In this document: in pieces, positions 1-40,251 of the stretch | Layout of the letters: each line of letters begins with the position of its first letter | How positions within the stretch are numbered: the stretch's first letter is position 1 | Assembly (NCBI GenBank): GCA_016177155.1 | Contig: JACOVU010000105.1 | Span: 1-40,251, forward strand | Origin: Candidatus Omnitrophota bacterium | Lineage (GTDB): Bacteria > Omnitrophota > Omnitrophia > Omnitrophales > Danuiimicrobiaceae | Length of the DNA: 40,251 nt | Reading direction: 5' to 3' | Program-made: the position numbers and the translations under genes | The notes under the pieces: generated by a model | Database searches by the model: none | What the model was told of the DNA's origin: nothing | The model's input: only the letters and a program-made list of their open reading frames with translations

Positions 1-1
1 A

Positions 2-511
2 TTTAAAATTCTGGATGAAACCCTCGGTTCACTCATGGTGGGACTGCAAGTCCTCCCCAGCATTTGCTGGCTTCCACTTGCGATTCTTTGGTTCGGTTTA
101 AACGAACAAGCAATTCAATTTGTCATTATCATGGGTGCATTTCTTTCGATCGCAATTGCAACCGATAGCGGCATCCGGAACATCCCTCCCATTTATATTC
201 GTGCTGCTAAAACTATGGGAGTGAAGGGACTTGTGCTCTACGCGCGTGTAATTCTCCCCGCTGCCTTACCTTCCATTGCAACCGGAATGAAATTGGGCTG
301 GTCTTTCGCATGGCGTTCCTTAATGGCGGGGGAATTGATTTTTGTCAGTGTGGGACTCGGCCACTTACTTCAAATAGGACGCGAGCTAAACGATATGCCG
401 CAAGTGATGGCCGTTATGCTTTTAATCGTTTTCGTAGGTCTTCTATTCGATCAGTTGCTGTTTGCCAGATTCGAGAAAAAGCTCCGCCGACTATGGGGAG
501 TTGCCACTTAG
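2..511 (+). CDS. ABC transporter permease, C-terminal part (NitT/TauT-like, SsuC/TauC type); the 5' end is outside the window
   Basis: The frame is open from nt 2 (FKILDETLGSLMVGLQ...), so the ORF-track start at 35 is internal. Hydrophobic TM segments plus an EAA-type loop, AAKTMGVKGLVLYARVILPAALPSI. Confidence 0.8.
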   Translation, partial: FKILDETLGSLMVGLQVLPSICWLPLAILWFGLNEQAIQFVIIMGAFLSIAIATDSGIRNIPPIYIRAAKTMGVKGLVLYARVILPAALPSIATGMKLGWSFAWRSLMAGELIFVSVGLGHLLQIGRELNDMPQVMAVMLLIVFVGLLFDQLLFARFEKKLRRLWGVAT

Positions 512-1361
512 ATTTTGAAGGGGATTCTTCTATCTCTGTTTGCGGTTTCTCAATTAAAAAATTGCGAAAGTAAGCCTGAGACGTTGTTTGAGTATTGTCA
601 GAATCTGACATAATCCCAACGGCCATCACCTCACCTTTCGGTCGTTTTCCGAAAAGCATCTGATAATCTCGAACGAGGTCTCGTTTTTCGGTAACCCATC
701 CCGATGTTGAACCGCTTTGAATGACGATGAATTTAGTTTTTGGCGAAAAAGGACTGGTTGCATGCGCCCCTTCCGGAAAATGGTCATCCCACACATATTG
801 AATCACATCCGACATAAGTGTTGTTCTTCCTTTAAAGAGCACATAAACCCGCGCGGCAAAATCATTGTCGCGCTTTGCGGCTAAGTTTTTGTTTTCTTTG
901 TTCGATGGAAACTGAACGACCTTCCATTCCCAACTCAAAAAGGGCCGCTTGACGGATTTCGCCTCCACTTCTTTATACAAGAGCGAGGACGTTCCTTGAC
1001 TTGTGGCATGCAACCACTTTTCGCCCGTTTCCCCTACCTCAATCTGATAGGAGGTGCGGCCGTGAAACACATGTTCCTTCCATTCTTGAAAAAACTGAGC
1101 TTCGTTAAATTCAATTTTGAAGAAAGGTTCTAAAATAACATCGGCGGGAAGAGCATCCGAAATCGGGGAGCTCGGTGCGATTCGCCAAAAATAAAGAAGA
1201 CTGAGAAAAGTTAGGGCAAGAAGAAATAAAAATCCGAAAATAAAAAGATATTTTTTGGATGCGGGTTTCTTTGAAACTTCTTCCCCAAAAAAGGTTAATA
1301 CCTCTGCTTTTTGAGCGACATAAGATTTTTCGGTCAAGTTTTCTTCAGGTTCTTCTGGCAT
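414..1361 (-). CDS. Membrane-anchored hypothetical protein, DUF3047-like (family assignment from memory)
   Basis: 315-aa ORF with an N-terminal TM helix (YLFIFGFLFLLALTFLSLLYFW). The motifs LSWEWKVV and RDNDFAARVYVLF resemble DUF3047. The last ~45 aa read through the 3' end of the convergent permease gene. Confidence 0.55.
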   Translation of the reverse strand: MPEEPEENLTEKSYVAQKAEVLTFFGEEVSKKPASKKYLFIFGFLFLLALTFLSLLYFWRIAPSSPISDALPADVILEPFFKIEFNEAQFFQEWKEHVFHGRTSYQIEVGETGEKWLHATSQGTSSLLYKEVEAKSVKRPFLSWEWKVVQFPSNKENKNLAAKRDNDFAARVYVLFKGRTTLMSDVIQYVWDDHFPEGAHATSPFSPKTKFIVIQSGSTSGWVTEKRDLVRDYQMLFGKRPKGEVMAVGIMSDSDNTQTTSQAYFRNFLIEKPQTEIEESPSKSKWQLPIVGGAFSRIWQTATDRIEDLRKRLKA

Positions 1362-1364
1362 AAA

Positions 1365-2345
1365 TTATGAGCGGTCAAAAATAGAAAGTTCGCATGCTCC
1401 TCCCCAAATCTCTCCTGGTTCTAACACTTTAATTCCCGTTCCTTGCCACCGTTCGGCATACAAATTAAACCCATTGTTCACGTGAGTCACAGGCTCGACC
1501 GCAACAAAATCGCGGGGGCTTGAGCCATCTGATTCATTTGGTGCATATACTACCACGTGACTGAAAACCGGATCAATCCGATAATGAACCTCGACTTCCG
1601 AACCAGGATAAATGAGTCGAATCACATTTCCGGTAAGTCCCGTATAACAATCGTCTAAGTTAGGACTCCCAAGCCACCGTTCTGACCTTAAATCGGCTGC
1701 GCCGGAAACGGCTACCGCCGGTCCGGTCGGAATACATTTTTCATCGGGATAAACTTTCTCGGCTGGAAGAATGACCATAACATCTTCGTCCTGTTTCGTA
1801 AGGCATCTTTTGAAAAAAGGATGAAAACCAAAACCGACGGGCGCGCGTTTGGTATCCACGTTCTCAATAAAAAGCGACATCCCAAGTTGATTGTGAGAAA
1901 GTTCTAGGCTGTGTTTGAATTTGAGCTTAAATGGAAAGTTGAAATCTGGAAAATTCCGAGAATCCAAAACTGCTTCAAATTTTTCCGGCGTCGAACGCAC
2001 GATTTGCCAGGGACGCGTTCTGACATCTCCATGAATGGCTGTTTCATCAGGAAAGTTTTTACGAAGCTGATATGTCTTTCCTTCAAACTTGAAAACACCC
2101 TGAACGATTCGGTTCGACCAGGGCGACATGACGTAAGAACCGAAATGAAGCTTTGTCTCTTCGCAAGAAAGCGGTTTGAGAAGGTCGATCCATTCCCCTC
2201 TTAGATAAGCGCGAAGGGTTTGCCAATGACAACCGTGCTCGGGAATGAAGACAAGTTCCAGTTGGTCATTTTGAATGGTTTGAATTCGAAAGCGACCTAG
2301 AAAGTCTTCTTGAACCTTTTGCTTTTGATGCTGATTTTGTGCCAT
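1365..2345 (-). CDS. Aldose 1-epimerase (galactose mutarotase-like) family protein
   Basis: The motifs IHGDVRTRPW, GFGFHPFF and VAVEPVTHVNNGFN are typical of the aldose-1-epimerase fold. The ATG at 2345 (MAQNQ...) is preferred over the ORF-track start at 2387. Confidence 0.75.
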   Translation of the reverse strand: MAQNQHQKQKVQEDFLGRFRIQTIQNDQLELVFIPEHGCHWQTLRAYLRGEWIDLLKPLSCEETKLHFGSYVMSPWSNRIVQGVFKFEGKTYQLRKNFPDETAIHGDVRTRPWQIVRSTPEKFEAVLDSRNFPDFNFPFKLKFKHSLELSHNQLGMSLFIENVDTKRAPVGFGFHPFFKRCLTKQDEDVMVILPAEKVYPDEKCIPTGPAVAVSGAADLRSERWLGSPNLDDCYTGLTGNVIRLIYPGSEVEVHYRIDPVFSHVVVYAPNESDGSSPRDFVAVEPVTHVNNGFNLYAERWQGTGIKVLEPGEIWGGACELSIFDRS

Positions 2346-2413
2346 AATAAACCCGAAGTTAATGAATTTTATGCGCTTCCATACCACCTGTCAATGAAAG
2401 AAGCCCGTAACTT

Positions 2414-3586
2414 ATGCTGACATCACGAACGAATTGGAAGTTCAATCCAAACCAACTCAGCACAACCTTAACACAATTAAAAGCGTCTGGGACCCCGGTT
2501 CTCGACCTGACTGAGTCAAATCCCACCCATTGCCAATTTGAATATTTAAACGCACACCAATTGCTTTCTCCGCTGACAGACTCGCAGAATCTCTGTTACG
2601 AACCAGATCCGAAAGGAAAATTAGAGGCTCGGAAAATAGTTCAGAATTACTACCGAGAAAAAGAGATCGAAGTTGATCTCCAAAATATTTTCCTCACGGC
2701 CAGCACGAGTGAGGCCTACTCCTTTCTCTTTAAACTTCTCGTCAATCCAAACGAACGAGCCCTCATCCCCCAGCCAAGTTACCCGCTCTTTCATTTTCTG
2801 GCGGACTTAAACGATGTAGAACTTGTCCCCTATTCTCTGCGCCATAACGGGGAGGCTTGGCAAATCGATCTGAAACATTTGGTGGCTCAATGTGATTCTA
2901 AAACTAAAGCCATGATTCTGGTCCACCCCAATAACCCGACCGGATCATTTGTAAAAAAAGACGAACTTAAAGCGCTCGTTCAAGTCGCAAAAGAGAGGTC
3001 GCTTGCGTTGATCTCAGATGAAGTTTTTTCGGATTATTCCTTTCAGGAGGATGAGAAACGCGTTGGAAGCTTAGCTGGAAATGCGAGCGAAGTTTTAACT
3101 TTTACGCTCAGCGGGATTTCAAAAATATTAGGACTTCCTCAAATGAAACTGGCTTGGATCGTTGCGGATGGCCCAGAACCCATCCTGAAACCCTTGCTCG
3201 AACGGCTCGAACTCATCTCAGACACCTACCTTTCCGTAAATACGCCTGTTCAAAACGCGCTCTCCTCATGGTTTCAATTGAAAAACGAAATCCAGAAGGA
3301 AATTAAAACGCGGGTTCGAAATAATTACTCGTTTCTTGAAAAACAGCTTGAAAAAAATACGCTTGCGAACCTTTTGCCATTAGAAGGCGGATGGTACGCA
3401 ACGATGAAAATTCCAAATACAAAAAGCGAAGAAGAATGGACGCTAGAATTTTTAGAGCAAGCGCACGTTTATGTACATCCAGGCTACTTTTTTGATTTTG
3501 CAGAAGAGGCGTATGTGGTCTTGAGTCTTCTCCCTCCGGAAAAGACATTCCAAGAAGGTGTGGAACGAATTTTGAAACGCTTATGA
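2414..3586 (+). CDS. PLP-dependent aminotransferase, class I/II
   Basis: 390-aa ORF with HPNNPTGS and LSGISKILGLPQMKLAW (PLP-lysine region). Confidence 0.85.
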   Translation: MLTSRTNWKFNPNQLSTTLTQLKASGTPVLDLTESNPTHCQFEYLNAHQLLSPLTDSQNLCYEPDPKGKLEARKIVQNYYREKEIEVDLQNIFLTASTSEAYSFLFKLLVNPNERALIPQPSYPLFHFLADLNDVELVPYSLRHNGEAWQIDLKHLVAQCDSKTKAMILVHPNNPTGSFVKKDELKALVQVAKERSLALISDEVFSDYSFQEDEKRVGSLAGNASEVLTFTLSGISKILGLPQMKLAWIVADGPEPILKPLLERLELISDTYLSVNTPVQNALSSWFQLKNEIQKEIKTRVRNNYSFLEKQLEKNTLANLLPLEGGWYATMKIPNTKSEEEWTLEFLEQAHVYVHPGYFFDFAEEAYVVLSLLPPEKTFQEGVERILKRL

Positions 3587-4600
3587 GATAAGTGCTTTCT
3601 CGACCAACTTGAGTGAATTCAAAAACGCGGTGGGAAATGCTTTATTTTGGTAGGCAATATCGAACGCTGTGCCGTGGTCCGGTGACGTTCGAAGATAAGG
3701 AAGTCCAAGCGTCACATTTACGCCTTCTTGAAAGGCAATCATCTTAAAAGGAGCGAGCCCCTGATCGTGATACATAGCGATCACAGCATCGAGCCGACCT
3801 TCGTAAGCATCGTAAAAGATTTGATCGCCCGGAAAAGGCCCTTGGACATCGATTCCTTTCTTCTGAGCTACTTGAATCGCTGGAAGAATAATTTCCTCCT
3901 CCTCTGTTCCGAATTCGCTTCCGTGAGGATTTAAAGCCGACACCCCAATCTTTGGTTTCTTTATCTTGAGGGAGCGTCTCAAGAAGTCATCCGTGAGAGA
4001 AATTTTCGCTATCAGATCCTCCGTTTTAATGGAGTGCGCTACCTTCTTGAGCGGGACATGAATCGTAGCCAATGTTACACGGAGCCGGTTGCTTACGAAC
4101 ATCATCGCAAATTCTTTTATCTTTGCAATTTTTGCCAAGTATTCCGTGTGCCCCAAAAATTTTGGATCGATCAACCGCATCGCGGTTTTATGGATGGGGG
4201 CAGTGACAATGCCCTGCACCAAATCACAAGTCGCCTGATAGGCAGCTACCTTCAAAGCGGAATAGGCCAGTGCTGCATTCCAGCGCGAAACCTCGCCCAC
4301 GGAAAAAACTTCATCTTTGGGTCGGTTCGTGCCAAATACCTGCTCATACAAAGCTTCAGCTTCTTGGGTAATGTCTAGAAAATTGACTTGGCCTTCCTCA
4401 AGGAAAGAACGTTCAAGCGTTGGAACGAGATGCGGCCTGAAATAGATATTGGAACGTTCGCTCGCATACTGAAAGACCTCTTCGCTTCCAATGACCATGT
4501 AGGTCACTTGCACAAGTGACATTTTCTCAAGAGCCTTGATGATCATTTCCGGACCGATCCCGCCAGGATCGCCCATGGTAACAGCAATGATAGGTTTCAT
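3581..4600 (-). CDS. pdxA: 4-hydroxythreonine-4-phosphate dehydrogenase
   Basis: 339 aa with MGDPGGIGPE, GHTEYLA, NPHGSEFG and SPDHGTAFDIA, all PdxA signatures. A 9-nt SD (AAGGAGGTG) lies 5 nt upstream of the ATG. Confidence 0.93.
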   Translation of the reverse strand: MKPIIAVTMGDPGGIGPEMIIKALEKMSLVQVTYMVIGSEEVFQYASERSNIYFRPHLVPTLERSFLEEGQVNFLDITQEAEALYEQVFGTNRPKDEVFSVGEVSRWNAALAYSALKVAAYQATCDLVQGIVTAPIHKTAMRLIDPKFLGHTEYLAKIAKIKEFAMMFVSNRLRVTLATIHVPLKKVAHSIKTEDLIAKISLTDDFLRRSLKIKKPKIGVSALNPHGSEFGTEEEEIILPAIQVAQKKGIDVQGPFPGDQIFYDAYEGRLDAVIAMYHDQGLAPFKMIAFQEGVNVTLGLPYLRTSPDHGTAFDIAYQNKAFPTAFLNSLKLVEKALIS

Positions 4601-4704
4601 CCCACCACCTCCTTGTTTCCCTGAAGGGGAAATTTCATCTGAAATGAAAGAACGTGCTCTGCCCTTTTATCAAAGCACGTTCTTTCCAAGGAGGTGGTTG
4701 GGAT
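4599..4704 (-). repeat. Stop-to-start bridging hairpin, copy A1 (surA-like to pdxA)
   Basis: 4599-4615 pairs with 4687-4704: 17 bp with a 1-nt bulge, plus-strand arms atcccaccacctccttg / caaggaggtggttgggat. The 3' arm on the sense strand ends in the pdxA ATG. The interior holds a 13-bp hairpin (4646-4658 with 4674-4686). Confidence 0.7.
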
Positions 4705-4722
4705 CATGAGGAAGAAAGTAAC

Positions 4723-5703
4723 TCAGCGAATCGAGATGTAGGATTTCTTTTTAAGTTCATCCATCCACGTCGTAAAACGTTCGTGGGCTTTTTTTCGGTA
4801 GAGTTTTTCCGTGATTTCTTCACGTGCTTCTTCAAACGTCTTTTGGGAAGCGCGCTCTTTCTTACTCACTTTAAAGATGTGATAAGCTTCTTCCGTTTCC
4901 AAAACTTCTGAGACACCACCTTCGGGAAGCAAGAAAAGAATTTGATCGATATGGTTCAGCATTTCACCCCGGTGAATTATTCCCATCAATCCGCCTTTCT
5001 CAGCATAAGAATCTTTAGAATTTTCTTGGGCCAACTTTCCAAAATCAGCTCCCTGTTTGATTTTGGCAATTAAGTCAGCAGCTTTCCGTTTGGCTTCTTC
5101 ATCCATCATCCCCTTTTTGATCGTCTCCTCATTTTTGGGAAGGGTGATACACCAAACGTTCAGGCGCTCTTTTGTAGAAAATTCTTCTGGATGCGCTTTG
5201 TAATACTCCTCGATTTCGGTAGGAGCAATCATTACTTTGGAGCGAATCATGCCTTGATGGAGTTTCATAATCGTAATCCGCTCGCGAAACCGTTTTTCAA
5301 TCTCGGTCTGGCTGACTCCTGCTTTCTTCATTTCATTCTCAAACTGAGCTTCATCTGGAAATTGGGACTTAAATTGCGCCATTTCTTCCTGGAGCTCAGA
5401 ATCACTGACCGTAATACCAAGCTTCACAGCTTCTTGATAGACGAGACGGTCTTCAATCAATTGGTTCAATAGTTTCAGCCGGAGACCTTCCAACTCCTCC
5501 TGAAGATTTGAACCCTGGTAAGCAGCTTTCACCTGCTCATAGATGGGCCGAAAGAGGAGGTCGAGCTCACTTTGCGTAATCACATCATCGTTGACCACAG
5601 CAACGACGCGGTCAACCAGCTGACGATCTTCAGAATACGCAAGCGAGACCGTTACGAACACCGATAAGAACAAGCCTAAGAGGAATACCGTTAATTTTTT
5701 CAT
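4723..5703 (-). CDS. SurA-like periplasmic chaperone / PpiC-type peptidyl-prolyl isomerase
   Basis: 326 aa with a signal peptide (MKKLTVFLLGLFLSVFVTVSLA), a SurA N-terminal-like helical region and a rotamase-like C-terminal half. It sits directly upstream of pdxA, as in the classical surA-pdxA arrangement. Confidence 0.8.
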   Translation of the reverse strand: MKKLTVFLLGLFLSVFVTVSLAYSEDRQLVDRVVAVVNDDVITQSELDLLFRPIYEQVKAAYQGSNLQEELEGLRLKLLNQLIEDRLVYQEAVKLGITVSDSELQEEMAQFKSQFPDEAQFENEMKKAGVSQTEIEKRFRERITIMKLHQGMIRSKVMIAPTEIEEYYKAHPEEFSTKERLNVWCITLPKNEETIKKGMMDEEAKRKAADLIAKIKQGADFGKLAQENSKDSYAEKGGLMGIIHRGEMLNHIDQILFLLPEGGVSEVLETEEAYHIFKVSKKERASQKTFEEAREEITEKLYRKKAHERFTTWMDELKKKSYISIR

Positions 5704-5743
5704 GAATTAGAAGCTCGTAAAATAACACAGCTTAGGGGTAGAT

Positions 5744-7672
5744 TCAATCCCTCCCTTTTTCCTCTTGAATTGCCTCTTTGAGCATGCGGCAGTAAAGATC
5801 AAACCCCACTTGGTAGATAAATCCGCTCTGCTCGTGCCCTAGCACGTTTCCTGCGCCTCGGATTTCAAGATCTTCCAGCGCAATTTTAAGACCAGAGCCC
5901 AATTCACTGAACCGTTCAATGGCAGCAAGCCTTTTTTCAGCATCTTGGGTCAACACCCAATCTCGGGGAACAAGAAAATAGGCATAAGCCTGACGAGCAG
6001 TATGATAACGCCCCACCCGACCCCGCAATTGATAGAGATCCGAAAGCCCAAACGTGTCTGCACGATTGATGAGGATTGTATTCACATTGGGAATGTCGAT
6101 TCCTGATTCGATGATATTGGTGGAAACCAAACAATCAATCTTACCATCAATAAAATCCGACATCACTTTCTCAAGACTCGTCACGGGAAGTTGACCATGG
6201 GCAACCCCGAATGAGACATGCGGCAACAATTTTTTTAAGTAATTGTAAATCTTCTCGATAGACTCAACGCGATTGTGCACAAAATAAACCTGCCCTTTTC
6301 GCCCAAGCTCCCGCTCCATTGCCTGTTTGATTCGCAAATCATCAAATTCCAGAATTTCCGTAGTGATCGGAAGTCTTTGCTTCGGCGGCGTTTCAATCAC
6401 GGATAAATCGCGAACCCCAAGCAATGAAAGATGAAGCGTTCTCGGAATGGGCGTTGCTGTAAGTGTAAGCATATCAACGGTTTCCCGCAAGAACTTAAGG
6501 CGTTCTTTATGACGTACTCCAAAACGTTGCTCCTCATCTATAATCACAAGTCCCAAATCTTTAAACTCCACATCTTTGGAAAGAAGTCTGTGAGTTCCTA
6601 TAATGACGTCTATCTTTCCTTCTTTAAGCGCTTGAATGACTTTCTTTTGATTTCGTTTATCCAGGTAGCGGGAAAGAAGCTCAATTTCAACGGGCATCTG
6701 GTCCATCCTACGTTTCATCGTTAAATAATGTTGTTCGGCAAGTAACGTAGTTGGCACAAGGACGGCCACCTGTTTCCCCGCAAGGACAGCTTTAAAAGCG
6801 GCTCGAACGGCAACCTCCGTTTTCCCAAATCCAACATCTCCACAAAGCAATCGATCCATCGGCTTCGCCTGTTCCATATCACGTTTGACTTCTTCGGTGG
6901 CGCGTCTCTGATCCGGCGTTTCCTCATAGGAGAACGATTGTTCAAATTCGCGTTGTAACTCGGTGTTCGCTGGAAATTTGAAACCTGGGAGAATGCTTCG
7001 TCTTGCCTGAAGCGCTACCATCTCACGAGCAATCCCGCGAACCGCTAGACGCGTGCGTTCTTTAATCCGAACCCATTCTTTGCTCTGAAGCTTGGTGAGC
7101 TTCGGTTTTTTCCCTTCGAGACCTAGGTAACGCTCTAAAAACTGATGCTGGTCAAAGGGAAGATAAATAATTTCTTGATCGGCATACTCAATGGCAAGGT
7201 GTTTCTTGGGCGCACCTGAAATTTTGAGCGTTTTTGTGCCAAGGAACTTCCCAATTCCATATTCGATATGAACCACATAATCTCCCACCTGAATATCTTC
7301 AAGCTCACCGATAGGCTCAAATTCTTCGAGATGCGCCTTGAGACGCGCTCTTCTCCTTAAGAACGCTTCCGTAACTGGAAGCAGAAAGAGTTCTTCAAAG
7401 GTCGTCAGGCTTTTTCCTTCGTGAAGGGAATAATCACGAATCGTTTCAATGGCATCGAGGTGAAACTGAATTCGGATGGGAGCGCGGTACGAAAGCGGGT
7501 ACACATCAATGATGTGGCCGCGAACTGCATATTGACCGGGTTCTTCGACTACTTTTTCCTCTTGATAACCAAGGGTGTGTAACTTTTGGAGGAGTTCGTC
7601 CTGGGGAATTGACTCCCCGCTTCTTAAGCGGAAAACGTTAAGGTCTAACGGGGCTAAATTTTTTTCAGCCAT
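5744..7672 (-). CDS. mfd: Transcription-repair coupling factor, short form (D2-like module, RNAP-interaction domain and translocase only)
   Basis: 642 aa. Contains CarD/TRCF RID GDYVVHIEYGIGKFLG; helicase motifs GDVGFGKTEVA, DEEQRFGV, TATPIPRT and QLRGRVGR; and the TRG region LGHEQSG. An in-frame stop lies 13 codons upstream of the ATG. Confidence 0.9.
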   Translation of the reverse strand: MAEKNLAPLDLNVFRLRSGESIPQDELLQKLHTLGYQEEKVVEEPGQYAVRGHIIDVYPLSYRAPIRIQFHLDAIETIRDYSLHEGKSLTTFEELFLLPVTEAFLRRRARLKAHLEEFEPIGELEDIQVGDYVVHIEYGIGKFLGTKTLKISGAPKKHLAIEYADQEIIYLPFDQHQFLERYLGLEGKKPKLTKLQSKEWVRIKERTRLAVRGIAREMVALQARRSILPGFKFPANTELQREFEQSFSYEETPDQRRATEEVKRDMEQAKPMDRLLCGDVGFGKTEVAVRAAFKAVLAGKQVAVLVPTTLLAEQHYLTMKRRMDQMPVEIELLSRYLDKRNQKKVIQALKEGKIDVIIGTHRLLSKDVEFKDLGLVIIDEEQRFGVRHKERLKFLRETVDMLTLTATPIPRTLHLSLLGVRDLSVIETPPKQRLPITTEILEFDDLRIKQAMERELGRKGQVYFVHNRVESIEKIYNYLKKLLPHVSFGVAHGQLPVTSLEKVMSDFIDGKIDCLVSTNIIESGIDIPNVNTILINRADTFGLSDLYQLRGRVGRYHTARQAYAYFLVPRDWVLTQDAEKRLAAIERFSELGSGLKIALEDLEIRGAGNVLGHEQSGFIYQVGFDLYCRMLKEAIQEEKGRD

Positions 7673-7720
7673 GACTTTCCATTGAATAACCGTTCGATTA
7701 TTTATCGGAAGTCATGACAG
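7666..7720 (-). repeat. Hairpin repeat, family B, copy B1 (covers the mfd start codon)
   Basis: catgactttcc (7670-7680) pairs with ggaagtcatg (7707-7716). The sequence aligns with copies at 39962-40020 and 40119-40180. Confidence 0.65.
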
Positions 7721-7753
7721 TCCCGAAACCACCTTTTAAGTAAAAAAAATGAA

Positions 7754-8923
7754 TTAATGGAAGTTTCGGGACAGCCATTCGCGAATGCGCGAAATCCCTT
7801 TTTCGATCAGCTCTTCGGAAGTTGCAAAACTAATTCGGATCGCTTGGTCATCTCCAAACGCAACACCAGGGACAACCGCAACTTTCGCCTGGTCGAGCAA
7901 ACCTTCTGAAAACTGAAGGGACTTCATGTTTGTTGCAGAAATACCAACAAAGAGGTAAAACGCCCCGCTCGGCTTAAAGGGTTTGAGTTTTGGAATATCG
8001 CTCACGAGACGGAACATCAGGTCGCGTCTCGTTTCAAAAGCAGCACACATCCGCTTCACATCCGCTTCACCGCTTTTGAGCGCCTCTAAATAGCCTGCTT
8101 GTGCAAACGAAGTGGGATTTGAAGTCGAATGGCTTTGAAGAGAGGCACAGGCTTCCGCAATGGGCTTGTCCGATGCTGAAAATCCAAGACGCCAGCCAGT
8201 CATCGCATAGCTTTTGCTCGCTCCACCAACGGTAATCACCCGATCAAAAATGCTGGGATCGAGCGCTCCAATGGAGTGGTGTCTCTGGCCGTCGAAAAGA
8301 AGCTTTTCATAAATTTCATCGCTCAGAATAAAAAAGGAATGCTTTCTCGCAATCTGGACGATTTCCATTAAAAGCTCTCTCGATAGAACCGCCCCTGTAG
8401 GATTGGAGGGTGAATTCAGAATCAGGAGTTTTGTTTTTTTTGTAACGAGTTTCTCAAGCGCTTTTGGAGAAGGGACATAACCATCCTTAAGTTCCGTTCT
8501 CAAAATCACGGATTTTCCACCCGCTAAAGTAACCATCTCAGGGTAGCTTAACCAGTAAGGAGAAAGAAGGATGACCTCATCCCCTTCTTCGATAAGCACT
8601 TGCAACATATTGTAGATGGAGTGTTTTGCACCACAGGAAACGACAATTTGTTCGGGACTGTAATTCAGCTGGTTTTCGCGGGAAAGCTTCTCGGCGATCG
8701 CCTTCCTCAATTCCAAAGTACCGGAAGCAGGAGTGTACTTGGTAAACCCCTTCGCGAGGGAATTAATGGCAGCCTTTTTAATTGGTTCAGGAGTGTCAAA
8801 ATCAGGTTCGCCTGCGGAAAAAGAAACGACATCTACACCCTCTTGCTTCAGACGTTTTGCCTTGGCCTCGATCGCAAGAGTGAGCGAAGGAGTAACGCTT
8901 CGAATGCGTTTGGCGAGATTCAT
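7754..8923 (-). CDS. Aspartate/aromatic aminotransferase (class I)
   Basis: 389 aa with NSPSNPTGAV and SKSYAMTGWRLGF (PLP lysine), typical of AspC-type enzymes. Confidence 0.9.
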   Translation of the reverse strand: MNLAKRIRSVTPSLTLAIEAKAKRLKQEGVDVVSFSAGEPDFDTPEPIKKAAINSLAKGFTKYTPASGTLELRKAIAEKLSRENQLNYSPEQIVVSCGAKHSIYNMLQVLIEEGDEVILLSPYWLSYPEMVTLAGGKSVILRTELKDGYVPSPKALEKLVTKKTKLLILNSPSNPTGAVLSRELLMEIVQIARKHSFFILSDEIYEKLLFDGQRHHSIGALDPSIFDRVITVGGASKSYAMTGWRLGFSASDKPIAEACASLQSHSTSNPTSFAQAGYLEALKSGEADVKRMCAAFETRRDLMFRLVSDIPKLKPFKPSGAFYLFVGISATNMKSLQFSEGLLDQAKVAVVPGVAFGDDQAIRISFATSEELIEKGISRIREWLSRNFH

Positions 8924-8934
8924 AAAAAGTTTTG

Positions 8935-8987
8935 AGTTTCGAGTTCCGAGTTGCGTTTGGCAAACTTAACACTAGAAACCCGAAACT
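8935..8987 (-). terminator. Weak hairpin plus T-run between rplQ and the aminotransferase gene (possible attenuator/terminator)
   Basis: 8935-8945 pairs with 8977-8987: 11 bp, with one G.U pair on the sense strand. It is built from 7-nt tandem units (gagtttc gagttcc gagttgc). The sense strand continues CAAAACTTTTT-ATG. Confidence 0.25.
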
Positions 8988-8992
8988 AGGAA

Positions 8993-9586
8993 CTACTTTT
9001 TGTTGTCGTCTCCCTTTAAGAACCGACGGAGTGAACTCAAGAAGCCGCCTTTCTTGGGCGCTTCTTTTTTGGCTTCCTCTTTTTTAAGTTCTTCTTTGGG
9101 AGCCTGTTTTGCCTTTGGAGTTTCTTCTTTGACCTTGGGTCTGCGTTCTACTTCTTGAACTTTCTTTTCAGGCTTTGGTTTTGGCTCTTTTTTCTTCTTA
9201 GGCTTTCCCTCAACGGCCTCGAGCACAGGAACTGTAAATTCCAGTAAAGACAAGGAAGCCCCATCGCCTGCCCGATACTTATAATGAAGTACACGAGTAT
9301 AGCCACCGTTTCGGCTGGAAAGTTTTGGTGCAATCACCTCCACCAAGCGCTTGGCATAAACTTCAGAACCTGAGCCGAGCTTTTGAATCAAATGGCGTCT
9401 TGCATGCAACGAATTTCCCTTGGCAATGGTGATCAATCGATCCACAAAACGGCTCGCTTCTTTGGCTCGACTGTGAGTCGTAACAATTTGCTGATTGGTA
9501 ATTAGGTTGCGTGCTAAATTGCGAAGCAAAGCACGCCGATGTTCCTGAACCAATCCCAATCTCCCGCGACTTCTACCATGTCTCAT
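8993..9586 (-). CDS. rplQ: 50S ribosomal protein L17 with a ~75-aa K/E/P-rich C-terminal extension
   Basis: MRHGRSRGRLGLVQEHRRALLRNLA... is the L17 N-terminus. The gene follows rpoA. Confidence 0.95.
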   Translation of the reverse strand: MRHGRSRGRLGLVQEHRRALLRNLARNLITNQQIVTTHSRAKEASRFVDRLITIAKGNSLHARRHLIQKLGSGSEVYAKRLVEVIAPKLSSRNGGYTRVLHYKYRAGDGASLSLLEFTVPVLEAVEGKPKKKKEPKPKPEKKVQEVERRPKVKEETPKAKQAPKEELKKEEAKKEAPKKGGFLSSLRRFLKGDDNKK

Positions 9587-9606
9587 AACATTTTCCTACT
9601 GTTCTT

Positions 9607-10599
9607 TTAAGCAACAACCGCTTTTTTCTTCTTGAGCCGCTCTTGAACGTTCATGCCAAGGTGAAGCCCCATTTCGGTTAAGATATTTTGGATCTCAGAA
9701 AGAGACTTCTTGCCGAAATTCTTATACTTAAGCATTTGGGCTTCGGTCTTCTGAATCAGATCTCCAATCGTCTTAATATTGGCGGCTTCAAGACAATTGG
9801 CGCTTCTGACAGAAAGCTCAAGTTCCGTGATGGGTTTGCTGATGAGATCGAGAAATTCTTTGTCCTCTTCCTCTTCTTCTTCTTCCTCTTCAGGAAGTTC
9901 TCCATAATTGACGAAAATATCCAGATGCCTCTGAAGAATGTTGGATGCGTAAAGCAGCGCTTCTTCAGGCGTCATTGCCCCGTTGGTCGTCATCTCAAGA
10001 ATGAGTCGGTCATAATCCGTAATCTGACCGACGCGCGTATCTTCCACGGCGAAATTCACCTTCACCACGGGTGAGAAAATGGAATCTACCGGGATCGTCC
10101 CAATCGCCATGCCCTCTTGTTTGTTCCGGTCGGCGGGAACATAACCTCTGCCCCGGGCAATTTCCATTTCCATAAAGAAACGGATTTCCTTCGTCAGCGT
10201 CGCGATATGAAGATCGGGATTGATAATCTCCACAGTCTCATCCGCTTGAATGTCTTTTGCAGTCACCGCACCCTTACGCTTTACGTCAATAACCACTTTC
10301 TTTGGCTGTTTGCCGTGATACTTAAGTACGAGCTTCTTTATGTTTAACACGATCTGCGGTACATCTTCCACCACACCGTCAATCGCAGAAAACTCATGCT
10401 GAACACCCTCAATCTTAATGCTGGTCACAGCAGCCCCTTCAATGGATGAAATAAGCACGCGTCTCAGTGCATTACCAATCGTAGTCCCATAGCCACGCTC
10501 AAAAGGCTCTGCCACAAACTTGCCATAGGTTGGCACAAGCGATGCCTGATCTACCTCGAGTCGTTTCGGCATCTCAAACGTTTTCCATCTGATCCCCAT
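9607..10599 (-). CDS. rpoA: DNA-directed RNA polymerase subunit alpha
   Basis: The start is set at the ATG at 10597-10599, which has the SD GAAGGAG upstream; the ORF-track TTG extension to 10689 is rejected. NTD and CTD are recognisable, joined by a poly-Glu linker. Confidence 0.95.
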   Translation of the reverse strand: MGIRWKTFEMPKRLEVDQASLVPTYGKFVAEPFERGYGTTIGNALRRVLISSIEGAAVTSIKIEGVQHEFSAIDGVVEDVPQIVLNIKKLVLKYHGKQPKKVVIDVKRKGAVTAKDIQADETVEIINPDLHIATLTKEIRFFMEMEIARGRGYVPADRNKQEGMAIGTIPVDSIFSPVVKVNFAVEDTRVGQITDYDRLILEMTTNGAMTPEEALLYASNILQRHLDIFVNYGELPEEEEEEEEEDKEFLDLISKPITELELSVRSANCLEAANIKTIGDLIQKTEAQMLKYKNFGKKSLSEIQNILTEMGLHLGMNVQERLKKKKAVVA

Positions 10600-10612
10600 G
10601 TCTTTTTCTCCT

Positions 10613-10786
10613 TCAATGAAGCCACGACTTACGGTACGTAAGTCGTTTGGCTGAATTGAATCCGCCGCGTCTTTTGGCGGATTTAACAACCTGCTTCGTT
10701 TTACGTTTCATATTTCTCCGCCACAAAACTTGGCGGATAAATTCGCACAGTAACTTACGAAAAATAAAACTTCGTAAGTTACGTGC
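10613..10786 (-). promoter_or_regulatory. Structured rpsD-rpoA spacer with four hairpins; alternatively it holds a 32-codon basic small ORF (10613-10711)
   Basis: H1 10621-10651, H2 10659-10683, H3 10717-10737, H4 10746-10785. H1 and H4 share ACTTACG/CGTAAGT; H2 and H3 share TCCGCC/GGCGGA. Confidence 0.5.
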
Positions 10787-11416
10787 TCATTTAGAATACA
10801 ACTCAACAATTTGTGATTCTTCGACTGGCAGTGCTGCATCTACTTTGCCAGGCAACTTGACCACTTTCACCTCTAATGTTTCCCGATTGAGTTCAAGCCA
10901 CTCGGGATAAGGCCGATCTTTCAACATCTCCAAAGTATTCAAAATTCGCTTCTTGTTTCCTTCGTCTGGGTAAGGTTGGATGATATCCCCCACGCGTACT
11001 TGAAAAGAGGGGATGTTAACCGTTCTACCATTCACCATCATTAAACCATGGCTGACCAACTGCCGCGCTTCAGGACGGGAACTCACAAACAGGGTTCGGT
11101 AAAGCACATTGTCCAAACGTCTTTCCAAAAGCTGAATGAGCGTCTCACCCGTAATTCCTTTTTTCTTCGTCGCGCGCGCGAAAAAGACACGAAATTGCCG
11201 TTCCAAAATGCCATAAATTCGCTTCGCCTTTTGCTTTTCGCGCAACTGAAGAGCATAGTTCGAGAGCTTACCTCGACCACCACGGCGATGCATTCCCGGT
11301 GCAAAGTTTCTACGCTCGATGGCACACTTGTCCCCGGTGCATCGAATTCCTTTGAGGAATAACTTCATTCCTTCACGACGGCAAAGCCTACAAACTGGTC
11401 CAATTTTTCTACCCAT
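10787..11416 (-). CDS. rpsD: 30S ribosomal protein S4
   Basis: MGRKIGPVCRLCRREGMKLFLKG..., 209 aa, in the S13-S11-S4 order. Confidence 0.97.
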   Translation of the reverse strand: MGRKIGPVCRLCRREGMKLFLKGIRCTGDKCAIERRNFAPGMHRRGGRGKLSNYALQLREKQKAKRIYGILERQFRVFFARATKKKGITGETLIQLLERRLDNVLYRTLFVSSRPEARQLVSHGLMMVNGRTVNIPSFQVRVGDIIQPYPDEGNKKRILNTLEMLKDRPYPEWLELNRETLEVKVVKLPGKVDAALPVEESQIVELYSK

Positions 11417-11419
11417 AAA

Positions 11420-11788
11420 TTAAACTCTTCTCCTTTTAGGCGGACGGCATCCATTGTGTGGAAGCGGCGTAACATCTTTAATCAAAGTAATTTGAAGTCC
11501 TACACCTTGAAGCGCGCGAATGGCAGACTCACGCCCCGAACCAGGACCATTGACATACACTTCCACTTCCTTCATCCCATTTTCCATTGCTTTTTTTGCA
11601 GCATGTTCTGAGGCGACTTGCGCAGCAAAAGGGGTCGACTTTTTAGAACCCTTAAATCCCGCACTTCCTGAACTCGCCCAACAAATCGTGTTCCCGCTTA
11701 CGTCTGTGATGGTGATCACCGTGTTGTTGAACGAAGCGAGAATATGAACCACTCCTTTTGCTACTTGTTTTACTTTTTTCTTTGCCAT
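11420..11788 (-). CDS. rpsK: 30S ribosomal protein S11
   Basis: 122 aa, [18 protein letters not shown]...[13 protein letters not shown]. Confidence 0.97.
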
Positions 11789-11810
11789 ATGAATGAGCCT
11801 CTATTCCTGA

Positions 11811-12200
11811 TTATTTCGGTGCGGGTGGTTTCTTCAAGAGTCCGCCAACGGTTTTGCGAGGACCTTTACGAGTCCGTGAATTGGTGTGGGTTCTCTGTCC
11901 CCTAACAGGAAGACCCTTAATATGCCGAGAACCTCGATAACACTTAATGTCGATCAAACGTTTAATGTTTTGCTGGACCTCGCGTCTCAAATCCCCCTCT
12001 ACTTTGGCATTCATTTTTTGAATGGTAGAAGTAATTTGGGCCACTTCCTTATCGCTTAGATCTTTCGCCCTTTTACTTGGATCAATCCCTGCTTCCCTCA
12101 AAACTTGATTAGAAAGAGTCCTTCCGATCCCATATAAATAGGTAAGGGCAATTTCGCTTCGTTTCTCACGTGGTAAATCCACACCAAAAATTCTGGGCAT
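11811..12200 (-). CDS. rpsM: 30S ribosomal protein S13
   Basis: [14 protein letters not shown]..., 129 aa. Confidence 0.97.
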
Positions 12201-12205
12201 TGTGA

Positions 12206-12319
12206 TTATCCCTGTCTCTGTTTATGTTTTGGGTTACTGCACACAACGTAAACCACACGCTTACGCCGTACAATTTTACAATGTTCACAAATTCGTCTGA
12301 CTGAACTGCGTACTTTCAT
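12206..12319 (-). CDS. rpmJ: 50S ribosomal protein L36 (not in the ORF track; translated by hand)
   Basis: The minus strand reads ATG AAA GTA CGC AGT ... CAG GGA TAA, which gives [37 protein letters not shown] (37 aa, C-x2-C...C-x4-H zinc motif). It lies in the canonical position between infA and rpsM. Confidence 0.93.
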
Positions 12320-12410
12320 CCCCCACCACTTTCCAACTATTAATATAATAATTTAAAATTAACTTCCTTTTACGACGTTACAACGTCCCTCACCGAAAGT
12401 GGTGGGGGAT
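12318..12410 (-). repeat. Stop-to-start bridging hairpin, copy A2 (infA to rpmJ)
   Basis: Perfect 16-bp helix, 12318-12333 with 12395-12410. Sense strand: TGA-TCCCCCACCACTTTC ... GAAAGTGGTGGGGG-ATG. 61-nt AT-rich loop. Confidence 0.8.
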
Positions 12411-12625
12411 CAAATTCGATACGTAATTCTTCCCCGCGTCAGGTCATAGGGAGAAAGTTCCACTTTCACTCGATCCCCTGAAAGAATTCGGATGTAATGC
12501 ATCCTCATCTTGCCCGAAATATGGGCCAGCACCTTATGACCGTTATCGAGCTCGACCCGAAACATCGCATTCGGAAGCGGCTCAATGACAACTCCCTCTA
12601 CCTCAATGGCATCTTCTTTTGACAC
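12410..12625 (-). CDS. infA: Translation initiation factor IF-1
   Basis: 71 aa, [41 protein letters not shown].... The GTG start overlaps the map stop by 1 nt. Confidence 0.97.
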
Positions 12626-13413
12626 TAGACCATACTCACTTGATAGTTAACGTTCTCTTCACATTCCTGTGACCCTGTTAAATTTTCAGGACCGTGCTCT
12701 GTCAGTACAATGGTATCTTCATAATGCGCTGCCAATTGACGGTCTCGAGTCACCACTGTCCAGGCGTCATCCAAAATGTCAACTTCCCAACTCCCTGCGG
12801 CAACCATGGGTTCAATAGCAAGGACAAGTCCTGCTTCAAGCTTAGGTCCATGCCCAGGTTTCCCAAAATTAGGCACTTGTGGATCTTCGTGCATCGCTCG
12901 TCCAATGCCGTGTCCTACAAAATCACGAATCACTGAAAAACCATGAGATTCAACGTAATCTTGAATCTTGTGCGAAAGATCGCCTATCCGCGCACCCAAC
13001 TTCATCTGACTCATCCCCACATAAAGGGCACGCCGAGTTACTTCCATAAGTTCCAGCGCTTCCTCGCTTGCTTGGCCAATGGACCAAGTGCGTGCGGCAT
13101 CGCTGACATAACCTTCGTAAATCAATCCGATATCAAGACTTAAAAGATCCCCTTCATTCAATCTCCGCTTGGAGGGAATCCCATGCACCACTTCCTCATT
13201 CATCGAGGTGCAGATACAAGCAGGATAACCGCGATACCCCTTGAACGCTGGCTTTGCCTTCTGTGCTTGAATGAGCCGCTCGGCTTTGGCATCAATTTCA
13301 AGGGTCGTCATTGCCGGTTTAATGAACCGCTTTAATTCTTCGAAAACAATCTTGAGCCTTTGAGCAGCTTCCCGCATGATCTCGATTTCACGCTTGGATT
13401 TCAAAGAAATCAT
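12625..13413 (-). CDS. map: Methionine aminopeptidase type I
   Basis: 262 aa with [33 protein letters not shown] and EPMV. Confidence 0.95.
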
Positions 13414-13462
13414 CCCCCACCACTTTCATTTTCCCCACCTTTTCCAAAAAGTGGTGGGGGAT
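13412..13462 (-). repeat. Stop-to-start bridging hairpin, copy A3 (adk to map)
   Basis: Perfect 15-bp helix, 13412-13426 with 13448-13462. The 21-nt loop contains a third partial arm (ccccacc). Confidence 0.8.
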
Positions 13463-14115
13463 CATCGAACTTGAAGCTCACGAGCTAGTTCTGCTTGAAG
13501 GGGTTCAATCTCCAAATCTCCATTCACCACCTTAAGCAAGTTTCGCGTCCCATAAAATTCAATGAGCGGAGCGGTTTGCTTTTGATACACTTCAAGCCGC
13601 TTCCGAATGGTTTCGGGCGTATCATCCTTACGCTGAACCAAAGAACTGCCACACACATCGCAAATCCCCTCCCGTTTGGGTGGGATATTGCGAATGTGGT
13701 AATTCGCTCCACAATTCGGACAAGCACGTCTGCCTGAAAGACGATCGATCACCACTCGCTCAGAAGTACCGAATTCAAGTGCAAAATCGAGCGGCTTCCT
13801 CGCCTGCTTCAAAAAGGCCTCGAGTGATTCAGCTTGTTCCACCGTCCGAGGAAAACCGTCCAAAATAAATCCATTTCGAACGTCATCTGATTGGAGTCGT
13901 TCGCTCACCATCTCAACCACAAGCTCATCGGGAACTAATTTCCCACTGTCAATGAACGATTTTGCACGCTTCCCGAGCGCCGTCCCTTTCTGAATCTGAG
14001 ATCTCAAAAGATCTCCCGTCGAAATATGGGGAATCGAGTGTCGCTCGCTCAAAATCTTGGCATGCGTTCCTTTGCCTGCCCCCGGTGGTCCTAAAAGAAC
14101 AATTCGAAGCGACAT
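13462..14115 (-). CDS. adk: Adenylate kinase (Cys4 zinc lid)
   Basis: GPPGAGKGT P-loop; the lid is CPNCGANYH...CDVCGSSL. Confidence 0.96.
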   Translation of the reverse strand: MSLRIVLLGPPGAGKGTHAKILSERHSIPHISTGDLLRSQIQKGTALGKRAKSFIDSGKLVPDELVVEMVSERLQSDDVRNGFILDGFPRTVEQAESLEAFLKQARKPLDFALEFGTSERVVIDRLSGRRACPNCGANYHIRNIPPKREGICDVCGSSLVQRKDDTPETIRKRLEVYQKQTAPLIEFYGTRNLLKVVNGDLEIEPLQAELARELQVR

Positions 14116-15461
14116 TACCTGATCCGGGCTCTCAGTTTACCCTTCTTGATAAAACCTTCATAGTGCCGCATCAAAAGCTGCGATTCAATCTGCTTCATCG
14201 TATCGAGTACAACACCCACAATAATCAAAAGACCTGTTCCGCCAAAAAAGCTTGCCACAAGAAACGGAATGTTCAGCACTTTTGGCGAATTAATAATGCT
14301 TGGAAAAACCGCAATCAAAGCCAGAAAAAGAGCGCCCGTAAATGCGACTCGCGTCATCAAGTAATCCAAGTGTTCTGCCGTATTCTTTCCGGGCCGAATG
14401 CCTGGAATAAATCCTCCGTACTTTTGAAGGTTGTTCGCCACTTCAATTGGATTAAATGTGATCGCCGTATAAAAGAACGTAAAGAAAATAATTAAAAATG
14501 CCTCAATGCTCGTATATAAAACCGTTCCGGGCGACAGCCACGTTGCCATGGTTCGAACCACACCCTGCGATGGAAAAAAACCTGCGATCGTCGCAGGAAA
14601 TAAAATAACCGACTGCGCAAAAATAATCGGAATCACGCCTGCCTGATTAATTTTAAGCGGCAGATAGGTACTTTGCCCCCCATACACCCGATGTCCGCGA
14701 ATCTGTTTTGCATATTGGACCGGAATCTTCCGTTGTCCTTGAATAATCAGGATCACTCCCACCACAGTAAAGACAAAGAGCACCAGCATCAAACCAAGTT
14801 TCCAATACGCCAATTGACCAAACTTAACGAGTTGCCCCGTTTGGATGATGGCGGTTGGAACAGCTTCAATGATACCTGCTGTAATCAAAACTGACATTCC
14901 GTTTCCGATCCCGTGTTCATCAATTTGTTCGCCGAGCCACATAATGAACACTGTTCCGGCTGTTAATGTCAGTACCGTCATCAAACGGAACGCCCAGCCT
15001 GGATTCGGCACGATCACCGTTCCCTGGAATGCGTTCGGATTCTCAAGCCAGAGCGCAATAAAAAAGGTTTGGATGAGCGCAAGGATCAATGTCCCATAAC
15101 GGGTATATTGAATCAGTGTGCGTCTCCCCTCTTCGCCTCCTTCTTTTGCCAGTTTCTCGAGCTGTGGAATCACAACCGTTAGAAGCTGCAAAATAATGGA
15201 GGAAGAAATGTACGGCATAATTCCCAGCGCAAACACAGTCGCCTTCTGAAGCGCACCACCTGAGAACAGAGCCATAATCCCGAAGAGATTTCCCCCTGCC
15301 GTGCCCGCAATCCTTTGAAAAAATTGGCTCAGCGCACCACCGTCCACTCCTGGAGTAGGCAAATGTGCTCCGAGGCGGTACACCGCTATGATAAAGAGCG
15401 TAACAAGAACTTTTCGCCTGAGTTCTGGTATCTTAAAGATATTTCCCAGTGCTCTCAGCAT
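14115..15461 (-). CDS. secY: Preprotein translocase subunit SecY
   Basis: 448-aa polytopic membrane protein in the canonical position after rplO. Confidence 0.96.
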   Translation of the reverse strand: MLRALGNIFKIPELRRKVLVTLFIIAVYRLGAHLPTPGVDGGALSQFFQRIAGTAGGNLFGIMALFSGGALQKATVFALGIMPYISSSIILQLLTVVIPQLEKLAKEGGEEGRRTLIQYTRYGTLILALIQTFFIALWLENPNAFQGTVIVPNPGWAFRLMTVLTLTAGTVFIMWLGEQIDEHGIGNGMSVLITAGIIEAVPTAIIQTGQLVKFGQLAYWKLGLMLVLFVFTVVGVILIIQGQRKIPVQYAKQIRGHRVYGGQSTYLPLKINQAGVIPIIFAQSVILFPATIAGFFPSQGVVRTMATWLSPGTVLYTSIEAFLIIFFTFFYTAITFNPIEVANNLQKYGGFIPGIRPGKNTAEHLDYLMTRVAFTGALFLALIAVFPSIINSPKVLNIPFLVASFFGGTGLLIIVGVVLDTMKQIESQLLMRHYEGFIKKGKLRARIR

Positions 15462-15473
15462 TAGAATCGACCG

Positions 15474-15905
15474 TTAATTTTTCCCGATCAAAACGGCTTT
15501 ACCGCCTGCCTTTTCGATCGCTTCTTTGGCTTGAGCACTGAATCGATGTGCATGGACAGTCAACTTTTTGGAAATCGTTCCGCGTCCCAAAACCTTAAGT
15601 CCACTACCCAAGCGTTTGATTACCTGATTCTCGACAAGCCAATCAGGCGATATCTCAGAAACTTTCAGATGATCTAATTGATCCAGATTGATAATCGCAA
15701 ATTCTTTATGATGCGGTTGATTAAATCCCCTTTTCGGAAACCGTTGATGGATCGGAGTCTGACCGCCTTCAAAAGCAGGCCGCTGGTGAAAACCAGACCT
15801 TGCGCGCTGACCTTTATGACCTTTGGTTGAGGTCTTGCCATGTCCCGAACCAACACCGCGCCCAATCCGCTTAGGCTTTTTTTGATACGGCTTCTTTGCT
15901 CTCAT
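15474..15905 (-). CDS. rplO: 50S ribosomal protein L15
   Basis: [30 protein letters not shown] lies 10 nt upstream. The ATG lies inside the last 35 nt of rpsE. Confidence 0.95.
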
Positions 15906-16440
15906 TATTGGACGATCCTCCGAAACGCATTGTTTCCCGACTCGTTAATCTTTGAAGCCCATTCAACGTGGCTTTCAAGACATTAATGGCGTTATCGCTT
16001 CCCAGACTCTTGGTCAAAATATCTTTAATTCCCGAACACTCACAAACGGCACGAACCGCTCCACCCGCAATAACACCCGTACCGGGAACGGCGGGCTTCA
16101 GGAGCACCTTCGCTGCCCCATAATGGCCGATGACCTCATGGGGAATCGTGGTTTTCCAAAGCGAAATAGTCATTTGTTTCTTTCTCGCCGCGGCGAGCGA
16201 CTTTCGAATCGCATCTGAAACTTCGCTCGCTTTTTCAAGCGCATACCCCACTTTTCCTTGGCCGTCTCCCACCACTACTAAAGCACTAAAATTAAAACGC
16301 CGGCCGCCTTTTACGACCTTCGCGACGCGATTAATCTGAATGACTTTTTCAAGAGAAGCCCCTTCCATCCCCATGGGAGCACTAGAGGCGTGACTCTCTT
16401 CTTTTGTTGTCTCTTTTACCACTTGTTTTTCTTCAGCCAA
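15871..16440 (-). CDS. rpsE: 30S ribosomal protein S5 (N-terminally extended if the TTG start is used)
   Basis: [39 protein letters not shown]. The TTG start at 16440 has GAAGGAG upstream. An internal ATG (MGMEG) is a possible alternative start. Confidence 0.92.
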
Positions 16441-16463
16441 GGTATCTTCGCTCCTTCTCGTTC

Positions 16464-16835
16464 TTAAAACTCAAGTCCATTTTCGCGCAGAGCTTCCGCA
16501 AACGCTTTAATGCGCCCGTGGAATGCATGTCCTCCACGATCGAAAACAATTTTGGTTACTTTTTTCTTTTTCAACTCTTGGGCAACAAATGCTCCAAATT
16601 TTTTTGTAGCCTCTATGTTTCCTGCTTGTTTCTTTTCTTTTACATGAAAACTGGGTTGCAAAGTGGAGCAAGAAAAAAGGGTGCACTCCCCCAAATCATC
16701 TACGGCTTGAACGTAAAAATTGAGATGAGAACGATGAACGCACACTCTGGGCCGCTCTGGAGTCCCAATGACTCTTTTCCGAACCCGAGAATGCCGTTTC
16801 TTTCGTTTTTCTTCCCTTAAAGCAGCGGTTAACAT
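16464..16835 (-). CDS. rplR: 50S ribosomal protein L18
   Basis: 123 aa, [26 protein letters not shown].... Confidence 0.95.
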
Positions 16836-16838
16836 GGC

Positions 16839-17375
16839 TTAAGCAGCTGCCTTTCCAGCTTTCCTACGAACTTGTTCATTGGCATAACGGACTCCCTTGC
16901 CTTTATAAGGTTCGGGCTCAAAAAACTTTCTAATGTTCGCTGCCACTTGTCCCACCAAAACTTTATCCACTCCCTTAACTACTACGGTAGTAGGTTTTGG
17001 AGTTTCAATCTTCACGCCTTCCGGAATCGAATAATCGATCGGATGCGAAAATCCAAGCAAAAGCTGAAGTTTTTTACCTTGCACCTGAGCCTTGAAACCA
17101 ATTCCTTCAATCTCAAGCGTCTTCGAAAATTCCTGCGTTACTCCCGTAATTATGTTGGCGAGCAAAGTCCGCGTAAGCCCATGAAGCGATCTGTCCTGAT
17201 TGTTATTCGTCGGCCGCGTGACTGCAACGTGACCATCGGCCACAACTACTTTCATGCGAGGATGAATCTCAAGATCCATCTTTCCTTTTGGGCCTTCCAC
17301 ATGAATCCTAGTCCCAGCAATCTGGATTTTTACGCCTTGGGGAACTGGAATTAATCTTTTACCGACTCGAGACAT
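16839..17375 (-). CDS. rplF: 50S ribosomal protein L6
   Basis: MSRVGKRLIPVPQGVKI.... The start is trimmed to the ATG at 17375, which lies downstream of the rpsH stop. Confidence 0.95.
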   Translation of the reverse strand: MSRVGKRLIPVPQGVKIQIAGTRIHVEGPKGKMDLEIHPRMKVVVADGHVAVTRPTNNNQDRSLHGLTRTLLANIITGVTQEFSKTLEIEGIGFKAQVQGKKLQLLLGFSHPIDYSIPEGVKIETPKPTTVVVKGVDKVLVGQVAANIRKFFEPEPYKGKGVRYANEQVRRKAGKAAA

Positions 17376-17382
17376 GGAATCC

Positions 17383-17784
17383 TCACCAAACCTTACAGAG
17401 AAGCTCGCCGCCCACTTTTTGGGTTCGCGCATCCCGGTCTGTCATCACACCTTTGGACGTCGAAAGAATAGCGATCCCCAAACCGCCCAGTACTCTCGGG
17501 ATTTCCTCAGAGTTAACATACTGACGAATCCCAGGCTTTGAAATGCGAATCAAAGATTGAATGGCCGGCTGTTTCCCTTTCATGTATTTTAAATGAACAC
17601 GGATAAAACGTTTTGGTTTCTCCTCCACCAATTTGAAATTTTCAATAAAGCCATCCCGCTTCAAGATCTCGGCGATTTTGAGTGTCAGTTTTGAACCGGG
17701 AAGGGTAACGTTTGCTTTCCCCGCACGGGCGGCATTGCGAATCTGAGTTAAAAAATCAGCTATTGGATCGGTTGGAACTGCCAT
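17383..17784 (-). CDS. rpsH: 30S ribosomal protein S8
   Basis: 133 aa, DPIADFLTQIRNA... Confidence 0.97.
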   Translation of the reverse strand: MAVPTDPIADFLTQIRNAARAGKANVTLPGSKLTLKIAEILKRDGFIENFKLVEEKPKRFIRVHLKYMKGKQPAIQSLIRISKPGIRQYVNSEEIPRVLGGLGIAILSTSKGVMTDRDARTQKVGGELLCKVW

Positions 17785-17799
17785 TCTTTCTCCTTCACA

Positions 17800-17985
17800 T
17801 TACCAACTTGATTTTGTGACGCCGGGAATCAGGCCTTGACTTGCAAGTTCCCGAAAACAAATCCGGCAAAGCGCAAATCTCCGAATATAACCGCGCGGAC
17901 GTCCGCAGACCTTACAACGGTGATAACCCTGCACCTTAAATTTTGGTTTTCGTTGTTGCTTAACAATTAAACAAGTCTTTGCCAT
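17800..17985 (-). CDS. rpsN: 30S ribosomal protein S14, short zinc-binding (type Z) form
   Basis: [46 protein letters not shown]..., 61 aa. The start is trimmed from the ORF-track position at 18021. Confidence 0.95.
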
Positions 17986-17989
17986 AAGG

Positions 17990-18565
17990 TTACTTTCTAA
18001 ATGGAAACCCAAGCAATTCAAGCAGCCGCTTGGTTTCTTCTTTTCTAGTTGTCGTCGTTACAAATGTGACGTCCATCCCCTGAAGTTTTTTCATCTTGTC
18101 ATATTCCACTTCAGGAAAAATGATCTGTTCTTGAATGCCCAATGAATAATTCGCGCTTGAATCAAAACTCGACACGGGAAAGCCACGGAAGTCGCGAATT
18201 CGAGGCATCGCAACATTAAAGAGACGGTCTAAAAACTCATACATACGGTTTCGACGAAGCGTCACTTTAAGACCGATGGGAGAACCCTCTCTCAACTTAA
18301 AACCTGAGATCGACTTCTTGGCTTTTGTAATCACGGGTCTCTGTCCTGTGATCATCCCGAGCTCATGTGCAAGATGCTCCAAAATCTTAATGTCCTGTCC
18401 GCCTTCTTTAACTCCCATATTGACCACCACTTTTTCAATTCTGGGAACGGCAAGCGCATTCTTATAATGGAACTCCTTCATCATCGCAGGCACTACCTGT
18501 GATCGATAAAGTTCCAAAAACCTTGGAGGTTTTGTTGCCTGAGTTTGAACTGCTGTTTTTACCAT
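17990..18565 (-). CDS. rplE: 50S ribosomal protein L5
   Basis: 191 aa in the canonical position after rplX. Confidence 0.96.
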
Positions 18566-18579
18566 GATCTCATTTCCTG

Positions 18580-18888
18580 TTAGATAATTTCGTTACACTT
18601 CTTACAAATACGCTGCTTTGTACCATCGGACAAAAATTGATAGCCCGTACGAGTCACTTTGGAACAGCGAGGGCAAACCAGCTGAACATTGGAAGATTGC
18701 ATTTTGCCTTCCACCTGCGAGATCCCGCCCTTTGGATTCTGCTGGCTTGGGCGAAGATAAACTTTCATGTAATTCAGTCCTTCAATGAGAATACGGCTTT
18801 CTGACGGAAACACACGGAGCACTTTCCCTTTTTTCCCCCGCTCCTTCCCGGTAAGCACCGTAACCATATCCCCTTTTTTAAGTTTCAT
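18580..18888 (-). CDS. rplX: 50S ribosomal protein L24 (C-terminal CxxC...CxxC)
   Basis: MKLKKGDMVTVLTGKERGKKGKVLRV... (KOW motif). The start is trimmed to the ATG at 18886-18888; the ORF-track TTG extension runs through the hairpin element. Confidence 0.94.
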   Translation of the reverse strand: MKLKKGDMVTVLTGKERGKKGKVLRVFPSESRILIEGLNYMKVYLRPSQQNPKGGISQVEGKMQSSNVQLVCPRCSKVTRTGYQFLSDGTKQRICKKCNEII

Positions 18889-18991
18889 CCCCCACCACTT
18901 TCTTATACACTGAATTATAAATATGACGTTTGTTTTCAATTAATGACGCAAGAACCGATATCAAACTTATTTTTAGAAAGTGGTGGGGGAT
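18887..18991 (-). repeat. Stop-to-start bridging hairpin, copy A4 (rplN to rplX)
   Basis: Perfect 17-bp helix, 18887-18903 with 18975-18991. 71-nt AT-rich loop. Confidence 0.8.
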
Positions 18992-18996
18992 CATGA

Positions 18997-19365
18997 TCAA
19001 ACCACCTCTGGCGCAAGCGAAATAATCTTCGCAAAATTGAGATCTCTGAGTTCTCGTGCGACAGGACCAAAAATACGCGTTCCGCGCGGATTTTGCTGAT
19101 TGTCAATAATCACGATGGCATTCGAATTAAACCGCACAAAAGAGCCGTCGGATCTACGAATTGGATTGCGTGTACGCACGACAACGGCCTTGACGACTTC
19201 CCCTTCTTTCACAACCCCATCAGGCGCGGCTTCCTTAATGGAAGCGGTAATGATATCGCCCACCGTCGCAGTTAGTTTCCCGTGGCGTTTCAAAACACCA
19301 ATCATGGCAACCCGTTTTGCACCTGTATTATCCGCAATTTCAAGGATCGAACGTATTTGAATCAT
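18997..19365 (-). CDS. rplN: 50S ribosomal protein L14
   Basis: [19 protein letters not shown]..., 122 aa. Confidence 0.98.
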
Positions 19366-19381
19366 AGGGACTCATCCAGCC

Positions 19382-19636
19382 TTAACTGATCGAACTAATC
19401 ACTTCTACCAATTTCCATCGCTTGCTTTTGGAGATTGGTTTTGTTTCTGCAATACGAACTTTATCGCCGACTTTAGCTAATTTCTTCGCATCATGAACTG
19501 GATACCGCTTCCTCACCCGAATCACCTTTTTATAAGCGGGGTGCTGCACCAGACGTGTGATCTGTACCACAGTGGTCTTGTCCATTTTGCTGCTTAAAAC
19601 GATTCCAACTTGTTCTTTTGGATGACGCTCAGCCAT
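19382..19636 (-). CDS. rpsQ: 30S ribosomal protein S17
   Basis: 84 aa. The ATG overlaps the rpmC 3' end by 8 nt. SD GGAGG lies within the embedded repeat. Confidence 0.95.
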   Translation of the reverse strand: MAERHPKEQVGIVLSSKMDKTTVVQITRLVQHPAYKKVIRVRKRYPVHDAKKLAKVGDKVRIAETKPISKSKRWKLVEVISSIS

Positions 19637-19871
19637 TTTTCTTCCCTCCGGGCCTATCGGCCCGTAGTGCTGGAGGAAGTTCCATTTCTCTTTTTACCGT
19701 AAGTACTTTTGCGAGATCGCGCTTTGTTTTTCGCAATTTGGAAAGGTCTTCCAGTTTTGCCAGTTTTGCATCAAAACGAAGTTGAAAGAGCTCTTTCTTG
19801 AGCGCTTCTGACTTTTCGCTTAACTCATCTACTGAAAGCGACCTCAAATCTTTTGCCTTGAGTGTTGGCAT
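19629..19871 (-). CDS. rpmC: 50S ribosomal protein L29 with a C-terminal PPALRADRPGGKKNG tail
   Basis: 80 aa, LRSLSVDELSEKSEALKKELFQLRF.... Confidence 0.94.
   Translation of the reverse strand: MPTLKAKDLRSLSVDELSEKSEALKKELFQLRFDAKLAKLEDLSKLRKTKRDLAKVLTVKREMELPPALRADRPGGKKNG
19642..19676 (-). repeat. 35-nt hairpin repeat embedded in the rpmC 3' coding end (copy C1)
   Basis: ttccctccgggcctatcggcccgtagtgctggagg is 31/35 identical to 21170-21204. Confidence 0.8.
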
Positions 19872-19872
19872 T

Positions 19873-20289
19873 TTAAACTCCTCCCCGCTTCACAAACCGA
19901 GTACGAAAAGGAAGTTTATGGGCGCATAGGCGCAATGCGGGACGCGCTAAGCTTTCAGGAATGCCTCCCATTTCAAAAAGAACCCGCCCTGGTTTGACCA
20001 CCGCCACATAATATTCGGGTGCACCTTTTCCTTTTCCCATACGCGTTTCCGCCGGCTTCTTCGTATAAGATTTGTCAGGAAATATCCGAAGCCACACCTT
20101 CCCGCCCCGCTTCACGTGCCGCGTCAGCGCAACACGAGCCGCTTCAATTTGGATCGCCGTGAGCCAGCCGTGCCCGACAGCCTTGAGACCAAAATCACCA
20201 AAGTTGATCGCGTTCCCATTGGTTGCAATCCCGCGCCTCTTACCACGATGCTGCTTTCTGAATTTAACTCGTTTCGGCATCAGTGACAT
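19873..20289 (-). CDS. rplP: 50S ribosomal protein L16
   Basis: [20 protein letters not shown]..., 138 aa. Confidence 0.97.
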
Positions 20290-20299
20290 AAATCAATCC

Positions 20300-21124
20300 T
20301 TAAACTCCTTCGCTCGGTTTTGCCACAGTCGTCTCACTCGCCTGAGACTCTGATCCTGCCTGTATCTGGGGCGGAGCAGGAGTAGAAGCGGTTTCTTTCT
20401 CCTTGGACTCTTTATGACTTTCTTTGCTCGGCTTGATGGATGCCATCAATTTTTCTTGCTCCAATTCTCTCTCCTTGGCCCGTTTCACTTCTTCTTTCTT
20501 GACCAAAATGTCGCCATGGTAAATCCAAACCTTTACGCCAATCGTCCCATAGGTTGTGAACGCTTCAGCAAATCCATAAGTCACATCCGCGCGGAACGTG
20601 CTCAAGGGAACTTTGCCTTCCTTATAACCCTCTCCTCGTGCGATCTCAGTACCGCCCAAGCGGCCTTTGCACTGAATTTTGATTCCCAGCCCGCCCTTTG
20701 CGAGCGAACTTGAAACCGCTTTCTTCATCGCCTTTCTAAATGCGACGCGTTTTTCGAGTTGCAACGCTACATTTTCGGCAACCAATTGAGCATTCGTTTG
20801 AGGAACCTCCACCTCTTTAATGTCCAAGTACACTTCACTTGAGGTCAGATTGGAAACTTCATCCCGAATTCGGTTAATTTCCTGACCCCCGCGGCCAATA
20901 ATCAAACCTGGGCGAGCCGTATAAATCCAAATTCGAATTTTCCCTGTGGAACGCTCAATTAAAACATCTGCAACGCCAGCCATTCGGAGTTTCTCCTTGA
21001 GAAACTTACGAATTTTAAGGTCTTCATGAAGAAGACGGCTGAAATCCTTCCGGGCAAACCACTTTGCTTTCCAATCCCTGATGTAACCAAGCCTCAATCC
21101 ATATGGATGTGTTTTTTGACCCAC
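20300..21124 (-). CDS. rpsC: 30S ribosomal protein S3 with a ~60-aa charged C-terminal extension
   Basis: GTG start with TAGGAG upstream. MGQKTHPYGLRLGYIRDWKAKWF.... Confidence 0.96.
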   Translation of the reverse strand: MGQKTHPYGLRLGYIRDWKAKWFARKDFSRLLHEDLKIRKFLKEKLRMAGVADVLIERSTGKIRIWIYTARPGLIIGRGGQEINRIRDEVSNLTSSEVYLDIKEVEVPQTNAQLVAENVALQLEKRVAFRKAMKKAVSSSLAKGGLGIKIQCKGRLGGTEIARGEGYKEGKVPLSTFRADVTYGFAEAFTTYGTIGVKVWIYHGDILVKKEEVKRAKERELEQEKLMASIKPSKESHKESKEKETASTPAPPQIQAGSESQASETTVAKPSEGV

Positions 21125-21132
21125 GACAACTC

Positions 21133-21606
21133 CTATTTAGCTCCCGCGCCTACCGCTTGCTTTTCTTTTTTCCCTCCGGGCTTATCAGCCCGTAGGGCCG
21201 GAGGCTTTCCAAATATTTTCTTGCTCTTCGTTTTTGTCTCTTGCGTATCGGTTTTGGCGGCCGAAACAGGCAATTCCTTTTCGCCCAAAACAACGGTTAG
21301 ATGAGACATTCGTTTTAAAATCACATCGGCTCGGCCCATCGAACGCGGCATATAACGTTTGAGGGACGGCCCGCCATCGGCCTTAATTTCTCGAATGAAA
21401 AGACGATTCTCATCCATTTTTTTCACCTTGGCATTTGCCTGAGCACTCTTAAGCGTCTTGGCCACAAGCTTTGCGCCCTTTTGTTTGAGCGTAGACAAAA
21501 CGGCAAAGGCGGTGGTGACAGGCTTATACCGTACGGTGTCAATCACCAGCCTCAATTTCCGAGGTGAGACTCTTAAATATCGTGTAATAGCTTTTGCTTC
21601 CATCAT
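21133..21606 (-). CDS. rplV: 50S ribosomal protein L22 with a ~45-aa C-terminal extension that contains PPALRADKPGGKK
   Basis: MMEAKAITRYLRVSPRKLRLVIDTVR.... Confidence 0.95.
   Translation of the reverse strand: MMEAKAITRYLRVSPRKLRLVIDTVRYKPVTTAFAVLSTLKQKGAKLVAKTLKSAQANAKVKKMDENRLFIREIKADGGPSLKRYMPRSMGRADVILKRMSHLTVVLGEKELPVSAAKTDTQETKTKSKKIFGKPPALRADKPGGKKEKQAVGAGAK
21170..21204 (-). repeat. 35-nt hairpin repeat embedded in the rplV 3' coding end (copy C2)
   Basis: ttccctccgggcttatcagcccgtagggccggagg. Two of the four differences from C1 are compensatory within the inner stem (GGGCC/GGCCC versus GGGCT/AGCCC). Confidence 0.8.
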
Positions 21607-21614
21607 GAGTTGTA

Positions 21615-21914
21615 TTAAGTCTTCGCTTGGGCAGCAAGCGCTTTTGCCTTATCTTGTGCCGAGCTGTGTTTCTTAAAGGTCCGAGTCGGTGAAAATTCGC
21701 CCAGTTTGTGCCCAACCATATTTTCCGTTACAAACACGTTGTGAAAGACCTTTCCATTATGAACGGCGAGGGTGGCACCTACAAAATCGGGTGTGATCGT
21801 TGAACGTCTCGACCAAGTTTTAATGGGTTTCCGATCGCGCGTTTTCTGAGCCACTTGAACTTTGATCAAAAGATGCTCGTCCACAAACGCACCTTTCTGA
21901 GATGAACGACCCAC
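21615..21914 (-). CDS. rpsS: 30S ribosomal protein S19
   Basis: GTG start with AGGAGGG upstream. [10 protein letters not shown]...VHNGK.F.... Confidence 0.96.
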
Positions 21915-21916
21915 GT

Positions 21917-22744
21917 TTACACCCTCCTATCCTTCACAATATAACGATTCGAAGTTTTGTTCCGCTTTCTCGTTTTAAGACCCTTGCTGAGCTGTCCCCA
22001 CGGACTGCAAGGATGGCGGCCACCTGATGTTTTGCCTTCACCGCCGCCAAGCGGATGATCCACTGGATTCATGGCAACGCCACGCGTCGTCGGACGAACG
22101 CCAAGCCAACGCTTACGACCTGCCTTACCATACGAAATATTTTCATGATCAATATTAGAACACTGGCCTATGGTGGCATAGGCATCCAGCTTCACCATTC
22201 GAATCTCGCCTGACGGAAGTTTAATATGGGCATACTCATTTTCCTTGGCCATAATTCGCGCGAGCGCTCCCGCTGAGCGGACCAATTTTCCGCCGCGGCC
22301 AGGCTCAAGTTCAATGTTGTGCACCGGAGTGCCTTCCGGAATGTTTCGAAGCGGCAGATGATTGCCCACTTTTGCTTCCGCATTCAAACCACTTGCCACT
22401 CGCTCTCCTACTTTCAGCCCATCGGGAGCTAAAATATAGGCTTTTTCCCCATCCTGATATTCGATCAAGGCAATCCGCGCAGTTCGATTGGGATCATATT
22501 CGATGGTGAGAACGGTAGCTTCGACATCGTGTTTCGCACGGTTAAAATCAATCAAACGCAAACGGCGCTTGTGACCGCCGCCCTTATGGTAGGTAGTGAT
22601 ATGTCCGTACAAATTTCGTCCGCCCGTGCGCTTCTTAATTTCCGTAAGCGGCTTATAGGGCTCGGTAGCGGTAATCTCCAAGAAATCATATCCGCTTCCA
22701 AAACGTCTGGTCGGTGTTGTGGGTTTAAATTTAATGAGCGCCAT
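21917..22744 (-). CDS. rplB: 50S ribosomal protein L2
   Basis: 275 aa, [15 protein letters not shown]...GGGEGK. Confidence 0.98.
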
Positions 22745-22754
22745 GGTAATAACC

Positions 22755-23030
22755 TTACGTTAATTCAATCTTGTGGCCTTCTTTTAAAGTCACGATGGCT
22801 TTTTTCCAATCGGGAGTTTGTCCGGGCTGATACCGCACCCGTTTCCATTTCCCGCCGGTCACCATCGTATTGACTTTGGCCACTTTCACGTTAAAAATCC
22901 GTTCGACCGCCTCTCGAATTTCATGCTTCTGGGCGTGGGGGTGAACTCGGAAAAAGTATTTATGCGCTTTCTCCTGCTTTGTCCCCTTTTCGGTCACGAG
23001 TGGTTCTTGAAGCACATCATAAAGATTCAT
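22755..23030 (-). CDS. rplW: 50S ribosomal protein L23
   Basis: [16 protein letters not shown].... The ATG at 23028-23030 is preferred over the ORF-track GTG at 23039, which lies inside the hairpin arm. Confidence 0.93.
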
Positions 23031-23119
23031 CCCAACCACCTGTTTTGCTGCCGCAGGCAGATTTTTTTACAAACTTCAGAAAAAAATTGGCCCTTTGGGC
23101 CAAAAGCAGGTGGTGGGAT
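23029..23119 (-). repeat. Stop-to-start bridging hairpin, copy A5 (rplD to rplW), variant arms
   Basis: 23029-23047 pairs with 23101-23119, with two single-nt bulges. Sense strand: TGA-TCCCACCACCTGCTTTTG ... CAAAACAGGTGGTTGGG-ATG. Confidence 0.7.
23080..23103 (-). terminator. Intrinsic-terminator-like hairpin inside copy A5, between rplD and rplW
   Basis: The sense strand reads TTGGCCC-AAA-GGGCCAA followed by TTTTTTT. The mirror-image hairpin ctgcc-gca-ggcag plus a T7 run at 23048-23068 reads as a terminator on the plus strand. Confidence 0.4.
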
Positions 23120-23784
23120 CACGATTTCACTCCTTGAGCCACAAGCTCGGGTACAAGCAAAGCCCGCTTTTCCAAAATCGGAACGGCTTTGGTTTCAATC
23201 AAAAGTTTTCTGCGTCTTTGAATATGATAAGCATTAACATCTCGCGCGAGCCGAATAGAAAATAGTTCTTTTACGTTGCGAGATGCCCGCTTCAGATTTT
23301 CATCGAGCGACTCTACAATAAAGAGCGTTCTTGAGTCTTTGAGCCCAAGCGCTTCAATGACCCCAATCAATTCCTTGGTTTTCGCCTGTTTCAAGTTGGC
23401 ATCTTCTAAAAGAAGAAGGTCGTTCTCCTGATTCTTAAGACTTAAAGCAGAAACCAAAGCGGCCTGCCTCATGCTGCTCGGAAGATCCGTATCGTAATCT
23501 CTGGGATGGGGGCCAAAGGTTGTACCGCCGCCTCTCCAAATGGGAGAACGCCTTGAGGAATGGCGTGCACGTCCCGTGCCCTTTTGTTTCCAAGGTTTTT
23601 TCCCGCCGCCGCGCACCTCGGCGCGTTCCTTCGTGTCATGCGTTCCACGCCTTTGATTGCCGGCATAAGCGGTCAAAACGAGTTGAAGCAAACGCTGGTT
23701 CACAGGAGCTTGGAACACCGAATCATTCAGCTCCATTTCTCCGGCTTTTTTACCATCCTTTTGATAAATAATTGATTTCGCCAT
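23119..23784 (-). CDS. rplD: 50S ribosomal protein L4
   Basis: 221 aa, ...KPWKQKGTGRARHSSRRSPIWRGGGTTFGP.... Confidence 0.97.
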   Translation of the reverse strand: MAKSIIYQKDGKKAGEMELNDSVFQAPVNQRLLQLVLTAYAGNQRRGTHDTKERAEVRGGGKKPWKQKGTGRARHSSRRSPIWRGGGTTFGPHPRDYDTDLPSSMRQAALVSALSLKNQENDLLLLEDANLKQAKTKELIGVIEALGLKDSRTLFIVESLDENLKRASRNVKELFSIRLARDVNAYHIQRRRKLLIETKAVPILEKRALLVPELVAQGVKS

Positions 23785-23798
23785 AACAAACCTGATGC

Positions 23799-24575
23799 CT
23801 ACTTTTTCTCTGCGGGTTGAGCACCAGCAGCAGCGGGTTTCTTTTTGGCCGCTTCTGCCGTCTTTTTCGCTTTGGTCATCGGGATTTTCTTTTCAGGCAT
23901 CTTAACTTCATCCATGGGCTCACCCGGGAATTTCCATTTGCGCGGGCGTTTCTTTTTAATCGCTTCGCGAACAATCACATACCCATTTTCAGACCCTGGT
24001 ACTGCGCCTCGCACGGCCATAAGATGATGCTCAATGTCTATTTTTTCAACGATCAGATTCTGAACCGTTGCACGCATATTCCCCATCTGGCCTGGCATTC
24101 TCATTCCTTTGACCACACGCGATGGAAATGAAGAAGCGCCGATCGATCCTGCTACGCGTCCAAACATTGATCCGTGACCTGCTCCCCCACCTTTAAAATG
24201 ATGCCGCTTCACCACCCCTTGAAATCCTTTTCCGATCGAAGTCCCAATGACATCCACCACATCTCCCGCCGAAAAATTATTCACATGAAGCTCTTTGCCA
24301 GCCTCGAGACCTTCGATATTCTCGGTTCGAATCTCACGAATAAAACGTACAGGTTTTGCATTCCCCTTCTTAAAATGACCTAGTTCAGCACGATTAGCGC
24401 GCGATTCCTTCTTCTGATCAAAACCAAGCTGAACCGCCTGGTAACCATCGGTTTCTTTCTTTTTCACTTGAAGAATTGCACAAGGACCGACCTCAAGCAC
24501 GGTCACAGGCATACGATGTCCGCGCTGGTTGAATATTTGAGTCATGCCCACTTTTTTCCCAAGTAAACCAATCAT
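23799..24575 (-). CDS. rplC: 50S ribosomal protein L3 with a ~45-aa K/A-rich C-terminal extension
   Basis: MIGLLGKKVGMTQIF.... Confidence 0.97.
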   Translation of the reverse strand: MIGLLGKKVGMTQIFNQRGHRMPVTVLEVGPCAILQVKKKETDGYQAVQLGFDQKKESRANRAELGHFKKGNAKPVRFIREIRTENIEGLEAGKELHVNNFSAGDVVDVIGTSIGKGFQGVVKRHHFKGGGAGHGSMFGRVAGSIGASSFPSRVVKGMRMPGQMGNMRATVQNLIVEKIDIEHHLMAVRGAVPGSENGYVIVREAIKKKRPRKWKFPGEPMDEVKMPEKKIPMTKAKKTAEAAKKKPAAAGAQPAEKK

Positions 24576-24584
24576 CGTTTAGTC

Positions 24585-24893
24585 CTATAATTTAATTTCA
24601 ACGTCGACGCCTGCGGGAAGCGCCAATTTCATAAGTGCATCTACCGTTCGAGCAGTCGGTTCTGTAATTTCGAGAAGCCTCTTATGGGTTCTCATTTCAA
24701 ATTGTTCGCGTGCCTTTTTATCAATCGTAGGGCCTTTGAGTACAGTCGTCTTCCACGTATCCGTTGGAAGTGGAATCGGACCAACGACATGAGCGCCGGT
24801 CATTTTTACCGTGTTCACAATCTCGTGAATGGATTGATCCAGAATCCTATGATCGTAAGCTCTTAATTTGATTCGTACTTTTTCTTTAACCAT
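24585..24893 (-). CDS. rpsJ: 30S ribosomal protein S10
   Basis: 102 aa, [17 protein letters not shown].... The ATG overlaps the tuf stop by 1 nt (TAATG). Confidence 0.98.
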
Positions 24894-26086
24894 TATTGCA
24901 ATATCTCCGTCACCACTCCCGCCCCGACCGTCTTGCCGCCTTCACGGATCGCGAAGCGCAGGTCTTTTTCCATGGCCACCGGGGTAATCAGTTCAACTTC
25001 GATGGCGACATTATCCCCCGGCATGACCATTTCCACCCCTTTGGGAAGGGTGGCCACTCCGGTGACGTCGGTGGTTCTAAAATAGAATTGGGGTCGGTAA
25101 CCCGTGAAGAAGGCCGTGTGGCGTCCCCCTTCTTCTTTGGTCAGGATATAGGCTTGACCTTTGAATTTCGTGTGGGGGGTGACCGAATTGGGTTTCGCTA
25201 CCACCATCCCGCGTTCCAGATCCTTCTTTTCAATGCCTCTTAAGAGGAGACCCACATTGTCCCCCGCTTGGGCGTCATCTAAGAGCTTGCGAAACATTTC
25301 AATTCCGGTGACGGTGGTTTTGGTGGATTTGGGTCTTAAGCCTACCACTTCAACTTCATCGTTCACTTTAATCTGACCGCGTTCGACGCGTCCCGTCCCC
25401 ACGGTGCCGCGACCTGAGATCGAGAAGACGTCTTCCACGGGCATCAGGAAGGGCTTCTCGGTATCCCGTTTGGGGGTCGGAATATAGGAGTCAATGGCCT
25501 CCATGAGTTTTGAAATCGGCTCTTGGGCTTTCGCGTCCTCTGGGTGTTCCATGGCTTTTAAGGCTGAGCCACGGATCACGGGAATTTCATCGCCTGGGAA
25601 TTCATATTTTTTAAGGAGGTCACGGACTTCAAGTTCCACTAGATCTAAGAGCTCGGGGTCATCCACCGCATCACATTTATTTAAGAAGACAACGATTTTC
25701 GGGACACCCACTTGACGAGCAAGCAGAATGTGCTCCCGGGTTTGAGGCATGGGGCCGTCGGCGGCTGAGACCACGAGGATCGCTCCATCCATTTGGGCAG
25801 CCCCCGTGATCATGTTCTTGATGTAGTCGGCATGACCCGGGCAGTCCACATGGGCATAATGGCGCTTATCCGTTTGATATTCGACATGGGCGACTGCGAT
25901 CGTAATCCCGCGTTCCTTTTCTTCCGGAGCATTATCAATCGAGTCAAAGGCACGGGCTTCGGCCATTCCCTTCTTCGCGAGCACTAAGGTGATGGCGCTC
26001 GTTAGCGTGGTTTTGCCGTGATCAACGTGTCCAATGGTTCCCACGTTCACATGGGGCTTGGTGCGCTCAAATTTTTCTTTGGCCAT
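24893..26086 (-). CDS. tuf: Elongation factor Tu
   Basis: [28 protein letters not shown].... The start is trimmed to the ATG at 26086. The gene is clearly GC-richer than its neighbours. Confidence 0.98.
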
Positions 26087-26099
26087 GAATGGGTCTCCT

Positions 26100-28208
26100 T
26101 TATTTATTAGAACTTCCTTCGATAATTGCTTTGGCAATATTCATTGGTATTTCCCGATAACTATGAAATTCCATTGGGGACGGCGTGGCGCGTCCTTGAG
26201 AAAGCGAACGGATCGCACTGGCAAATCCGAACATTTCCATTAGCGGGGCGAGAGCCTTCACAAATTTTACGTTGCCACGATTTCCCATTTCTTGGATGAC
26301 GCAGCGTCTTGAATTAAGATCTCCAATAATCGCCCCCATGTTCTCTTCTGGAACAATGACTTCTATCACCATAATCGGTTCAAGCAAAACGGGATGGGCT
26401 CTTTTAACTGCTTCTTTCAACCCCATTGAACCCGCAATTTTAAAAGCGATTTCTGAAGAGTCCACATCGTGGTAAGATCCGTCATAGAGCGTCACTTTGA
26501 CATCCAAAATTGGATATCCCGCTAATACGCCGCCTTGGCACGCTTCCCGTACTCCGGCCTCAACTGCTGGGACGTATTCTCTTGGAATTGCACCCCCTAC
26601 GACTTTATTGACAAATTCAACTCCTTTGCCGCGCTCTTGCGGTTCGATTGCCAACAAACAGTGACCGTATTGACCGCGTCCACCCGTTTGGCGGATGTAT
26701 TTGCCTTCCGCCTTGGCAGAGTTTTTGATGGTTTCTTTAAACGCCACTTGAGGCTTTCCAACATTGGTCTGAACCCCGTATTCCCGAAACATCCGGTCTA
26801 CAATAATTTCAAGATGAAGCTCTCCCATCCCGGAAATAATGGTCTGGCCTGTTTCCTCATTCGACTTAATTCGAAACGTGGGATCTTCCTGCGCCATCCG
26901 CTGAAGCGTTTGTGAAAGTTTGTCCCGATCAGCTTTCGTTTTCGGTTCTACGGCAAGCGAAATCACGGGTTCAGGAATGAAAAGTGATTCTAGAATAATA
27001 GGATGCGCTTCATCACAAAGCGTATCACCCGTCTTGAGATCTCTAAGGCCGACTACCGCCACAATATTTCCAGCACCCGCCTCTTCGATTTCTTCACGCT
27101 TATTGGCGTGCATGAGAAGCATGCGGCCGATGCGTTCTTTTGTTCCTTTCGATGCATTTGATACATAAGTTCCTGATCGCAATACACCTGAATAGATCCG
27201 AACGTAGGCAAAGTTTCCGCCACCCGCAAACCGGTCTGCAGCCAACTTAAAGACAAGGCCTGAAAAAGGTTCTTTCTCGTCGGGGTGACGCTCAATTTCT
27301 TGATCACTCTTCGGGTCTTTACCTTTGATCGCCGGTACGTCAAGAGGGGAAGGCAGATAGTCCACCACTGCGTCCAGCAATTGCTGGACACCTTTATTTT
27401 TATAAGAAGAACCACAAATCACAGGAAGAATTTTAATCGCAACGGTTGCCTTTCGAATGCCCGCTTTGAGTTCCTCAACGCTCGGCTCTTGCCCCTCAAT
27501 AAATTTGTGCATGACAGCATCATCGTGCTCACCTACTTTTTCAATCAGAAATTCACGTGCCTTTTTAGCTGCTTCTTGATCTTCCGCCGGAATGTCAACT
27601 TCATCAAATTGAGCTCCTAGTGTTTCATCATGAAACACGCATGCCTTCATTTGCACCAAGTCAATCACACCTTTGAAGTAATCTTCCTTACCGAGAGGGA
27701 GCTGTAATGGAACTGCGTTAGCGCCCAGCCGATCTTTCATCTGTTCCACACAGGATTCGAACGCAGCGCCGACCCGGTCCATTTTATTAACGTAAGAGAT
27801 GCGGGGAACATGATAACGTTCTGCCTGACGCCAAACGGTTTCGGATTGGGGTTCAACTCCTTCTACCGCGCCAAAGAGACAAACTGCGCCGTCGAGGACA
27901 CGCATCGAACGCTCCACTTCGATTGTGAAGTCGACGTGACCCGGTGTATCAATAATGTTAATGCGGCAATCGTGCCAAAAACAGGTAGTGGCAGCGGAGG
28001 TAATTGTAATCCCGCGCTCTTGCTCTTGTTCCATCCAGTCCATCACGGCAGTCCCTTCATGCACCTCGCCGATCTTATGCGTTTTCCCGGTGTAATAGAG
28101 AATGCGCTCCGTCGTCGTGGTCTTCCCTGCGTCAATATGCGCTGCGATCCCAATATTGCGGATCTTCGCTAGCGGAAAATGTATTTTCTTTTCTGTTGCT
28201 TCGGCCAT
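26100..28208 (-). CDS. fusA: Elongation factor G
   Basis: [31 protein letters not shown].... An alternative ATG at 28220 would overlap rpsG by 7 nt. Confidence 0.97.
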
Positions 28209-28213
28209 TTGAA

Positions 28214-28681
28214 TTACCATCGATAATGAGCGAACGCTCGGTTGCTTTCTGCCATTTTGTGCGTATCTTCGCGCTTCTTAATGGCTGCACCTGTTCGGTT
28301 ATAAGCATCTAAAATTTCGGTCGCCAATTTCTCTCTCATGGGCATGCCATGCCGATCCCGCGCAAAGGTCCGCATCCATCTCATGGCAAGAGCGCTCCCG
28401 CGCTCGGGACGAACACTGACAGGAACTTGATACGTTGCTCCCCCTACACGGCGAGATTTCGTCTCCAGCAGCGGGCGTGCATTGTCGAGCGCTTGTTTGA
28501 ACACTTCAAGCGGCTCTTTGCCCGTCTTCTCTTTGAGCACGTCAAAAGCGCCGTAGAGGATTCCTTCTGCGGTCGACTTTTTGCCGCGCTCCATGACAAT
28601 ATTGATCATCTTCGCGACCAAAATATTTTTATACTTTGGATCCGGTAAAATTCTTCTCTTGGCTGCTCTACGTCTTCTCAT
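28214..28681 (-). CDS. rpsG: 30S ribosomal protein S7
   Basis: 155 aa, [17 protein letters not shown].... Confidence 0.98.
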
Positions 28682-28688
28682 AGTTCAC

Positions 28689-29063
28689 TTAAGATTTTGG
28701 CGTCTTTGCCCCGTATTTCGAACGTGACCGATGCCGTTCTTGGACGCCGCTCGCATCTAACTTTCCACGCACAATGTGATACCGAACGCCAGGAAGATCT
28801 TTTACACGACCGCCTCGAACGAGTACGATGGAGTGTTCCTGAAGGTTGTGTCCAACCCCAGGAATATAAGCGGTCACTTCATGACCGTTCGTCAGTCGTA
28901 TCCGAGCAATCTTTCTCAGCGCCGAGTTCGGCTTCTTTGGCGTCTGGGTTCGCACAATTAAGCAAACACCTTTGCGAAAAGGTGAGCTTTGAAGCGCGGG
29001 TGACTTCGTGCGATTCTTGAATTTTTTCCGCCCAAATCTAATTAACTGATTAATCGTCGGCAT
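28689..29063 (-). CDS. rpsL: 30S ribosomal protein S12
   Basis: [14 protein letters not shown].... The ATG at 29061-29063 lies inside the last 14 nt of rpoC. Confidence 0.97.
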
Positions 29064-32000
29064 CCGTATCCTCAACTTTTAACGCTTCTGCTTTCTCTCC
29101 TTCTGCGGACTTTTCTAGCGGAGCAACTGCAGCCGGGGAATTAGGATCTGGTTCTCCCAAAGTCACGGTAAACTTGTGATAGGTAGGAAATCCTGTCCCA
29201 GCAGGAATTAAATGCCCCATAATCACATTCTCTTTCAGACCTAAGAGATGATCTCTTTTTCCGCTCGAAGCCGCATCGGTCAGCACGCGAGTAGTCTCTT
29301 GGAAACTCGCTGCCGAAATGAAGCTGTCGGTGCTTAAGGATGCTTTGGTAATTCCCAGGAGAATCGGAACGGCTTTGGCGGGTTGCTTGCTCTTTTTCAT
29401 CAGCTTTTCATTTTCTTCCTGAAACTTGATACGGTCTACTTGAGATCCCACCAGAAATTCAGAATCGCCTGGCTCTTCAATTTTTACTTTGCGGAGCATC
29501 TGTCTTACAATCACTTCCACATGCTTATCGTTAATTTTGACCCCCTGCAAACGATAAACTTCTTGAACACCATTGACCAAATACTCTTGAAGTTTCCGCT
29601 CTCCTGAAACGCGCAAAATATCCTGCGGGACAACAGGCCCATCTACAAGTTGCTGACCTGCAACCACACGATCGCCACGGTAGACATTTAAGTGTTTTCC
29701 GTGCGGAATTAAGTAACTCTTTGTCATACCGGTTGGGCTCTTCACGACAATCTTCCTTTGGCCTTTCACGACTTCCCCAAATTCAACCACACCATCAATT
29801 TCAGAAATGATTGCAGGATTTTTGGGTTTGCGAGCTTCAAAAAGTTCCGCCACGCGAGGAAGACCGCCTGTAATATCTCTGGTTTTTGCGATTTTTCTAG
29901 GAGTTTTCGCGATAAGCGTACCGCTGGTCACCATCTGGCCATCCTTTACCACAATGTGAGCAGCAGTTGGAATCGGATAAAAAGCGAGAATGTCGTTGGT
30001 TTCACTCGTGATTAAAATCTGGGGATGTAAATCTTCTTTGTGCTCAATAATGACGCGCTCAAACAAACCTGTCGTGGCGTCCATTTCTTCGTTCATCGTA
30101 ACGCCCACCTTAATATCTTCGAAGCGCACCTTACCCGTTATTTCTGTGAAAATAGGCACCATGTAAGGATCCCATTTCACGAAGATTGCGTCCTTTTCCA
30201 CCTGATCTTCTTCTTTAAAACTCAGAATAGCTCCTGTAGGAATGGTATAGCGTTCAAGTTCGCGCCCAGATTCATCGTGAATCGTCACTTGACCGCTTCG
30301 GTTAAGTACGATCTCTTCGCCTGATTTGGTTGTCACAATCTTCAAATTGTGATATTGGAGCTTGCCGGCATTCCGAGCCTTAAAATAAGATTGTTCGACC
30401 ACGCGGGAGGCCGTACCACCAATGTGGAAAGTTCTCATCGTAAGCTGAGTGCCAGGTTCACCAATCGACTGAGCAGCAATGACGCCTACTGCTGTACCCA
30501 ATTCAACCATTCGGTTCACACCAAGATCGCGGCCATAACACTTGATGCAAACCCCGCGTTTCGCTTCACAAGTCAGCACAGAGCGAATCCGAAGTTTTTC
30601 GATTCCAAGTTCTTCAAGCCGATCCGCAATGGTTTCGGTAATATCTTCACCTGCTTTCACAATGGGTTGATCCGTCACCACATCCACAATACTATCCAAA
30701 GCAACACGACCTAAAATACGTTCCTTTAAACTGACAACAATTTCATCGCCTTCGTAAGCAGGCTCGATGAAAATACCGTTCAACGTCCCGCAATCTTCTT
30801 CCATAATAATCACATCTTGCGCTACGTCCACCAGACGCCGGGTCAAATAACCAGAGTCCGCGGTTTTGAGTGCTGTATCAGCCAAACCTTTGCGTGCACC
30901 GTGCGTAGAGATAAAATATTCAAGCACGGTAAGGCCTTCTCTAAAATTGGCCGTGATCGGGTTTTCAATAATTTCACCTGACGGCTTCGCCATAAGACCT
31001 CTCATGCCTGCCAGTTGACGTATTTGCTGTTTCGAACCTCGAGCACCTGAATCCGCCATCATGAAGATAGGATTGAACGTATCCAGCTCTTCAAACATAC
31101 GATCCGAAACCTGATCGGTAGTGTGAGTCCAAATATCGATCACCTTGTTATGACGTTCGCCATCAGTGATGAGACCATTTTTGTACTGGCTTTCAATCTG
31201 AGAAACGTCATGATGCGCTGCTTCAAGCATTTTTAACTTATCTTTCGGGATTTGGATGTTATCGATACCAATCGAAATTCCAGAACGGGTTGCTTCTTCG
31301 AAACCAAGTGTTTTAAGACGGTCCAAAAGAAGAATTGTCTCATGATGACCAAACTGGCGGTAACACTCGGCAATGACACGAGAAATTTTGGACTTATCCA
31401 TCGCATCGTTGACAAAATGGAATCCCTTCGGAAGTACCTCATTAAAGAGGATCCGCCCCATCGTGGTCTCCACCACTTCGCCGTTTGCAAGCCTCAGTTT
31501 ACAAGGAGCATGTTTTTCAATTTCATCATCTTGATAAGCCGTAATTGCCTCTTCAGCGTCGGCAAACAAACATCCCTCACCCTTCGCCCCAGTTCTTTTC
31601 TTTGTGAGGTAATAAATACCTAGCACGATATCCTGTGAAGGGGTGGCAATCGGCGACCCATTCGCTGGTGAAAAAATGTTGTTCGCCGAAAGCATGAGGA
31701 GTCTGGCTTCCATTTGGGCTTCCATGGAAAGCGGAATGTGAACTGCCATTTGATCACCGTCAAAATCTGCGTTGAAAGCGGCACAAACAAGCGGATGAAT
31801 CCGAATTGCCTTTCCTTCAATCAAAACTGGTTCAAAAGACTGAATGCCCAAACGATGGAGCGTTGGCGCACGATTGAGAAGTATAGGATGCTCATGAATC
31901 ACTTCTTCCAAAATATCCCAAACTTCGGGTTTTACACGTTCCACCATCTTCTTGGCAGATTTAATTGTATGAACATGACCACGCTCTTTAAGTTTCCGAA

Positions 32001-33123
32001 TAATAAAGGGTTCAAAAAGCTCAAGTGCCATCTTCTTGGGAAGACCACATTGGTGAAGCTTCAGTTCCGGACCAATCACAATCACCGAACGGCCTGAATA
32101 ATCGACACGTTTTCCAAGCAAGTTCTGCCTGAAACGTCCTTGCTTGCCTTTGAGCATGTCACTTAAAGATTTCAGTGGCCGGTTCCCAGCACCCAAAACG
32201 GGCCTGCCATGGCGGCCGTTGTCGAACAGAGCATCCACCGCTTCTTGAAGCATGCGCTTTTCATTTCGGATGATGACATCAGGCGCTTTAAGTTCCAGAA
32301 GTTTTCGCAATCGGTTATTTCGGTTGATCACACGGCGATAAAGATCATTTAAATCACTCGTGGCAAACCGGCCTCCGTCTAAAGCCACCAAAGGTCTCAA
32401 ATCAGGTGGTATGACAGGAATCGAGTCCAAAATCATCCAAGCAGGATTGTTTCCGGAATGTCTGAAAGACTCGATAATTTTCAAAATTTTAATCGCACGG
32501 GCGCGGGCTTGTTTGGACTTGGAGGTTTTCACCTGTCTTTGATATTTCTGAACCAACTTATCGAGTTCCAGCGTGCCAAGAAGCTCTCTCACCGCTTCCG
32601 CTCCCATCTGAGCGGTGAAGCTTCCCGGACCATATTGTTCCACCGCTTTTTGATGTTCTTCTTCTGTCAAAAGCTGTTTCTTTTTAAGAGGAGTTTCTTT
32701 GGGATCAACCACAACATATTCTTCGTAATAGAGGACTTTTTCGAGGGCGCGGGCGCTTAAATCAAGGAGGTTTCCAATGCGGGAGGGCATGGTTTTGAAA
32801 AACCAAATATGGGAAACAGGGGTCACCAAATCAATATGTCCCATTCGCTCGCGACGAACCTTCGACTGGGTCACTTCTACGCCGCACCGATCGCAGATAA
32901 CACCCTTGTGCTTAATACGCTTATACTTACCGCAACTACATTCCCAGTCACGAGTAGGACCGAAAATCCGTTCACAGAAAAGACCATCCTTTTCAGGCTT
33001 GAGCGTCCTGTAGTTGATCGTTTCCGGTTTTTTCACTTCTCCGCGAGACCAGGAACGAATGACGTCGGGCGAAGCAATTCTAATCGTTACTGAATCAAAT
33101 GTATTGATCTCGTCATAATTCAT
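29050..33123 (-). CDS. rpoC: DNA-directed RNA polymerase subunit beta'
   Basis: 1357 aa with the NADFDGD catalytic motif and zinc-binding cysteines ([23 protein letters not shown]). Confidence 0.99.
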
Positions 33124-33147
33124 CTTGGATTCCCCTTTGCGTATCCA

Positions 33148-36100
33148 TTACGCAATTCCCAATTTCTCTTTCGCCTTTTCTTTGCGGTCTTCCTTCTTAG
33201 ACACTTTTAACTCCCGCGCTTGGGCGGCACGAAATTTTTTCTCTGGAACTACATCAAGCGCTAAACTTTGCAATTCTTTCACAAGCACATTAAATGATTC
33301 TGGCGTTCCTGCTTGAAGTGCGGGCTCGCCTTTCACAATGGCCTCGTACACTCGGGTACGACCAATCACATCGTCACTTTTCACCGTCAGAAGCTCCTGA
33401 AGTGTGAACGCAGCACCGTAAGCCTCAAGCGCCCAAACTTCCATTTCTCCGAACCGCTGACCGCCAAATTGAGCCTTACCGCCGAGCGGTTGCTGAGTCA
33501 CGAGCGAATAGGGTCCAATCGAGCGAGCATGAATCTTATCATCCACCATGTGAGCTAGTTTCATCATATAGATGAACCCCACGGTGATTTTCCCATCGAA
33601 TGGGAGGCCGGTTCGACCGTCATAAATCTTTACCTTCCCATCTTCAGGAAGCTTTGCCTCCCGAAGCATTACCTTGATCTCGTTTTCGGTCGTCCCGCTG
33701 AAGACAGGTGTTTCCAAATGAAGCCCGAGCACTTTACCCGCCCAACCCAAATGAGTCTCCAAAATCTGCCCTACGTTCATTCGGGAAGGAACGCCTAGTG
33801 GATTGAGGACAATCTCAACCGGAGTGCCGTCGGGAAGAAAGGGCATATCCTCAGGTGGCAGAATCTTGGCAATCACACCTTTATTTCCATGCCGACCTGC
33901 CATCTTGTCACCTACGGAAATTTTCCGCTTGGAACAAACGTAAACGACCACTCTCTTGATTACGCCCGGCGGAAGTTCGTCACCTTTCTTAACGCGATCA
34001 ACTTCGCGGGCGCGTTCTTCAACCAACTCGTCAATTTCATCGCCCCAAACACGGGCAATTTTGCGCACGTTTTCCTCCAGCTCAGGGTCTTCGTCAATTC
34101 GAATGGACTCCCAATCACAACGTTCGAGTTTCTTAAGGTCCTTTTTCTCGATCGTGCGCCCCGAGCGAATCAAAACCTCTCCGAGTACTTCATCCACAAG
34201 ATCTTCAGAAAGTTTCTTTCCCGATACCATAGAGGAGATCTTCACAAAACGTTCATGGCGAAGGGTGTCGATACGTTTCTGATAACGCTCTTTAATATCT
34301 TCAATCTCCTTGGTTTCCTGGCGCTTTTCTTCTCGCGTCTTGGCCTTCAGCTCTTTTCGCTGAAATACTTTTACATCCACGACAATCCCTTCTACCCCTG
34401 GCGGAACCGTAAGCGAGGCATCCCGCACATCTCCCGCTTTTTCTCCAAAGATTGCGCGGAGAAGTTTTTCTTCAGGAGAAAGTTCGGTTTCGGATTTTGG
34501 TGTAATTTTCCCGACCAAAATATCTCCTGGTTTTACCTCAGCGCCAACCCGAACAATACCCTCTTCATCAAGGTCCTTAAGTGCTTCTTCGCTCACATTC
34601 GGAATATCGCGCGTAATTTCTTCATTTCCAAGCTTTGTATCACGCGCTTCAATCTCAAACTCCTCGATATGAAGGGAGGTATACTTATCTTCCATTAATA
34701 GCTTCTCGCTGATGATGATGGCATCTTCAAAGTTGTAGCCACGCCAGGGAAGGAAAGCGACTAGAACATTGCGGCCCAAAGCAAGTTCCCCTTGACTTGT
34801 CCCAGCACCGTTGGCGATGACATCACCGCGCTTTATTTTTTGACCGACTTCAACGAGAGGTCTTTGATTGATGCACGTTCCTGCATTGGATCTTTCAAAT
34901 TTCTTGAGCTTATACACCAAATCATCAATCACGATTTCATGTGAGGAAACCGCTTTTACCGTGCCTCGCGCTTTCGCTACCACCGTTGCTCCCGAATCCC
35001 GTGCAACTCGATATTCCATACCCGTCCCAACAATCGGTGCTTCAGTCTCCATTAAAGGGACGGCTTGCCGTTGCATGTTTGATCCCATGAGTGCCCGGTT
35101 TGCGTCATCGTGTTCCAAAAATGGAATCAAAGCGGCCGCCACGCTGACAAGTTGCCTTGGCGAAACATCCACGTAATCAATTTCGGTTGGTTCTTTCTTC
35201 AGAAAATCACCGCGATATCGAGTGGGAACCGGGGTTTCTGTGAAATTACCGTGTTTGTCTAAATGTTGCGTGGCGGGAGCGATCGAATATTTATCTTCTT
35301 GATCGGCGGTCAGATATTCGATTTTATTAGTGACTCGGCCTTTTTCGACTTTGCGATAAGGGCTTTCCAGAAATCCAACGTCATTGACGCGCGCAAAAGT
35401 ACTCAAAGAAGCAATCAAACCGATGTTTGGACCTTCAGGCGTTTCGATGGGGCAAATTCGACCGTAGTGAGAAGGATGAACATCACGGACTTCAAAACCC
35501 GCACGCTCGCGCGATAGACCGCCAGGACCTAAAGCAGACAGCCTTCTCTTATGAGTTAGTTCTGCAAGAGGGTTGGTCTGATCCATAAATTGAGAAAGCT
35601 GGCTTCTGCCGAAGAAATCTTTAATGGAAGCTGAAATTAGCTTCGGATTAATGAGATTGTGAGGCATGGCCGCATCCAAATCATAAATGGACATGCGTTC
35701 AAGCGCGGAACGTTTCATACGGGCAAGGCCTACTCGGAACTGATTCTGGAGAAGTTCTCCAACAGATCTGATGCGACGATTACCTAAATGATCGATGTCA
35801 TCCACTTTCAGCTCACCGCTCCTAAGTTTCAAAAGTGCCCGCACGACTTGGAGGACGTCTTCTGAGCGAAGCGTGGTTTCATCGATGGGAACGTCGAGAT
35901 CTAATTTTCGGTTCAGCATAAAGCGGCCCACCGTTCCTAAATCGTAACGTTGGGGATCATGGAACAGTTTCTCCACCAAATCACGAGCACTTTCAGGAGT
36001 CGGCGGATCGCCAGGACGAACACGCCGGTAAATCGCGACTTGAGCCTCCTCTTGATTCTTGTACGGATCACGCTCAAGCGTATTCACAATCGCATAATCT

Positions 36101-36933
36101 TCGCTGAAGGGCCTTACGATTTCGATGTCAGAAACGTTGTGATCGGCAAGTGTATTCAGCAACTCTTTCGTTAATTTGAGACCTGCGGTCGCAATGACGT
36201 CCTTCGATTTGCTGTCGACCACATCTTTCGAAAGAATAGCGCTTTCTAATTTCTTAAAAGAGGCGCGGTTAAAATCCTTAATTTTCTCGGCTTGATAAAG
36301 GGATTTCAAAATGTCGTGGTTGGTAGAAAAACCAAGCGCCCTGAGAAGTGTGGTGGCTAAAATTTTCCGTCTTCCATCAATATAAGCGTAGAGCACATCG
36401 TTGATATCGCCCTCAAATTCAATCCAAGCCCCGCGGTAAGGAATGATTCGGACGCTATAAAGACGCTTCCCGCTGGGATGAGCTGTCTCTTCAAGGGAAA
36501 CACCGGGTGAACGATGAAGCTGGCTGACAATCACGCGTTCAGCACCATTAATAATGAACGTGCCGGTTTCGGTCATGAGCGGAAGTTCACCAATATAAAC
36601 TTCTTGTTCCTTTGCAATTCCCTTGCGCACGAGGCGGAGTTTCACCTTGAGCGGTGCCGCATAAGTCATCGCTCGCTTGTGGCATTCAGCCATGGAATAT
36701 TTGGGTTTTCCAAGGTTATAACCCAAGTATTCGAGTCGACAGCTTCCATCAAAACTTTCGATCGGAAAGGAATCTTGAAATGCGGCTTCAAGCCCCTGCC
36801 TTTTTCGACGGCGTTTGGCACGGTCGGTTTGCAGAAACTGCTCATAGGATTTAATTTGGATCTCAACTAGATTTGGAAGTTCGATACAATCCTGAATCTT
36901 TGAGAAACTCTTACGTTTTATCAGTGACGTCAT
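33148..36933 (-). CDS. rpoB: DNA-directed RNA polymerase subunit beta
   Basis: 1261 aa. SD AAGGAG lies 9 nt upstream of the ATG. Confidence 0.99.
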
Positions 36934-36970
36934 TTAGATAGTCTCCTTGGCTAAGCCAACAGAAATCATT

Positions 36971-37038
36971 GTCATTCTGAGCCCCCGTACGGGGCGAAGA
37001 ATCTCCACGCTTAGATCCTTCGCTTCGCTCAGGATGAC
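36971..37038 (-). repeat. Long imperfect palindrome in the rplL-rpoB spacer
   Basis: gtcattctgagc / gctcaggatgac pairs at 11 of 12 positions and cgaagaatc / gatccttcg at 8 of 9. A perfect 12-nt palindrome, ccccgtacgggg, is inserted at 36983-36994. Confidence 0.75.
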
Positions 37039-37048
37039 CCTTTCAGGG

Positions 37049-37522
37049 TCACTTAATCTCAACTTTTGCGCCGGCAGCTTCAAGGGTGGCCTTGATCTTC
37101 GCCGCTTCTTCTTTGGAAGCGTTGTCCTTAATCACTTTCGGAGCTGATTCAACGAGATCTTTGGCTTCCTTAAGGCCCAAACTCGTGACCGTACGAATTT
37201 CCTTAATCACGTTGATCTTCTTGTCGCCTGTACTTGAGAGAATCACCTGGAAAGTGGTCTTCTCTTCGCCTGCGGCCGCTCCTGCACCAGCGCCTGCTTG
37301 GGCTGCACCAGGAACAGCTGCAACCGCGACAGCGGCTTGAGCCGAAACGCCGAACTTCTCTTCCAAAGCTTTCACCAGCTGTGCCAGCTCGAGTACCGTA
37401 AGCTGTTCAATGGACTCCATAATTTTCTGGAGCTTGCTAGGCACATCAGATGATTTCTTTGCCTGTGGTTTTTCTTGTGTTTCTTCTTTCATGGTTTCCT
37501 CTATCACTGCTTTTGTTGTCAT
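37049..37522 (-). CDS. rplL: 50S ribosomal protein L7/L12 with a ~28-aa charged N-terminal extension
   Basis: [19 protein letters not shown], an Ala/Gly hinge and the conserved CTD. A strong SD (AAGGAGGA) lies 8 nt upstream of the 37522 ATG and supports the long form. Confidence 0.93.
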
Positions 37523-37535
37523 TTAAAATTCCTCC

Positions 37536-38066
37536 TTAAGAACTTATGTTCACTTTCGTTTTTTGAATCTGATCTAGAACAACTGCTAATGATCGAACTA
37601 ATTGACCCAATATATTGACAAAACCGCCGATGGGTGCACTGAAACTTCCTAATAAGGATGCGATCAGAACTTCTCGTGAAGGGAGATTGGCCAATGATTT
37701 CAAAAATTGTGCTGGAACAACTCTGCCTTCAAGATACGCACCGTCTAAAGTAAAATTCTCGCGACCTTTTGCAAATTCAACGAGCACTTTGGAAACAAGC
37801 TGCGGCTCTTTCTCGGCCACGGTCAGAAGAATAGACCCTTTGATAATTCCATCGACTTCATCAACACCAAGTTTTTTAAAAGCGCGGCGCGTCAACGTGT
37901 TTTTCACCACAAGGGTGCGGTCTGAAACTTTCTCAAGTTTTCTCCTGAGCTCTACAAAATCAGGCGCAGAAAGACCTTGATGGCGCGTAAAGAAAACATA
38001 GTTCTTTGATTCAAGCGTCTTCACCAACTCATCCAACATCAACTCTTTTGCAACCGAAGGCATCAC
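37536..38066 (-). CDS. rplJ: 50S ribosomal protein L10
   Basis: 176 aa, between rplA and rplL. Confidence 0.95.
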   Translation of the reverse strand: MMPSVAKELMLDELVKTLESKNYVFFTRHQGLSAPDFVELRRKLEKVSDRTLVVKNTLTRRAFKKLGVDEVDGIIKGSILLTVAEKEPQLVSKVLVEFAKGRENFTLDGAYLEGRVVPAQFLKSLANLPSREVLIASLLGSFSAPIGGFVNILGQLVRSLAVVLDQIQKTKVNISS

Positions 38067-38072
38067 TTGCTC

Positions 38073-38777
38073 CTATTCCTCCGCTACACTCATGGTCGTA
38101 GCCCGAAGCTTGATTCCAGGACCTTGGGTCGTGGCAATCGTTACACGCTTCAAGTAATCTCCTTTTGCGGCTATTGGCTTCGCATCAATAATGGCTTTAA
38201 TGACGGTTTTGGCATTCGCCAAGATAGCGTCCTCTGAAAATGATTTTTTGCCGCAGGTCACATGAAGGCCGCCCGTTTTATCCGTCTTAAATTCCACGCG
38301 ACCGCCCTTAATTTCCTTTACTGCTTTTCCCACATCAGGGGTGACTGTCCCTGTTTTCGGCGTTGGCATTAAGCCGCGCGGACCTAACACTTTCCCAAGC
38401 TTACTGATTTCACGCATCATATCGGGATGGGCTACCACGGCATCAAAATCAAGCCACCCTCCTTCAATTTTTTTCATAAATTCGTCTGCTCCTACGTAAT
38501 CTGCGCCTGCTTGTTCGGCGGCGCGCTGGGCCTCACCTTTGGCGAAACAAAGCACGCGTACCTTTTTCCCGCTTCCATGTGGAAGGTTCGTCGCTCCGCG
38601 AACAGCTTCATTCGGCTGATCAGGATGAACTCCAAGTTGAAAACTGAGCTCCACTGACTCGTCAAATTTGGCAGGTGAAAACTGTTTGAGGATTTTCACT
38701 GCTTCTGATAATGAGTAACTTTTTGTCGGCTCATACAATTTGACACATTCCTGATAACGTTTGCTTCGCTTATGCAC
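38073..38777 (-). CDS. rplA: 50S ribosomal protein L1
   Basis: 234 aa, ...[14 protein letters not shown]...[11 protein letters not shown].... Confidence 0.97.
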
Positions 38778-39202
38778 TATGACACCACTTCAATTCCCAT
38801 GCTCCGGGCTGTTCCTTCCACAATTCGAACAGCGCTTGTGAGCTTGGTGGTATTTAAATCGGACATCTTGTCACGCGCAATTTGTTCCACATCGGATCGC
38901 TTAACGCTTGCGATCTTTGTTCTCCCTGGTTCACCGCTCGCTTTTGCAAGCCCTGCGGCTTTCTTCAACATAGCTGCCACAGGCGGTGATTTTAAGATAA
39001 AGGAAAAAGTCTTGTCCTCATAAACGGTAATAACAACGGGAATCACAGTGCCTTGTTTGTCTTTGGTCTTCTCATTAAATTGCTTACAAAACTCCATAAT
39101 GCTCAGTCCGTGTTGCCCCAAAGCAGGACCGATGGGCGGTGCAGGATTGGCCTGCCCTCCTGGACATTGAAGTTTGATTTTGGTCTTAATTTTTTTGGCC
39201 AT
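38777..39202 (-). CDS. rplK: 50S ribosomal protein L11
   Basis: 141 aa, [24 protein letters not shown].... Confidence 0.98.
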
Positions 39203-39204
39203 AA

Positions 39205-39735
39205 CTAAATTTTCTCAACCTGCCAATATTCCAACTCAACAGGGGTGGACCTGCCGAAAATGCTGACCATCACCTTGAGTTTCCCCTTATTGGGATTAAT
39301 TTCATCGACCGTTCCATTAAAATTGGCGAAAGCACCTTCTTTGACGCGAACACTTTCTCCTTGTTCAAACTCGACTTTCGGTTTGGGTTTGGTGGCTTTC
39401 TCTTCCTGCTGTTTCAAAATTCCAGAAACGTCATTGTCCGAAAGAGGAACAGGTTTTCTGCCCGAACCCACGAAACCTGAAACACCCGGCGTGTTTTTAA
39501 CCAAGTACCAACCTTCATCCGTAAGATCCATCTCAACGAGAAGATAGCCTGGAAAAAACTTACGCTCAGAAATTTTCTTCTTCCCGCCCTTGACTTCGCT
39601 TACCTTTTCGGTCGGGATGAGCACTTGATGGATCAAGTGCGTCAGATTTGCGCTCTGCGCTCTTGATTCCAAATTTGCCTTTGCTTTTCGTTCCGCACCC
39701 GTCTGAGTGTGGACGACATACCATTTGTACGACAT
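39205..39735 (-). CDS. nusG: Transcription termination/antitermination factor NusG
   Basis: 176 aa, [15 protein letters not shown]..., NGN plus a KOW domain ([18 protein letters not shown]). Confidence 0.97.
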
Positions 39736-39737
39736 AG

Positions 39738-39926
39738 TTAAAACGCCATTGCGATGCGCATCAAAATCGAAAGGATGAAATCCACACCAAAAATGAAGGC
39801 TGACATGATTAACGTCACGACAATTACGAGCGCCGTTGAGCCCATGAGCTCCTCACGAGTTGGCCAATTCGCTTTCGCCAACTCTTGTTTTGATTCGCTA
39901 AAAAAACTGCCTACCTTTCCAAACAT
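39738..39926 (-). CDS. secE: Preprotein translocase subunit SecE (single-TM form)
   Basis: MFGKVGSFFSESKQELAKANWPTREEL... followed by one TM helix. The ATG at 39926 is preferred; the ORF-track TTG at 39956 has no SD and lies at the foot of a hairpin repeat. Confidence 0.85.
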   Translation of the reverse strand: MFGKVGSFFSESKQELAKANWPTREELMGSTALVIVVTLIMSAFIFGVDFILSILMRIAMAF

Positions 39927-39961
39927 TTTTTTGTCCGATCCCAGTTGCCTTGCCAAAAACT

Positions 39962-40020
39962 GGCAGCCCTGACTTACATTAAAATAGGTTTTTGTCTATT
40001 CATCGGAAGTCAGGACAGCC
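39962..40020 (-). repeat. Hairpin repeat, family B, copy B2 (secE leader)
   Basis: ggcagccctgactt (39962-39975) pairs with aagtcaggacagcc (40007-40020) at 12 of 14 positions. The sense strand CTGTCCTGACTTCCGATGAATA...AATGTAAGTCAGGGCTG closely matches B1. Confidence 0.65.
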
Positions 40021-40092
40021 GTTGAGCTTCCGAATTAAAATCCATTCTGACCTATTTTTTGTTGCTCAATGGCAGCCCTGACCCACATCAAA

Positions 40093-40128
40093 TAATCTAT
40101 GGCAGGCCATTAATCTATGGCAGGCCAT
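40093..40128. repeat. Perfect 18-bp tandem duplication (2 copies)
   Basis: taatctatggcaggccat occurs at 40093-40110 and again at 40111-40128. Confidence 0.9.
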
Positions 40129-40180
40129 GACTTTCATTAAAATTAACTTTTGCCTATTCAAAATAGGTAGTCATGACCAG
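40119..40180 (-). repeat. Hairpin repeat, family B, copy B3 (secE leader)
   Basis: ggccatgac (40123-40131) pairs with gtcatgacc (40170-40178). There is an inner hairpin, cctatt-caaa-atagg. Confidence 0.55.
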
Positions 40181-40229
40181 CACTGATCACTATTAAAGTT
40201 TCAATTAGCTATTAATTCGGAAATCAGTG

Positions 40230-40251
40230 CAGGCCAGGAGGGATTCGAACC
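40230..40251 (-). tRNA. 3' end of a tRNA gene; the remainder is outside the window. tRNA-Trp is the usual neighbour of secE, but the identity cannot be read here
   Basis: The minus strand reads GG-TTCGAAT-CCCTC-CTGGCCT-G, that is a T-loop, the 3' half of the T-stem, a 7-nt acceptor strand and discriminator G. No CCA is encoded. Confidence 0.6.

Follow-up and report, generated by a model that had tools for sequence, protein, structure and literature searches.

Correia elements and Rickettsia palindromic elements (RPEs) were reviewed among the prokaryotic MITEs in 2024 (PMC10969869), and bacterial MITEs are known to affect the expression of genes and the processing of their mRNA (PMC10969869, PMC3184786). 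RPEs are palindromic selfish repeats which are tolerated in essential genes (PMC10969869). REP palindromes carry a characteristic tag, GTAG or CGTC, on one of their ends (PMC3733652). REP and REPIN sequences with their RAYT are extragenic palindromes, often located just past stop codons or within operons and clustered with other hairpin repeats. Correia elements of Neisseria, like ERIC and RUP, are short and non-coding, carry terminal inverted repeats and a short duplication, occur in many, mostly intergenic copies and form hairpins when transcribed. REPs and rRNA intervening sequences are reported to be involved in the processing or stabilising of transcripts, as are the Correia elements. The IS5 family (IS1031 and IS5 groups) and PIF/Harbinger-Tourist elements duplicate 3 bp of the TNA type or 4 bp of a YTAR-like type at the target. 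In rpmI-rplT and phage MS2, a helix hides the downstream start codon and its Shine-Dalgarno sequence (SD), and upstream translation opens it. The five hairpins described here resemble each of these systems in part and are very probably copies of a non-autonomous palindromic MITE-like element of 49-104 nt with a TNA-type target duplication.

The hairpins are located in a stretch of 40,251 nt from a Candidatus Omnitrophota bacterium (contig JACOVU010000105.1), which was analyzed as a whole and is called the window in the following. Its L4 and PdxA proteins have their best matches in metagenome-assembled genomes of Omnitrophota. The original prediction had placed five minus-strand hairpins at junctions between a stop codon and the next start codon, and all of them were found, each where it had been placed. 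The elements and their flanking repeats are the following.

E1: 12319..12409 (91 nt), minus strand, infA-rpmJ junction, adjoining the infA stop codon TGA (12410-12412), with the arms TCCCCCACCACTTTC and GAAAGTGGTGGGGGA
E1 TGA direct repeat: left copy 12410-12412 (the infA stop codon), right copy 12316..12318, minus strand
rpmJ start codon at E1: ATG from the terminal A (12319) and TG (12318-12317), minus strand
E2: 13413..13461 (49 nt), minus strand, adk-map junction, adjoining the adk stop codon TGA (13462-13464)
E2 TGA repeat: 13462-13464 and 13410-13412, minus strand; map ATG from the terminal A (13413) and TG
E3: 18888..18990 (103 nt), minus strand, within the ATGA of the rplX start, 6 nt past the rplN stop codon
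E3 TGA repeat: 18991-18993 and 18885-18887, minus strand
E4: 23030..23118 (89 nt), minus strand, variant-arm subfamily, rplD-rplW junction, adjoining the rplD stop codon TGA (23119-23121)
E4 right TGA copy: 23027-23029, minus strand; the terminal A (23030) turns the ancestral GTG start into ATG
E5: 4600..4703 (104 nt), minus strand, variant-arm subfamily, junction of a surA-like gene and pdxA, within the ATGA of the pdxA start
E5 TGA repeat: 4704-4706 and 4597-4599, minus strand

On the coding strand, all five copies read TGA-[TCCC...GGGA]-TGA, so that each element starts with T and finishes with A. The downstream start codon consists in all five of the element's last A and the next TG. It had been claimed that this ATG is the real start codon with A at +4, and this was seen in every copy; the proposed arm offsets from the upstream stop (0, 0, 0, 5 and 18 nt) also hold. 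The terminal inverted repeats comprise 14-17 bp and are of the form TCCCCCACCACTTT...AAAGTGGTGGGGGA, or TCCC(A)ACCACCT in a second subfamily. Terminal inverted repeats are typical for MITEs, and those found here are perfect over 14-16 bp in E1-E3 (internal stems of 15, 14 and 16 bp, with one extra A-T pair outside) and near-perfect in E4 and E5. The latter two have the variant arms in common, with a one-base bulge located on opposite sides in each copy. These arm differences had been read as co-variation, but the arms of E4 and E5 represent the second subfamily and not a compensatory change at a conserved site.

Folding of the junctions, which had been recommended as a check, gave strong predicted hairpins for the elements (-33 to -63 kcal/mol; z-scores of -3.5 to -8 versus shuffles). 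An inverted-repeat scan of the window placed 4 of the elements among the nine longest pairs. The two-arm pattern matches 3 elements in the window and nothing in 100 shuffles, and the single-arm pattern has 8 matches where 2.3 are expected. The region is 98% coding. Besides the five elements, non-coding DNA amounts to 706 nt, and the elements constitute 38% of all non-coding DNA (positions 35 to 39956), with 5 non-coding copies of 49-104 nt per 40 kb. Only two other spacers of the ribosomal cluster exceed 26 nt, namely rpsD-rpoA (97 nt) and rplL-rpoB (115 nt), exactly those named by the original prediction. The interiors of the five copies are mutually unrelated, as had been noted from the sequence; in this respect the three canonical copies of the window are atypical of a single MITE family that was amplified recently. 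Two terminator-like hairpins are found in the interior of E4, on both strands, and a scan for promoter-like sites shows no enrichment inside the elements.

The junctions were compared with those of related genomes. Selection on the helix rather than on an inserted sequence had been suggested, and this is not supported for this lineage, as the relatives have no such helices, among them L175, in which L4 is 96% identical. Over the orthologous junctions compared, the helices are missing from seven or more relatives. L175 shows 91-97% DNA identity to the window on either side of E4. Its alignment blocks stop at window positions 23119 and 23029 and overlap by exactly 3 query bases, TGA, and its rplD-rplW junction is a plain overlap, cgGTGAatc, with no element. 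From this break it follows that the insert is the 89-nt T...A element, that the duplication comprises 3 bp and that the A of the ATG is derived from the element. The other relatives compared are more distant (70-82% protein identity). The rplD-rplW junction is an empty ATGA overlap in L176, L177 and L178. At rplN-rplX, L178 reads TGATCATGAaac, which equals the window sequence minus E3, and L176 has a 2-nt spacer with no element. An empty ATGA overlap is also present at adk-map in L095, L176, L181 and L182. In L181 and L182, the surA stop codon TAG is directly followed by ATGAAACC, and the hairpin is absent.

A target duplication, as is characteristic for MITEs, is thus visible from filled and empty sites, the latter being available for E2, E3, E4 and E5. 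Since the relatives do not carry the elements, the insertions are recent. Judged from these alignments, the hairpins are insertions and not conserved regulatory helices. For E1, we infer a one-step insertion into a TTGA overlap only indirectly, because the infA-rpmJ junction of L096, L181 and L182 carries spacers of 14-49 nt, without the hairpin; the simple TTGA overlap which a single-step insertion requires is present in none of these three relatives. One of the hypotheses of the original prediction, a small palindromic mobile element, is supported by the filled and empty sites and by multi-copy families, although with a duplication of 3 bp (TGA) and not of 4 bp. The same junction with and without insert also offers a natural experiment on what a stop-start helix of -30 to -60 kcal/mol does to coupling.

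For identification of further copies, an exact scan for TCCCCCACCAC...GTGGTGGGGGA was applied to 185,579 species genomes, one per bacterial or archaeal species. The two-arm pattern was found at 94 loci, mostly in Omnitrophota and CPR bacteria; about a dozen of them are GC-rich or Clostridia matches of other nature. Among the CPR/Patescibacteria, carriers in the scan are Moranbacteria, Parcubacteria and Saccharibacteria. The arms common to the families comprise 11-15 nt and usually extend to TCCCCCACCACTTT(T); part of their conservation reflects ascertainment, since retrieval of the loci depended on exact matches to the arms. The arms of subfamily B (TCCCAACCACCT) are absent from the loci retrieved by the scan. 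The Omnitrophota draft genome MHFT01 contains at least 17 loci with families of 54 and 70 nt, and two other genomes have families of 51 nt. The element is thus small, non-coding and multi-copy like other MITEs. Interiors are alike within the family of one genome and unrelated between genomes. Several Omnitrophota carry the element in the midst of further small hairpin repeats.

In CPR bacteria, copies were also found inside genes for structural RNAs. One lies in the RNase P RNA of L048 and two in that of L078, and the 23S rRNA is affected in L086 and L025; peripheral helices are the sites in both kinds of RNA. In L075, the hairpin stands in place of a tRNA anticodon arm, and in L024 it occupies a position enclosing tRNA-Val. 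A P-type ATPase gene of two Moranbacteria (L036 and L061) contains an in-frame element which is translated as SPTTF...KVVGD, with the ORF kept open and domains on both sides. The flanks of this orthologous site are about 88% identical and the arms identical, and the interiors are essentially unalignable. Homologous interiors are found at another orthologous site, which adjoins a DnaA box. These observations suggest an exchange of interiors, or renewed hits at a site, with the arms kept. Compared by behaviour, these copies in an ORF, RNase P RNA, 23S rRNA and tRNA resemble RPEs. However, RPEs are about 100-150 bp long, occur in Rickettsia alone and lack a clear target duplication, and the five window copies lie between genes, unlike RPEs inside genes. 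For annotation this means that loose junctions or strong hairpins in operons, rRNA, RNase P RNA and ORFs of Omnitrophota and CPR bacteria can be this repeat and not a regulatory structure.

Flanking direct repeats of 3-4 bp are present at 21 of 42 Omnitrophota copies, in comparison to 2.9% of random positions in the same loci. The most frequent types in Omnitrophota are TCA/TGA (n=11, including E5 after correction of its limits) and TTA/TAA (n=5), and CTAG, CTAA, TTAG, GTAG, CCAG and TAAA occur once each. Because the repeat differs among copies of one family, it is derived from the target. A clean direct repeat is missing from half of the Omnitrophota copies and from most CPR copies, and eight copies following a TAG stop show NNAG on the far side and not a plain TAG repeat. 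The duplications (TGA/TCA, TAA/TTA and NTAG) differ from the TA of Correia, ERIC and RUP, and so do the ends. Further differences from these elements are the lack of a known parent insertion sequence, the unrelated interiors, the span over Omnitrophota and CPR, and the rebuilding of stop and ATG by T...A ends together with a duplicated TGA. The TNA and NTAG duplications are similar to those in ISfinder descriptions of the IS5 family and to PIF/Harbinger-Tourist, but the ends of IS5-family members are typically GG/GA, compared to TCCCCC... here, and no transposase was found in the retrieved loci. Two other models, a TA duplication (IS630- or Correia-like) and an inverted repeat lengthened by a constant TAG-...-CTA, were also considered and rejected, as the flanks vary in every combination and the TGA/TGA of the window is target-derived.

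The copies are strongly associated with stop codons. Stops were taken as genuine where they end an ORF of 60 codons or more, on the basis of crude gene calls, and 17 of the 40 canonical Omnitrophota copies abut such a stop with zero gap. Twelve of the 40 are nested in larger hairpin clusters, and about 61% of the other 28 abut a genuine stop. The neutral expectation is 8.2%, which is the share of genuine stops among those TNA/TAG sites of these loci that lie outside the called genes, with the same crude calls. The enrichment (about 61% vs about 8%, from crude ORF calls) exceeds what a trinucleotide preference alone explains. Six of the 40 copies provide the A of an ATG opening an ORF of at least 60 codons, or 7 when the 37-codon rpmJ is counted. 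The arrangement TGA-[element]-ATG is also found at purS-purQ (L018) and at ABC permease-glmU (L037), and in L030, a different genome, the element follows the rplA stop at rplA-rplJ. The window offers roughly 18 NTGA starts, besides 11 TGA stops and 28 further TGA/TCA sites between genes, and all five copies are inserted in a TGA that overlaps a start codon. In our reading, the triplets targeted coincide with those of stop codons, and it is insertion at the stop or at the start overlap that disturbs nothing; an extra insertion preference or a benefit may also contribute.

The G-rich 3' arm resembles a Shine-Dalgarno sequence. Its predicted pairing with the anti-SD is moderate to strong, at -7.8 to -18 kcal/mol, for which a canonical 16S tail was assumed that may differ from the tail of the host. 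With the same assumption, a canonical 3' arm reaches -7.8 kcal/mol with the core only and -10 to -12 with the extended tail, and the 3' arm of E5, which holds AAGGAGGUG, reaches -14.5 to -18 kcal/mol. The latter arm also contains a perfect Shine-Dalgarno sequence, AAGGAGGTG. Among 39 genes, the five genes behind the elements rank 1, 4, 5, 6 and 10 in anti-SD pairing with the extended tail and 1, 8, 9, 10 and 14 with the core only; ordinary ribosome-binding sites of window genes are of the GGAGG type. The 5' arm begins 0-19 nt past the upstream stop, and pairing is predicted for the start codon together with some 14 nt in front of it. The former SDs, AAGGAG before the GTG of rplW (seen in L175) and AGGTGG before rplX, are shifted about 90 nt upstream. 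Since they were moved away, the element probably supplies the working ribosome-binding site of the downstream genes.

The element represents a new family of a known kind, the small palindromic mobile elements, and rebuilds the stop and the start which it separates. When it lands in a stop/start overlap (NTGA) or in a start codon's ATGA, the upstream TGA stop is kept on the left side, and on the right side A and TG form an ATG that leaves the frame of the downstream gene as it was; at rplD-rplW, GTG became ATG in this way. Both signals are preserved because the element runs from T to A and the TGA triplet is duplicated. Copies may persist at such junctions because insertion there should cost the host almost nothing, while insertion at most other TNA sites would be lethal or harmful in a region that is 98% coding. 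A transposon of this type can thus inhabit the most compact essential operons, as its ends and the target duplication regenerate the interrupted signals, and at rplD-rplW the start codon was even upgraded. At the RNA level, we infer unwinding, coupling and SD use in the following way. The 3' arm would provide an SD-like sequence 4-9 nt ahead of the new ATG, which the C-rich 5' arm would mask in the mRNA. On terminating at the neighbouring UGA, a ribosome would open the foot of the helix and expose the AUG, and the downstream cistron would remain translationally coupled, similar to the ancestral overlap.

Judged from the TNA and NTAG duplications, the mobilising enzyme may be a DDE transposase with a target choice like that of IS5/IS1031 or PIF/Harbinger. 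An autonomous element or a transposase with matching ends was not found in about 1.7 Mb of retrieved loci, and the genes between paired copies include no transposases; they are glmU, a gene for an unannotated protein, and housekeeping genes of the purS/purQ type. The element may be adapted to junctions more closely, as a selfish hairpin with ends evolved for harmless boundary insertion, a portable SD in the 3' arm and a 5' arm mimicking the 16S 3' tail; we put this forward tentatively and consider it rather less probable than not. If it holds, the mimicry of the 5' arm, which also equals 11 nt of the tRNA-Tyr 3' end, masks the SD until the upstream ribosome comes. The arms would then be intact across Omnitrophota and CPR because they are recognised by some conserved partner, either a transposase or a factor of the host, and the interiors would be swapped freely, with RNase P RNA, rRNA, tRNA and ORFs colonised as well.

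A host regulatory device for translational coupling, with a C-rich arm that masks an SD-like sequence and the AUG and with mobile origin as a secondary matter (exaptation), is unlikely in our view. It would fit the location of the stop and start codons, which stand at the foot of the helix in five of five copies, the predicted anti-SD pairing of the 3' arm (perfect in E5) and the strong enrichment right after genuine stops in several genomes, and also the identical arms with different interiors at the ATPase site of two CPR genomes. However, the hairpins are missing from every relative examined, including the one with 96% identical L4, so that these essential operons can be expressed without them. 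Moreover, the ancestral ATGA and GTGA overlaps already couple, and elsewhere most copies precede a separate SD and start codon 18-37 nt downstream. The masking helices of rpmI-rplT and phage MS2 are conserved host or phage structures, in contrast to the recent insertions here, for which a similar hiding of start and SD, and coupling, are putative. RNase III-type processing sites, or hairpins protecting 3' ends, which split or stabilise the long ribosomal-protein transcripts, are very doubtful as the reason for the stems. The duplexes are perfect over 15-17 bp and lengthened by flanking pairs, the same hairpin occurs in 23S rRNA and RNase P RNA of CPR bacteria, where it takes up peripheral helices, and cleavage of Correia elements by RNase III is documented (PMC10969869). 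Nevertheless, the stems are shorter than the roughly 20 bp usually preferred by RNase III, their positions show no tie to known processing sites, and the relatives do without them.

A single-strand DNA hairpin repeat, of the REP/REPIN type or derived from IS200/IS605 and moved by an HUH (Y1) enzyme, would explain the flanking TGA as a cleavage or target motif with no true duplication, and it would account for copies that each fold into a single long and perfect hairpin, the interior of which is free. The arms kept across phyla with variable interiors, the BIME-like clusters in which the element stands amid other small hairpin repeats in several Omnitrophota, the rarity of duplications at CPR copies and the lack of a DDE partner in the retrieved loci point in the same direction. 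We nevertheless regard this origin as quite improbable, since the flanks vary within one family (TCA, CTAG, CTAA, CCAG and GTAG) and hence derive from the target. In contrast to REP palindromes, which are tagged with GTAG or CGTC (PMC3733652), the ends here are TCCCCC...GGGGGA with neither tag at the foot, the loops are far longer and more variable, and no RAYT gene was seen in the retrieved loci. A tblastn search of the retrieved locus fragments with an IS200-like TnpA gave no match, which is a weak test. Thus, insertion of a MITE-like element remains the best explanation, and translational coupling and cleavage by RNase III are plausible as consequences of the insertions.

Several other assignments were examined. 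Intrinsic terminators were rejected, as the stems of the whole elements are followed by AUGA... and no U tract, and terminator-like hairpins occur only inside E4. A bacterial SECIS was rejected as well, because infA, adk and rplD normally end with this UGA, located at the same place in relatives, and the next ATG opens a separate conserved gene. Rfam gave 0 matches in the window at gathering score, and a lenient search found only sub-threshold generic hairpins (miRNA precursor). Literature searches by sequence and topic found no description of such an element, which agrees with the earlier statement that it is not a described one. An exact look-up of the rpmJ product returned no record, and among viral contigs two GC-rich chance matches were seen, with no link to phages.

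The Clostridia matches of the scan belong to the 3' end of tRNA-Tyr (TCCCCCACCA), of which a partial copy is repeated in inverted orientation beyond a terminator. The arm of the element equals 11 nt of this tRNA-Tyr 3' end.

The direct repeats that flank the element, TGA in the window, are read as a 3-bp target duplication. In the Omnitrophota draft genome MHFT01, eight copies follow a TAG stop (L040, L042, L077, L087, L088, L013, L030, L070), and all of these carry NNAG on the opposite side (CGAG, TGAG, CTAG or GTAG) instead of simply repeating TAG. A plain 3-bp duplication does not account for this regular pattern.

In the window, the interior of E4, the variant-arm copy between rplD and rplW, contains two terminator-like hairpins, namely GGCCCAAAGGGCC (then T7) and CTGCCGCAGGCAG (then AT7), both in mid-operon within the S10 operon. 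An additional inverted repeat, outside the family, runs across the end of the gene at 7754-8923.
23087-23103 (-) and 23048-23060 (+): terminator-like hairpins of E4, one per strand
7714-7778: separate 23-nt inverted repeat, ATGACAGTCCCGAAACCACCTTT / AATGGAAGTTTCGGGACAGCCAT, 78% complementary

Different small palindromic repeats were found in L182, a relative (PdxA 77% identical), at 2190-2240, 2740-2945, 3930-4170 and 5795-5950. They occupy the same ribosomal-operon junctions (infA-rpmJ, rpsM-rpsK, rpsD-rpoA and after rplQ), and several of them adjoin TGA stops. Examples are GTCATTCCCGC...GCGGGAATGAC, GTCATCCTGTCCC...GGGACAGGATGAC and TGACC...GGTCA.

In twelve loci of other Omnitrophota (L008, L026, L031, L033, L038, L045, L046, L053, L063, L065, L074, L080) the hairpin forms the centre of a larger repeat with extended inverted flanks, G(T/G)SCGAAYTTA...TAAGTTCGG. 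The distance to the gene on either side is about 55 nt, and AACTTAC...GTAAGTT hairpins occur as neighbours of the element. These composite repeats resemble BIME-like clusters.

Outside the Omnitrophota, the hairpin was detected at the following loci:
L036 2525-2589 and L061 6046-6113: P-type cation ATPase gene, Moranbacteria
L048 1414-1457, L078 4268-4330 and 4519-4645, L086 5159-5217, L025 206-288, L075 2071-2119, L024 272-374: structured-RNA genes, CPR bacteria
L039 4981-5063, L052 149-234, L073 4320-4405: orthologous copy in three CPR genomes

In the ATPase the hairpin lies in frame in the nucleotide-binding domain of ORFs of 928 aa (L036) and 956 aa (L061) and is translated as ...SPTTFSSGLRPGSFADEKVVGD...; arms and flanks are conserved between the two loci and the interiors are unalignable. 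In RNase P RNA and 23S rRNA of CPR bacteria it takes peripheral positions. It also stands in place of the anticodon arm in a tRNA-like gene, and one copy surrounds an entire tRNA-Val. The orthologous copy is directly adjoined by a consensus DnaA box (TTATCCACA) in all three genomes, and the site may be an origin or dnaA promoter region.

In Oscillospiraceae/Clostridia (L007, L011, L015, L029, L058, L060, L066, L083, L089, L094), the 3' end of tRNA-Tyr, TCCCCCACCA, is identical to the arm of the element. A terminator hairpin stands downstream of these tRNA-Tyr genes, and after it part of the tRNA 3' end recurs as an inverted copy, which results in long palindromes.

What the first reader, a model, noticed from the sequence alone, without database searches (positions are those of the whole stretch)
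19642..19676. Hairpin repeat embedded in coding sequence gives L29 and L22 the same C-terminal peptide (copy in rpmC)
The 35-nt stretch 19642-19676 is 31/35 identical to 21170-21204. Both lie in frame at the 3' ends of r-protein genes and encode PPALRAD(R/K)PGGKK. On the sense strand the element reads CCUCC-N8-[GGGCY-GAUA-RGCCC]-GGAGG. Two of the four substitutions between the copies are compensatory in the inner stem (C:G versus U:A), which indicates a structural constraint at the nucleic-acid level. In the rpmC copy, the terminal GGAGG is the SD of rpsQ, whose ATG lies 8 nt downstream and overlaps the rpmC stop. The upstream CCUCC can therefore mask the rpsQ SD until a ribosome translates the L29 tail. 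Two readings are possible: a repeat element has been taken up into coding sequence, or a peptide tail is selected in its own right. L22 and L29 both lie near the polypeptide exit tunnel.
Basis: partly seen in the sequence, partly recalled or inferred. Interest (0 to 1): 0.65.

Follow-up and report, generated by a model that had tools for sequence, protein, structure and literature searches.

The report
Tiny hairpin insert in ribosomal genes
The shared tail of ribosomal proteins L29 and L22 comes from two copies of a 33-base hairpin element, apparently mobile, that is inserted precisely and in frame; near-identical copies sit in many unrelated genes of uncultivated groundwater bacteria.

Summary
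Window 19644-19676 and 21172-21204 (minus strand) are two copies, 29/33 identical, of a 33-nt element with consensus CCTCCGGCCCTACGGGCCGATAGGCCCGGAGGG. Each copy differs from the consensus at two different positions, so neither was copied from the other.

Both are clean 33-nt (11-codon) insertions with no target duplication. Relatives in Omnitrophota have the empty sites: L29 is 69 aa rather than 80, and none of about 90 L22 homologues carries the insert.

The same 33-mer, usually identical, occurs in more than 60 other loci in MAGs and metagenomes labelled Omnitrophota and Patescibacteria, among others. It lies in both orientations and mostly inside housekeeping genes (acs, purD, cysS, gatA, infB and others). 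It never lies in a frame where it would carry a stop codon. It also occurs in tRNA loops, nested inside other copies, and directly upstream of small GIY-YIG nuclease genes.

Family-wide covariation supports a three-segment hairpin, CTCC-X'-N3-X-N4-X'-GGAG. The orthologous rpmC copies, however, decay without compensating changes.

Best reading: a selfish miniature palindromic insertion that is read through by the ribosome. The peptide and the GGAGG upstream of rpsQ are by-products. How it moves is unknown. It is a new variant of a known kind (compare RPE, intragenic REP and SDR elements).

The parts
19644..19676 (-). Element copy A, 33 nt, CCTCCAGCACTACGGGCCGATAGGCCCGGAGGG. Inserted in frame between codon 65 (Leu) and codon 77 (Lys) of rpmC. 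Encodes PPALRADRPGG.
   Evidence: Two mismatches to the consensus. It is an exact 33-nt insertion relative to L056 (...GAACTT|AAGAAAAATGG) and L057. The same site is occupied in L137-L142 and L055.
21172..21204 (-). Element copy B, 33 nt, CCTCCGGCCCTACGGGCTGATAAGCCCGGAGGG. Inserted in frame in the Lys-rich C-terminal extension of rplV. Encodes PPALRADKPGG.
   Evidence: Two mismatches to the consensus, at the paired positions 18 and 23. It is absent from about 90 L22 homologues examined. The empty site in L055 is TTTGGGCGA|AAAAAGACA.
19629..19871 (-). rpmC (ribosomal protein L29), 80 aa. It is 69 aa in most relatives.
21133..21606 (-). rplV (ribosomal protein L22), 157 aa. It is 143-150 aa in close relatives.
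19645..19649 (-). GGAGG at the 3' end of copy A. It lies 8 nt upstream of the rpsQ ATG and acts as an SD brought in by the element.
   Evidence: Read from the sequence. It is absent from the empty-site relatives L056 and L057.
19382..19636 (-). rpsQ (S17). Its start codon overlaps the rpmC stop codon (ATGGCTGA).

Best explanation
The two repeats are separate insertions of a 33-nt, GC-rich, quasi-palindromic element. It belongs to a family with the architecture CTCC-X'(5)-N3-X(5)-N3/4-X'(5)-GGAG, in which the middle segment X can pair with either flanking X'.

Shown:
- Each window copy is a precise 33-nt (11-codon) addition with no target-site duplication, relative to empty sites in related Omnitrophota.
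- The two copies each differ from the family consensus at two different positions, so each derives from a consensus-like source and not from the other.
- Near-identical copies lie in more than 60 unrelated loci, mostly inside genes and in either orientation, and only in frames without a stop codon.
- The 3' end of rpmC carries several different members and states of the family in different relatives: canonical, decayed, nested, and a GGTCC-type member.

Inferred:
- The element is selfish and mobile, or is copied by gene conversion. It needs its hairpin structure in order to spread.
- It survives only where 11 extra Pro/Gly/Arg/Ala-rich residues do no harm, such as the C-terminal tails of L29 and L22, and it is simply translated.
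- After insertion it has no required function and decays.
- The GGAGG it places 8 nt before the rpsQ ATG is an accidental SD, which may or may not have been co-opted.

The enzyme that moves it is unknown. The one lead is that family members sit 11-21 nt upstream of small GIY-YIG nuclease genes lodged in tRNA genes.
For: Empty sites and exact 33-nt insertion.

Dispersed copies: 9 loci in species-representative genomes, about 31 in metagenomes, and 37 with a relaxed pattern, with up to 6 per MAG. None in viral contigs.

Intragenic position: Pfam domains run through the insert in PurD, YfiH-like, MiaB-like, CysRS, Acs, QueG, PyrK, RmlD, GatA and an ABC ATPase.

Frame census of about 24 independent intragenic copies: F1 5, F2 6, R2 5, R3 6. 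R1 has 2, and both are the T variant, which removes the TAG. F3, which contains TAG, has 0. My estimate: (5/6)^24 = 0.013 for F3 alone.

Covariation. Hairpin 13-18:23-28 plus 8-11:30-33 is 93.5% paired with 6 pairs changed on both sides, reached by 0 of 500 shuffles. Hairpin 6-10:14-18 is 95.3% paired. With N at positions 8, 16 and 25 in the search pattern, 34 of 37 loci are fully complementary, against about 6% expected by chance. The architecture search gave 95 hits against 0 in shuffles.

Nested insertions in loops of other members: L055 and L059.

Insertions in tRNA loops: tRNA-Trp anticodon loop and D loop.

Decay in place: single-lineage stem changes in orthologous rpmC copies are uncompensated.

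GIY-YIG adjacency: L011, L012, L059, L060, L157.
Against: No transposase or other mobilising gene was identified. Only 2 of about 36 independent copies in the first two scans have a GIY-YIG gene next to them, and the window has none.

No presence/absence alleles were seen in the four groundwater runs that hold the window. Those runs are stored as contigs, which hide rare variants.

Two orthologous gene pairs have flanks only 79-82% identical, yet their elements are 33/33 identical. That does not fit a single ancient neutral insertion. It needs repeated insertion at the same site, gene conversion, or selection on the DNA sequence.

Translation of the insert has not been observed directly; no RNA or proteome data were available.

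Ten of 33 copies are flanked by 7-nt direct repeats or heptamer arrays. The window copies are not, so the insertion chemistry may not be uniform.
Confidence: 0.72

Rival explanations
1. Co-opted translational-coupling device. In rpmC the element's CCUCC pairs with its GGAGG and hides the rpsQ SD until a ribosome finishing L29 melts the hairpin. The copy is kept for that reason.
For: GGAGG lies 8 nt from the rpsQ ATG. The predicted fold of the rpmC copy has the CCUCC/GGAGG outer stem (-17.7 kcal/mol, z -3.3). The rpmC site is occupied in at least 8 related lineages, and most keep a purine-rich GAGG-like 3' end. The same window has three other hairpins in which a stop-codon-proximal arm pairs with the SD and ATG of the next gene, at infA/rpmJ, adk/map and rplN/rplX.
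Against: Most relatives have no element and no GGAGG there, and couple rpsQ through the ATGGCTGA overlap. The CCUCC/GGAGG ends are generic to the family at all loci, including the rplV copy, whose GGAGG is 35 nt before the stop and serves no start codon. The rpmC copies decay in the stems without compensation. In a 101-nt context the fold is not exceptional (z -1.2).
Confidence: 0.12
2. The peptide PPALRAD(R/K)PGG is itself selected as a functional tail on two proteins near the ribosomal exit tunnel.
For: The same frame (F1) is used in both window copies and in all canonical rpmC copies.
Against: The same DNA is read in other frames and orientations elsewhere (LRPYGPIGPE, PPGLSARRAG, LRAYRPVGPE, PSGPIGPKGRR), and it sits in tRNAs and intergenic DNA. 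The L22 insert is unique to this lineage among about 90 homologues. The rpmC site also carries a different 11-aa insert, TSGPMDRKVQR, from a related element. The peptide degenerates in relatives, for example to PPAVGTDRPRE.
Confidence: 0.03
3. The 33 nt are not translated. They are removed from the RNA as a mini-intron, or skipped by the ribosome as with T4 gene 60 or the mitochondrial byp elements.
For: It is a stable GC-rich hairpin, sits in tRNA anticodon loops, and interrupts conserved enzymes inside Pfam domains.
Against: The length is exactly 3 x 11. No copy lies in a frame with a stop codon, and the two copies in frame R1 carry the variant that removes the stop. That pattern is expected only if the insert is read. 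The interrupted tRNA copies lie next to an intact tRNA and look like pseudo-fragments. There is no Rfam match.
Confidence: 0.04
4. The element is a conserved low-copy binding site for a host DNA- or RNA-binding protein, comparable to parS or dif, and is kept by selection on its sequence.
For: The sequence is near-identical across lineages. Copy number per genome is low. It works in either orientation. It is 33/33 identical where the flanks are only 79-82% identical.
Against: Close relatives differ in presence or absence. Copies are nested in one another. Several subfamilies differ in stem sequence while keeping complementarity. The rpmC copies decay. There is a link to mobile GIY-YIG cassettes.
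Confidence: 0.06

Closest known systems
Rickettsia palindromic elements (RPE; Ogata et al. 2000, as summarised in PMC10969869 and PMC3733652)
   Same: Palindromic repeats inserted in frame into unrelated housekeeping genes and read through, which adds a peptide segment. RNA genes are also hit. They are regarded as selfish DNA that is tolerated where the extra residues do no harm.
   Different: RPEs are about 100-150 bp and confined to Rickettsia, with many copies per genome. This element is 33 nt and unrelated in sequence. It occurs in Omnitrophota and Patescibacteria MAGs at a few copies per genome.
REP / REPIN elements, including intragenic GTAG- or CGTC-tagged REPs (PMC3733652, PMC3116915)
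   Same: Imperfect palindromes of 20-40 nt. Some families insert inside ORFs, for example in the PVC bacterium Opitutus terrae. They are thought to be non-autonomous mobile DNA.
   Different: REPs carry a conserved terminal GTAG or CGTC, are mostly extragenic, number in the hundreds, often occur as inverted pairs, and are linked to RAYT transposases. Here the equivalent position is variable (A, T or C), copies are mostly intragenic and single, and no RAYT link was seen.
Small dispersed repeats (SDR4-6) of Nostocaceae (Elhai et al. 2008, Genome Res 18:1484). The paper is not held in the library. Its features are recalled from memory, apart from what PMC4390886 and PMC5861425 state.
   Same: Very small (21-27 nt) hairpin repeats that insert precisely. 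[quoted passage not shown] From memory, they are nested in one another and associated with tandem heptamer repeats. Here too 10 of 33 copies are flanked by 7-nt direct repeats or heptamer arrays, and nesting occurs.
   Different: A different phylum and sequence. PMC5861425 reports SDRs only in Nostocaceae. SDRs are high-copy and mostly intergenic. This family is low-copy, mostly intragenic, and shared between phyla.
Mitochondrial GC clusters and byp elements (yeast VAR1 GC cluster; Magnusiomyces byps). Recalled from memory, not checked here.
   Same: GC-rich palindromic inserts of about 30-50 nt found inside protein-coding genes, including a ribosomal protein gene. They spread by gene conversion.
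   Different: These are organellar. Byps are skipped by the ribosome and may contain stop codons. Here the avoidance of stop-containing frames indicates plain read-through.
Free-standing GIY-YIG homing endonuclease genes in tRNA clusters (phage T4 SegB; PMC2988022, PMC13096335)
   Same: Small GIY-YIG ORFs lodged beside or inside tRNA genes. Here the layout is [tRNA 5' fragment with a hairpin insert]-[GIY-YIG ORF]-[intact tRNA].
   Different: The Seg proteins are phage enzymes with DNA-binding domains. No companion 33-nt hairpin module that also spreads on its own into protein genes has been described for them, to my knowledge.

Membership tests
REP/REPIN (RAYT-mobilised) | Imperfect palindrome of 20-40 nt | tested here: met
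   33 nt. Predicted hairpin of -20 kcal/mol. Covariation supports it.
REP/REPIN (RAYT-mobilised) | Conserved GTAG or CGTC tetranucleotide at one end | tested here: not met
   The only GTAG (reverse strand) is internal, and its T/A position is variable: 26 A-form, 8 T-form, 1 C-form.
REP/REPIN (RAYT-mobilised) | High copy number, mainly extragenic, often in inverted pairs | tested here: not met
   At most 6 copies detected per MAG. About two thirds of copies lie inside ORFs. There is one tandem direct pair (L043) and no inverted pairs.
REP/REPIN (RAYT-mobilised) | RAYT (IS200/IS605-like) gene flanked by the repeats | not tested
   Whole genomes could not be fetched. No such gene was noticed in the loci held.
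MITE | Terminal inverted repeats | tested here: met
   CCTCCGG...CCGGAGG (7 bp); 9 of 10 positions pair when extended.
MITE | Target-site duplication | tested here: not met
   There is none at either window copy when compared with the empty sites. Ten of 33 other copies do have 7-nt direct repeats, so the family as a whole is inconclusive.
MITE | Parent IS with the same ends; size 50-500 bp | tested here: not met
   The size is 33 nt. No IS with these ends was seen. The only recurrent neighbouring gene is a small GIY-YIG ORF.
Rickettsia palindromic elements | In-frame insertion in ORFs, compatible with read-through | tested here: met
   Translation itself was not observed.
Rickettsia palindromic elements | Sequence family, size (about 100-150 bp) and host genus | tested here: not met
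   33 nt, in Omnitrophota and Patescibacteria.
Ribosomal-protein operon regulatory RNA / translational-coupling hairpin | Conserved at the same place in relatives that share the operon | tested here: not met
   Most L29 genes of relatives lack it. No L22 gene has it. No Rfam family matches.
Self-splicing or spliced intron | Removed from RNA, with no constraint on frame or stop codons | tested here: not met
   Stop-containing frames are avoided. There is no Rfam intron match at the element. RNA data were not available.

The most novel reading that the evidence does not exclude
The 33-nt hairpins are the non-autonomous partners of a class of small GIY-YIG nuclease cassettes that lodge in tRNA genes. 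Nuclease-made breaks would be repaired from hairpin-bearing templates, which would scatter an almost invariant 33-mer, in frame, through essential genes. The element is shared across phyla (Omnitrophota and CPR/Patescibacteria) living in the same groundwater. That would be a new kind of bacterial mobile system. It would also be the smallest mobile element known to me (from memory, not searched systematically) that remodels conserved proteins.
Probability: 0.2. Interest if true: 0.8.

Novelty: new variant of a known kind. Interest (0 to 1): 0.6.

Why it matters
It shows that even core ribosomal proteins of uncultivated bacteria acquire peptide segments from ultra-small selfish DNA. That matters for annotation, for phylogenomic alignments of ribosomal proteins, and for interpreting lineage-specific tails.

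The family is unusual in four ways:
- It is very small (33 nt).
- It is almost invariant across organisms with 40-66% GC that are labelled as different phyla.
- It lies mostly inside genes.
- It returns repeatedly to the same sites (the 3' end of rpmC, acs, cysS).

Working out how it moves could reveal a new insertion mechanism, possibly tied to GIY-YIG nucleases and tRNA genes. It could also provide a natural marker of gene flow among groundwater nanobacteria.

Tried and rejected
- Rfam scan of the whole window: no family matched.
- Viral contigs: no copy.
- Exact look-up of the window's L29: not on record.
- RNA runs: none. The four DNA runs are stored as contigs only and show no empty-site joints. 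Splicing and population polymorphism therefore could not be tested.
- Hypothesis that insertion targets hairpin tips. This holds for tRNA loops, nested copies and two terminator-like hairpins. Across 33 loci, flanking complementarity is barely above control: 21% against 13% with a stem of 4 bp or more. Rejected as a general rule.
- GTAG-REP membership: rejected, because that position is variable.
- GIY-YIG gene in the window: none found.
- Idea that the rplV copy was duplicated from the rpmC copy: rejected. The two share no derived change, and each is two steps from the consensus.
- Elhai et al. 2008 could not be read, so the comparison with SDRs rests partly on memory.
- Taxonomy of individual contigs was not checked independently. 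The 'binchicken' MAG labels (Planctomycetia, Saccharibacteria, Gammaproteobacteria) may be unreliable. The Omnitrophota and Hainich Patescibacteria labels come from several independent studies.

Full report
**1. The observation**

The genes of this window run on the minus strand. It is an rpoB/C-S10-spc-type ribosomal protein region. rpmC (L29) is 19629..19871 and rplV (L22) is 21133..21606.

The stretches 19642-19676 and 21170-21204 are 31/35 identical. The repeat finder reports 39 nt at 87%.

Both copies are in frame and encode PPALRADRPGG (L29) and PPALRADKPGG (L22). The four differences lie at element positions 6, 9, 18 and 23. Positions 18 and 23 are the closing pair of the GGGCY-GAUA-RGCCC hairpin.

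GGAGG lies 8 nt before the rpsQ ATG, which overlaps the rpmC stop codon (ATGGCTGA). All the factual statements of the finding are correct.

**2. Both copies are precise 33-nt insertions**

The closest L22 homologues are named Candidatus Omnitrophica/Omnitrophota. They are up to 81% identical and 143-150 aa long.

None of about 90 L22 sequences inspected has the motif. Removing 11 residues from the window protein gives ...KIFGK|KKEKQAVGAGAK, which lines up with relatives such as ...RIFRKKKEKQTAGAV.

At the DNA level:
- Relatives L056 and L057 have ...GAAATGGAACTT|AAGAAAAATGGCTGA in rpmC.
- The window has exactly CCTCCAGCACTACGGGCCGATAGGCCCGGAGGG between these two halves, with no duplicated target bases.
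- In rplV the empty site of L055 is TTTGGGCGA|AAAAAGACA.

L29 is 69 aa in most relatives and 80 aa in the window.

**3. The same 33-mer is dispersed in other genomes**

A scan of one genome per species found nine loci. Eight of them carry the identical sequence CCTCCGGCCCTACGGGCCGATAGGCCCGGAGG(G).

A metagenome scan with a looser pattern returned 41 loci. About 31 are true copies and about 10 are chance matches without the hairpin. Counting both scans and the window, 26 copies have the exact A-form and 8 the T-form (CCTTCGGG). Viral contigs hold none.

Each window copy is two substitutions from this consensus, at different positions. They are therefore two independent descendants of a consensus-like source, not a duplication of one another.

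Hosts range from 37 to 66% GC. Their labels are mostly Omnitrophota, with Patescibacteria bins from the Hainich aquifer. Some other labels I regard as uncertain.

**4. Context**

About two thirds of the independent copies lie inside long ORFs, and Pfam domains continue across the insert. The hosts include PurD, a YfiH-like protein, a MiaB-like methylthiotransferase, CysRS, acetyl-CoA synthetase, QueG, PyrK, RmlD, GatA and an ABC ATPase. IF-2, transketolase and a GT2 glycosyltransferase are identified by inspection only.

Both orientations occur. The frames used give:

| Frame | Peptide | Copies |
|---|---|---|
| F1 | PPALRADRPGG | 5 |
| F2 | LRPYGPIGPE | 6 |
| R2 | PPGLSARRAG | 5 |
| R3 | LRAYRPVGPE | 6 |
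| R1 | PSGPIGPKGRR | 2 |
| F3 | contains TAG | 0 |

The two R1 copies are both the T-form, which removes the TAG that the A-form has in that frame. This avoidance of stop codons is what is expected if the insert is translated and stop-bearing insertions are purged. It argues against splicing or ribosomal bypass.

**5. Structure**

The family has three 5-nt segments, X', X and X', flanked by CTCC and GGAG:

CCTCC-GGCCC-TAC-GGGCC-GATA-GGCCC-GGAGG

A search for that architecture gave 95 hits (both strands) in the loci held and none in shuffles. It revealed members with other stems: GGCTC/GAGCC, GCTTC/GAAGC and GACTC/GAGTC.

On 17 distinct variants:
- The hairpin 13-18:23-28 with its extension 8-11:30-33 is 93.5% paired, with six pairs changed on both sides. 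No shuffle of 500 reached this.
- The alternative hairpin 6-10:14-18 is 95.3% paired.
- The outer stem 1-5:28-32 is 96.5% paired.

Two of those variants were found with a search that required the structure, so I ran a cleaner test. A genome scan with N at the three covarying positions (8, 16, 25) gave 37 loci. Of these, 34 are fully complementary (CGC 13, GCG 20, TAT 1), against about 6% expected by chance.

It does not hold in place, however. Among the orthologous rpmC copies of relatives (L137-L142), the single-lineage changes in stems are not compensated, and one copy (L139) is heavily decayed. The structure seems to be needed for spreading, not for a role at the insertion site.

**6. Signs of mobility**

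- Presence or absence among close relatives (section 2).
- Nested insertions. In L055 the rpmC copy carries a second 33-nt family member in its GATA loop, which makes L29 91 aa. In L059 a member sits in the first loop of another.
- Insertions into the anticodon loop of tRNA-Trp fragments at two positions one base apart (L007, L012, L042), and into a tRNA D loop in both orientations three bases apart (L011, L060).
- The 3' end of rpmC is a recurrent site. L29 homologues carry the canonical insert, decayed versions, the nested form, or a different member in another phase. That last one is A+CCTCCGGTCCTATGGACCGTAAGGTCCAGAGG, giving TSGPMDRKVQR in L140. Carriers and non-carriers are interleaved in a tree of L16+L29+S17.
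- acs (L026/L051) and a GT2 gene (L017/L044) carry the element at the same codon in orthologues. The flanks are only 79% and 82% identical, while the element is 33/33 identical. This needs re-insertion, gene conversion or sequence selection.
- Ten of 33 copies are flanked by 7-nt direct repeats or heptamer arrays (permutation p < 5e-5). The window copies are not.

**7. A lead on the mechanism**

A small GIY-YIG nuclease ORF starts 16 nt downstream of an element copy in L011 and in L012. In both, the element interrupts a duplicated tRNA 5' fragment.

The closest homologues of the L011 protein (L059, L060, L157; 68-71% identity) all have a family member 11-21 nt upstream of the ATG.

Across 79 GIY-YIG loci from many phyla, a recurrent layout (seen in about 20 loci examined in detail) is [tRNA 5' fragment with a GC-rich hairpin insert in a loop]-[GIY-YIG ORF]-[intact tRNA].

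A close relative of the window organism has a GIY-YIG ORF between rplE and rpsH in this same operon.

Most element copies, including both in the window, have no such gene nearby. This is a hypothesis, not a result.

**8. The rpsQ SD idea**

The rpmC copy is predicted to fold with CCUCC paired to GGAGG, so masking is physically plausible. Against it:
- Those ends belong to every member of the family.
- Empty-site relatives manage with the ATGGCTGA overlap alone.
- The rplV copy has no start codon to serve.

I rate co-option at about 0.1. The same window has three unrelated hairpins that pair a stop-codon region with the next gene's SD and ATG, which keeps the question open.

**9. Comparison and verdict**

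The element behaves like Rickettsia RPEs and intragenic REPs (PMC10969869, PMC3733652). In size, precision and nesting it resembles cyanobacterial SDRs (PMC4390886, PMC5861425; Elhai 2008 from memory).

It fails the defining features of REP (terminal GTAG, high copy number, extragenic position), of MITE (size, TSD, parent IS) and of RPE (size, host).

I file it as a new variant of the known kind 'small palindromic repeats inserted in frame'. It has unusual traits: 33 nt, near-invariance across phyla, an intragenic bias, a three-segment hairpin, and a possible GIY-YIG/tRNA connection.

Noticed in passing
window 12314-12413, 13408-13465, 18883-18994 (minus strand): Three copies of a long inverted repeat, TGATCCCCCACCACTTTC-N(19-87)-GAAAGTGGTGGGGGATGA, at the infA/rpmJ, adk/map and rplN/rplX junctions. 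The 5' arm overlaps the upstream stop codon (TGA). The 3' arm contains the SD-like GGTGGGGG and the ATG of the next gene. Predicted stability is -31 to -41 kcal/mol. Relatives L055 and L057 have no spacer between rplN and rplX, so this is also an insertion. It may be a second hairpin element family or a translational-coupling device.
   Followed up: partly
window 7666-7720 and 39961-40158: Another hairpin repeat family of about 55 nt, CTGTCMTGACTTCC...GTCAKGGCTG(CCA). One copy lies near 7.7 kb. Three or four lie in the roughly 300-nt spacer upstream of secE.
   Followed up: partly
window 40228-40251 (minus strand): The window begins inside the 3' end of a tRNA gene (GGTTCGAATCCCTCCTGGCCTGCA), upstream of secE-nusG. 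By position this is probably tRNA-Trp, the gene that carries the element in the Patescibacteria loci L007 and L012.
   Followed up: no
L058 (= L011) 1790-2078: The intact tRNA downstream of the GIY-YIG ORF holds a group I intron (Rfam RF00028, 77 bits). One Omnitrophota tRNA locus therefore carries three selfish items: the hairpin element, the GIY-YIG ORF and the intron.
   Followed up: no
L059-L136 (GIY-YIG loci): In CPR, Verrucomicrobiota, Kiritimatiellota and Bacteroidota MAGs, small GIY-YIG ORFs are preceded by a tRNA 5' fragment. Its anticodon or D loop holds lineage-specific GC-rich hairpins, for example GTCTG-TCTCGCTTCGCGAGA-TCTGGCGAAGCCAGA-CAAAA. The ORF is followed by the intact tRNA. 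This looks like a widespread, undescribed cassette architecture.
   Followed up: partly
contig of P0009 and L056 5837-6424: Close relatives of the window organism have foreign ORFs inside the spc operon. One is a GIY-YIG ORF between rplE and rpsH. The other is a 195-aa ORF without Pfam hits on the opposite strand, where rplX is expected.
   Followed up: no
window 19671-19779: In three groundwater runs the dominant strain differs from the window at six positions, all within this 109-nt part of rpmC. Two of them are inside the element: 19671 T>C restores the consensus G6, and the other is 19672 G>A. This looks like a short recombination tract.
   Followed up: no
L043 4570-4642: Two family members lie in tandem, separated by the heptamer-like GAGTTTCG, inside gatA. 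Together they add about 25 residues within the Amidase domain.
   Followed up: partly
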